This document shows, in pieces, positions 1 through 64,000 of a stretch of DNA of 64,000 nucleotides. Numbering within the stretch: the first letter of the stretch is position 1; every line of letters starts with the position of its first letter. The notes under the pieces are model-generated. The model ran no database searches and was not told the origin of the DNA. It saw nothing but the letters and a program-made list of their open reading frames with translations. The stretch spans positions 23,188,001 to 23,252,000 of the forward strand of contig OZ024742.1 of assembly GCA_964016885.1 (NCBI GenBank), given 5' to 3'. Source of the stretch: Eledone cirrhosa. Its lineage: Eukaryota. Position numbers and translations under genes: made by a program.

Positions 1-2
1 AT

Positions 3-1585
3 ACTATCAACATCGGTGACAACAAGAATAACAACAATAATAACAACAATAATGACAACACCACCAATACGGATTCCACAAAGAAACCAAAAATCTCCTT
101 TGCAGAGAAAGTTCAAAAGAAGGAAGAATTGATATATCTGGACATAACAAATGCTGAACAACGTTTAAAGGACGCTAAGAGATATGTCACTTTCGAAAAA
201 AATGGTGCTTTCAGCATCAATTCTCCGGTAGAAATTCGCAAGGAAACTGCTCTCAAAACGAGAGTTTTTAGGACAGTTTCCAATTCTACCCGAAAACCAG
301 TCCAATTGTCACAGAAAGAAATTGAACTGGTTTTCAAAAATTCAATGAATGATATTGCATTCATTCTAAGAAGCAAACTTTTTGGGAGTATTTCGGTACT
401 CATGAAGGATCAATTGACGGCCCAAAATTACTCTGTGTCGCCAATTGTATCCAACCTGTACAGCTTTTTCCCTACATACATGGGAAAAAGGACACAAAAG
501 ATCAGAATAACGAGTGTCACACCAAAGGTGAACATATGGTGGATACTGTGCGGCTTCATCAATTTTGATGAAGACAGAATACTGTCAGTAGGAAAGTCCC
601 CCAGAGATGTATTCAATGGGACTAGCATTGAAGTTCTGGTGCAAATGAGCCCAGAGCGAATAGCTATGATCCCGCAGCGTGTACTCCTGGACGGACTCAC
701 CTACATAAACTTTTCGGTTGAGGGTAGGCGGCCTTCATGTTACCATTGCTTTAGCAGGGGTCACCTGAGGGCTGCCAGTCCTAAATTAATGAACCAAAAA
801 AAGGCTCTTCTGCCGACACCCATCAAAACAACACAACCACCAACACCACCACCACAACAACAACACCAACACACAAAAAAAAACCACAACAAACACAGTC
901 CCACCCAACCCCACTCCACCTAAAACCACTGCAAAATCACATACAGACACAACAGCTCCCCAAGACATACCCCTCCCCAATCACACAGACGATGCAACAG
1001 ATGAGGCTATCTCGCCATCACCCAGTGAAGACGAGGGAGAACCCCATCGCTCGAAAAGAAAGAAAAGACATCACAAAAGCAAAAAACCAGCAAACACTAC
1101 CACAAACATACAACCACCAACACAAACAACAAAACACATCACAAACCAAACTCCCACCTCCTGAAAACAAAATACCTACAACAAAACGAAAGCACACACA
1201 AGAACTACAGACAAAAACAAACACAACACAAGAAAATTACACTTACACTTACATAAACACTGAAAACAAAACACTAATGGAGACCATCACGAACGACCCT
1301 TCGGTGAAAACCGAAGGGAAAACTTTCGCCCACTCTATTAAAAATAGCAAAAAACTGAACCTAAAACTGATTAGGGTCCCTATACAAACTTATAGGTCCC
1401 TAAAAGAAACATTTGAGAAGGATGTGGGGAATTCCTGCGTGAAACCACTCAACCGCGTCCTTCTCAAATGCCTCCCCACCCCAGACACCCCCATCCCACC
1501 AGACCCCACCCTACGAAACATCTGCGTCCCCACCCCGCCGGAAACCACCACCCATCCAGACAACACCTCCAACACCCCCATGTAA
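3..1585 (+). pseudogene. LINE ORF1 (gag-like nucleic-acid-binding protein), frameshifted
   Basis: The frame of ORF 129..923 is open from base 3 (TINIGDNKNNN...ISFAEKVQKKEE). It contains a degenerate knuckle CYHCFSRGHLRAASP and a Pro/Thr/Gln-rich linker. A frameshift, probably in the A-run near 875, leads into ORF 992..1585, which stops 72 nt before ORF2. Confidence 0.75.
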
Positions 1586-1657
1586 ATCGTGCGGCCTGGT
1601 CCCCAGGAGGCGAAGGGTGAGTGATCTTTTTTCCTCTTTTAACTTTTCAGCACCAAC

Positions 1658-4600
1658 ATGGCCAATATAAGAGTTGGATGTGTGAACGTACGCGGCCTGG
1701 GGATGCCCTGGAAACAGGGCAAACTCTTAAACGACCTCAGGTCGCACAGTATGGATGTGGTAGCCATTTGCGAGTCCAGGATCCACGGCGAGCGACAGCT
1801 GGCCCCTTCTTCAATGACTTTGAGATCTACGCATCTCTCTGTCAACTGGGGGGTGGGGCCGAAGTTGCCATTTTCCTGCGGAAACACCTGGGCCACGTAA
1901 CACAGACGGTACATCTGGCCCCGGAGGGTCGACTGGTGGTCCTAGACGTTGACGGTAGTGAAGGTGGAGCCTTCAGGCTGGTGGCCGCATATGCCCAATC
2001 CGGGACACCACGGCCAGCCTTCTTCAAACGTCTAGAGACTTTTCTGGGACCGTCCCACTCCTTGCTTTTAGTGGGGGACTGGAATAGAATCCTAGATGCA
2101 CGTTGGGACTATGTGGGAGCATGTCCCGATAAATGGGGGTGTAACAGCCTCAAACAGTTAATCGACCGATTTGACCTGGCCGATAGATATCGACTAGATT
2201 TTCCGACTGCGCCACTGTGGACGTGGAGTAATCGTCGCGGAACATCTAGATCGTACCTAGATAGGGTTCTAGTTAGAAATAAGGATAGGGACATGTTAAG
2301 CTGTCCACAAATGTTCATGGTTGCCTATTCAGATCACAAACTAGTGACCTGCATGGCCAACCTTCATAGAACCCATAGACAAGGACCCGGCTACTGGAAG
2401 CTGAACTTGTCGTTACCGACAAGCAAAGCCTACAGTAGACGGATTAGCACTTTAGTTAAACAGCACTTCACACAGGCCAATATCAACAACAGATGGTGGT
2501 ACTCTCTCAAGAGGGCAGTTAGATTAGACTCGATAGTTTTTAGTAAAGAATTAGCGTTAGATAGAAATAAAACCGAGAAGGAACTGGTAGATAAAGTAGA
2601 AGAGGCATTTAGGAGTGGCAACGTAGCCAGCGTGCTAGCAACGAGAACGGCCATGGACCAGTTCTTCGACGCAAAGCACGAGGGCTGCGTTGTCAGAAGC
2701 AAAATACGTGCTCAGGGAAACGAGGGAGCCAAAGCTGTTAGCTGGGACCGAGTGATGGACGCAAAAAGTGGCAACAAGTCCACGATTCGGTCTTTGAAAG
2801 ACCAAAACGGACGCGTGAAACGTGAGCCGAAGCAGATGTGTGCGGCTTTTCAGCGGCATTTTGCTCGGCTGTTCGGGGGGGAGGGGCGTCTGGTGAGGCT
2901 ATGGATTTCGGTCCATACCTCGACGGCCTACCGCGACTCTCGGACAGCGAGGCAAAGTTCTGCGAAAAGCCGATTTCAGCCACTGAGATAGGGGACGCGC
3001 TGAGCCAATGCGGCAAACGCAAATCTCCAGGTCTCGACGGTCTACCCTACGAATTTTACGTAGTAATGCCGGACTTATTCTCCAGTCTCCTGGAAGCGGT
3101 CTACTGCAACTGACAACAGAACGGGAGAATTCCCAGTTCAGTAACCGGTGGCGTGGTCACACTAATCAGAAAGGACGAGAATAAGGGGGGTGACATAGGC
3201 AACTTCCGGCCCATAACTCTGCTAAACACAGAGTTACAGATTTTGGCCAAGGTGTTGGCAAAGAGGCTGGCGCTTGTCGTCGAGAACCTGGTGGGAAATC
3301 GGAGACATGCGCAATCCCGACCAGGTCCATACACGACAACCTCCACCTCATGCGATACATCATAGAGAGGGTGGGGTGTAAACCCGGCTTAGGTGGGGCC
3401 CTGATCAACTTGGATCAGTGTAAGGCTTTCGATAGGGTTGACCATCGTTACCTGGATGCGGTGCTCGAGGCGGCAGGCTTCGGACCCGTGTTCAGGGGCT
3501 GGATTGCTGCAATGTACAACAGCAACATCTGCTCAAGGGTCAAGGTGAACGGTTACCTCTCGGAGCCGTTCCATATTACGCGATCCATTCGACAGGGATG
3601 CCCTCTCTCCTCCCTTCTGTACGTACTGACTCTCGAGCCACTACTGCGGAAGCTGGAGCTATTGCAAGGCATCCCTATGGAACCGGGACTGAAAAAGCGG
3701 CGTCGGACTACGCCGACGACGTGACAGTAATGGTGTCGAGCGCCTCGCAAATCGAGGAAGTCGGCATCTTACTGAAGGAATACGAAAGTCTCACAGGAGC
3801 GAAACTGAACCGGGACAAGTCCATCGGTTTGCAACTCGGATCGTGGAGAGGCAAACCGATGCCTTCCGATGGCGTCGTCGGACGCTGGACGGAAAGACCG
3901 GTAAAGCTGCTCGGGGTCTGGTTTTGTCCGGACCTCCAGGTGTAGAAGAACTGGAACGAAGTGACGGCCAAGGTGTTTGCACTCACCCAGAAGTGGGCCG
4001 AGTGCAAACTATCCTTGAAAGGTCGAGCGGAGGTGGCGAACGCTTTTATAGCGTCCGCCATCTACTACCGCTTGACCGTCGTGCCTTGTCCAGCCAAAAC
4101 GCTCGCCAAAATGGAGCGCGCGCTCTTCCGATTCCTTTGGAAGAGGCGGGCTCCTTTGGTGAGAAGATCCATCTGCTGCCAACACCCTTCTAACGGAGGG
4201 CTGGGGATGCCGTGGTTGACGATGCGCAAACACGCGCTCAGGCTGCGGCATCTCTACGTATTCCTCACCGGACAACCGGTGTGGGCCCCGTTCGTGAGGC
4301 GAGCCTTCCCACGACTCGTCTCGCTGACCGAGCTGCAGTCCTGGGTCAAGCAAAGACCGAGTAAAATGGGCGACTGGCACATCGAATGTGCTCAGGCGCT
4401 CACAGCCCTCTGGCAGGCGGACCCGGCGATCAGTGGAGACTCCACTTCGTCATTCTATAGAGGGTTGGTCCGCAGCAAGTGCGACGACGCGCTCGGTGAA
4501 ACTCTAGGCGTAGAGGAAGATGAACTGGCCAGTCTGTTCGGTAGGACCTTCCGCCCGGGACCGATGGACAACTTCCAAAAGTCCCTGGCCTGGCAGTGCT

Positions 4601-5065
4601 ACCGAGGAGCTCTACCAGTTCGGGACAAGCTCTACAGACATGGGCGCCCGGGCAGGGACCCTGCAAAAAAGATCTGTCCGAGTGCGTGCGAGACGAAGAA
4701 ACCGTCGCGCACGCATTCATACACTGCCCGGGCGTCAACGACCTGTGGGCTATGTAGAACGACTATTGTCGCGGGTGGGACCAATCCGGTTGACCACCGA
4801 GTCCATTGTCATGATCAAACCGCCACCCTCCTTCCTTTGTGTGATAGCTATGGCGAAAGAGGTTGTATCGTGGACAAGGTTGAAAGGTCTGAGGTCAGAC
4901 ACCTTTCTCTCCGGCCAACAACTGATTCTTTTTTTCAAATACCACTTTGGAAGAAGAATCAGGATGGAGAGAGAGGTGCTGTACCCCAGCAAGTTTTATG
5001 AAAGGTGGGTGAAAGTGGCGAGAATGGCCCGAGTAAATGGGCCTTCTCTCTATATCAGCCTGTAG
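1658..5065 (+). pseudogene. LINE ORF2: AP endonuclease + reverse transcriptase + C-terminal zinc finger, multiply disrupted
   Basis: APE motifs: MANIRVGCVNVRGL, LVGDWN, SYLDRV, SDHK, GYWKLN. RT motifs: KSPGLDG, FRPITLLN, LDQCKAFDRVDH, RQGCPLS, YADDVTV. A frameshifted CPxC..EETVAHAFIHC lies near 4675-4730. Several frameshifts, plus in-frame stops at 3111-3113 and 3943-3945. Confidence 0.93.
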
Positions 5066-5303
5066 GTTGAGGAAAATGAGGAGGAGAGGAAAGGAGTACA
5101 AACTCTTCGTACTCCTGGAGATGAGGGTTGCACATTTTTTTTCGGGGGTATGTGTTACCCATATAAACTGTCTCCCTCTATTGGGGAAAATCGACTAACT
5201 TTTTAAATTCTATTTGTGATAACATTTTACACGTTTTTATTGTATGTAAACTTCCCCCTTTGTATTTGTCACCTTCTTTTGTGCCCCTGTGGCTAATAAA
5301 GAA

Positions 5304-5535
<232 letters not shown>

Positions 5536-5536
5536 A

Positions 5537-5602
5537 GCCGGTTTCAATCGGGGGTAACCACAGGAAGTAAGGTACTCAATACATAGCAGAGTATACATTT
5601 AT
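5537..5602 (-). mobile_element. Short terminus of a microsatellite-associated repeat family (related copy at ~39925-39990)
   Basis: ggtttcaatcgggggtaaccacaggaagtaaggtactcaatacatagcagagtata closely matches 39928-39983, which continues into an HHR-like palindrome. Confidence 0.65.
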
Positions 5603-6980
5603 ATATTATATCTCTATATAAATATATCCATCTATTTATCTTTCTATTATCTATCTATCTCTATATTAATCTATCTATTTATATATCTGTCCATCTATCA
5701 ATTATTTATCTATCTATCTATATTTCTCTCTGTTTTTCAGGCTCTTTCACTCTCTCTCCCCCTTTCTCTATTTGTGAATATATGCTATTAAGTATACACA
5801 CACATAATTACTAGTTATTCGTTACTTAGAAAAGTTCTTTCGCCACACATTATTTGTCTACTTCAATGATTATTGGTTCTCTGTTGTGCCTGGCAAGAAG
5901 GAATAACAGATTCATACCGGAAAGAATATAACCCGAGTGTGTTTTATATTTTATTCTTAATTCAGCCGGAGATTTACATTCCCATTTGCCCTTTAAAGCA
6001 TAACATTCCGTATTTACTACGGTTACGAAATGCGGTTTCTTATTCAGGTACAACCTCTGATTTTAGCCTAAGAAAATATCTATATGCGTGTGTAATTTAT
6101 ACACGCAAATATTTATTTTTTTAATTTCAATTGAGTTCTTAACACGTTGGATTGATAATGTTTTCGAAAAAACTGATTAACCCGCGTGTATATTATATTT
6201 TTTCTCCTTTCGTGGATCGTAGTTGTCTCCCCTTCCCGCTTAGTGACGCTATAATACTTCCTCAGTCAAAAACTGCTGGAATTTCAAATTTGCCGGTCAT
6301 TCGATGCGTGAAGGAGCAACTTAACAGACACGATTTTTAACTGCGGTAAGAATTTGTTTCTTATATCAAAGTTTAATGGGCTTCCACTGATGATTTATAA
6401 ACGCCCACCTAAATGTATTCTTACATGAATGTATATTAGGCTTCTACATAAACTGGAAATATTCTCCGAATTTGTATAAAACTTATAATGAAACAATTGT
6501 TTGGAAAGAGAGATATATTTTAACTTTAATTATATCTCACAAAATAATACAACTGGCTTTTCCACATAATACATATTGTTAGCACCCCAAACACTTAAAT
6601 TGGGTTTATATTAAAATATAACCTAATGTTTGTTGAGTGAGATGGTTACCAGTCAGAGATTAGCTTTAAACTATCTCTGTTATTGTATTAATATATATAT
6701 ATATATATATATGAACGGAAAAAATGAAACGAAATATCATTCCTCACTCTTAGTATGGCTGTTACTTAAATATAAGTATGTATAAGTACTTACATGTATG
6801 TATACAGACGTACAGTAGTATGTTTATATATATATACATGCACACATATATATATATGTACGTATGGATTCACCGAACATTTATGATAATGCTCGGTGTG
6901 TTTGTAAACAAACATCCCGAATTAAGCCGTACAGTGTCTAGTAACAATCGTTGCCCTTTTGTTCACACACTGACAAAGGA

Positions 6981-7023
6981 ACGCTGTACTAGTTTCAAGC
7001 TTATTAGCTATCGTCAGCAACGT
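6981..7023 (-). ncRNA. Type I hammerhead ribozyme, intact core (family A)
   Basis: Minus strand reads acgttg CTGACGA t-agct-aata-agct-t GAAA ctag TA cagcgt. Stem I acgttg/cagcgt, stem II agct/agct, palindromic minimal stem III (ACTAGT), GUA cleavage triplet. Confidence 0.88.
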
Positions 7024-7306
7024 ATACCTTCCTGCCAGGTGGTGGAACGTCTGAAAGTATATACTTTCCTTATGCATATTAACGGCTGAGCAGCCTAATT
7101 TGCATATCGTATACATACTTATATTTATATTTAAGTAACAGCCGTACGAAGAGTGAGAAATAAAATTTCGTTTCATTTTTTCCGTTTATCGTTTTCGGTA
7201 CACCGGCCGATTAACTCACTCGATATGCAAATTCGGCTGCTCAGCCGTTAATATGCATAAGGAAAGTGTATACTTTCAGACGTTCAACCCTCTGACAGGA
7301 AGGTAT

Positions 7307-7349
7307 ACGTTGCTGACGATAGCTAATAAGTTTGAAATTAGTACAGCGT
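7307..7349 (+). ncRNA. Type I hammerhead ribozyme (family A), core intact, stem variants
   Basis: acgttg CTGACGA tagctaataagttt GAAA ttag TA cagcgt. Confidence 0.8.
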
Positions 7350-7749
7350 TCCGTTGTCAGTGTTGAACATAAGGGCACCGATTGTTGCTAGATGCTGTAC
7401 GGCTTAATTCGGGATGTTTGTTTACAAACACACCGAGCATTATAATAAATGTTCGGTGAATCCATACGTACATATATATATATATATATATATATGTGTG
7501 CATGTATGTATGTATATATACATACTATTGTACGTCTGTATATATATATGTATGTACGTATACATACTTATATTTAAGTAACAGCCGTACTAAGAGTGAA
7601 AAATGAAATTTCGTTTTATTTTTTCCGTTTATCGTTTTCGGTACCCCAGCCGATTAACTCACTGGATATGCAAATTAGTCTGTTCAGCCGTTAATATGCA
7701 TAAGGAAAGTATATACTTTCAGACGTTCAACCATCTGGCAGGAAGGTAT

Positions 7750-7792
7750 ACGTTGCAGACGATAGCTAATAAGCTTGAAACTAGTACAGCGT
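7750..7792 (+). ncRNA. Hammerhead ribozyme (family A), core mutated (CAGACGA)
   Basis: acgttg CAGACGA tagctaataagctt GAAA ctag TA cagcg. Confidence 0.72.
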
Positions 7793-8177
7793 TCCTTTGT
7801 CAGTGTTGAACAAAAGGGCAACGATGGTTGCTAGACACTGTACGGCTTAATTCGGGATGTTTGTTTACAAACACACCGAGCATTATAATAAATGTTCGGT
7901 GAATCCATACGTACATATATATATATATGTGTGCATGTATGTATATGTACATGCTACTGTACGTCTGTATACATATATGTATGTACGTATATATATTATA
8001 TTTAAGTAACAGCCGTACTAAGAGTGAGAAATGAATTTTTGTTTCATTTTTCCCGTTTATAGTTTTCGGTACCCCAGCCGATTAACTCACTCGATATGAA
8101 AATTAGGCTGCTCAGCCGTTAATATGCATAAGGAAATTATATACTTTCAAAAGTTCACCCATCTGGCAGGAAGTTAT

Positions 8178-8220
8178 ACATTGCTGACGATAGCTAATAT
8201 GCTTGAAACTAGCACAGCGT
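8178..8220 (+). ncRNA. Hammerhead ribozyme (family A), cleavage triplet mutated to GCA
   Basis: acattg CTGACGA tagctaatatgctt GAAA ctag CA cagcgt. Confidence 0.72.
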
Positions 8221-8623
8221 TCCTTTGTCAGTGTTGAACAAAAGGGCCACGATGGTTGCTAGACACTGTACGGCTTAATTCGGGATGTTTGTTTACAAAC
8301 ACACCGAGCATTATAATAAATGTTCGGTGAATCGAACGTACATATATATATATATATATATATATGTGTGCAAGTATGTATATATATATATATACATACT
8401 ACTGTACTTCTGTATACATATATGTATGTACGTATACATACTTATATTTAAGTAACAGCTGTACTAAGAATTTGAAATGAAATATCGTTTAATTTTTTCC
8501 GTTTATCGTTTTCGGTACCCCAGCCGATTAACTCACTGGATATGCAAATTAGGCTGCTCAGCCGTTAATATGCATAAGGAAAGTATATACTTTCAGACGT
8601 TCAACCATCTGGCAGGAAGGTAT

Positions 8624-8666
8624 ACGTTGCTTACGATAGCTAATGAACTTGAAACTAGTACAGCGT
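8624..8666 (+). ncRNA. Hammerhead ribozyme (family A), core mutated (CTTACGA)
   Basis: acgttg CTTACGA tagctaatgaactt GAAA ctag TA cagcgt. Confidence 0.68.
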
Positions 8667-8972
8667 TCCTTTGTCAGTGTTGAACAAAAGGGCAACGATG
8701 GTTGCTAGACACTGTACGGCTTAATTCGGGATATATGTTTACAAACACACCGAGCATTATAATAAATGTTCGGTGAATCGATACGTACATATATATATGT
8801 GTGCATGTATGTATATATATATATACATACTAGTGTATGTCTGTATACATATATGTATGTACGTATACATACTTATATATATATATATATATATATAAGC
8901 AGGTATACGTACATACATATATGTATACAGACGTACAGTAGTATGTATATATATATATATATATACATACAA

Positions 8973-9049
<77 letters not shown>

Positions 9050-9295
9050 ATAAATATATATGTATACTCACACACAAAATACAGAGGAGTGTCGCAGTTT
9101 GCCTGAAGCACTGCGGAACAAATGAAATAGAATTTGTTATAGAAATTTATGTCGATGCTCCTCAAATATTAAATATTACTAATACCAACAATAAATATAT
9201 TGAGATGTTAGCTTAGAAATATTTAATGAATGCTGACATTTCGAATATAATGTCCGGTTATGAAGGTGTTAACGGAACGAGTGGAACAGAGTGGA

Positions 9296-9498
<203 letters not shown>

Positions 9499-9870
9499 AT
9501 ATATATGTACATATAAATTACACAAATATCAAAGTTATGTTTAAATCATTTAATTGCTGACTATTGTTTCTTCCAAACTTTCATTTGTAGTCATCGGAAC
9601 ATTATCAGCGTTTCTACATATTATCAACCTCTTATTCAACTGAACAATCATATAGATACATATATGTTGACGTTGTGAACAACAGTTTAGTATTTCCGGG
9701 GTGTAATTATTAACATAAGGGATTTACCTAATTGGATATGTAAACAGCTATACATTGTTCTATAACTTATATCTTGTCTAGTAATGGATAGATAACAATC
9801 TAATGAGACCTTTAATATATTATGGGAGAATACACTGTATTTAAAATTAAATATAAATATATAACATTAT

Positions 9871-10042
9871 CAGTATCGGTAGAGGGTCGGACGTCATGCT
9901 TTGCAGCATAGTTACGTCCCTTTACGATCTGAGTTCAAATCCCGCCGAGGTTGACTTTGCTTTCATCCTTACGAGGTCGATAAAATAAAGTACCAGTAAT
10001 GCACTGGGTAATTGCTGGCCTTGAGCCTAAAGTAGAAACAAT
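9871..10042 (+). mobile_element. tRNA-derived SINE, family 1 (~180 bp)
   Basis: A-box-like (gg)cagtatcggtagag, B-box gagttcaaatccc, central ctttcatccttacg.ggtcgataaaataaagtacc, tail ggccttg.gcctaaagtagaaacaat. More than 12 copies in the window. Confidence 0.85.
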
Positions 10043-11036
10043 TATGTAAAATGATTAAATTGTGACACTATATAATGTCTATTAGAGCAAAGAATTTAAA
10101 TAATTTAATATAATGAGCTTGTTACCTCCCCCTACGCATAAGCTCCCCTTAATTTTGGATCTCATAATCACTTCCGGAAATTAAACCGTTAGAAAATCTC
10201 GCTGTAGCACAACTCTAATCCATGAATAAGAATACAATAAGACCAATTTACAATCCATTACTATAACTAACTAAAAACATTCAATACAAACATTAACGAA
10301 AATATAATTTAACATATGTAATGGATAGGAAATCAATAACTTTGATATTCTCAACACATACAAATTTGAACTCTACAGACACTATCATTGCATTACATCC
10401 TCCATAATTTTAATACACTAACATATTCGCTTAAAGTGCTTGTATTTTATGTAATACCTTCTCATACAGTATTTATATATGCCTAACACCTTTGCTTGTT
10501 TCCTTCTCATATATATGACTAACACATGTGCACTCTCTACACGCTTGCATATGTATTGCTAGTGCCCCCATTCTTTCTAATGCCTCTTTAATTATTAGAA
10601 TATTCTCTTGTATTATCTGTTGCATGTATTCCACTCTGTGCTTTTAATTTTAATTTGAAATGTTTGTACAATTCTCGTATAATTTATGTCGCATCCATTA
10701 CACCATGTAATTACTAAACTGTTATTCACAACATCAACATATATGTATCTATATGATTGTTCAGTTGAATAGGAGGTTAAATTATATGTACAAACATTGA
10801 TAATGCTCCGATTACTCCAAACATAAGTTTGGAAAAACAATTGTCAGCAATTAAATGATTTGAACATAACTTTGGTATTTGTGTAATTTATATTCCTGCT
10901 CTGTAAAACACCTGATGTATTTACATTGAGCTATTTCCCTTACTGGTGATAAGGTAATAATAAATTCCTGACCTTTCCTGTTTATAGTATATATATAACT
11001 ATAAATAATATCATTATTATTATTATATGTATATAT

Positions 11037-11119
<83 letters not shown>

Positions 11120-11155
11120 CGTGCGTGTGAGTGAGTGAGTGTGTGTGCTTGTGTA

Positions 11156-11212
<57 letters not shown>

Positions 11213-11547
11213 TGTGTGTGTGTGTCTAAAAATGTATACAAACTTTAATTAGTATGCTGTTGACGTATGTATACATTTTCCTGGAACACCTTTTATATAT
11301 ATGTACTTTGTACACGGAAATATAATTTTCATAATTTAAAGGAAAAACAAAAATATTGTTAGATTTACTATATATTTACCATCAACTTACTGGAAATAAA
11401 TGATAAATATAAAGTATTATTAACAGTGTTGCGTGTCCGTCTTGTCTAAAATGTCTTTTCTATCTAGAGATTTTTGTAGTTACAAATTGCGGTCTCAGAT
11501 CTAGTCCCCCGGCAGACAATTACATGTGTCATGATATATATATATAC

Positions 11548-11650
<103 letters not shown>

Positions 11651-11795
11651 TATATGTATATATATATACATGTAGAAGGTGAGTTTTATTGTAGCACAAT
11701 AAAGCAATACGCATATCGGATAAGTAGCACTCATCGGTTTATAGGACTGGAGTATAAATAATATAAAATCAAAAGATGGTTAAAAGAGTTCCAAG

Positions 11796-11866
11796 TATTT
11801 TATTATGCGCATTTCAAAAACAAATATCATCATGGGTTGATATTTGCGTTCTCATCAGATAAAATA
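11796..11866 (-). ncRNA. Type I hammerhead ribozyme (family B, PLE pseudo-LTR)
   Basis: Minus strand reads tattttat CTGATGA gaacgcaaatatca..tgatatttgttttt GAAA tgcgca TA ataaaata. Stem III is palindromic (ATGCGCAT). Confidence 0.82.
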
Positions 11867-12098
11867 GGGAGACATGATATGAAGCTTAAAAAACACTTGC
11901 GAGCAGTAAAGTGTTAAATCAACATATGAAAAATAAAATAAAATGTATATATGAGATTGGGAAAAAAGGAAAGGAAGGGGAGGAAGGAAAAGGTAAGGAA
12001 GAGGAAGAAAGAATATAATAATAAAAAAAATAATAAGGAAAGGATGACTGAGGAGGAGTATAAGAAGCAAGGATGAGAGAGGAGGAGAACATGAGTGG

Positions 12099-12129
<31 letters not shown>

Positions 12130-12597
12130 TTTAATACTGAGAAACACTGTCTTACAGAGAGAAATAAAAAAAAAACGTTGTAAGATAATACATAATTAAA
12201 AAAAAAATTTAGAAATTGAATGTTAATGAGGTTTATGAATGGTGATGCTTATAATTAAAGAAAAATGAATTAAGAATACTATTTATTTAAGGTTTATATA
12301 TTGAAGGGTTTAATAATATGTGCGAAAGGAATTTATTAAAATGTATTATTAAAATAAAATATATTAAGGAGATAAGGTGAATGAAGATAAGGTTAAATGA
12401 ATTATGAACTTAGAGGAATCAGTTAGGGTCCAAGTTTGTTTCTATGTATTGTAATAGGAACAAGTAAATAATAGGTTTAATACGAGCACGGAAGGAGAGA
12501 AGAAAGAAGAAATTCAATGAAGAAAAAATATATAACGTCAAAAAAAATATATGTTTACAAAATTTACTAATGGTAATATTAGTATAATATTAGTATA

Positions 12598-13610
12598 AAG
12601 TTATCTTTGACGCTAAAGCCAATAATTACAATAATGCGCTTTTCAGAGCCGGTTATCCTGACAAAATTAAATACGGTAAAAAAACCAATCATCGAGGGAT
12701 ATATAGTAATAAAGAAAAGACCTAGATATAAAAATATGATTTAGTACAACGTTCCTTTTTCTCTATCTATTATTAGTAATATTCTTAAACTATTTTTAGG
12801 GCCTTAGATACATGCTTCCCTCCCTTGCATATTTATAGTAAGATCTTTAACAAACATACAATTAAATTGTCTTATTCCTCCACTTCCAACATCTCTAACA
12901 TTATCTCTAAACATAATAATAACATATTAAGTAATAAATTATAACCATCCATCACTGAGCGTCATGATAATAGCAATAGTAAACCCGATGTCAATGTTAA
13001 CTATAGGCTAGATTCCGTAAATTTAAATACGACGTCAAACTTAACTTTGTCGAATGTTCATAACACCAATCTAAATCAGGAAACTTTAGCACCTATCGTA
13101 AATAACTTCTCTAATCCAATTCCTTCTATAAATAATACTAGGTCACTTGTTAATAACTCTGGTAATTTCTCTAATCGTAATTGCAATTGCCCTGTTAGAA
13201 CTAAATGTCCTCTTAGTAATCAATGTCTTGATGACAATTTAGGTTATGAATGTAAGGTTATAACTGGTACTAATTCTTAAACCTATTTTGGTTCCATTTC
13301 CACTTCCTTTAAAGCAAGATTTTATAATCACAATTCTTCTTTTAAATACCAACTTGAAAGAACTAACACGCACTCTCAGAACTCATATGGTCCTTAAAGG
13401 ACAAAAATATTAACTACAACATTTTTTGGAGGAAGGTTTCCAACGCCTCTCCTTACTTGAATTCTTCCCTATCCAGAACATGTAATCTCTGCCTAGCGGA
13501 GAAATTTACCATTATCTCCAATTTTAATTCTATAATAAATAGACGTACGGATTTAATTTTGCTCTGCTTGCATAAATCCCATAGAATTTTCATAAAGTAT
13601 ACAGCTAATA
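12598..13610 (+). pseudogene. PLE ORF remnant: RT thumb/linker + GIY-YIG endonuclease
   Basis: Manual translation across stops and frameshifts gives VIFDAKANNYNNALFRAGYPDKIKY, CFPPLHIYSKIFNKHTIKLSYSSTSNISNIISKHN, CNCPVRTKCPLSNQCL..GYECKV..TYFGSISTSFKARFYNHNSSF and CNLCLAEKFTII. Confidence 0.82.
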
Positions 13611-14405
13611 TCTTACTACCTAATTAGTTTAAAATCTTCTTTTCTCAAACGCTTTTATATCTTTTACAAATATTCCCGTGTTTCTACCTTATTTCAGTAT
13701 ATTATACAATTTACTCATACTATGTCGTTAGCGGTCCCCTAATTTTTTTCTTTTTTATCCTCTTTTTCTTTTTTAATTTGTAATCTTTAATCTGCAACTT
13801 TTACTTCTCAATTATTTCTTAATTCATATTATAATTCACTATAGCATTTTCCTTATATTCTCAACCATACACATTTTTATTTTTAATATATACTAATATT
13901 ACCATTAGTAAATTTTGTAAACATATATTTTTTTTTACGTTATATATTTTTTCTTCATTGATTTTCTTCTTTCTTCTCTCCTTACATAGAAACAAACTTG
14001 GACCCTAACTAATTCCTCTAAGTTCATAATTCATTTAACCTTATCTTCATTCACCTTATCCCCTTAATTTATTTTATTTTAATAATACATTTTAATAAAT
14101 TCCTTTTCGCACATATTATTAAACCCTTCAATATATAAACCTTAAATAAATAGTATTCTTAATTCCTTTTTCTTTAATCATAAGCATCACCATTCATAAA
14201 CCTCATTAACATTTAATTTCTAAAATTTTTTTAAAATTATGTATTATCTTACAACGTTTTCTTTTTAAATTTCTCTCTGTGAGACAGTGTTTCTCAGTAT
14301 TAAATGTTATCTCTCTCTTTCTCTCACTCACTCTCTCCTCATCCCTCATCCTTCCTTCTTATACTCCTCCTCCCTCATCCTTTCCTTATTATTATATAAT
14401 TGTTT

Positions 14406-14589
14406 GGTGATGGCTGTATCGGTAGAGGGTCGGACGCCATGCTTTGACGCATAGAATTACGGCCCTTGCCATTCTGAGTTCAAATCCCGCCGAGGTTAAC
14501 TTTGCCTTTCATCCTTACGGGGTCGATAAAATAAAGTACCAGTAATGCACTGGTGAATTGCTGGCTTTGTGCCAAAAGTAGAAACAATC
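14406..14589 (+). mobile_element. SINE family 1 inserted in the right PLE pseudo-LTR
   Basis: Absent from the left arm. attatata occurs on both sides (possible target-site duplication). Confidence 0.85.
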
Positions 14590-14756
14590 ATTATATATTT
14601 TTTTCTTATTACATTCTTTCTTCCTCTCCCTTATCATTTCCTTCCCCCCTTCCTTTTCTTTTTTTTCCCAATCTCATATATCCATCTTATTTTTCATATG
14701 TTGATTTAACACTTCACTGCTCGCAAGTGTTTTTTAAGCTTCATATCATGTCTCCC

Positions 14757-14827
14757 TATTTTATCTGATGAGAACGCAAATATCATCCCATGATGAGATT
14801 TGTTTTTGAAATGCGCATAATAAAATA
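14757..14827 (+). ncRNA. Type I hammerhead ribozyme (family B)
   Basis: tattttat CTGATGA (14765) gaacgcaaatatcatcccatgatgagatttgttttt GAAA (14808) tgcgca TA ataaaata. Confidence 0.82.
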
Positions 14828-14879
14828 CATGAAACTCTTTTAACTATCTTTTGATTTCATATTATATATATATAACTCT

Positions 14880-15817
14880 CCAAACTTTGATAGGTTTCGG
14901 CCAGTATTGGCCCAGACCATGTCTAACTTAATAGCACCACCCGGCGAAGTCTTACAAATCAGTTTTTGGGCACCATGGCCCACTCGAGCAGAGAGTTATT
15001 TTTTACGGAGGCATATCCGGGTGTAGGAGGTTATCCGGGATTTTTTGAAGGAATTTATCCAAAGACTTCTTGAACTTGATGGGGTCTGTTTCTGCTTAGA
15101 TGCGTTTTTAGTGTAATGTTAAAGAGAGCAGGGCCAATGTTAAAGGGCACTGGGCACAACCCTTGGGTGTACATTAAAGGTGATGCCAACATCATTTAGG
15201 CAAAGCTGATGGAATATTTTCCATCATGCAGATAATGTAGCGTTCACGGCGACGTTGGAGAGAATAAAGGTTGAGCTTTCCTAATCGACTCCAATTGTCA
15301 AGGCTTGTCATGCCATCTATATTTTTTGTAATTGACCTTTGGGGTGCTTCAACTTTCATGATACTTTGTTTCGTGCGGGAACCACAGTGGACAACAGTAT
15401 TCAAGGTGGGTTGGGGCAAAAGTGGAGAAGAGAAGGATAACAGTGTGGATATCTCTCGACTGCGGGCCATGTCAACTTTGCTGTTTATATGAGTGGCCCA
15501 GCTTATGTTGTTGTCCACAATTACTCCCAGGTCTCTGATGCTATTAGATGCCACTAGAGTTTCACCCGGAGGAAGAGAGTATGGTAGTTTCACGCATTCT
15601 TTTTTACAAAGTGGATTAATTCAAACTTATCCTCATTCAACAGCATTTTATTATTTTTTGCCCATTGGATAACAGTCAGTAGGTCTGACTGAAGGCAAGT
15701 CCGGTCACCCACCTCAATGATGACCCTTTGGAGCTTGGAATCATCTGCGAAGATTCTTATGTTGCAGTGGCTGATGATGTCAGTAATGTCATTATTGTAG
15801 ATGATGAAAAGAAGTGG
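14880..15817 (-). mobile_element. CR1-group LINE 3' fragment (RT remnant)
   Basis: PLLFIIYNNDI...RIFADDSKL...LQSDL...WAKNNKMLLNEDK, IRDLGVIVDNNISWATHI and LYSLQRRRERY in ORFs 15590..15979 and 15192..15593. Confidence 0.88.
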
Positions 15818-15940
<123 letters not shown>

Positions 15941-16069
15941 TAGCGAGGATCGTATTGGGGAGTGAGGCAAGCGCTCCATAGAAGCTAGTGTTCTAGAGCA
16001 ACAACGTAAGTTAAGAGGCCGAACATACTGAGACGATGGTTAAAACATTATCCACACAGCCGTATATAT

Positions 16070-16190
16070 ATATATGTATGTATGTAAAAGGTAAACATAA
16101 ATAACAACACAATCGGTACTGTTTCAGTTATATAACCTCTATATATACAGTTATAACATTATTGTAAAATTCAGGTACTTAGGACACTTC
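16070..16190. repeat. (TA)n-flanked ~120 bp repeat family; inverted copy at 18943-19062, variants at 17305-17390 and 17476-17558
   Basis: ggtactgtttcagttat...aaattcaggtacttaggacacttcta is the reverse complement of tagaagtgtcctaagtacctgaa...ataactgaaacagtacc. Confidence 0.75.
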
Positions 16191-16255
16191 TATATATATA
16201 TATATATACATGTATATATATATATATATATAGATATATATATATATATATATAG

Positions 16256-16357
<102 letters not shown>

Positions 16358-16361
16358 TGTG

Positions 16362-16417
<56 letters not shown>

Positions 16418-16670
16418 AACTAGATATTGTTTGACATATATATATATAAAATAAACACATGAAACAATTACCGGGGATAATTTGTAAAGTGTGTAATCAC
16501 ACACAGCTAGGTAGGTAACTAATTAAAGTTTAACTAGAACTTCAAATATTACCTTTTAAAAAATGATTAATCTTCCTTGTATATATTTCATTAAAGAAAT
16601 ATATTTCACTCAAAATCCGTAAAGTCACAGTAGTTAAATCTTAGATCATCAGCAAGGAGGAAGAAATAAC

Positions 16671-16844
16671 TGTTTCTACTTTAGGCACAAGGCCTTCAAT
16701 TACCCAGTGCATTACTGGTACTTTATTTTATCGACCCCGTAAGGATGAAAGGCTAAGTCAACCTCGGCGGGATTTGAACTCAGATCGTAAAGGGACGTAA
16801 CTATGCTGGAAAGCATGGCGTCCGACCCTCTACCGATACTGCCA
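16671..16844 (-). mobile_element. SINE family 1
   Basis: Reverse complement of the 9871 consensus. Confidence 0.85.
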
Positions 16845-17049
16845 AATAACTCACGCCAAGGAGGAAGAATTAACTGTCTGTGTTTACGCATCAAATGCAA
16901 ACCTGCGAGTGATCCTTGGCACGTGCTGCAATTCTAAAACTACTAACAACATACTAGCGTCCGCCCATTGGCGTGAATAGGGTGGTCGACAGCTATAAAT
17001 AAAAGCCAAGTCCTTTCAACCGATTTAGCTCTACAGATAAGGAGCCGTT

Positions 17050-17287
17050 TATATATCCGAAATATATTTACTTAAATTAAATTAAAGGAGTCATGCCCGA
17101 GACATGCGCCATATCCACTGTAGAATAAGCTCAACGATTCCACTGAATAGATCCGAGCATTTTATAGTTGATATAAAATGCTCGGATCTATTTAGTGGAA
17201 TCGTTGAGCTTTATCTACAGTGGATATGGCGCATGTCTCGGATATGACTTCTTTGATTTAATTTAACTAAATATATTTCGGATATAT
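17050..17287. repeat. Near-perfect palindrome, ~115 bp arms, centre ~17169
   Basis: ...tagatccgagcattttata gttga tataaaatgctcggatcta... Pairing extends to atatatccgaaatatattta / taaatatatttcggatatat. Confidence 0.92.
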
Positions 17288-17409
17288 ATATATATATATA
17301 TATATCTGTGGTGTCTCGTTTATCCAACCTGTATATATATATACAGATATAACTTTATCGTAAAATTCAAGTACTTAGCACACTTCTATATATATATATA
17401 CATACATAT

Positions 17410-17454
<45 letters not shown>

Positions 17455-17558
17455 CCATACATATATATATATATATAGGAGTGTGGTAAGTACTTGAATT
17501 TTATTTTAAAGTTATATCTGTATATATATATTCAGGGTGGATAACCGAGACACCACCG

Positions 17559-17606
<48 letters not shown>

Positions 17607-17793
17607 AAAAAGATGAAATCGAAATGCAACTCGATTCTTATTTTTTGCGAAACCGGTAAAGGAACCAAATAAATATATATATATTTTTTTTAAAATAAGA
17701 CTCCAGTTCCATTTTCGATTTCGTCTTTTTTTCTTTATACTTTCACTCGTGTAGGACACCTCGTTATTTTGCATTTTGTAAAAAAACCTCACA

Positions 17794-17880
<87 letters not shown>

Positions 17881-17883
<3 letters not shown>

Positions 17884-18879
17884 AGTAAATATAAATTAAT
17901 ATATATGATGAAACACAAACACCAACATATCTGTGTTTATATTGTAAAAGAAATTAAGTTAGCTAGAATGAAATATACTAATTATAATATAAAAGTTTGC
18001 CTATCTCGATTTAAAATAATAAATCAATAAAAACAAACAGTATTTGCAAATGGCCATGGTGTTTAGACAAATTTAAATTTCAAAATCAAACCTGTTCCGT
18101 AGATAAGTTTAAACTTTAAAATCCAAATATGTTTCGAGATGAATAAGTGTAAGTATATCATGTCCAGCTCACATCAGTAAACACCCTGAACAAATTGATA
18201 TGCTTCACTTCTAAATATTTTAAAAGACTGTTTAACGCACATGGGTTTTCCAGTTTCTAGCCAGCCTCATACTCGTACTGCTAGAAATAACAGCCGTATA
18301 TATGGGGCTACTATCAGCTCAACGAGCAATTATATTAAGTGTATTGAGTTCAAAACTCAAGCATTCCTTTACAATGAAATAGCTCAAAGAAAAAAATATT
18401 TCTGAGCCGTGTAATACAAGTAAATATAAATTAATATATATGATGAAACACAAACACCAACATATCTGTGTTTATATTGTAAAATAAATTAAGTTAGCTA
18501 GAATGAAATATACTAATTATAATATAACATATCTATATAATATATATATATATATATACTAATTATAATATAAACTTATCTACGGAACAGGTTTGATTTT
18601 GAAATTTAAATTTGTCTAAACACCATGGCCATTTGCCAATACTGTTTGTTTTTATTGATTTATTATTTTAAATCGAGATAGGCAAACTGTTATATTATAA
18701 TTAGTATATTTCATTCTAGCTAACTTAATTTCTTTTACAATATAAACACAGATATATTGGTGTTTGTGTTTCATCATATATATTAATTTATATTTACTTG
18801 TATTACACGGCTCAGAAATATTTTTTTCTTGGAGCTATTTCATTGTAAAGGAATGCTTGAGTTTTGAACTCAATACACT

Positions 18880-18880
<1 letters not shown>
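17881..18880. mobile_element. ~535 bp tandem unit (1.2 copies) plus a permuted inverted copy, with a degenerate HHR on the minus strand
   Basis: acaagtaaatataaatt recurs at 17881 and 18416. 18572-18880 is the reverse complement of the unit end plus unit start. Minus strand 18177-18125 reads CTGATGT gagctgga..ttcatctc GAAA catat. Confidence 0.7.
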
Positions 18881-18947
<67 letters not shown>

Positions 18948-19747
18948 GTGTCCTAAGTACCTGAATGTTACGATAAAATTATATCTGTATATATACAGGT
19001 TAGATAACTGAAACAGTACCGATTGTTTTGTTATTTCTGTTAACCTTTCACATACATACACATATATATATATATATACTCGATAGAAATACGATTTTCC
19101 CTGTGAACTGAAAAAAATGATAAACACCTATTTAATCTATTTTTGTCTTTATATTGCTGGTTCAACTTAACTTCCTCAACAGCCCAGGGTCTGATGATGG
19201 TGCCAATTTTGTCGCTGACAATGAAGTGGGTTGTACTGGTTTACATGCTACCAGTAGGAGGCAGGAGAATGATCTGACCCGTTGTACCAAATGATACACA
19301 AAACAAGTTTAGTGAAATAGATTTGCCGTCGATGCTAAACAATGGAAATGAAACTAGGACCTCACGATTACAAACTAAATTCGTAATCATTAAAACAGAT
19401 ATGCCCCAGATATAGAGTATGTAGGAATACATTATCCTGTAGGTCATTCTTATGTCAGTTAGAATGTGTTGGGGAAAATAACTTTTGGCTTTTTCTCTCG
19501 GGTTATGTCTTCATATAGACACCCCATATTTTTTTTAGTTCGTTCACGACGCGATTATTTCAAATTCTTTCAGTTATCTTAGACCTGTAGAATATGAAAA
19601 CAATAGGCCGATAGGTGGCGTGGTCGGTTATTGTTTCTTTTTGTGCTGGGCCACACTATTACGATGATTTCCTTATCTTTTGTAAAATACACGTAGAAAG
19701 ACGGCCATTAAAATAACGATATGAAAACGAAGGGCGGATAACGTACG

Positions 19748-19852
<105 letters not shown>

Positions 19853-20753
19853 TGTGTGTGCGTGTGTGCGTGTGCGTGCGTGTACGCGTGTGTGTGCGTG
19901 TATGCGTGTATGTGTGTGTTCGTGTGTGTGTGTATGTATGTATGTACATATATATTTTAGTGAGAGAGGGAAAGACAAGAGAGAGATGTGTGTATGTGTG
20001 TGCATATATATATATATATATACATACATAAAGAGAGTGAGAGAGAGAGAGAGAGAGTGAGAAAGAAAAGCGAAATTAGACGTAAACTATTGTGAAATGA
20101 AAAGCTCTAGAATCCGCCTATCTCTTGGCTCATCGCTCTGTTTCCTGTTTTCAATTTTTCCTTTTCCTATTTTGTGACGTTATGATATCTTCAATATTTT
20201 CCCCGCTTCAGTAAACAGTCTTTACTGTTACTCTTGTCTAATAAATGACAATAACAACGATAACAAGAACAACAACACCATCAAGAGGTCTTTATGTTTT
20301 TTACAATACTAATATCGCTTCACCTTTCACTACGTAACATCAGTTTCTTGTAATAAAAGAGACAGCGTTCATCTTTTCTGTCCAGATGGTTTTATTCTGC
20401 ATACGTTTATCTCTGTCACCTCACTTCCTTCTATTGCTATTATAGTTGTTATTGTTGTTGTTGCTACTGCTGCTATTACGTATCGAGTTGTTGTTGTTGT
20501 TGTTGCTGCTGCTACTCATCTAGATATTGTTATTGTTGTTGTTGTTGTTATCGTTGTTTATTTTCCTTCTATCCTACTAGTAATCTTCCTTTTCTTTAAA
20601 AGCCAAACATCTCAATTGTAACAATGGACATTTTGGTAGAGGAGGAATTTTGTAAACGAAATCATTCAGCATATACTGCTCCAATACATTCACTACATTT
20701 ATATATATATATACATATAAATATATATATATACTTATATATATATGTATATT

Positions 20754-20863
<110 letters not shown>

Positions 20864-20868
20864 TATAT

Positions 20869-20922
<54 letters not shown>

Positions 20923-21741
20923 TTCTATGTGTGTCTGTGTGAGTGTGTAAGTACGTATATATATGTATATATATGTATGTGGATTATATATATATATACA
21001 TATACATGCATATATATGCAATCAATCGTAGACATCTTATCAATTAGATAATTGATAATTATTGAATATATCACATTAGAATGGACAAAAAGATAGCTTG
21101 ATTCTAAACTTAATATTGAAATACATTTTATTCTGTAATATATTTAATCTACCACATCTGTCTCCACCCGTCTCCAGCTCTATTTTCTGCCTTCTGCTAT
21201 TGTCTTTATTTCATATTTTAGTTGTCTTAATAGGTCGGCAAGGAGCCGCATTGGCAGAGTAGGTAGAATGTCTCGCGTTTTTCGTGTGGGCTGTGTGTGT
21301 ACAATCTGTTGAAATCCCATCGAAGACGTCTTGGCCTTTTATACTTTACGGTCGAAAAAACGTACCCGTATAGTAGTGAAGTGGACACTTCATCTATCTC
21401 TCTTTCTCACACCTTCTCTATCATTATATCATGCTGCATTCTAAAGTCTGTCTCGATCCCATGCTTATCCTAGTTTCTGTAGCATTAAGCGACTGACAGT
21501 ACGAAACTCCCTCCTGAACAGAGCGCCAGTGAATCGCAAGCGTAGATCTCCCTGCTATTGTTCCTTCTCATTCTCAACTCAGTATATGCAACATGAAATA
21601 AAGTGTCTTACACAAAAACACAACACACAACAGAGTCCATGAATCAAACCCACAGCATTAGGATCGTAAGTACAACTCCTTTACCACTAGGCAAGGCTGT
21701 GTTCTCGTGCTTTGATTATAACAAACCACAACTAAAATAAT

Positions 21742-21960
21742 GGTTTCTACTTTAGGTAGAAGGCCAGTAATTTGGAGTGGTGGAGGGAAAAGTTGATTAA
21801 ATAGACCCCAGTGCATTACTGGTGCTTTATTTTATCGAACCCGTGAGGAGGAAAAGCAAAGCTATCTTCGGCGGGATTTGAACTTAGTAGGTAAGAGGCT
21901 GAAACTATATGCCGCAAATTATGTTGTCCAGTACTCTACCGATACTGCCAATCCACCGCC
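21742..21960 (-). mobile_element. SINE family 1 (diverged), followed by a second 3' fragment to ~22005
   Basis: gtttctactttagg...ttcggcgggatttgaac...ctaccgatactgccaatccaccgcc. Confidence 0.75.
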
Positions 21961-22359
21961 ATAGTTTCTACATTTGGCACAAGGCCAGCAATTACCCAGT
22001 GCATTATTTAGTGCTTAATGTACTCTCACCACCTTTTCATCATCTTCCTTCTTATTCCTTTTATATTGGAAAACATTATCGATTTTCTTTCTTATTTCTT
22101 GGTTGGGGCGGTGATCGGTGGTGGGGATGATGGTTGGTATGTGGGGCCAAAGCTGCTTAGAAGAAACTAAGACATCTAGTATTTGATTACACATATTTAT
22201 GTTCAAGTGTAAATCCTGTTGGGGGGAAAATTCACAGTATATATTAACCCTGCTGAATGGAGACAATAACCTGTAATATATTGGGGTCCATTAAATTGAT
22301 TCTAGCAACCTGCTGTTATTTTCCTTGAATGATTGAATCATTGCATCGAACAAAACAAC

Positions 22360-22960
22360 CATCATCATCACCATCGTCACCCTCATCATTGTCATCATCA
22401 TCATCATCATCACCCTCATCAACATCATCAGTGTCATCATCAATATTGTCTTATCTTCATCGGGATCATCTTCATCTTTATCATTATCATCATTGTCATT
22501 ATCATCATCATTGTAAGCATCATCGTCATCAACATCAACATCAACATCATCACCATCACCATCATCATCCTCATCATCATCATCATCATTATTATCACTA
22601 TCATTATTATCATCATCATCACCATCATCACCATCATCATCATCATCATCATTATTATCACCATCATTATTATTATCATCATTTCATTATTATCACAGTC
22701 ATTATTATCATCATCATTACCATTATCATTATGACCATTATGATCATCATTGTCATCATCATCATTAGCATTATCATCATCATATTTATAATCACTATCC
22801 CCAACATCAGCATCAATAACAGTATCATGTATTTCACGCCTCCCCCAATGTTGTCCTTTTCTTCAACCTCCTTCTCAACTCACCTCGACCACTTTAGCCT
22901 CTTTCTTCTCAGCCTCCACTCCCTTCTCATCATCATCATCATCGTCATTATTCTCAACTT
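22360..22960. repeat. Degenerate (CAT)n trinucleotide repeat
   Basis: Directly visible. Confidence 0.9.
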
Positions 22961-23024
22961 CCTCATGAACACCGCTGTATTCATAATACTTATCGCATTC
23001 AATACATGCTGTTAAAAAACGAAA

Positions 23025-23065
23025 TCTATATATAAATTTCAGCGACTTCCGTCCGTCTGTCACAT

Positions 23066-23144
<79 letters not shown>

Positions 23145-23159
23145 ATGCGTGCGTGTATG

Positions 23160-23202
<43 letters not shown>

Positions 23203-23509
23203 ATGTGTGTGCGTGTGTGTGTGTGTGTGTGAATTTAAGTGCGTGTCAAACGACGGAATGGTTGATGAAAAAATTATAGCAAAACAACGACTGGCGTTCC
23301 AATAGTGAAACAGATGACGGCAATCCGTTTGCTACTCTGTGAGTGAGTGTATGTGTATGTTTGTATAAATGTATGTCTGTGAGTGTGAATTTATGTCTGT
23401 GAGTGTGTATTTTTGTAAGAAGTATGCCTCTGTTTGCGTGTTTATATTCATATACTCATACATATAAATGTATGCATATGCACAGACACACGCGGGCACA
23501 CAATCCTAG
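23025..23509 (+). mobile_element. Non-autonomous Helitron-like element
   Basis: A|TCTATATATAAA start, short ccgtccgtctgtc microsatellite, GC-rich subterminal stretch and CTAG|T end. The 3' hairpin is degenerate. Confidence 0.5.
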
Positions 23510-23723
23510 TTATTTTAAACGTCTAGCAAACAGCCATGTTTCATTTTCGTGATCGTTACTGCATTTTCTATCACGAAACCTTCATTTAGCTATCACTCTG
23601 CTCTACATTTCATGGTAACCTCTAGAAATTAGTAACTATGAGAGTCGGTGGAATGTACGCGATGGCATCACAGAAAATCTAACAAATAGTTTCTTATCTT
23701 TTCAAAGCCAATTAAATCGTTAG

Positions 23724-23815
23724 TTACTACTGTGTATTGTTGTGTAATTACTACTGTGTATGTTGTGTAATTACTACTGTGTATGTTGTGTAATTACTAC
23801 TGTGTATGTTGTGTG
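23724..23815. repeat. ~23 bp minisatellite x4 (ttactactgtgtatgttgtgtaa)
   Basis: Directly visible. Confidence 0.85.
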
Positions 23816-23935
23816 GGTAACAGCTTATTTCATGATAAAGTCATGAAGAACAGGTTTCTAAATCTAGGTGGAAAACTTCTATGGAAACTATTTACACACA
23901 CAGACCAACACACCGACACACAAACACACACATAT

Positions 23936-24059
<124 letters not shown>

Positions 24060-24113
24060 TGGTGTGTGCATGTGTGTCTGTGTGTGCATGTATATGAATT
24101 AACATTATTGTCT

Positions 24114-24225
24114 AAGTTCAAATCCCACCGAGGTTAACTTTGCCTTTCATCCTTACGAGGTCGATAAAATAAAGTACCAGTAATGCACTGTATAATTGCT
24201 GGCCTTGTGCCAAAAGTAGAAATAA
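24114..24225 (+). mobile_element. SINE family 1, 5'-truncated
   Basis: agttcaaatcccaccgaggttaactttgcctttcatcc...ggccttgtgccaaaagtagaaa. Confidence 0.8.
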
Positions 24226-24447
24226 TTATCTAAATCAATGGCATCATCAAGCACATCAAAGTAAATTGTTGTAAATTGTTGCAGATGATTCCTAGCTTCA
24301 GAAGGTCATCTATGGAATGCGAGAGTATATATATATATATATATATATATACTCTCGCATTCCATAGATGACCTTATATATATATGTATATAAATAGGTA
24401 GACACAAAGCAGGCTTTGTTTACAAACAGTTAGTGAATTTGAAAATT

Positions 24448-24735
24448 AGGTAGTAACATGTGCTTATGCCTTATTTGACTAAATAGAATTAGTCAGTTAG
24501 TTGGGATTAAAAAAGGACGTATTGACGTATATGGGAAACGAACCCACATCTTTGGTTTGCCGGACCAATGTGTACCATTACACATAGGTAACATATTGGT
24601 CGAGTAAACGAAAAATGTGGGTTCGTGTTCCATGTACATCAATACTCATCCTTTTTCCCATTCAGAGAGTATCTTAAATCCCAACTAACAGACTAAGTCT
24701 ATTTAGTCAAGTACGGCATAAGCACGCTAATACCT
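24448..24735. mobile_element. Imperfect palindrome made of two head-to-head copies of a tRNA-headed element
   Basis: Minus strand 24587-24531: D arm gtgt-aatggt-acac, anticodon arm ttggt-ccggcaa-accaa, T arm gtggg-ttcgttt-cccat. Mirror copy on the plus strand from ~24588. Confidence 0.62.
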
Positions 24736-24743
24736 GATATATA

Positions 24744-25850
24744 TCTATATATATAAAACTGTGGTTGTCTGTCTGTCTATCGATTTTTGGCACACATCTC
24801 CTCTTAGAATCTCTCACGGAATTGCACCGAAATTGCTATACTTGTACATTGAGCCCTAGCGAAGACATCGGGAAAAAAATATTTCAAATTGACCCGCCCT
24901 ATCTGACGAAATCGAATATAATGTATCGATTTTTGAGCGTAAGTGATCAGTTATTTCCCTTTGTTCTGTTTACATTGAGCGTCTGCGTGCAAAAATAAAA
25001 AAAATTACGCTGGCTTTCTCAGCGTTTAAAATGACATTAACACAATCATTTTTACTTGAAAACAAGTCTATTTAAAGACTACGTAAAACAAGCAAATATT
25101 TCGTAAAAAAAAGCAAAAATTATATAAGTTTATTTAAAATATATGTATCTGTAAATTTCGTTACGCGTGCAGTCAGTTTTATATATATATAGATGATAAA
25201 CAATAATATCCTCTATGAGGTCACTAAACCTGCTAGAAACAGCAGCTAACTCTCCCTCATATCACACCACTCCCTACTGTCTTAAATTTAGAAAACACAT
25301 ATCCTCTATGAGGTTACTAAACCTGCTAGAAACAGCAGCTAACTCTCCCTCATATCACACCACTCCCTACTGTCTTAAATTTAGAAAACACATCACATAT
25401 CCTCTATGAGGTTACTAAACCTGCTAGAAACAGCAGCTAACTCTCCCCCATATCATACCCCTCCCTACTGTCTTAAATTTAGAAAACATATCTTCTATGA
25501 GGTCACTAAACCTGCTAGAAACAGCAGCTAACTCTCCCTCATATCACAACCCTCCCTACTGTCTTAAATTTAGAAAACACACAGACAACTATGCAGAACA
25601 ACTCCATCGCAGCTCTGTTGTTCGGCTGGCATCGTCTACTCGCGTGTTGCGCAAGTACTGTGAAACAATAAATTTCAACACTTTTTTGCACAGAGATAAT
25701 ATCCATAGGCGAAACTACAATTGTCACTGCTGGCGCAGCTCATGCTTCCAGGTCTGCAATTCATTCACCCAGTGCCTGGCAGACAAAAAAGTGCTGCAAC
25801 CTAACTTTGGTAACTTAATGACCCCGAGCAACGCCGGGCTTTAATGCTAG
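24744..25850 (+). mobile_element. Non-autonomous Helitron-like element
   Basis: A|TCTATATATATAAAA start, (GTCT)n, 3' hairpin cccgagcaacgccggg (25823-25838), CTAG|T end. Confidence 0.75.
25208..25580. repeat. ~91-98 bp tandem repeat x4 inside the Helitron-like element
   Basis: ctctatgaggt.actaaacctgctagaaacagcagctaactctccc at about 25211, 25304, 25402 and 25493. Confidence 0.9.
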
Positions 25851-25921
25851 TATATATATAAAGTGTTTCTGCAGGAAAGGTAAAGGATAGGAGAGTGCTC
25901 TATGTAGGCTACAGAGCTATT

Positions 25922-26120
25922 TAGTTATGTAATAAACAGCATAAGACAGTTATTTCATTTACCAAACGTTTCACGAGGACAGATGGGTTTGATACAGACG
26001 TCTGATATCGTTTGTCAGGACGAACATTTATTTAAAACGAGTTCAGACTTCTGTGTCAGGCTCGTCTGTCTTCGTGAAACCTTTGGTAAATGAAATAATT
26101 GTCCTATGTTATTTATTACA

Positions 26121-26126
<6 letters not shown>
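25922..26126. repeat. Palindrome (~90 bp arms) with an HHR-like 3' half; related to 63505-63600
   Basis: tagttatgtaataaa...tttcacgaggacaga pairs with tctgtcttcgtgaaac...tttattacataacta. Ends in (TA)n. Confidence 0.75.
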
Positions 26127-26157
<31 letters not shown>

Positions 26158-26240
26158 ATAATAATAAATTTGAAGTTTCAGAAGATCCCGTTAAGGGTTA
26201 AAGCAGCGATTCTTTGCTTAAACTTTAATCTGTTATTTTA

Positions 26241-26412
<172 letters not shown>

Positions 26413-27860
26413 TCTTTTACCTTTTGCGTTACTTTCGCTAGTCCCACACCCTCTCTTTCCTATAACATCACGGCAATTGGTGATAATCTACAGCGATGTT
26501 GATTAAGACTATCATACTGCTGCCGCCTTCCCCTTTACATTGGACAGCTTAAATTTTTATTTTTGTTTATCTAAGTTTCATTTATTTCCTATATTTTCTT
26601 CGGAAATTTCAATCGACATTATCAAAATCTTGATCTGAAAAAAAATTTTAAGGAATGATAGCATCATGTAAGCATCATTTTACAAATTGTAATCTGTTTT
26701 CTGCATTCGTTATATTTCAATATTTATTTTATTAATTAATATTTATTCGGTTTCTATTATTTTTTAAACAAGATCATCTTCTTCAACCTGAAGATCTTTT
26801 GTGAAATTTAAATTCCAGTAAATCTCCTCACATATTACTTTTTTTGTCTTCTGCTTCATGTATTCTAAACATGTCGGTTAGCAATAGTGTGTGAACGATT
26901 CAGATGAAACATGTTCCATTAACATTTTCTATCGAAATAAATCATGTTCTATCATATTCTTCAGTCTTTTAGCCTTTTAGCTAATACAATATTCTCATGC
27001 ACCATGTTGCATTGAAAAAAAAAAAGAAAAGGAATATTTGTGTTAAAAGAAAAAGTGCAAAAATTCTTCGTACATATTGTTTAAATTGTAAATACTTCAA
27101 AATAATTTTATTATTATTTTCTTTCAGTCAATATTTTATTTGATTATTTCTAGAATTTCGGTACTGTTTTGTTTTGTTGAACTGGATTTGGTGAAGAGTG
27201 TCTCAGGGGCCAGAATGTACTGTTACGATATAGTCAGTGAACCTATAGCTCATCACTTTTTTGATATACACGTGGTTTGACGTTATAGATCGGAAAGTGA
27301 AGCAAACGATGAAGATAAGCAGAACGTGAACGAGAAGGAGTTAGTTTTTGGAATAAGAGTCCATAAAAAATGGAGAAATTAATAAAGAAAAGTATTAAAT
27401 GCAAGAATAAGCTGGAAGATATCACGAAGAGAAATAATATTTTAGGATAGAAAGAAGACATGTAAAATAAAGATGATAACGCTTGGAGAATGAGAGAAGT
27501 TGAAAGGTAAGAATATAAGATGAAAGATATAAAGAATAAGACAAAATGTGTAGTATACAAAGGGAAAAAAGTAACTTCTTCAACAATGATTAAATATATT
27601 TAACATTTTACTTCTTAAACCTGCTGAGGTTGACGATATGTATCAATACTGCAGGATTTTGAAGCTGAGAAACTGACACATACTGGAGTAAACTAAAATA
27701 AATATTCATAACCTCTACCTCTGCAAGATATTTTGACATATAAATGTTAGATGCAGTGTGTCCTTGAGAAATGCACATTATGTCGTGCTTCTCCATTTTA
27801 CTCAGCTGTAGAAAAAAGTTTCAAGGCCAGATCATTACGAGAATTCTTGCTTCGCCATAC

Positions 27861-27995
27861 TGTGGTTAGTGGTTAGAGCATTGGACTTGCAATCGAAAGG
27901 TTATGAGTTCAATCCTCGGACCGGTTGATGTGATGTTTCCTTGAGCAAGTCACTTTATTTCACGTTGCTCCAGTTTACTCAGCTGTGAAAATGAG
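27861..27995 (+). mobile_element. tRNA-derived SINE, family 2 (5' part)
   Basis: tggttagtggttagagc A box, gagttcaatcc B box, core tccttgagcaagtcactttatttcacgttgctccagt. Related pieces at 21590-21692(-), 41893-42070(+) and 44375-44485(-). Confidence 0.78.
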
Positions 27996-29567
27996 ATGAT
28001 AGGACTGGGGTCCCTATCATTAAATCACCCAATACACCCCTAACGAGATATACCTTGGAGTAAGCCAGCTAAACCTGCATAGGTGTGAGCTGTAACAACA
28101 ACAACAACAATCCTGTGGTATCAAACTCGGATCTCAAATCACAAATCACAGTGATATGATTATACACTACAAACAATTGTTACAAGGTCTACTACCAATT
28201 CTATTATTTACCACTGTGTTAATGATATTAATCGTTTTTAAAATTGACAGAAGACAAAGAGTTAGAGCGAATTGTATTGCAGAAAACTGTATATTGCTAG
28301 TTATTTTAAATATACATTTGTAGACATCGATATAAATATCACACAGACCATCATACTGTGTTTGAAATTCCTCAAACGTAGTAGAATTGAGACTTACCCT
28401 CTGGCAGAATTTAGAGCCAAGTTTATGATTTAGATAAAATATGAGATACAATAACATTGAATGAATGATATGCATAGTAAACATTTTATTGAAAGACATT
28501 CATACAGGAAGATTTACTTTTCAGATAGCACTACAGAGATATCTTGGGTCGGAGGAATACAGAATGTCAATGGCTTTTGGGCGTAAAAGAATTCTAAATA
28601 ACTTCCTCACTAAGAATTCTTGTATACATTACTTTTCGGGTATTTTTCTAAATAAGAAACATGGAAAGCAATTTCCTATTGCTGAAACGTTAATGCTTGA
28701 ACACCAATATCAATAGCAGTAACAACAACTTTCGTCAAATATTTAATTTTATGTTGTCATCAACACGAGCATGCGCTGACAAAGAAACTATAATATTACT
28801 AACACAGCATGTATTTTACAAAATTTCCACCCATGATATAACAAGGCTCAAACAGCGTGTATTCTAATCAATCAACTGAAAAATCTACCTATTGTAATAA
28901 CTTACCTTCCACATCAAATACTCTACACTATCATCCTTAAAAACCACAACACATTCTATAAAATTAGCAATTTCTAAAGAATCACCTCATAAAGCTACGA
29001 CAAAACACACATTACATATTCTACATAACCACCACCCGATACTATAACACAGATTATACAGAACTTTGATAAATAATCATCACACAACACTATAACAGAA
29101 AGCACACATTATATAATGTATAAAATCCTAACACAATATATAGCCAAACGTATATATCATACATTCTACGCTATCACATATCAATCGTATAACACAATAT
29201 ACACAGTTTATTTTCTGCACCCAGTACTATACAGCATAAATTAGTACATACTCTATACATTCATTAACATAACATACATAAAACAAAGGCGATTTTGACC
29301 TCGACAGTATTTGACCTCTGAGAGCAGAGGTCGATAAAATAGTACTAGTTGATACTTCCTCTCTATCTCTTTCTCTCACTCGTTATCATTTCCTGGAAGA
29401 AATCTAGAGAGGATCGGGCTACGCCAGGTTTAAAAATTATTTAGAAATGGCGGTTGTCAATGGGGCGCCCCTTGCCCTCTGGGGAGTTACGGGTCGAACC
29501 CAAACATTTAATAATTCATACAGGAATCGCAGACATAAGGTTCTAAAAAACTTCGCTAAGTACAAAC

Positions 29568-30060
29568 CACTACATCCCTACGGACAACTGACGCTGCACA
29601 CCAGGTGTCGAACACGAAAGAGCCAAACTTCCACTGTCATCGCCTTCATCTCGCCACGCCTCCTGCAACTGTCACGGCACATATTCGACACAATCACAGC
29701 CCAATACTATAAAAGCACATCGGTCGTTCTCTGACAGGTTTAAAGTCGATGGAGACTTCTGGTGTCCTTCGTCCTAGGGATACCTCCTTACTTACCACTA
29801 TAGGCGCTTAGCTGGCTACCCGCAGGTGTGAGCCCCACGAGATGGAATGGATCTTCCAGTGCATCTCCCTTACCATCCTCCTGGGAAACGCATTCTTATT
29901 CTGTCTGCCGTGGCCGGGAGTGGCCAGCACGTGGGACCCCATTTGCTCATAATAGAGAGAGATGGGGAGGAGGAAAGAGATGAAGGTGATGACACTGGGA
30001 GTTTGGCTGTTCTGTGTTCGGACCTGTTGTGCCACGTCAGTTGTCCGTAGGGAAGTAGTG
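29568..30060. mobile_element. MITE with ~85 bp terminal inverted repeats, CACTAC...GTAGTG
   Basis: cactacatccctacggacaactgacg...ccttcatctc pairs with gagatgaagg...cgtcagttgtccgtagggaagtagtg. Partial related copy at 32870-33078 in the opposite orientation. Confidence 0.72.
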
Positions 30061-30259
30061 ATTGATCTACTATCACCTAGGGCGCTGATTTCACGGGGTG
30101 TAATTTCTTCAAAACTGACTCGACCGAACTACACGCATATTCTATGTAATTCAATACCCTACAAAACCACTGTTCGATACTCTAACTCAACAGCTCTACT
30201 TTTACGAATTCGAATGCGCAGATGATAGTGGCGGGAAAACCTGTTTGGAATTAATAATG

Positions 30260-30640
30260 GTTTCCGATTTAGGCACAAGGTCAACCATTTTGGGGAAGGG
30301 GAAGTATCTTAAATCGACCCCAGTGCATTACTGGTACTTCATTTTAGGGAGCCGGTAAGGATGATAATCAAAGTTAACCTCAGTCAGATTTGAACTCAGA
30401 ATATAAAGGGAAATAAATCTATACTGCAAAGAATGGTGTCCGACAATGATAATGATTTCTAGTAAAGACACAAGGCCAGTTATTTGGTCGATTAAGGGGC
30501 CCTCAGTGCGTTACTGGTACTTTATTTTATTGACCTCGTAAGGATGAAAGGCAAATTTAACCTCGGCGGGATTTGAACTCAGACCATAAAGGGCCGTAAC
30601 TCTTTGCTTCAAAGCATGGTATCCGACTCTCTACCGATAC
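30260..30640 (-). mobile_element. Two tandem SINE family 1 copies
   Basis: Two successive reverse-complement copies (30260-30445 diverged, 30454-30640). Confidence 0.8.
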
Positions 30641-30917
30641 AATAATAATAATAACAGAACTCATTATGAAGTTGATCATCCTGTTGATGATAAGGATAGG
30701 GATATCTCATTTTGGAAAGTGGAAAGTTATAGTTGACTCCATATATAACTGGTATTAATATATCAACAATGGACTAATGAACCAAAAAACTATATTTGGG
30801 GGTATTTGAACACTTCTTGTCATAGGACGAAATTATATATTATAAAGCATATAATACCAAGGCGTGTATGTGTGTGTCGTTGAAGATGTATGTCTGATGC
30901 GTGATAATATGCGTTTG

Positions 30918-31025
<108 letters not shown>

Positions 31026-31152
31026 CATATATATATATACACACATACACAAAGCAAATACGTCCAGACAACAAACACTCACACTGAACACACTCGCACA
31101 TGCATAAACACACTCATACAGACATAAACACACAAATATACACACATATATT

Positions 31153-31251
<99 letters not shown>

Positions 31252-31575
31252 GAATGTATTATATATGCATGTGTTTCTATGTGAGTAGACGAGTGTGGTA
31301 CGATGGGTAAATCCGTTATTGAGGTGTAGGTTTGTCCCTCATTGAAGTGCAATCTGAGAAAAACCCTCTGTGTTGGATTTCTATTTCCTTATTTATGATT
31401 AGAATCTATTGAGAAACGGAAATTACAACGGTAAAAGTTGATTTATTTTCAAGAGGGAGACAGAGTTGTCCGTTAATATAAAATAAAACTACGATCAAAT
31501 TGTCTCATTGACAATTGATTATATATATATACACACACACACACATATATACATATTTATATATACACACACACA

Positions 31576-31647
<72 letters not shown>

Positions 31648-31699
31648 GTACGTATATGTACGTATGCATGTATGTTAGTATATATGTATATACGAATGC

Positions 31700-31731
<32 letters not shown>

Positions 31732-32675
31732 TTGTGTATGTGTGTTTGTGTGTGTGAAACAGACATAAATATTTAAGTAGATAGATAGGTATCCAGATTG
31801 ATAGATCTTCAAGTAGACAAGCTTTGCTGTTCTTAGACTACCTGTAATCATCTAAATATATTCGTTTCTTTTCTCATCGATACATTCCAATATATCACAC
31901 TCAATTCGAATTGTAAATTTCCAGACATATTTCGACCTAACTCACATCTTTTGTAGCGTTGTTAGTAGAAGCAGGTGTTTTCTTTCATTTTACATTTCCG
32001 AATACGAAGTCAGCACATTCTATATAAAATTGCTAAGTTTTCTTTCACGTTTTTAGAATTTCTCCATAACTCTATCTAACTGTAGTTTCCTTTATCGTTC
32101 AGAAATATTTCATATATCTCCGACAAATATCTCGATTAGCAACTATTCGTTTTATTTAATTTCTAAGCATTTAGTTCATTTGTCAATTTATCAGATCTTT
32201 CCTGGTATATTTGCTTGCTATTCTTGCAACCTTATCTGCTGTTAAATTGATAATGATGAGTGAAAAGAAAGTTTATCGTTTTCTGACGTACCGAAGAAGA
32301 GTGAGTGAAGAAATAAAATAGTTTGTTGACATGATTTAGATAAGAAATACTGTCAGAGACAGAGAGACAACACTCATAAAGCTATTTCTACAACTCACAC
32401 CATTGCTCTGAGCTAGCAATAGCTAATTGATATCTAGCTTTCCTATACAATGTGACTAACTTATTCGCTAAGATTACTCGTCTGGCAAAATAATTAAAAT
32501 AACATAAAGGTGGTTTATATATGGGGTTATATTTCTACGCTCACTGAGATCAATTTTCAATGAGTAGACTTTATATTTTATTTTTCCGAGATCGATCAAA
32601 TATGTATTACTAACATATCGATGTATCTACTTTAACAAGGTGACATTTCAATTTTATGTTAATAAAACCAGATAA

Positions 32676-32860
32676 TTGTTTCTATTTTTGGCAGAAGGCT
32701 AGCAAATACCCAGTGCATTACTGGTATTTTATTTTATCGACCCCGTAAGGATGAAAGGCAACGTTAACCTCGGCGGGATTTGAACTCAGAATAGCAAGGG
32801 CCGTAACTCTATGCGTCAAAGCATGGCGCCTGACCCTCTACCGATACTGCGAATCCACCG
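32676..32860 (-). mobile_element. SINE family 1
   Basis: Reverse complement of the consensus. Confidence 0.85.
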
Positions 32861-35495
32861 AACCAAATAATACCAACAAGGACTGAACATAATAGAATAA
32901 AATTCCCATTGTCACTGCCTACATCTCTCTCGCCCTCCTCATCTCTCACGCGGCGGTCGCAATAGAGAAGGCTTTTCCTCGGAGGATGGTCAGGGAGACA
33001 TGCTGGAAGAGACATTCCTGCTCGCTTCGCTCACACCCGCGGTTAGCCAACTCCGTGCGGATAGTGGTGAATAGGGACTATAAATCTTACCTAACATTAC
33101 GTATTAGACAGATATTCTGTAGTAAATAATATTGAAACAAAACATTCTTCATGTCCCAGGAATTCATTTATCACACTCCCTGCTGTCACATTATCTATAC
33201 AAATTAAATTATGTTATTTAACTAAGCATACTGTAATTGATCATTTACAGTCAATGTCTCTTTAGTTAGATAGGGAGTGTACGATGATAAATAGATAACA
33301 AAGGATGGGAACTAATCCAGTTGGTCCTTCTTTTGTCCTAAGGACTTCGTATGTAAAACTAATGTGATTACATCTCTATATACATACAGTGATTGCTTAA
33401 GTTTATTTTCCAGAGAAAATGCACTCACGCTCTTTCACTGTACATGTCTCGTTTAGTCAATCCGGGTCGACTGGAGTGGCAGTGTTATGAATGTTCTGGA
33501 TGTGGTGATATAGACAATCTTTCTCAACTCCAATCGTATGTTGATATACTTGTACCTGAACGATTGTGCAATTGGTACCTTCAGAAAACTGGCGATTATA
33601 ATCCGATTGGAACCAGGAAGCAATATTTCCTCAGAAGTCTTGAATTATAGTTAGGAACCTCTCATGTATTACGGTTACGGGCGAACTGATTAGTACATAA
33701 TTTTAATTCCACAGTTGGAATGTATCGAGGCAACAGGAATAAGACAATGCTTGATTAGTACTTTTTAAACGATCTCAAATTGATGAAAGGAAAAGTTGCC
33801 CTCGGCAGGATTTGAACTCAGAGAGCAGAGAGCCGAGAGAGGAAATGGATTCTACAAAGAATTATATCCGACGTTCTAACGATTCTGCATATTCGCAGTA
33901 TCTTCATTAACTAATGTTTATTTTGCACGTTGTTTTTTTCTTATTGAACTTTTCGTTAGTAAACCAAAAATTAAATGCTAGATTAGAGAGATTTAAATAG
34001 AGATTTCTACATCTATGGAGACGCTTGATAGCTGTATGCATGTATAGGCATTTGTTTGTGTTATAATGCAAAACCAACTCGTCAATATGAAACTAGAAAC
34101 AAGGAAATCTAGAGAACGTGATTCGGAAATCTTATACACAATGCAAATGCCAATGTAAATAGAAAAGCTGGAAAATTCATGCCCGGAATTTTTACATAAA
34201 AAACACGGACGCTTTGTCTCTGTTGTCAAGGCTTTTAAAATAAAGAGTCACTGCAAAACGTTAGGGAGCAGGTGACACAATGTCATTAAATTGAACAACA
34301 TTAGTTGGCAATACAGTTAATATCTAAAGTATGGATGATTCTGTTACAGCAAAATAACGGCTAAAAATCAACACTCAGATAAACAAATTTACTACAACTT
34401 ATTCATAGTTATATATCCGCCGTTGAAAATTCTACAATTATGTCTATACTCCTTTGCAGTCCACAGGAAACATGTCAAATATACAACGTAAATTGTCCAT
34501 GTACTGATGGATTTAGAAACGCCATTGTTCCTTATCAGCAACTAATAAAGGAAACTCTTTACAAATAAATATTCACATCGAACGGATTCGCATCTTTAAC
34601 ATACAAAAGACATTCTGTTCACCATTTTCAAAAATATATATATGTATATATGTTATCTATACACATAAACGCCCAGACGCACGCACACACACACAGATAC
34701 ACATACGCACACGCATAATCTTATATATATATATATATATATATACACATACATATATATTTATATATATGTACATATATACGTATATATATATGTATAT
34801 ATATATATTTATAGATAACAGTACACACATATGTACATCTATCCATCTATCCGTACTTACATACATACGTATATAATGAAGTAATTCTTAAGACTGAAGT
34901 CGAAGTTTGTTGGGAATAATTAAACTAGCTGCTTTGCTCCATGGTTGGTTCTAGCATTGTTATTAATTATTTATGGTAAATGCTTGCCATCTCTGAAAGT
35001 AGTGCATTATATTCTGGTCTGCTATTTAATTGTGCTTAGTCACGACTTTCTTAACTCCGCTTAGATTCCTTCTTTTCTTCCTTGCAAGTTCACTTTCCAT
35101 TCAGAGCCTACTTACATCCTACCCACCCCTCCGCTTATTTCTCTCCACCTTCCGTCCACACGAAATGTCTTTATGTGCTTTCACTATATGGGTCGATGTA
35201 GACTTTTAATTAGACCTCCATGCTGAGGAGACTAAGTGAATGTTCCCTGATAACAAACAGTAAATATAAAGTAATAGCATGGTTTCAGCAAATAATAACC
35301 GCGACAATATTACCATAATCATCATCATCATCATCACTATTATCAATATCAGAATTATCATCATTTTCAACATCATATTTTATGCAGATCATCATCAATG
35401 TCCAGAGAAGTGACAACAACAAAGAAAACAACATACCAGCTTATTCTATGCTAATCCATAAAAACTCCTTTCTCCTATACACATGCACACCACTC

Positions 35496-35581
<86 letters not shown>

Positions 35582-36204
35582 ATATATCGTTGAAAATGAG
35601 CGAACAAAACACAGGAGGCAATTGTATATATATATATATATAAATCTATCTATATATATACATATATATTTATATATATATATATATGTATGACCTATAT
35701 TCTATTATATACGAGCTCTATTATTCTATTAGCATAAATGGAGAAAAACGTTAATAGTACAACTATAAATAAAGAACGAAAGAAGGCAAAAAGATCATTT
35801 ATATTCTTGCAGCCCGTCACATTAATTTGACTTTTATATTCCGATGTATTTGCTTTGTTAATATACTTGTTAATGTAATATGCTCAGTCCGTTGTTTTCT
35901 GTGTAGTATTGTTTTAAAAGTTACACAATAAAACTTGATGAAACTAAAATTTTGGACGTTTCAAAAGAAACGAAAATATGTGAAAATCATAGTGAAAATA
36001 TAATACGTATATGCTACATTTGTGATATTCTAAGTTGCTATAAGAGGAGTCGGATACATGCCGTGTTGTGGCTTTCTAAGTTCTGGGTCTTCCTCACCCT
36101 GCGGTCAACTTTGATTGTAATCATTTCGTCGTTGTCATTTAAGTAAGTACCATTTCACTACTGGGGTCAAATATCCCTTTCCTCACCCCCTTTCTCCTCT
36201 CTCA

Positions 36205-36267
<63 letters not shown>

Positions 36268-36424
36268 ATATATATATATATATATTTACGTAGAGCACGG
36301 AGCGTATGTGCATAAACACACATGTACTGTGTCGTATTTTGACAGCATTGTATAAGCTCAATGTACGAGAACAGAGCCGTTATATGTAAAAGAAATCAAA
36401 GAACGCTTACATACACAACAGTTT

Positions 36425-36483
36425 TTATTTGCTGGCAATGTTTCATCCATACCGTTAGCCAGGAATCATCAGAGCTTAATAAA
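36425..36483 (-). ncRNA. Type I hammerhead ribozyme (family C), cleavage triplet mutated to GCC
   Basis: Minus strand reads ttattaagct CTGATGA ttcc..ggat GAAA cattg CC agcaaataa. Confidence 0.7.
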
Positions 36484-38454
36484 CAATAACACAGTGCTGA
36501 GTATAAGCTCTACCAAGCTTAGTCACACAATTGGAATACGATAGAGGGTAAAAAGAGGGAGATCGGAGATGCCGAATAAGGAGGGAGTACATGTTGGGGT
36601 TGTTATTAAGCACTACAGCTAAATGCTAGGGTAGAGGCAGATTTTTTCACAATATGCAGATGCAAGTGATGGCACACAAAAGCAAAAAGTATAAACAATG
36701 GTTAAAACATATAATAAACAAGTAAAAGGAAGATAATATAAAGAGTTAAATAAATAAAAAAGATAAAATGTTAAAAAGAAAAAAAAGAAAAAAGGAAAAA
36801 AGAAAAAATATAAAAAGAAAAAAAGAAAAAAAAAAGAAGAAAAAAAAAGGAAAAAAAGGAAAAAAAGAAAAAAAAGAAAAAAAAGAAAAAAAGAAAAAAA
36901 GAAAAAAGAAAAAAAAGGAAAAAAGAAAAAGAAAACAAAGAAAAAAAGAAAAAAAGAAAAAAAGGAAAATAGAAAAAAAGAAAAAAAGAAAAAAAGAAAA
37001 AAAGAAAAAAAGAAAAAAAGAAAAAAAGAAAAAAAGAAAAAAAGAAAAAAAGAAAAAAAAAAAAAAAGAAAAAAAAGAAAAAAAAAAGAAAAAGAGAAAT
37101 AAGAAAAAAGAAAAAAGTTTTAATTGTGAATTCCCTTTACCGTAGAATTTAAATGTTATACTTCTATTTGAACCCAACCTGTTTGAACACTCCACCATAA
37201 TGGAATTTGTAATGCTATTATTGGGCTTATTGACTTTTGATAAAGTAACCGAGTTTTAATAGTCTTTAGTATGATACACTTGACAATGCTGGAGGTCCAT
37301 TAATAATTAATAACAATATAGTTGTTATTTGTACGAAATTGTTGATTTAGTATGAGTTTCTGTTGGTGATTAAAAATTATTTTTTTGTAGGCAGTTCGAA
37401 TTAAATAACCTTATAGATGACAAATTAGAGTAGTCTCCCTTTCTTTACCACTATGACGTCATTATTTGATGACTGAAAACGTCATGAATTGATGTGTATA
37501 TATATATATGCCCATAGCGGTGACGAACGAAGTAGCATGTTTTATGGAGCCGAATTTCTAAATTTTTGCGGGGTATATAAGCTGTCTTATATATTCTCTG
37601 CATACCTGTTTGGGTATAACCCGACCTAGCAGACATACTGGGATACCTGTTGGATTTAATGATTTGAGCACTTTGTGTTATTTTCTTTTCTGTTTTGTAT
37701 AGATTGTTAACCCACGTCCTGTTCGGATTGCTGCTGAAATTAACCTGGCATTGTTTTTGATGTGTTCGCGGCTGGATTTTGTGTGGAGAATTTGGTTGTA
37801 CAGAATCTGGAACTGAAACTTGAACACATTGTGCTTCACGGTCTGGGATCTGAAACCTGTGGAGATTGTTTGATGTATAGATCCAGCATATAATACGTGT
37901 TACTAGATGTGATGTTATGTTTGGGTGATCATATACATCCAACTAATTTGTACTTTATGAACGATCTACATATGTTGTATAATCTAGACTGATTTGTTAT
38001 CTACTAACAATCCAATATCTCTATAACCCCTAGACAATCGGGGCATATATAACCGATTGGTCTAACCTCTACGGTAAATATGCATAAGTAGTAACTCTTT
38101 GCCAGATGTGTGTTTTTTACAGTAACTAAACCATTATTGTTGGGTTTTTTGCTTCAGCTCTATCTTGTAATAACCCCGCTTTGCCTGTGTATGGATTCTA
38201 TTTATGTGGTACCTCTCTATATACTTGTTGAACACATATGGGCCACGTAATTCAATTACTTACTAGTATACCTTGCTTATGTATACTATGGCCAGGATTA
38301 AAATCACTTTGGGCATTCTGGCGGTACCTTAAGAACCTCTTAGTAGCTATATAACTATAAGTTACGGAGATCTTGTTCACTTGTTATATATAGGGACCAC
38401 CGCTTAACTTCCTCTGGCTTTTTATGTGCTTAAAACTTTTTCTTTTTTCTTATT

Positions 38455-38489
<35 letters not shown>

Positions 38490-38944
38490 CCTTTTTTTTT
38501 TTTTTTCTTCTTTTCTTTATTTCTTTTTTTTCTTTTTTCTTTTTTTTCTTTTTTTCTTTTTTTCTTTTTTTCTTTTTTTCTTTTTTTCTTTTTTCTTTTT
38601 TCGTTTTTTCTTTTTTTCTTTTTTCTTTTTTTCCTTTTTTTCTTTTTACAATTTTTTAATATTTTTTTATTTATTTTTTATCTCTATATTATCTTCCTTT
38701 TACTTTTTTATTATGTTTTAACCATTGTTTATACTTTTTGCTTTTGTGTGCCATCACTTGCATCTGCATCTTGTGAAAAAATCTGCCTGTACCCTAGCAT
38801 TTAGCTGTAGTGCTTAATAACAACCCCAACATGTACTCTCTACTTATTCGCCATCTCCGATCTCCCTATTTTTACCCTCTATTGTATTCCAATTGTTTGT
38901 GTGACTAAGCTTGGTGAAGCTGATACTCAACACTGTATTTTTGT

Positions 38945-39002
38945 TTATTAAGCTCTGATAATTCCCGCCCAACGGTATGTATGAAACATTGTCAGCAAAT
39001 AA
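38945..39002 (+). ncRNA. Type I hammerhead ribozyme (family C), core mutated (CTGATAA)
   Basis: ttattaagct CTGATAA ttcccgcccaacggtatgtat GAAA cattg TC agcaaataa. Confidence 0.68.
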
Positions 39003-39046
39003 AAACTGTTTGAGTATGTAGGTGTTCTTTGATTTCTTTTACATAT

Positions 39047-39872
39047 ATATATATATACATAAATGGCAATTTCTCTCTGTTTGTTTGTTTGTGAACCTAA
39101 AACTAAAAAAAACTACGAAACCGATCTTGATGAAACTTGACACGTGTGTGAGGCTCATGCCCATTTGATTTCGTACGTATATTTCATTTTAATCAAAGGG
39201 TTCCTCGGGGGCTCAAACCCCCGCTGAAAACCTCCGCTTAATTGTTTACCTTCGATTTATATGAAATTTAAACCATAGGTAAATGGCAGGATATGATGCC
39301 TATTCACATAATTTCAGCAAAGTTCAATAATATTAAGACACCCTAATGGGGGTTAAACCCACAACAGTGAAAATGTTGGCCAATAAATTGAACAAGATTT
39401 CACGAACTCCTCCTATGGTTTTGGAGATAGACCCCCGTAACCATATATATTCTGAAACTACATTGCCCAGTGTTCTTGGATAAGTATATTTAATTTTAAT
39501 CAAAGGGTTCCCCGGGGCACAATAGCCCCGCTGAAAATGTTTTTCCTTCAATTTATATGAAATTTAAACCATAGGTAAATGACGAGATATGATGCCTATT
39601 CACAAATTTCAGCAAATTTCAATAATATTGAGACACCCTAATAGGGGTTCTATTTTTTTCCTTATAGCAACACTCAACTTCTCTGACAAATATTTTTTCG
39701 CTTGACGAATGCAATCAATATTCGTTTGTATTATTGTTTCGTAAATGAATTTGTCTTCGCTTTTGATTATCTGTCCTATATTTTGATTTCGATTTTGGTC
39801 TGAGAAGCATTGGCCATTTTAATGGGAACTGGGAATATACCGGCTCCCGGGTATTAGCGGGTACCTCAGCTA

Positions 39873-39873
<1 letters not shown>
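39047..39873 (+). mobile_element. Non-autonomous Helitron-like element with an internal duplication
   Basis: TA-rich start, (GTTT)n, duplicated block (39180-39355 and 39488-39650), 3' hairpin cccg..cggg, CTAG|T end. Confidence 0.62.
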
Positions 39874-39919
<46 letters not shown>

Positions 39920-39985
39920 TTTATCCTGGGTTCAATCGGGTGTAACCACAGTAAGTAAGATACTCAATACATAGCAGAGTATAAA

Positions 39986-40123
39986 TATTTAATATAGAAA
40001 TGGCTTCTACAGGAATAGAACTGTATCATTCGGGACAAATCATCAGGAAGCCCAGAGATTCCCGATGATTTCTTCCGAATGAAACAGCTCTAGTCCTGCA
40101 GAGGGCATTTCTATATCAAATAT
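39986..40123. repeat. Head-to-head palindrome of two truncated HHR-like motifs (family E)
   Basis: Plus: CCGATGA tttcttccgaat GAAA cagctctag TC. Minus: CTGATGA tttgtcccgaat GATA cagttcta. Confidence 0.65.
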
Positions 40124-40880
40124 ATATATATATATAATACTAAAAGTCTGTGATTGCTTGCTTGCTTGTGTGTTATGTAATACAACCAAAAAGGCGCATA
40201 AAGGGACAATATTTTGAAAGGAATTTGACCCTGAAATGGGAGTAAATCGAAGTACGGGTTCCCGAGATATGGGGTTTTTCTGGGTACCTTCATAAATAGC
40301 CAAAACGGTGCATAATGGAAAAATGCTCCGAAAGTAAAATAACCCTGAAATGGGAATACAAACGGAAATCGGACATAGACAATATTTTCATCATTCAAAG
40401 AATATTTTTAAGTGAGTAGGATTTAAAAAATACATTAAAATAAATTTTTTCAGTAATTTGTCGGTGAAAATGATTTCAAAAATACAAGTTGTTTGTACTT
40501 TAAGTATCTATATTTCAGCTTTCATTAAACATACGATTAAACGGACGATAATTTAATTATTAAACAAAAGAATTAAGTGAATATGACTGAAAAATACGAG
40601 TTGTTTTTACAGTAAATGTTTAAATTTTTGCTTTTGTTAAACAGAATATTTTAATTATTTAGAATTAGTTTTAAGTGAATGTGATATCAAAAATACAAGT
40701 TGTTCTTACAGTAAGTATTTTAATTTAAAAAAAAATAATTTTCAAGTGAATACGATTAAAAAAAATTCTTGAGTGAGAATGACCTTCCAATTTCATTTTA
40801 CGTTATATGTCCGTTTATATTTTAATTATTTAACAATTATTTTTAAGGGAACGTGACACAACGAGTCACCGGTGGTCTAG
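40124..40880 (+). mobile_element. Non-autonomous Helitron-like element
   Basis: TA-rich start, (TTGC)n, internal sub-repeats, 3' hairpin gtgac-acaacga-gtcac, CTAG|T end. Confidence 0.62.
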
Positions 40881-41040
40881 TATATATAAAAAGAAATGTA
40901 ACATCTCGAGAGTAGACCACTCTCAAAAAGGTACTCAAAACGTTATTTCTATACTTTTTCCTGATGTTTTGTTACAAATGAACCAGATCTAGTCCTGTAA
41001 TAAAATGAATACATATATATATATATATATATATACGCAC

Positions 41041-41155
<115 letters not shown>

Positions 41156-41589
41156 ATGTCAGTAGATAATGACAAATCTCTTTGCCTCAAGCAGGATTTA
41201 TATGATCAACGACAGTGGGAATGAAATTTCTGTAGTCTCAAAGCTTTACGATAACAAATGAGATTTCCACGGAAAAGATATGTGTACGCCATTTAAGAAA
41301 ACCACATCATAAACATCTGGTTTACTCTTCCTGGCAATAAATTACTTCAACACTTAACACTTACTGTCTCTCTACTGTTTAATACTATGAAAATATTGCT
41401 TATATATTTATAATGTTGCGGTAGATAGACAAGTATACAACATGGTATTAACGATCTGCTTGCTGGTCGGGAAAGTGTCTCACCTCAATTACATAATTCC
41501 ATTGAATTGGAATGGTTTTACATCAGTTTCGACAAGTCTTCCAGTGTTTAGATTCACGGAACAGTCTGATCGGGAATTTAACATATAAG

Positions 41590-41888
41590 CAGTTCCGGAT
41601 TTAATGTAGGGAAAAGGGGGCAATTGCCCCGGGTTCCCTGAAGTGGGGTCCCACCAGCGACAGCCCTAGCAATTTATATCTACCCTCAGCTGGGCTTTTT
41701 AGTTGTAGGATTATTAGAATTTTTGAATTTAATATCTGTATGTATAGCTCTTCATTTCCAATAACTTACACCAAACTAAATTTGATATGTAAAATTAGGG
41801 AGGGAAATAATATTGTATATTCTGTTTATGTATGAGGGCCCCCAAAAAACTGAAGTGCCCCGGGGCCCCCAGGGTCTAAATCAGTTTT
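41590..41888. mobile_element. Degenerate hAT-like MITE
   Basis: cagttccggattta ... taaatcagtt ends, with subterminal tgccccggg motifs. Confidence 0.45.
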
Positions 41889-43819
41889 ATCTGAAATTCG
41901 AAGGGCCAGCCTTGTCACATTCGGCGTTACGCTGAATCTCCCTAAGAACTAAGTGTATTTGTGGTACATTTGTTTGTGGAATGCTCATCCACTTACACGT
42001 TAATTCCACAAGCAAGCAGTTCCGTTGACGTATCAATTGGAACACTTGTCGTCGTAACCGACGGAGTGCCGCTCTCATCTAATTAATGTATTCATAATTT
42101 ACATTTCAGAGAACTTAGTATCGTCTACTTTAGTACATTTAAACTCCTTTGTGTTGTTATGTGTGTGTGCGTGTGTGTGTGTGGGGGGGGGGGGGGATAT
42201 ACCTGACATCTGCCGTGTAACCATTGAAATTACTCAGATGGTGTAGGGTCATGTCTGCAGCACTGTGTGCATTTCTACTGCATGTGTAATTCATATACTG
42301 CAGAGACGTATGTGTCTTTGGTGCAGATATTTGTAAAACTATGGTGATTCAATATATTAATGGTGTATTATCTGTATTATCGCAAATATACAGAAAAACA
42401 AAATAACAAAACTCAAAACATGTTTGAAATGATGCTAGCATAATATGGTCTACTGATGAAATACTGTAATAAATGTTTACGGTGAGTGTAATGCAATATT
42501 GTAGCTGGATGTTGTCAATCCAATAACTCAGAAACTCAATCAGTCTATTATTCGTTGTAACTATTAAATAGTTTTGTGACTCAAAGTCTTTCAATGTGCG
42601 GAGATAACTGCTATGGGTTTCATTTGTGGTACGTTAGAATTACCTCTCTAAATAAAGGGATATATATTTGCAATGTATTGAAAAATATTGGTGAAAATCT
42701 GAAACTAGTTATATCATCCTCATCATCATCTGTTAACCACCGATCTTGTTACTAGCAAGGGTGAGACGGAAACACGTAGACCCAGTCAGTACTGAAGTGC
42801 GGCTACTGATCTCCCAGTTAGGCCGAGAGGTCTACATTTTGCTTATGCATGGCCATACGTTCGATCGAGTGCGGAGAGTAAGTTGTCGAGTCTTTTGACA
42901 CAAATTGAAGTGTCCTCCTTACCCGCTGTCTGTCAAGCTTTCTACGGTTGGATACCTTTCCTAACACCAACCATCTTTCAGCGAGTATTGAGTTCGTTTA
43001 TGTAGATCACCAGTACCAGGGTGGTTGTCATTTCCTTGACGCTTCTAATGTGACCTCTCAACCCCTCGTTTGACAAGCTTCCCTACACCAACGACTTCAC
43101 AGCGTGTACTAGGTGCTTTTACCACTTAAGGGTCTTCTAAACCATTTGTTCGATAAGCTTTCTGATATATGAAGTACAATTGAATTGTTCGTGTATACCA
43201 AAAGACTTCAAGACCATTCAAGGCCAAAACACTTACATGGCGGGGGGAGTTCTCTGAAGACATTCAGCCGTCCATCACTCCGGAGAGATTCTTACCACAC
43301 TAAGTTAAATGTTCCTGTTAATTCTGAGACTACACGATATATATATAAAGCCAGAAAACAGTTTAAGGAAACTTAAAATCTTGTGTACTCACTTTATGAG
43401 CAGGTGGCTTCATGAAAGTAAGTTTTACGAGAAAAGTAGTTTATGTGAGACGTACGTCTCTTTACAACATACACATCGCTGAAATTCTAATGTATGTAAA
43501 CTAAATTAAATTTTATATATATATTTATAAAGTTATAAGGTAAAATTTAAGACGACACCAATATTTGTTTACCAATGTACAAAGTTTAATATACATGTGT
43601 CTATCGCTGTGTAAGCGCTACCATGACTACTGGAGGTATGTTCAGTTGTGTTAACGAAATCACACGATTTATACTTGCATGTGTTTTACTAGAAAGAAGT
43701 AATAATTACAGGATTTCGGAGAGTTCAGCTGAAAGACTGCACTGTTGCATGATAAAAACTGGCTGGACACAGCTGGAAATATTCATAACACTCTCTCGGC
43801 AAACTAGTCAATAGGCACT

Positions 43820-44020
43820 AACTTAATACAACTACTAAAACTACAACAACAACTACTACTACTACTACTATCACCACCACCATTATCACTACTACTACTA
43901 CTACCAACATTACTACTACACCTACCACCTCCATTACTACTACTACTACTACTACTACCACCGACATTACTACTACTACTACTACTACTACTACTACCTC
44001 CATACTACTACTACTACTAA
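43820..44020. repeat. (CTA/CCA)n repeat
   Basis: Directly visible. Confidence 0.9.
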
Positions 44021-45202
44021 CAGTATTATTACCTCATGTGATACAACAAAGCTATTTTATATATTAATACATCTGTCCGTTCTTTTATTTAAGTATTCTT
44101 ATATTTATTATTTTCTGTATTTTTTTCCAGTTTATCAAACATCAGGAAGTTTCATGACTATAGCCGAAACCTAGAGAAGCCGGCTGTGTTGATTCCCATT
44201 AGAGTCCCCGGCTGGATGAAATTGTCACAGCAAATGTCTGATTACGTTTTATTCACACATAAAACAATCGACACTCGATCGACTTTCACAAATCGGCACC
44301 GAGGAAATAATGTTTCCGTTGGTCTTTCCAATTGTTAATACTATCTATCGGTCTCAACTCCAGGTAGAAGGAGAAGCGTGAAATAAAGTGTCTTGCTCAA
44401 GGACATAACGCATCGCGCCGTCCGTGTTTCGAACTCACAACATCACGATTGCGAATCAAATTCTCTAACCATTCAGCCACGCTCCTCAAACAAAAAAAGA
44501 TTTAGTCCGAATATTGGCGTTATTGTTACTTCTAATTGGAATCTAATCAGATTTATCATAAACAAAAATTACTGTTAACAATTGAATGAAATTAAATACA
44601 GTTATACCGTATATAGGTAGGGGAAAATATAAAAAAAAAGACCGACAAAGAATGTTTGTGCTAGATTTGAAGTTTAATGTTGCTTTTTACCTTTTCTACA
44701 AAATCGTATATTTGACAGTATGAGGTATGAGGCATAATCAATGGAATAAAGTTCCCTATATTACTAAAGGTTTTCTATATCAGCAGATATTTCCCCCTGC
44801 GGCCTCCGAGGGTGATCTGCAGATCTTGGATTGGTTATATCACATGGTATTAAAAAAAATGGCCAGAGTTGAACTGATCATTCTGAACTGATGTAATCCA
44901 TTTTCATGGCTCAAACACATGGCTCAAATGACAAAATAATCTTTCTATTAACAAATAACATTTTATTATAGAAAGGGCAGATAAATCATAATTATATTTC
45001 CTACACACCTGATTATAGGGTAACACAAGGCAGGCATACCTGGTAATTAGTAGAATATATCACGTGGTAATTGGTAGAACTCATCAACTAGTAAATTGGT
45101 AAAACTGATAATTTACTAATTGACAGAGCGGGTCATGCTGACATAAAGTGTTCTAAAGGTACCTTTTATTTGAAAGGTGAGAAAAATACAAAGAAACAAA
45201 CG

Positions 45203-46145
45203 TCGATGATGATATTAGTGGTGATGTTGATGATGATGATGATGATGATGACGATGATGGTGGTGGTGGTAATGATGTTGATAATGAGGATGTTGTTGGT
45301 GGTGGTGGTAATACTGTCGTTGATGATGATGCTGGTGGTGGTGGTGGTAATGTTGATGATGATGTTGATGATGATGATGGTGGTGGTGGTGGTGATGGTG
45401 ATGGTGTTAATGAAGATGATGATTATGTTGTTGGTGGTGTTAATGATGATGATGATTATGTTGTTGGTGGTGGAAACAATAACCAAATAATGATCACCTC
45501 AAACTTTAATAAGTGCGCTACACTAGCAGAAAAGAGAAAAAAAACATTCAGGTAGAATGAAGTGTAAAGAAATTCCAAACCATCGCAAAAACTGAGGGAA
45601 AGAAGAAGAAGAAGAAGAAGAAGAAGAAGAAGAAGAAGAAGAAGAAGAAGAAGAAGAAGAAGAAGAAGAAGAGAAAAATAGAAGTAGAAAAAGAAGAAGA
45701 AGAAGAAGAAGAAGAAGAAGAAGAAGAAGAAGAAGAAGAAGAAGAAGAAGAAGAAGAAGAAGAAGAAAAAAAATGAGAAGAGCAAGAAGAACAAAAAGAT
45801 CAAATCAACACAACTACCACGACCACCACCACCACCACTACCATCACTACCAGCCCCATCCCCACTACCACTACCACCACCACCACCACTACTACTACCA
45901 TTACCACTACCACCACTACCACCACTACCACCACCACTACAACCACCGCCACCACCACTACCACCGCCAGCACCACCACCACCACCACCACCACTACCAT
46001 CAATACCCCTTCATCCACTCTACCACTACCACCGACATTACCACTACCACCACTACCACCACTACCCCCCCCCCCCACTACCACTACCGCTACCACCACC
46101 ACCACCAACAACAACACCACCATTACCAAGACCACCACCAACACC
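45203..46145. repeat. Trinucleotide cluster: (GAT/GGT)n, (GAA)n, (CCA/CTA)n
   Basis: Directly visible. Confidence 0.9.
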
Positions 46146-46279
46146 AGACATTGCTACAGAACATAATGTATTGGTAAAGTTTGTGAAATAATCCGGGTCA
46201 ACCAACCGGAAATGAGAGAGTACCAATAGTTTGTAGTTAGTTAAAGATGGCAATTAAGAGCAGGAATGTGTTGAGAATG

Positions 46280-46598
46280 CACTCCGTCTCTGGCGACGAT
46301 GAATATTCCAGTTGATGCAATCAACGGAATAGCTTGCTCGTGAAATTAACATGCAATTGGCTGAGCATTCCACAGACACGTGTATCTTTAATCTAGTTCT
46401 CAGGGAGATGAGATTCAGGCTGACAGAATATGAGAAAGCTGGTCCTTCGAATTACATATAAAACTCATTTTGCCAGCTGTGTGGAATGGAGCAACGTGAA
46501 AATAAAGTGTCTTGCTCAAGGACACAGCACGCCGCCGAGAATCGAACTCACAACCTTATGATCACGAGCTCGAATACCCTAACCAGAAGGTTACGCCC
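46280..46598 (-). mobile_element. SINE family 2, near full length
   Basis: Contains the reverse complements of both the head seen at 27861 and the tail seen at 41893-42070. Confidence 0.8.
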
Positions 46599-46727
46599 AA
46601 TCACAGCTGGATTGTGTTAGAGCAGTCCAATTGTGAATAATTGATGGTAGAACTGGTACTCCTGAAAGAACAATACGGAGAGAGTATGGAAGACAGAAAG
46701 GAACACAAAGATTATGGAATTCACACA

Positions 46728-47092
46728 AGGAGAAAGCAGAGAGAAGTCACACTCAGAGAAGGGCAGAGATAGGGAAGACTGGAGAGAAGGAGAAAGTAGA
46801 GCTAAGTCACAGAGAAGACTGGAGAGAGAGAAGACTGGAGAGAAGGAGAGATTAGAGAGAAGTCACATAGAGAGAGGAGAGAAAGGAAAGACTAGAGAGA
46901 AGGAGAAAGTAGAGAGAAGACACTGAGAAAGGGAGAGAGAGAAGACTGGAGAGAAGGAGGCAATAGAGAGAAGACACGGAGAAGGGGAGAGAGAGGAAAT
47001 ACTGGAGAGGAGGAGAAAGTAGAGAGAAGAGAAAAGACACACACAGAAGGTGGAAGAGAGAGGAAAGACTGGAGAGAAGGAGAAAGAGGATA
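46728..47092. repeat. Purine-rich minisatellite (gactggagagaaggagaaagtagagagaag variants)
   Basis: Directly visible. Confidence 0.8.
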
Positions 47093-47193
47093 GACTATAC
47101 GCAAAGAAAGAAAGGGTCATTTCAGATTAAAAGATGTGATAATTAATAAGGGTAATGTTTACGAAGTTTATATAGCTATCATTATATCACATA

Positions 47194-47382
47194 AGGGCGG
47201 TGAATTGGCAGTATCGGTAGAGGGTTTGACGCCATGCTTTCTAGCATAGTTACGTCCCTTTACAGTCTGAGTTCAAATCCCGCCGAGGTTAACTTTGCCT
47301 TTCATCCTTACGGGGTCGATAAAATAAAGTACCAGTAATGTACTGGGTAATTGCTAGCCTTGTGCCTAAAGTAGAAACAATT
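47194..47382 (+). mobile_element. SINE family 1, full length
   Basis: gggcggtgaattggcagtatcggtagag...gtagaaacaat. Confidence 0.88.
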
Positions 47383-47760
47383 ATATCACAGGTTCGATAC
47401 TACGGCATGGCATCATAGTCAAATTTGAATTATTATAGCGGCGTGTCGACCTATAGTCAGGTCAGGCTTCCGCATACTACTGCCACCACGTAAGCCAGTA
47501 CAACCTGCTTCAAGGTCGAGTGGTCGGTGAATAAATCGTCTCACCTACCAGATGCTGGTCAAGTCAGGTCCGTTTTCGGCTTGTTACTGGCACCATGTAA
47601 TCCAATAAACCTGCCGCAGTTTCGAATGGTCGGTGATTAAACCGGCCCCCACACAGGATCCTCGTCTGGCGAGGTAAGTATGTGGAACCCTAGCAGGACA
47701 AAATATAAGATCTGTAAAAAAGGGAGGATGAACTCCTCAGAATAAACTGTCATCCACCCC

Positions 47761-47830
<70 letters not shown>

Positions 47831-47939
47831 AAGATTAGTATCGTTCGTTGATTACTCAAGGAATACAATATTACAATAGATTAGAAGCACTCAACAGTAG
47901 ATTTTCCTGGAATTTTTAATATTATTCAAAATGTTAACA

Positions 47940-48243
47940 CATGAATAATATTCTCATAATCAAAATATATATTTTATTATACATAGTCTAAGGTACTATA
48001 GTGTTTATGTACGTTTTCATCAGACAAAATATATGATTTGATATGTGACATACCGCTACGGTTTTGATTAATCAATTCCAGTATTGGTACTACCATTACA
48101 GGAATTGAATAATCAAAACCGTAGCGGTATATCACATATATAATCTTATATTTTGTCTGATGAAAACATACTTAAACACCAAAGTACGTTTGAAATATGT
48201 ATAATACAATATATATTTTGAATATGAGAATATTTTTCATTTA
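47940..48243. repeat. ~150 bp-arm palindrome of two HHR-bearing copies (family D)
   Basis: Centre near 48090. ccgctacggttttgatt pairs with aatcaaaaccgtagcgg. Confidence 0.85.
48149..48211 (+). ncRNA. Type I hammerhead ribozyme (family D)
   Basis: tattttgt CTGATGA aaacatactt-aaacacca-aagtacgttt GAAA tatgta TA atacaata. Confidence 0.72.
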
Positions 48244-48982
48244 TTAATATTTTTTTGAGTAATATATATATATATATATATGTGTAGATAAATCTACCAA
48301 AATATACGGTAGTGTCCAATCCGTATGAAGAACTCAATGTAATCCAAATATCATGAAAAGAGAAGATGTATTCCAAATGTTTTCGATGAAAAATACAGGA
48401 AAACAGAGTCAAGATAAATTAATAAAAACAATCAATAAAAACAAAGAAACAGTTCCTTATATTAAAAAATTCATCATTTTACGATCGTTTCTAGGATATA
48501 TAAGTGTGTGTTGGTATGTATATCATATAGATCTATGTAAAAGTTTTACAAACTATCAGATGGAATATACATACCTACACATATATATGCTGTCTTCAGA
48601 AATAATGATATTTGTTTATTGAAAAAAACCAACAAAGATTTAATATAATAGGTCTGTTTGGGAACAGGTTTTGAATTGACCAATAGAAAAGTAGTAAGTG
48701 TTCAAGTTGATAGAATAGTAGTAGTAGAAATTTAATTTAGGGGTAGAGAAATGCAGACATCAGTTTTGAATGGTAAGAGTATTTTGAATGAAAAGATTAC
48801 TTTGGAGATGAAAATAGGTCAAACCGGTGAACGATACACGAACATTTGATATTATTAAAGAATAATGGTAATGTTAAAATCTAAGGAGAATAACATTTTA
48901 CTATAAATGTGTTAGTGAAAAATATCAATCTTATTTAAAACATAAGGAATATAGATCTATTAAAAATAATTTTATTTAATAT

Positions 48983-49057
<75 letters not shown>

Positions 49058-49066
49058 GTTGATTTA

Positions 49067-49345
49067 ACATATATATATATAATATGATATGTTGATTTAA
49101 CACTTCACTGCTCGCAAGTGTTTTTTAAGCTTCATATCATGTCTCCCTATGTTATCTGATGAGAACACAAATATCATCCCATGATGATATTTGGTTTTGA
49201 AATGCGCATAATAAAATACATGGAACTCTTTTAACCATGTTTTGATTTTATATTATTTATACTCCAGTCCTATAAACTGTTGAGTGCTACTTATCCGATA
49301 TTTGCATTGCTTTATTGTCCTACAATAAACCTCACCCCCTACATG
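49067..49345 (+). mobile_element. Solo pseudo-LTR of the 11.7-14.9 kb PLE, with HHR (49148-49218), within (TA)n
   Basis: Matches 14700-14863 and the reverse complement of 11669-11925. CTGATGA at 49156, GAAA tgcgca TA at 49199. Confidence 0.85.
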
Positions 49346-49347
49346 AA

Positions 49348-49411
<64 letters not shown>

Positions 49412-49739
49412 ATGTATTTACCGCCTTCACCTTCCTTCTCATACCAATATTAGGTTTTGTGTTACTAAAATGAAATTATTATTCTATAATTCATTAGTTT
49501 TCTACCTGTATCCGATTAATGTATATACACCACCATACTTACATATCACATGTGTATGTTTAAAATCGATTTCATTGTGATGTATCTGTTTCCATAGCAA
49601 CGATGCTCCATTTAACATTATATTATTACTTTTTACCCTGCCCTTTCATGTAATCTTTGAATCTTTGAGCTCCTCGTTTATATCATACAATAGCTTTTAC
49701 TGAGGAGTTCAACTGATTGAATAACAAAACACTGTACCA

Positions 49740-50110
49740 CACACACACACACATTCTCATAGATCCTTACACGTGTGTACTTGCATTTCAGTGTGTGACT
49801 CTGTGTGTGTGCCTGTCTGTGTGTGTGCGCGCGCGTAATTGTGTATGTGTGTGTGTGTATGTCTGTGTGCGTGTGTGTGTGTGTGGGGGGGGTGTCTGTG
49901 TGCGTGTGTGTGTGTATTTCCATAATACATTGTAGCACAAACACACATTCTCATAGATCCGTACACGTGTGTGTGTGCCTGTGTGTGTGTGTGTACGTGT
50001 GCGTGTGTGTGTGTGTGCGTGTGTGTGTATGCGTGTGTGTGTGTGTGTGTATTTCCATAATACATTGTAGTACAAACACACATTCTCATAGATCCGTACA
50101 CGTGTGTGTG
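49740..50110. repeat. ~50 bp unit x3 separated by (TG)n
   Basis: cacacattctcatagatcc.tacacgtg near 49748, 49942 and 50077. Confidence 0.8.
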
Positions 50111-50762
50111 TATATGTGTGTGTGTGTGCGTGTGAGTGTGTGTGTAGGTGTGTGTGTGTGTGTGTCTTTGTGTGTGTGTATGTGTGTGTGTGTCTTTGTG
50201 TGTATGTATGTGTGTGTGTGTGTGTGTTTGTCTTTGTGTCTGTGTGCGTCTGTATGTGTGTGTATGTATGTACGTTTGTGCATGTTTGTGTGTGTGTATG
50301 TTTGTGAATGTGTGTGTGTGTGTATGTCTATATGAGGTTAGTACCATATAGCATATACATTTTATACGTGTGTGTACGTGTGTCAGTGTGAGTGTATGTG
50401 TGTGTATGTGTGTGAGTGTGTGAGTGTGTGTGTGTGTGTGTATGTGTGTGTGTGGAGAGAGAGAGAGAGAGAGAGAGAGGGAGAAACTATTGAAATAATT
50501 AATCCATCTTAGTTCTAATTTAACTAACGATACAGAATCCATTTCCATACGCCGGACAGAAAGTTCTGGTAAATATATTAATATCCGACATACACAAACT
50601 GCTGCCAACGTATTACTGGGTGTTATTCTGCAGATTTTCGGGAGACGCACTGTAATGTTAAACTCTCCAATACTTTTAGAGAATATTTAAAACTATTTAA
50701 GTAAATACCGTAGTGACATTTAATCTGACAATTTACACATTCACACAGACATAAACGCCTGC

Positions 50763-50794
<32 letters not shown>

Positions 50795-50797
<3 letters not shown>

Positions 50798-51684
50798 GCT
50801 AGATTTAACACCTTTCTAGCGGGTCCGGGTATGATTTTACATTCATTTAAATTATTAATTTTTTGATATTCTTTATCTGGGTGTCCCCGAATCTTCCGTT
50901 ATCGATTTTTTCGATCGTGCGGTTGATTATAGACTTGTTCTATGTGTGACGGTATTTTAACGATAGTTATAGCTCTGATTTATCTAAATCAGCGAGCACT
51001 CTGCCGCTCATATCGAATTTTGTTTATCGTGAACTCGTGCGCCGATTTTTCGATACTCGATCATTCTAATATATTTAGCTCTGGACATAGCTATCCACCA
51101 GTTAATTTTATTGCTCATTTTTTGTCTATTCTATTGAGTGATGAATAGCTCCTGTTTTATTTTAACATGTCTATTGAGCACTTTTATTCGATATGTGTAT
51201 TTCCACATTTTCTCGAATAGTTTTCGCGGATGTAGAGGTTATCTCCCTTGCCGAATTCCATGTGCGTATTTAGCCTGGGTTAAGCCATCTTATCCGTTCG
51301 GACGAAGCTCGTTGAAGAAGTAAATTTCCTGTCCCCTGAATTCTAGAAGTCTTATATATTTATATGTGAGCTGTTAGAGTACAGTTTAAGGATTTACAGA
51401 AGCCCAAGAAGCTATATTTAACACCTTTCTAGTGGGTCCAGGTATGATTTTACATTCATTTAAATTATTAATTTATTGATATTCTTTATCTGAGTGTCCC
51501 CGAATCTTCCGTTATCGATTTTTTCGATCGTGCGGTTGATTATAGACTTGTTCTATGTGTGACGGTATTTTAACGATAGTTATAGCTCTGATTTATCTAA
51601 ATCAGCGAGCACTCTGCCGCTCATATCGAATTTTGTTTATCGTGAACTCGTGCGCCGATTTTTCGATACTCGATCATTCTAATA
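50795..51684. mobile_element. 613 bp-period partial tandem (~280 bp direct repeats) flanked by (TA)n
   Basis: gaagcta.atttaacacctttctag at 50795 and 51408. Both repeats end cgatcattctaatatat. Confidence 0.8.
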
Positions 51685-51807
51685 TATATATATATATATA
51701 TAAACGGAAAAGATGAAACGAAATTTCATTTCCGACTCTTAGTACAGGTGTTACTTAAATATAAGTATGTACACGTACATGCATAAATGTATACAAACGT
51801 ACAGCAG

Positions 51808-51885
<78 letters not shown>

Positions 51886-52026
51886 CATGCACACATATAT
51901 ATATATGCACGTATGGATTCACCGAACATTTATTATAATGCTTGGTGTGTTTGTAAACAAACATACCGTATTAAGCCGTAGTGTCTAGCAACCATGGTTG
52001 CTCGTTTGTTCAACACTAGCAAAGGA

Positions 52027-52069
52027 ACGCTGTACTAGTTTCAAGCTTATTAGCTATCGTCAGCAACGT
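52027..52069 (-). ncRNA. Type I hammerhead ribozyme (family A), intact
   Basis: Plus strand reads acgctgtactagtttcaagcttattagctatcgtcagcaacgt. Confidence 0.88.
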
Positions 52070-52450
52070 ATACATTCCTGCCAGATTGTTGAACCTATAT
52101 ACTTACCTTATGGATATTAACGGCTGAGTAGCCCATTTTGCATATTGAGTGGGTTAATCGACCGGGTGCACCGAAAACGATAAACGGAAAAAATGAAACG
52201 AAATTTCATTTCCCTCTCTTAGTACGGCTGTTACTTAAATATAAGTATGTACACGTACATACATATCTGTATACAGACGTACAGTAGTATTTATATATAT
52301 ATATATACATACATGCACACATATATATATGTACGTATGGATTCACCGAATATTTATTATAATGCTCGGTGTGTTTGTAAACAAACATCCCGTATTAAGC
52401 CGTAGTGTCTAGCAACCATGGTTGCTCGTTTGTTCAACACTGACAAAGGA

Positions 52451-52493
52451 ACGCTGTACTAGTTTCAAGCTTATTAGCTATCGTCAGCAACGT
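52451..52493 (-). ncRNA. Type I hammerhead ribozyme (family A), intact
   Basis: Identical 43-mer to 52027-52069 and 6981-7023. Confidence 0.88.
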
Positions 52494-52711
52494 ATACCTT
52501 TCTGCCAGATGGTTGAACGTATATACTTACCTGATGCATATTAACGGCTGAGTAGCCCAATTTGCATATTGAGTGAGTTAATCGGCCGGGTGCACCGAAA
52601 ACGATAAACGGAAAAAATGAAACGAAATTTCATTTCCCATTCTTAGTACGGCTGTTAATTAAATATAAGTATGTACACGTACATACATATATGTATACCG
52701 ACGTACAGTAG

Positions 52712-52759
<48 letters not shown>

Positions 52760-52921
52760 CATGCACACATATATATATATGTACATATGGATTCACCGAG
52801 CATTATAATAAATGTTCGGTGAATCCATACGTACATATATATATGTGTGCATGTATGTATATATATATATATACATACTACTGTACGTCTGTATACATAT
52901 ACGTATGTACGTGTACATACT

Positions 52922-53168
<247 letters not shown>

Positions 53169-53184
53169 GTAGATAGCGGTTGGA

Positions 53185-53237
53185 GGGATCGTCCTGACGA
53201 ACGCCAGTTAAGCCTGAAATGCATAGACGGTTGTCCC
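53185..53237 (+). ncRNA. Type I hammerhead ribozyme (family F)
   Basis: gggatcgtc CTGACGA acgc-cagttaa-gcct GAAA tgca TA gacggttgtccc. Palindromic stem III ATGCAT. Confidence 0.78.
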
Positions 53238-53707
53238 GCTCGCTTCTGCTGGTTATCACCAGAGGGCGTTAACTCCCCGGTCTTTGCATAGCTACGGCTT
53301 CCTAAAACCGTATTTCTTTAGAAATACGAAATTTCTATACATAGAATATATATTATAATTTATTTCGTTTTTATCATTTATTTTGTTTGACCTGTTTAGC
53401 TTTATCTGTATTGAGGGGTAGGTGGTTAATGCCTTCTTGACCACTTTTTCAGTTGAAGAAGAGAATTGGCTGTGTAGTTGCTATACAAGTTATGCTTAAA
53501 AATAATAATAAGAAGAAAACCAGAACGGGGGGGGGGATTTATCCCATCAGTTGTCTTCCGGGGGACCGGGTATTTCTACACATTAAATATTAAAGACAAG
53601 ATATCTTCTCCCAGTGTGTTCAATAACTAGGTAAATTATTGGTAAACCGAAGGAGGGAGGGAAAGAAAATATAGGATAACAGAAAGGAAAAACAGAGAAG
53701 AGATAAA

Positions 53708-53762
<55 letters not shown>

Positions 53763-53946
53763 CAAAGAAAAAACAAAACTGATGTGAAAAGTCTTAGTAC
53801 AAATATAGAGACAAGATCACAAAGATAGATACAGAAAATAAAATGATGTCCCTTTCTTATAAAATGAAACAAGTAAACATTTTCTTGCAGTAAAAAATTG
53901 TCATGACGGATCTATATCAAAACTTCCGTGCATGTCAATATTATAA

Positions 53947-54133
53947 TTGTTTCGACTTGTGGCACAAGGCCAACAATTATCTCAGTGTAGTACTGGTACT
54001 TTATTTCATTGACCCCGTAAGGATGAAAGGCAAAATTAACCTCGGCAGGATTTGAACTCAGACAGAAAAGGGACGTAACTCTATGCTGAAAAGCATGGCG
54101 CCAGAATCTCTACTGATACTGCCAATCCATCGT
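53947..54133 (-). mobile_element. SINE family 1
   Basis: Reverse complement of the consensus. Confidence 0.85.
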
Positions 54134-54377
54134 CAATATATTATAATAATAGTTTCTAAGTTTGTCAGAATACCAATAATTTAGAGAGGATGAGTACATC
54201 CATTACATTCATCCCTACGTAAACAAAGTAAGCAAAACATTTGAGGATTAATTCCATTCTCAAGGCGTCCTCAAATTAATGTTTATAAACTTATTGCGTT
54301 TAATATAATTTATATTAAATATTCAAGTACAAGGGAACGTATTATATACGTTTCAAGGTTTCAATGTTCTAAATATT

Positions 54378-54586
54378 GGGCGGTGGATTGGCATAAGGGC
54401 GGTGGATTGGCAGTATCGGCAGAGGGTCGGACACCATGCTTTGCAGCAAAGAGTTACGGCCCTTTATGGTCTGAGTTCAAATCAGGCCGAGGTTAAATTT
54501 GCCTTTCATCCTTACGGGGGTCGATAAAATAAAGTACCAGTAATACACTGGAATAATTGCTGGCCTTGTGCAAAAAGTAGAAACAA
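54378..54586 (+). mobile_element. SINE family 1 with duplicated 5' end
   Basis: gggcggtggattggca occurs twice at the head. Confidence 0.85.
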
Positions 54587-54787
54587 ATATTCTAAATATC
54601 ACATAGCCATTGATCGCTTATAGCAAGAATATCAGACTAGTTATTATGTTATATTATATTTTGAAATATATTAATTGAAATATATATACACATTAAAAAC
54701 TATATTTATGTATAAATACACAACATAACCTTGGGTGAAATTATAATTGAGTGTATTAGTACGACATATTGAAAACTAAAAGGGATG

Positions 54788-54858
<71 letters not shown>

Positions 54859-54934
54859 AAAGAGTGAGCGAGAAAGAGAACGATATAAACAGATATGTAC
54901 GTATACACGCGCGCGCACACACACACAAACACAA

Positions 54935-54986
<52 letters not shown>

Positions 54987-55399
54987 CAAAGGAATTGTGG
55001 TAAGGAACCAAATAGACCATAACGCGCCAGAGTACTCAATACTTAGTTTATATATATATATGTGTGTGTGTTCGTGTATTCATGTATGTATGTCTAGTTT
55101 AATTTTGTTTTGAGATATGATATAGTATGATAGACAAAACACAATATCTATTATTAAACTGCAGTGGACAAAATAATTTTGCACAAAAGTATTCATACAA
55201 TTTACAACTTGGAAAATCTACACATTGAGATTATTCCGAATAAGCGTTAATGTTATACACACTGTCTGACTAAAACATTATATTCCTAGTACTGTCTGCC
55301 CCAAAATCAATGTAACTCAAGTAAGCTGAAATCTTCAGTTGTTAAATATAAAGTTTGCCTCTGGAAATTATAGCACCAAAATTATTTCAGATGTTTAAA

Positions 55400-55822
55400 T
55401 ATTTTTTTACGATATATATTTAGATATTTTTTTACGATATATATTTAGTTATTTTTTTACGATATACGTTTAGATATATTTTCATGATATATGATTAAAT
55501 ATTTTTTACGATATATGTTTACATATTTTTTTATAATATATGTTTAAATATATTTATATATATTTTTACGACGTTTATATATATTTTTACGATGTATATT
55601 TATATATATTTTTACGATTTATATTTTTACGATATATATTTATATATATATATTTACGATATATATTAACGATATATGTTTATTTATATTTTTATGTTAT
55701 ATACTTAGATATTTTTAAAGATATATATTTAGATGTAATTTTTCGATATATATTTATATAGGTGTTTTGCAATATATAATTATGTATGTTTTTTGCAATA
55801 TATATTTATGAATGTTTTTACT
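55400..55822. repeat. AT-rich degenerate minisatellite (tttttacgatatatatttagata)
   Basis: Directly visible. Confidence 0.75.
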
Positions 55823-58800
55823 TAAATAATTATGATTGAATCGATTAGATATCGAACAAGATGATGATGATTCATCATATACGGTCTGCGTGGCTAGAAT
55901 GGATCTCCTTTGGTTTCGATGTTAGTAATCCAATAGTTCGATCAACGGAAAAGAAACCTGATCAAATTCACGTACATTCCACATACACGAGTATCATTTA
56001 TGTAATTCTCAGGAATATTCAGCGCATCACAGCTAGACCATTGATACGTAGGTCCAGTCCACATGTCCTAATAGTTTCCAAATTTCACTCACAAGGAATG
56101 AGTCGACCCCAGTTCATGATAAATGACACTTGCCTAAAACTCCCCGCGTTGAAAACCAACCCGGGACCTAATGAAAGCGAAACGACTTTCTCAACCATTC
56201 GGCTGTGCTTCGGTTACATTTTGTGACAGTAGTCAAAATATCAAAAATGTGAATTAATGAATGCAGTTAAATGGTAATATGTACCAGCGGGATAACATTT
56301 GTCTTTCCTATTTGGTGGATGTTGCGGTCGGGTTCGGTATCTCGAGTTTGATGTGGTTAGTGATCCGTTTAAGGGATGCCGAATTCAGGGAATGGGTCGC
56401 AGACTCGTGTGCCTATGTGTGTGTGTGTATTTCGATATAGAATTAATACTTTGTAGCATACATATTTTCATATGGTTTAATACCTCTGACAGAAGCTGAC
56501 AGCAGTCAACCTCGGCGTGAGACGCATCTCTCCACTGTGTAACGTCAGAGGAAACCAAGCACATATAGTTTAGATCAGGCATGAGCAGACTTTTCGAGAA
56601 GCGGCCGCCTGAGATATTGTTCATCATCAGGCGCGCCGCTAATTTACATTCTTGCCCACATTAAAAAAAGGTCGGATACTCAGGTTGTTTTGATTTTTTT
56701 CTTCAGAATTCGTACACGTTGTTTTCCTCGATCGTAAAAATGTTAGAAAGATAAATTATGGCTGAATAGTTGGAATAAAAAATCGGAAATATTTCACTTA
56801 GGTGACTTAGGTGAGTCATTCAGAAAGCTTCGAGGGCCGTAGGTTTTTTTTCATTCTCTATAATCAATGTTTTTACATATAATTTCCAAATTCATGCTAC
56901 GGTATAAGTTTCTGTAAGGTCAAAGGAAGAGCGTTGTGTTTCATAAAAGCAATAGTTTTGTTTCCACATATTTGCTGAATGTTAAGTAGAGATAAATAAA
57001 ATATAAATATATGTTGAGTAATCAAAAGTTGTATAGACAGTCATGGGTTATTCCAAACTAACGACAATTAGACGATAACAAACCATTAATCCGAACAATA
57101 TGTAATCAATAATTTATCTCACGATTCCATCAGGAATTTTTATATAATCAACATAAATTCAAATCTATGTTCGCCGTCTTTCCTCGACTTCCGTACTCCT
57201 GATATGTAATAAAGAATTCCTTTTATCTTTAAATTACTTTTTGTGTGAGTGTATTTGCGTAAGTTTTTGTGTATTTGAGTGTATGTGTCTGCGTCTTTGA
57301 GTGTTTTTATGTGTGTGTATGTGTATATGTGTGTTTGTGTGTGTGTGTGTGATATTACAAGAATTTAGCTTGCACTCCGGTTTAAATAATATATAATATA
57401 ATGCAAAGATTACTGGTGCACATATACTGATAGAATCTTTAAAATATTTTACAAGGATAATACCATAGAATATCTTATCATATCATGACTATATATACAT
57501 ACATACACACATGCAAACACACACATACATATATGTATGTATATATATATATATATATAAACATAGGTAATTGTCTAAGTTATGTTTATCTGTTTTTCAT
57601 TTATAATTACTCTAATGTCATTCTTGTATTTCTAATATTTACTTATATAACATATTGCTTATATATTGTTTGTTCTGTTTTGTTTCTCTTTGAGAATTTA
57701 TCTCTTAGATAAATAACTGCATTGATTTTTGTATTTCACCAAAACTCATTGTCATTTCTTCTTGTGTTCTTGGTGAACTGAATCGAGAATTTGTAACCAA
57801 TAAACTAAATTTATTTTAAATACAAGAGTAAATCACACATTTTTTGAAATAAAAATGAGAAAAAGAATTGTTGCTGTATAATGGTAATTTCCTCATTCAG
57901 GTCAAACTAGAAAAGCAACAGTATCTCTTCAACACTCCCACTTTCCATATCTCATCATTATCATGTTCCCTCAACTGGTGAAGCCAGTCGTTGGGGTGCC
58001 TCCGTAGATGCATTTGCACTCAGTTATCGCCATTGGTCTCTATTTTCCGTCATGCGTAGAATGATCTAGGTATTGTGACCAGTCCAGCTGATTTCTCTCA
58101 GAGAAGAGATGGGAGTAAGAGAAAGAAGGGGGAGAGAGAGAGAGTATAAACAAGAGGTATAGATGAAAGATCGACCCTAGTACTGAACTGATACCGTTTT
58201 TATCGACCGCGAAAAGATACAAAGCAAAGTTGCCCTCGGCGGTATTTGAACTTAGAACCCGGGAGAAACGGAGCGAATAGGGCAAGGCATTCCGTTCGTC
58301 ATGCCAATTCACAGCCGTATGTTGTTAAATACAATTTAAATTTGTTTCTTTAGTATCGAATCTTCCATTTAATTCTGAAACCTTTAGTTTAAGGGATTAC
58401 GTAAAGTATAATCACATGATAGATTTCCATAGAAAATAATCATGCACATGTGAATAATCGTTGATTTTAGCGGATTCAACTAGTTACGATTCAATAGAAA
58501 TACATACTATAAAACAGAAATCATATATCAAGAAGGCAACACCTCTTCTGTTAATACACTTTATAGTAAAACATGTGCACACTCTTCAGCAATCTATTGC
58601 TCTTTTGTTAGGTGAAATATCCTTGTATAGTCGATCATTTGCAAAGTGAATATTGTCTGAGTTTCTATTATGAGAAGCAAAACACCTTGTGAAAGAGAAA
58701 CAACTTAAAACAAAATATACTCTTACTAAGTAGATCTCGTTCTAATCTCCAAATCTCTCAACATTCATCTACAAAGCTCTTTTCTTTATGTCTATGTGAA

Positions 58801-60483
58801 TTATTTATTCTCTTAACTCAGAACATTCTGATAGCTGCCATTTGTTTCTGGTGACATTTATACGAGAGATAAGATAAGAAGGAAAACAACTGTTTTCTCT
58901 TTACACGTCCACTACTTACAACAGAAACAAAATATCGTGAACATTACAACAAGAGTTCCTTCTGTTTAAGTTACATGGGTCAAAGGATTGAGAAAACTAC
59001 AAAGACACGGTTCAGAGGTAGAGCAGTAAAATAATGAAATATTGGAGACTATCTAATGACCTCGGAGAATAGGTTTCCTTGCAATAAATAATACATTCAC
59101 TGTCCGTATATATTTATAATAATATCAAAAGTAAATAAAAGAAATATTACTTATTCTGAAACAAGATGGACACAAAGAATATAAGGTTATCTGACAGTGA
59201 AGTTGAATAAACCTTTCATGGCAGGGAAACCTTTAAAGGTTCATAAAAGAAACACTTAGGAAGAGAACATAGTTACCAACTTTTCTGTAGATCATCTGAC
59301 GGTTAGTAGATGAAATAAATATCATGGTGATTATTAATGTATTTAGTTTATATTTCTACATTCATGTTTCAGTAAGAAATGTTGGTAAGTCTATGATGAA
59401 AGACATTCCAGCTTTGACCATCCAGTCTTTTTACTATTATGAAAATAGTGTTATATTTGTAAGGCTACATATTCATTTACTATAGTGTTATTTGAACGAG
59501 ATTGTGTTCTGATATCTAGTAGGGTAGGTAATGATTTTGATTTATCGGGTTATCTATAGTTGTCTATTGCAGTTCAGCCGCCACTCAATTGAATTACGAT
59601 TAATCACAACCCGGCCACGAGCATACTATCTGACCATAGTCAATGTGGCACGGACTACACCAATACACCCGAAGGGTAGAGTGGTATTTGAGGAAGACGT
59701 GACACCAATTTCTAGAACATCGAGACATTAGTAGCAATTTCATTTATGATGTGATGGAAAATTAAAACACCTGACAAGCTGTTATATAGATTTTGTTTTG
59801 TGAAATTTATTTAAACAAACATTTTTATGTCAACTATATTTTACAAACAAAAGCTATGCAATGATGGAAAATATTACAATAGAATAAAAAAACATAAGTA
59901 AGTAATCTAGCACAAGGGGAGAAGGGGTAAAGAAGGGCTGATCTGGGTGTATGTGAAAGTAAAGAAGAAAAATGCCGTACATGAGACGAAAGGAGGAAAA
60001 GAGAAAATACTATAGGGAAAGGGAAAGGACTATTTGGGGATGATGAAAGAGATGAGAAATATGAGAGGGTGACAGACACTACACTTACGTCAGGGCCTTT
60101 ATATTATATAAATACGTTGCCTGACAAGGTCTAGAGAAACCTTGTGAGCGAAATAGGGTAGACTTAAACAGTTCTGATGCCGGTCGGATTGAGGGAAGAA
60201 TAACAAGAAATACTGCTCGAAAGTAGAAATCTTTCTCTGAAAATAGTGACTCTCACTACATTATGACTGATATAGTAATTGTAAAATTTACTGAGAATGA
60301 ATAAAATGTATTCAGAGAGGAAACTGAAGTCTGAATGAAATTGAAGAATTGAGAAGTAGGAGGGAAAGGAGGATATTAATGAGGGGGTGAAGGAAGAGAC
60401 GGAAGCAGAAAGAGTTAGAAATGAATACAAATTGTGTGTGTGTGTGTATTATGTATATATATATATATACCTACATACATACA

Positions 60484-60515
<32 letters not shown>

Positions 60516-60635
60516 CATATATATACTCACATATATATAAGTGTGTGTGTGTATATATGTGTATATATATATGTGTGTATGTATGTATATTTATGGGCGG
60601 AAAGTAGGTAGTTATGTCTGTAGCTGTGTGTATAC

Positions 60636-60666
<31 letters not shown>

Positions 60667-61134
60667 GAGAGAAAAAAAGAGAGATTGAGAGAGAAAGAAA
60701 GAAAGGCAGTAAGAGGTGAGGGGGAAAATTGAACTGCGTGTCTTAAATAAACTTTGTATAATCGATTACTTTATCTTCTTTCATGCTGTATTTGTGTATA
60801 GAATATATATATAAAAGAAACACTTCTAATAGAGACTTCAGAGAAAACTTAAGACAATGAAGTCATTTACAATGATTGACCAAATATAGAGTTATGAAGC
60901 TTTCAACATTCACTCCAACAATAACAACAACAACAGTAACGGAAGAAACAACACGAACTACGAGAAAATCAACACCGAAATATAATAGTAAAACAGCTCT
61001 ACATCTATATGAAATCAAATTGCTCGAAAAGAACCCCAACACACACACACACACACACACGCACGCACGGACACATACATACACACTTACAAACACGCAC
61101 ACACACACACATATATAAATAAATATATATAGAA

Positions 61135-61165
<31 letters not shown>

Positions 61166-61280
61166 CACACACACACACACACATGCATACACACATACAG
61201 ACACGCACACAGACGCACACTCACATACATACACACATATACACACACGCACACACACATATATATATAAATATATATAG

Positions 61281-61329
<49 letters not shown>

Positions 61330-61579
61330 CACACACACACATACATGCACAGACAGATACAGATACAGACACAGACACAAATAAAAACATTTGACCGTAA
61401 TTAATCCGTCCAGAGAAAAAAGTGCTGCAACTGAAGACGCTCTAAAACCCTGGGCATATAGGAAAACGCTCATGGTCCCTAATTTTTGTTATTGACTTTA
61501 ATCAATAAATAAGTCGCACTATTGTACGGATTTCCTTGAATATGTCCCCATCCAATTCTATTGTTTATTATATTTGGCC

Positions 61580-61940
61580 CGTGTCGGACGCCATGCTTTG
61601 ACGCATAGAGTTACGGCCCTTGCCATTCTGTGTTCAAATCCCGCAGAGGTTAACTTTGCCTTTCAAACTTACGGGGTCGATAAAATAAAGTACCAGTAAT
61701 GCACTGTTATGATTGCTGGCCTTGTGCCAAAAGTAGAAACAATTATATTTGGCCGGTGGATTCGCAGTATCGGTAGAGCGTCGGACGCCATGCTTTGCAG
61801 CAAAGAGTTACTGCCCTTTATGGTCTGAGTTCAAATCCCGCGCAGGTTAACTTTGCCTTTCGTCATTACGGGGTCGATAAAATAAAGTACCAGTAATGCA
61901 CTGTTATGATTGCTGGCCTTGTGCCAAAAGTAGAAACAAT
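61580..61940 (+). mobile_element. Tandem dimer of SINE family 1
   Basis: Copies at 61580-61743 and 61750-61940, each followed by the same atta.tttggcc.gt linker. Confidence 0.85.
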
Positions 61941-61969
61941 TATTTTTGGCCGGTCAGAGGGATTGCAGT

Positions 61970-62300
61970 TTATGTCGTCAGAAATCAGCTTGATATAGGT
62001 CTTGGCTCATCGTTCTCTGCTCTCTTGCTTGTGGAGTCTCCCACAAAAAACATCACTAACAATTTCATTTTTAACTCCCCCAGCAATGCCCCGCGAATCT
62101 GATATGAGATAAGGTTCATATTCTGTTGCTCATTGGTCAGACGGTTTCTCTCCAAGTGAAAATCAAAGCCACATTTAGCATGCGAGCGTAGTTTCCATCA
62201 AATCGTCTTTCCAGCTTTGATGTAAGGCACAATGCTGCGTAGCCAAGGAAAGTAACACAGATAGCAGGTATTGAAAGAGGCTACTTTTCATGTCTGGAGT
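61970..62300 (-). pseudogene. Decayed RTE-clade LINE RT C-terminal remnant (probably extends toward ~62850)
   Basis: Manual minus-strand translation: GYAALCLTSKLERRFDGNYARMLNVALIFTWR and RFAGHCWGVKNEIVSDVF. Confidence 0.65.
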
Positions 62301-63178
62301 TTCGATATCCAAACCCACCTTTTTGAGAGACTTTCAATGACCGCAGTTCAATTTGGTAAACCCATGCATTCTTTCTGTGATGTAATTATAATTAAGACAG
62401 CACAACCATCTTAAACGTTGTTCGGTACATACCTACATTCTCTTAGCTACACTTGTTAGCTCATCAGTCACTATATCTTTGAAAATGAAATAGTCTTAGA
62501 GAAAATCTTTGAAACAGTTTCTTTAGCATATGTAGCCAGTGTTTAGGCAGGTGATTTCTTTATAGTATTTTCTGTATTAGCTTCAAATTTAACCTTATTA
62601 TGCCAACCCAAGACAGTACGCACTTATAAAAATGTATATTAATCATTTTTTGAAGTCCACTAACCTTTTGTGCCAGTATCCAATTATTAAGTCTCCTTTC
62701 GGTGCGTCTGTAATATGGAGCTTTCCCACAGCTTTAGTGAATCTTTCCAATTTGATTATGTAAGTATTACTGTGCTTGTTGTTTGACGGAGTGTTTCCAT
62801 GTCATTATAATCTTTCCTTTCCTTCCATATAATAGAGCAAAAGGATTTACGATCTTTCTGAAAATAGCATTTGTATATTAAGATAATGTTTGTCTACATT
62901 CTCCGATAAACAGCTTATGGATTAGAAAGCAAGCTTGTGGTTAATGGTGGCTTGTTGTAGAGTTTCCTTCTGATAACTAAGCTTTTTACTTAGCATCTTA
63001 AATCCATATTTTAAAGTAATTAATATTCATCTCCACTACATGGATATATGATCTACTTACAGAATTACTTAAGGCCCGGTCATTAACAGAGTAACAATAT
63101 TTACTTTTCTTGATACAATAAACTTTTAGGGATTTGTTTATTCTAGAAAGCTCAAATGGTGAACATTTTATAAATTCT

Positions 63179-63278
<100 letters not shown>

Positions 63279-63591
63279 TTTCTGTCTGTGGTGTGTATGT
63301 GTGGTGTGTGTGTGTGTGTACATTTCTTTTTTAATTTCTCATCCTATTTCTCGATGAAGGATTAGAGTCCGAAACGCTAAGGCACTTTTCTTAGTGCAAT
63401 GAAAAAATCTATTAGTTCTACGTTCGATATAGCGTAGTTTGCTTTGTCATTGTTGTTTGCCGTTTACATCTAAATAAATAAATATATATCTTATATCCAT
63501 AACATGGATATTTCATCTGAGGAAGAAACTGTCAGAATCGTCTTATTTCGTGAAATCTTGGGTAAGGGAATAATTAAATTGTGTTGTTTAT

Positions 63592-63639
<48 letters not shown>

Positions 63640-63651
63640 CATATATATATA

Positions 63652-63723
<72 letters not shown>

Positions 63724-63744
63724 TATATATATATATATATCTAT

Positions 63745-64000
63745 AGGCGGGTAAAATTCCCGAGATCCATGGACGAGTTCTCTCCAGCGGTCTCTGTCCC
63801 TCATTATCGCTGCCATGTCCTGCGTCTCCACCAGACCAGTGTCTGTCCTTAGGGCATCAACATACGTTAACCTTGGTCTTCCTCTTCCAGTGTGTCCATG
63901 TAGGGGCTCCCAAAGGAGCACTGAGTGCAATGTCAACGCTGGATGGGTCTGAGACTTGGACACTGACCAAGAAACTCACTCAGATGGTGGATGGGTGCTA
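63745..64000 (-). mobile_element. RTE-clade LINE 3' end, continuing beyond the window
   Basis: [28 protein letters not shown]...[11 protein letters not shown] is a typical RTE ORF C-terminus. Ends in (TA)n. Confidence 0.82.

What the first reader, a model, noticed from the sequence alone, without database searches (positions are those of the whole stretch)
6713..8975. Tandem ~435 bp non-coding repeat with one hammerhead ribozyme per unit: candidate cephalopod retrozyme / circRNA family
Seen: four direct copies and one inverted copy. The consensus HHR is acgttg-CTGACGA-tagctaataagctt-GAAA-ctag-TA-cagcgt, with an extended stem I (gttcaac..tggcagga / tcctttgtca..gttgaac) carrying a bulge. No ORF. 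Established: metazoan non-LTR retrozymes are short tandem repeats with type I HHRs whose transcripts self-cleave to monomers and circularise; HHRs with a minimal palindromic stem III are thought to act as dimers, which tandem copies permit. Inference: read-through transcription would release ~430-445 nt monomers or circles. I cannot confirm by search whether this family has been described.
Basis: partly seen in the sequence, partly recalled or inferred. Interest (0 to 1): 0.9.

Follow-up and report, generated by a model that had tools for sequence, protein, structure and literature searches.

The report
Hammerhead retrozyme with Penelope insertion scars
This is one partly decayed insertion of a short non-coding repeat that carries a predicted self-cutting RNA motif at over 28,000 places in this animal genome; the fixed, paired ends of its copies suggest it is pasted in by an enzyme borrowed from Penelope-type jumping genes, likely copying a small RNA circle, and such elements are already known from other animals.

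Summary
Real. Four direct ~440-bp units and a head-to-head inverted partial unit each carry a type I hammerhead motif. Three of the four direct copies have a mutated catalytic core, so this array is probably dead. The family is large: 28,193 exact cores, with covarying helices (11 of 14 pairs). It is a new member of the known animal non-LTR retrozymes.

Its insertions carry the Penelope-like-element (PLE) signature: two fixed 3' ends about 58 nt apart (113 of 141 arms), mostly on (TA)n, variable 5' ends, and head-to-head arms using one end each (22 of 24). A coding PLE in the same genome shows this pairing too (7 of 9). Arms read through the cleavage site, and locus-private variants are fixed across units, which fits reverse transcription round one RNA, probably a circle.

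Cleavage, expression and circles are untested, and no coding PLE sharing the unit was found. This scan has already reported the same kind of element on other DNA, including sister families in this genome.

The parts
6690..6710 (.). (TA)n target, left side
   Evidence: sequence
6711..7109 (-). inverted arm: 5' end at 7109 (123 nt before its cut site), 3' end at the far fixed end END2 (tail included) at 6711
6981..7023 (-). hammerhead motif, all core bases intact; predicted cut between 6987 and 6986
7108..7109 (.). head-to-head junction of the two arms, about 2 nt shared
7108..8878 (+). direct arm, about 4 units; 5' end 236 nt before the first cut site, 3' end at the near fixed end END1 (no tail) at 8878
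7307..7349 (+). hammerhead copy 1, core intact, G.U changes in helices II and III
7574..7632 (+). tail between END1 and END2 (about 58 nt, with a hairpin); one internal copy shown
7668..7675 (+). ATGCAAAT, octamer-like motif (name recalled), kept in 22 of 26 aligned units including the sister family; role untested
   Evidence: counted by eye
7750..7792 (+). hammerhead copy 2, core position 4 mutated (CAGACGA); extended stem I spans about 7725-7811
8178..8220 (+). hammerhead copy 3, cut-site triplet GCA in place of GUA, mismatch in helix II
8624..8666 (+). hammerhead copy 4, core position 5 mutated (CTTACGA), helix II damaged
8879..8892 (.). (TA)n target, right side
   Evidence: sequence
8893..8975 (-). 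short inverted END1-type piece without hammerhead, tail-to-tail; probably a separate nested insertion
   Evidence: sequence; (D11)
51700..52919 (-). second insertion of the same family: minus arm with two consecutive intact hammerheads (52487, 52063) ending at END2, plus a short plus-strand arm 52794-52919 ending at END1

Best explanation
It is a protein-free, hammerhead-bearing tandem repeat of the animal retrozyme kind whose two-armed insertions are likely made by a borrowed Penelope-type reverse transcriptase-endonuclease, probably copying a unit-length RNA circle. Steps: (1) inferred: arrays are transcribed, and neighbouring hammerheads pair through the palindromic helix III, cut after GUA and release ~425-515-nt monomers that a host ligase closes; (2) footprint shown, enzyme inferred: a PLE protein makes a staggered cut in (TA)n or AT-rich DNA (9-13-bp duplications where readable) and primes both DNA ends, one at END1 and the other at END2, ~58 nt apart; (3) inferred: each cDNA runs through the rejoined cut site for a fraction of a turn to several turns; (4) shown: the two 5'-truncated arms join head-to-head; (5) shown: some arrays later grow to 10-50 units by local block duplication, and old copies such as this one decay.
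For: 28,193 exact cores, reversed control 0. Covariation in 11 of 14 pairs over 25 distinct sequences of four families, 0 of 500 shuffles as high, slid controls far lower; helix III stays a palindrome. Within the family one stem I pair takes five paired forms in 131 of 136 copies. Outside the ribozyme the unit also covaries (18 of 74 pairs; one pair A-U 11, G-C 11). 113 of 141 arms end at END1 (58) or END2 (55), 99 of those 113 on TA repeats; 22 of 24 classifiable head-to-head pairs use one end each, p=1.8e-5. A coding PLE of the same genome shows this pairing in 7 of 9. This matches published PLE anatomy and the two internal start sites that bound the PLE tail. Duplications of 13 and 12 bp (L007, L008) and 9 bp (L147, by eye). 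Cut-site spacing is intact in 184 of 188 motifs, and none of 191 3' halves begins exactly at the cut. Locus-private variants are fixed across units in 5 of 47 loci (shuffled mean 0.33, max 3) and in 8 of 16 loci of the younger sister family (mean 1.1, max 3). The window's five units diverge star-like: 53 derived changes, 2 shared pairs.
Against: No cleavage, transcript or circle was observed. Rfam does not match the motif. Helix II closes with U.U in the family (23 of 25 rows unpaired), and 8 of 9 Xenopus dimers did not cleave in vitro. For a lizard PLE, hammerhead cleavage was dispensable and uncut RNA was the main template in vitro. None of three PLE families examined carries the unit as its terminal repeat. 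Only 8 of 53 one-armed 5' junctions lie in (TA)n, which the model does not explain. In family A the two arms were each other's nearest unit in only 6 of 33 loci. The shuffle controls do not remove relatedness, and most loci were chosen for an intact core or likeness to the window.
Confidence: 0.6

Rival explanations
1. Same PLE enzyme and footprints, but the template is the uncut linear multi-unit transcript; the hammerhead is weak or acts at another step and circles play no part in copying.
For: Uncut RNA was the dominant substrate of a purified PLE. Read-through of the cut site fits this equally well. No RNA evidence here.
Against: Private variants fixed across all units of a locus need a one-unit bottleneck. 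The two-unit blocks of L109 and L148 are not shared (11-18 differences between full units), so no inheritance of ordered unit series was seen in that one comparison.
Confidence: 0.2
2. The enzyme copies a cut linear monomer and jumps from its 5' end back to its 3' end, which stem I holds together, giving tandems without a covalent circle.
For: Explains uniform units within a locus. Folding puts the two ends side by side.
Against: Cut-site spacing is exact in 184 of 188 motifs and no arm stops at the cut; end-to-end jumps usually leave extra or missing bases (own knowledge).
Confidence: 0.08
3. Another machinery (a LINE enzyme or DNA rolling-circle transposition) spreads the repeat.
For: No coding PLE shares the unit. 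LINE remains are present in the window.
Against: Two internal fixed ends, paired use of them and a (TA)n target are shared with the coding PLE here and are described as PLE traits.
Confidence: 0.07
4. A plain satellite that grew by unequal crossing-over, with a relic hammerhead.
For: Long arrays do show local 2-, 4- and 8-unit blocks. Three of four direct copies here have a mutated core.
Against: Dispersed over many contigs; 107 of 141 arms hold a single hammerhead and most have fixed ends; target duplications; covariation.
Confidence: 0.03

Closest known systems
Metazoan non-LTR retrozymes (coral, Mytilus mussel, axolotl; Cervera and de la Pena 2020, PMC7229834; parts 2-4 of 6 read)
   Same: Short ORF-less tandem units, one type I hammerhead each, low GC, long target duplications, thousands of copies. 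Axolotl HHR_Amex2 has the same two-pair helix III and U.U at the base of helix II.
   Different: Unit 424-516 bp with an internal microsatellite hairpin. Two fixed 3' ends and head-to-head arms are not described in the parts read. Cleavage and circles are shown there, not here.
Vertebrate retrozymes as non-autonomous PLE derivatives (Li, Clavereau, Pollet 2026, bioRxiv 10.64898/2026.07.22.740005; parts 1-3 of 5 read, all main text)
   Same: Same class and same proposed helper.
   Different: Their link rests on co-occurrence and pLTR homology (24 of 57 Xenopus families matched repeats, nearly all PLEs); here it rests on insertion footprints and no pLTR homology was found. No mollusc class is among the 35 genomes listed.
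Penelope-like elements: insertion anatomy (Craig et al. 2021, 10.1101/2021.04.23.441226; passages read) and internal initiation (Frangieh et al. 2024, PMC11167929; parts 1-2 of 4 read)
   Same: 5' truncation, partial tandems, inverted 5' copy, tail on one end only, microsatellite or AT-rich target, two start sites bounding the tail. [quoted passage not shown]
   Different: No ORF. Tail about 58 nt against 30-40 bp published (about 90-96 nt in the coding PLEs here). Short helix II with an AAYA loop against the long helix II of PLE hammerheads in this genome.

Membership tests
Type I hammerhead ribozyme | Core CUGANGA...GAAA...UH in type I order | tested here: met
   28,193 exact cores; in this array only copy 1 and the inverted copy
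Type I hammerhead ribozyme | Three helices kept by compensatory change | tested here: met
   11 of 14 pairs, 0 of 500 shuffles; much of the signal comes from three sister families
Type I hammerhead ribozyme | Match to an Rfam hammerhead model | tested here: not met
Type I hammerhead ribozyme | Loop 1-loop 2 tertiary contact | tested here: inconclusive
   Loop 2 AAYA is kept in families A, B and C while helix II differs; no partner shown
Type I hammerhead ribozyme | Site-specific self-cleavage | not testable with these tools
   needs in vitro transcription
Metazoan non-LTR retrozyme | Short tandem units with one type I hammerhead each | tested here: met
Metazoan non-LTR retrozyme | No protein coded, GC under 50% | tested here: met
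   GC 33-38%, no long ORF in four units
Metazoan non-LTR retrozyme | Target duplication longer than 4 bp when present | tested here: met
   13, 12 and 9 bp at L007, L008, L147; unreadable in (TA)n
Metazoan non-LTR retrozyme | No LTR, PBS or PPT | not tested
   no dedicated search; no LTR seen in the locus maps
Metazoan non-LTR retrozyme | At least two consecutive complete hammerheads ('active' by Li et al.) | tested here: not met
   not met by this array; met by the window's second array and others
Metazoan non-LTR retrozyme | Expressed as linear and circular monomers | not testable with these tools
   needs RNA data or a blot
Non-autonomous Penelope-like element | Fixed 3' ends with a tail on one end only | tested here: met
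   113 of 141 arms; 22 of 24 pairs
Non-autonomous Penelope-like element | Inverted 5'-truncated copy and partial tandems | tested here: met
   34 head-to-head pairs in 103 loci; 5' ends spread along the unit
Non-autonomous Penelope-like element | Microsatellite or AT-rich target | tested here: met
   99 of 113 fixed ends followed by TA repeats
Non-autonomous Penelope-like element | Ends homologous to the pLTR of a coding PLE | tested here: inconclusive
   not found in the three PLE families examined; the genome holds more

The most novel reading that the evidence does not exclude
These insertions record a PLE enzyme pair priming both cut DNA strands at two different fixed sites of one small RNA circle and copying round it. 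That would be genomic proof that animal retrozyme circles are PLE transposition intermediates, and would show that the PLE tail and inverted copy are products of one coupled two-strand reaction.
Probability: 0.45. Interest if true: 0.65.

Novelty: new member of a known kind. Interest (0 to 1): 0.42.

Why it matters
How animal retrozymes move is an open question: PLE help has been proposed from co-occurrence and pLTR likeness, and the source of PLE tandem/inverted structures is described as still undefined. A family with tens of thousands of copies, two mapped start sites and young near-identical arrays gives a ready substrate for the existing in vitro PLE assay. The element class itself is known, and this particular locus is an old, partly dead copy.

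Tried and rejected
RNA evidence: no RNA holder listed (six runs of unrecorded kind). Laying their contigs says nothing on expression; the skewed variant mix in X6 was not used. Depths were not used as copy numbers.

Rfam: only AT-rich microRNA-like chance matches below gathering score. The bacterial promoter scan is irrelevant to an animal locus.

Helper search: the L091 PLE family and the families next to arms in L106 and L026 have their own ends. The apparent PLE/retrozyme chimera at L147 is an insertion into a PLE ORF with a 9-bp duplication. The PLE-tail fusion at L004 is single-copy.

Faulty or biased counts dropped: (end motif matched the wrong place); the end-pair counts (motif matches its own complement; only its duplications are used); the junction count and the core-conservation rate (selected for intact cores). 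One search is superseded. Folding z-scores of whole units (-5 to -11) are inflated by the microsatellite hairpin. The idea that two-unit blocks were moved as dimers was not supported.

Full report
1. Observation. The repeat is there: four direct units at 7121-8878 (period 443) and an inverted partial unit at 6711-7109, joined head-to-head. Each has a type I hammerhead motif with a 6-bp stem I, an extended bulged stem, a four-pair helix II closed by U.U and a palindromic helix III. A strict scan gives 5 hits in the window against 0.06 per shuffle. Rfam misses it. Only direct copy 1 and the inverted copy keep all core bases; copies 2, 3 and 4 each carry a core change. A second insertion of the family lies at 51700-52919 with two consecutive intact motifs.

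2. The family. In the 3.0-Gb own genome a 41-nt motif has 4,370 exact matches and the core with a free 14-nt helix II has 28,193; reversed controls are 0. Four sampled units run 424-516 bp at 33-38% GC with no long ORF. One stem I pair is U.G in 102, G.U in 20, A-U in 4, C-G in 3 and U-A in 2 of 136 copies. Three other short-hammerhead families turned up: B (466-469 bp, 4,078 exact cores; clearly homologous along the unit), C and D. Over 25 distinct motifs of the four families, 11 of 14 pairs change on both sides, above all 500 shuffles and all slid controls, and helix III remains a 6-nt palindrome, as needed for dimer pairing (dimer model from PMC4209133, part 1 of 4 read). These controls do not remove relatedness. 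The rest of the unit also covaries (18 of 74 pairs).

3. Insertion anatomy. I mapped 141 arms in 103 loci. The loci were the 30 best DNA matches, first-listed pattern matches on contig C1, and chance finds near PLEs, so they are not a random sample. 58 arms end at END1 (about 216-218 nt after the cut site), 55 at END2 (about 58 nt further), 4 run on and 24 could not be classed; 99 of the 113 fixed ends abut TA repeats. 5' ends are spread along the unit. Of 34 head-to-head pairs, 24 could be classed and 22 use one end each (p=1.8e-5); the window's array is END2 plus END1. Where the target is not (TA)n, duplications of 13, 12 and 9 bp are readable. This is the published PLE pattern: partial tandems, an inverted 5'-truncated copy, a tail on one end, (TA)n bias, with the tail bounded by two internal start sites and both strands extended in vitro. 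A coding PLE family in this genome (32,867 candidates; RT-like region, Cys motif and endonuclease-like C-terminus in a 715-aa frame; nearest clusters carry HTH_animal and GIY-YIG; Neptune or Nematis type by the motif described) pairs its ends the same way in 7 of 9 cases, including a decayed copy at window 11768-14855.

4. Template. Arms pass through the cut site with exact spacing in 184 of 188 motifs outside the four longest arrays. Of 191 3' halves, 5 lack the upstream half, and none of those begins exactly at the cut. So the template was uncut or rejoined. Variants private to a locus are fixed across its units in 5 of 47 family A loci (shuffled mean 0.33, max 3) and in 8 of 16 family B loci (mean 1.1, max 3) (long, disrupted or duplicate loci were left out). 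In B, whole haplotypes are shared by both arms. The window's five units differ star-like, as if laid down identical and aged separately. This favours one unit copied repeatedly. It does not exclude a uniform linear multimer, and for a lizard PLE uncut RNA was the main template. Arrays of 10, 25 and 50 units show local 2-, 4- and 8-unit blocks, so they grew after insertion.

5. Helper. Not identified. Three PLE families have their own ends and long-helix-II hammerheads or no clear motif. Only 8 of 53 one-armed 5' junctions lie in (TA)n; several are fused, in the same orientation, to the inside of PLEs or other repeats. Target deletion or template switching would both give this, and I could not separate them.

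6. Comparison. The element fits the animal non-LTR retrozymes, for which PLE help is proposed and supported by pLTR homology in Xenopus. Searches listed no paper on cephalopod retrozymes; the giant squid genome paper counts 235 Hammerhead_1 matches without analysis (passages). The supplement of PMC7229834 and bioRxiv supplements could not be seen and may list such species; Dfam and Repbase were not available. Earlier notes of this scan describe the same kind of element with the same footprints in this and other genomes; none matched this sequence by word search. My reading was stated before the look-up, and those notes are not independent support.

7. Verdict. A real, ordinary-class element: a new member of a known kind. 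About 0.9 that it is a PLE-mobilised retrozyme, about 0.6 for the full chain including a circular template. The coupled use of two start sites is the useful, testable part. Interest 0.42.

Noticed in passing
window 53188-53231 (+): An unrelated short type I hammerhead motif (family D) begins just after the (TA)n beside the second array; different stems, palindromic helix III.
   Followed up: partly
window 11768-14855: Decayed two-armed coding PLE with long-helix-II hammerheads at 11858 (-) and 14765 (+); ends END2 plus END1.
   Followed up: yes
L095:2300-2900, L098:5760-6720, L181-L220: Sister family B, 466-469 bp, young, arrays up to 31 units, same two ends where classed.
   Followed up: yes
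L053:20-490, L131:2540-3030: Family C: 310-bp spacing, U.U-closed helix II and AAYA loop as in family A but different stems.
   Followed up: partly
window 7668-7675 and each unit: ATGCAAAT is kept in 22 of 26 units while its predicted pairing partner changes in some subfamilies. Newt satellite 2 is cited as having an snRNA-type promoter (passage in PMC2220036); that such promoters hold an octamer is recalled. The reverse motif lies upstream of the hammerhead in another PLE family (L223, L226).
   Followed up: no
L026:2022, L036:1583, L004:2467, L106:7781: Retrozyme arms fused at their 5' end to PLE 3' regions in the same orientation, twice to the family of L238; deletion or template switch.
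   Followed up: partly
L147:460-3210: A PLE carrying a retrozyme insertion is partly duplicated in inverted form together with the insertion junction.
   Followed up: partly
window 5900-6690: The left flank is itself a repeat whose contig depth rises toward the (TA)n; probably another retroelement ending in the same microsatellite.
   Followed up: no
L162: One two-armed insertion repeated at 2,586-bp spacing as part of a larger tandem duplication.
   Followed up: no
window 785-5065: Frameshifted LINE-like remains with endonuclease-like and RT-like frames.
   Followed up: no
window 24524-24589 (-): tRNA-like match at 34.3 bits, possibly a SINE head.
   Followed up: no
639 kb of fetched loci: Many further hammerhead families with long helix II, several at PLE ends, with a shared short hairpin motif at the start of their tails.
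   Followed up: partly
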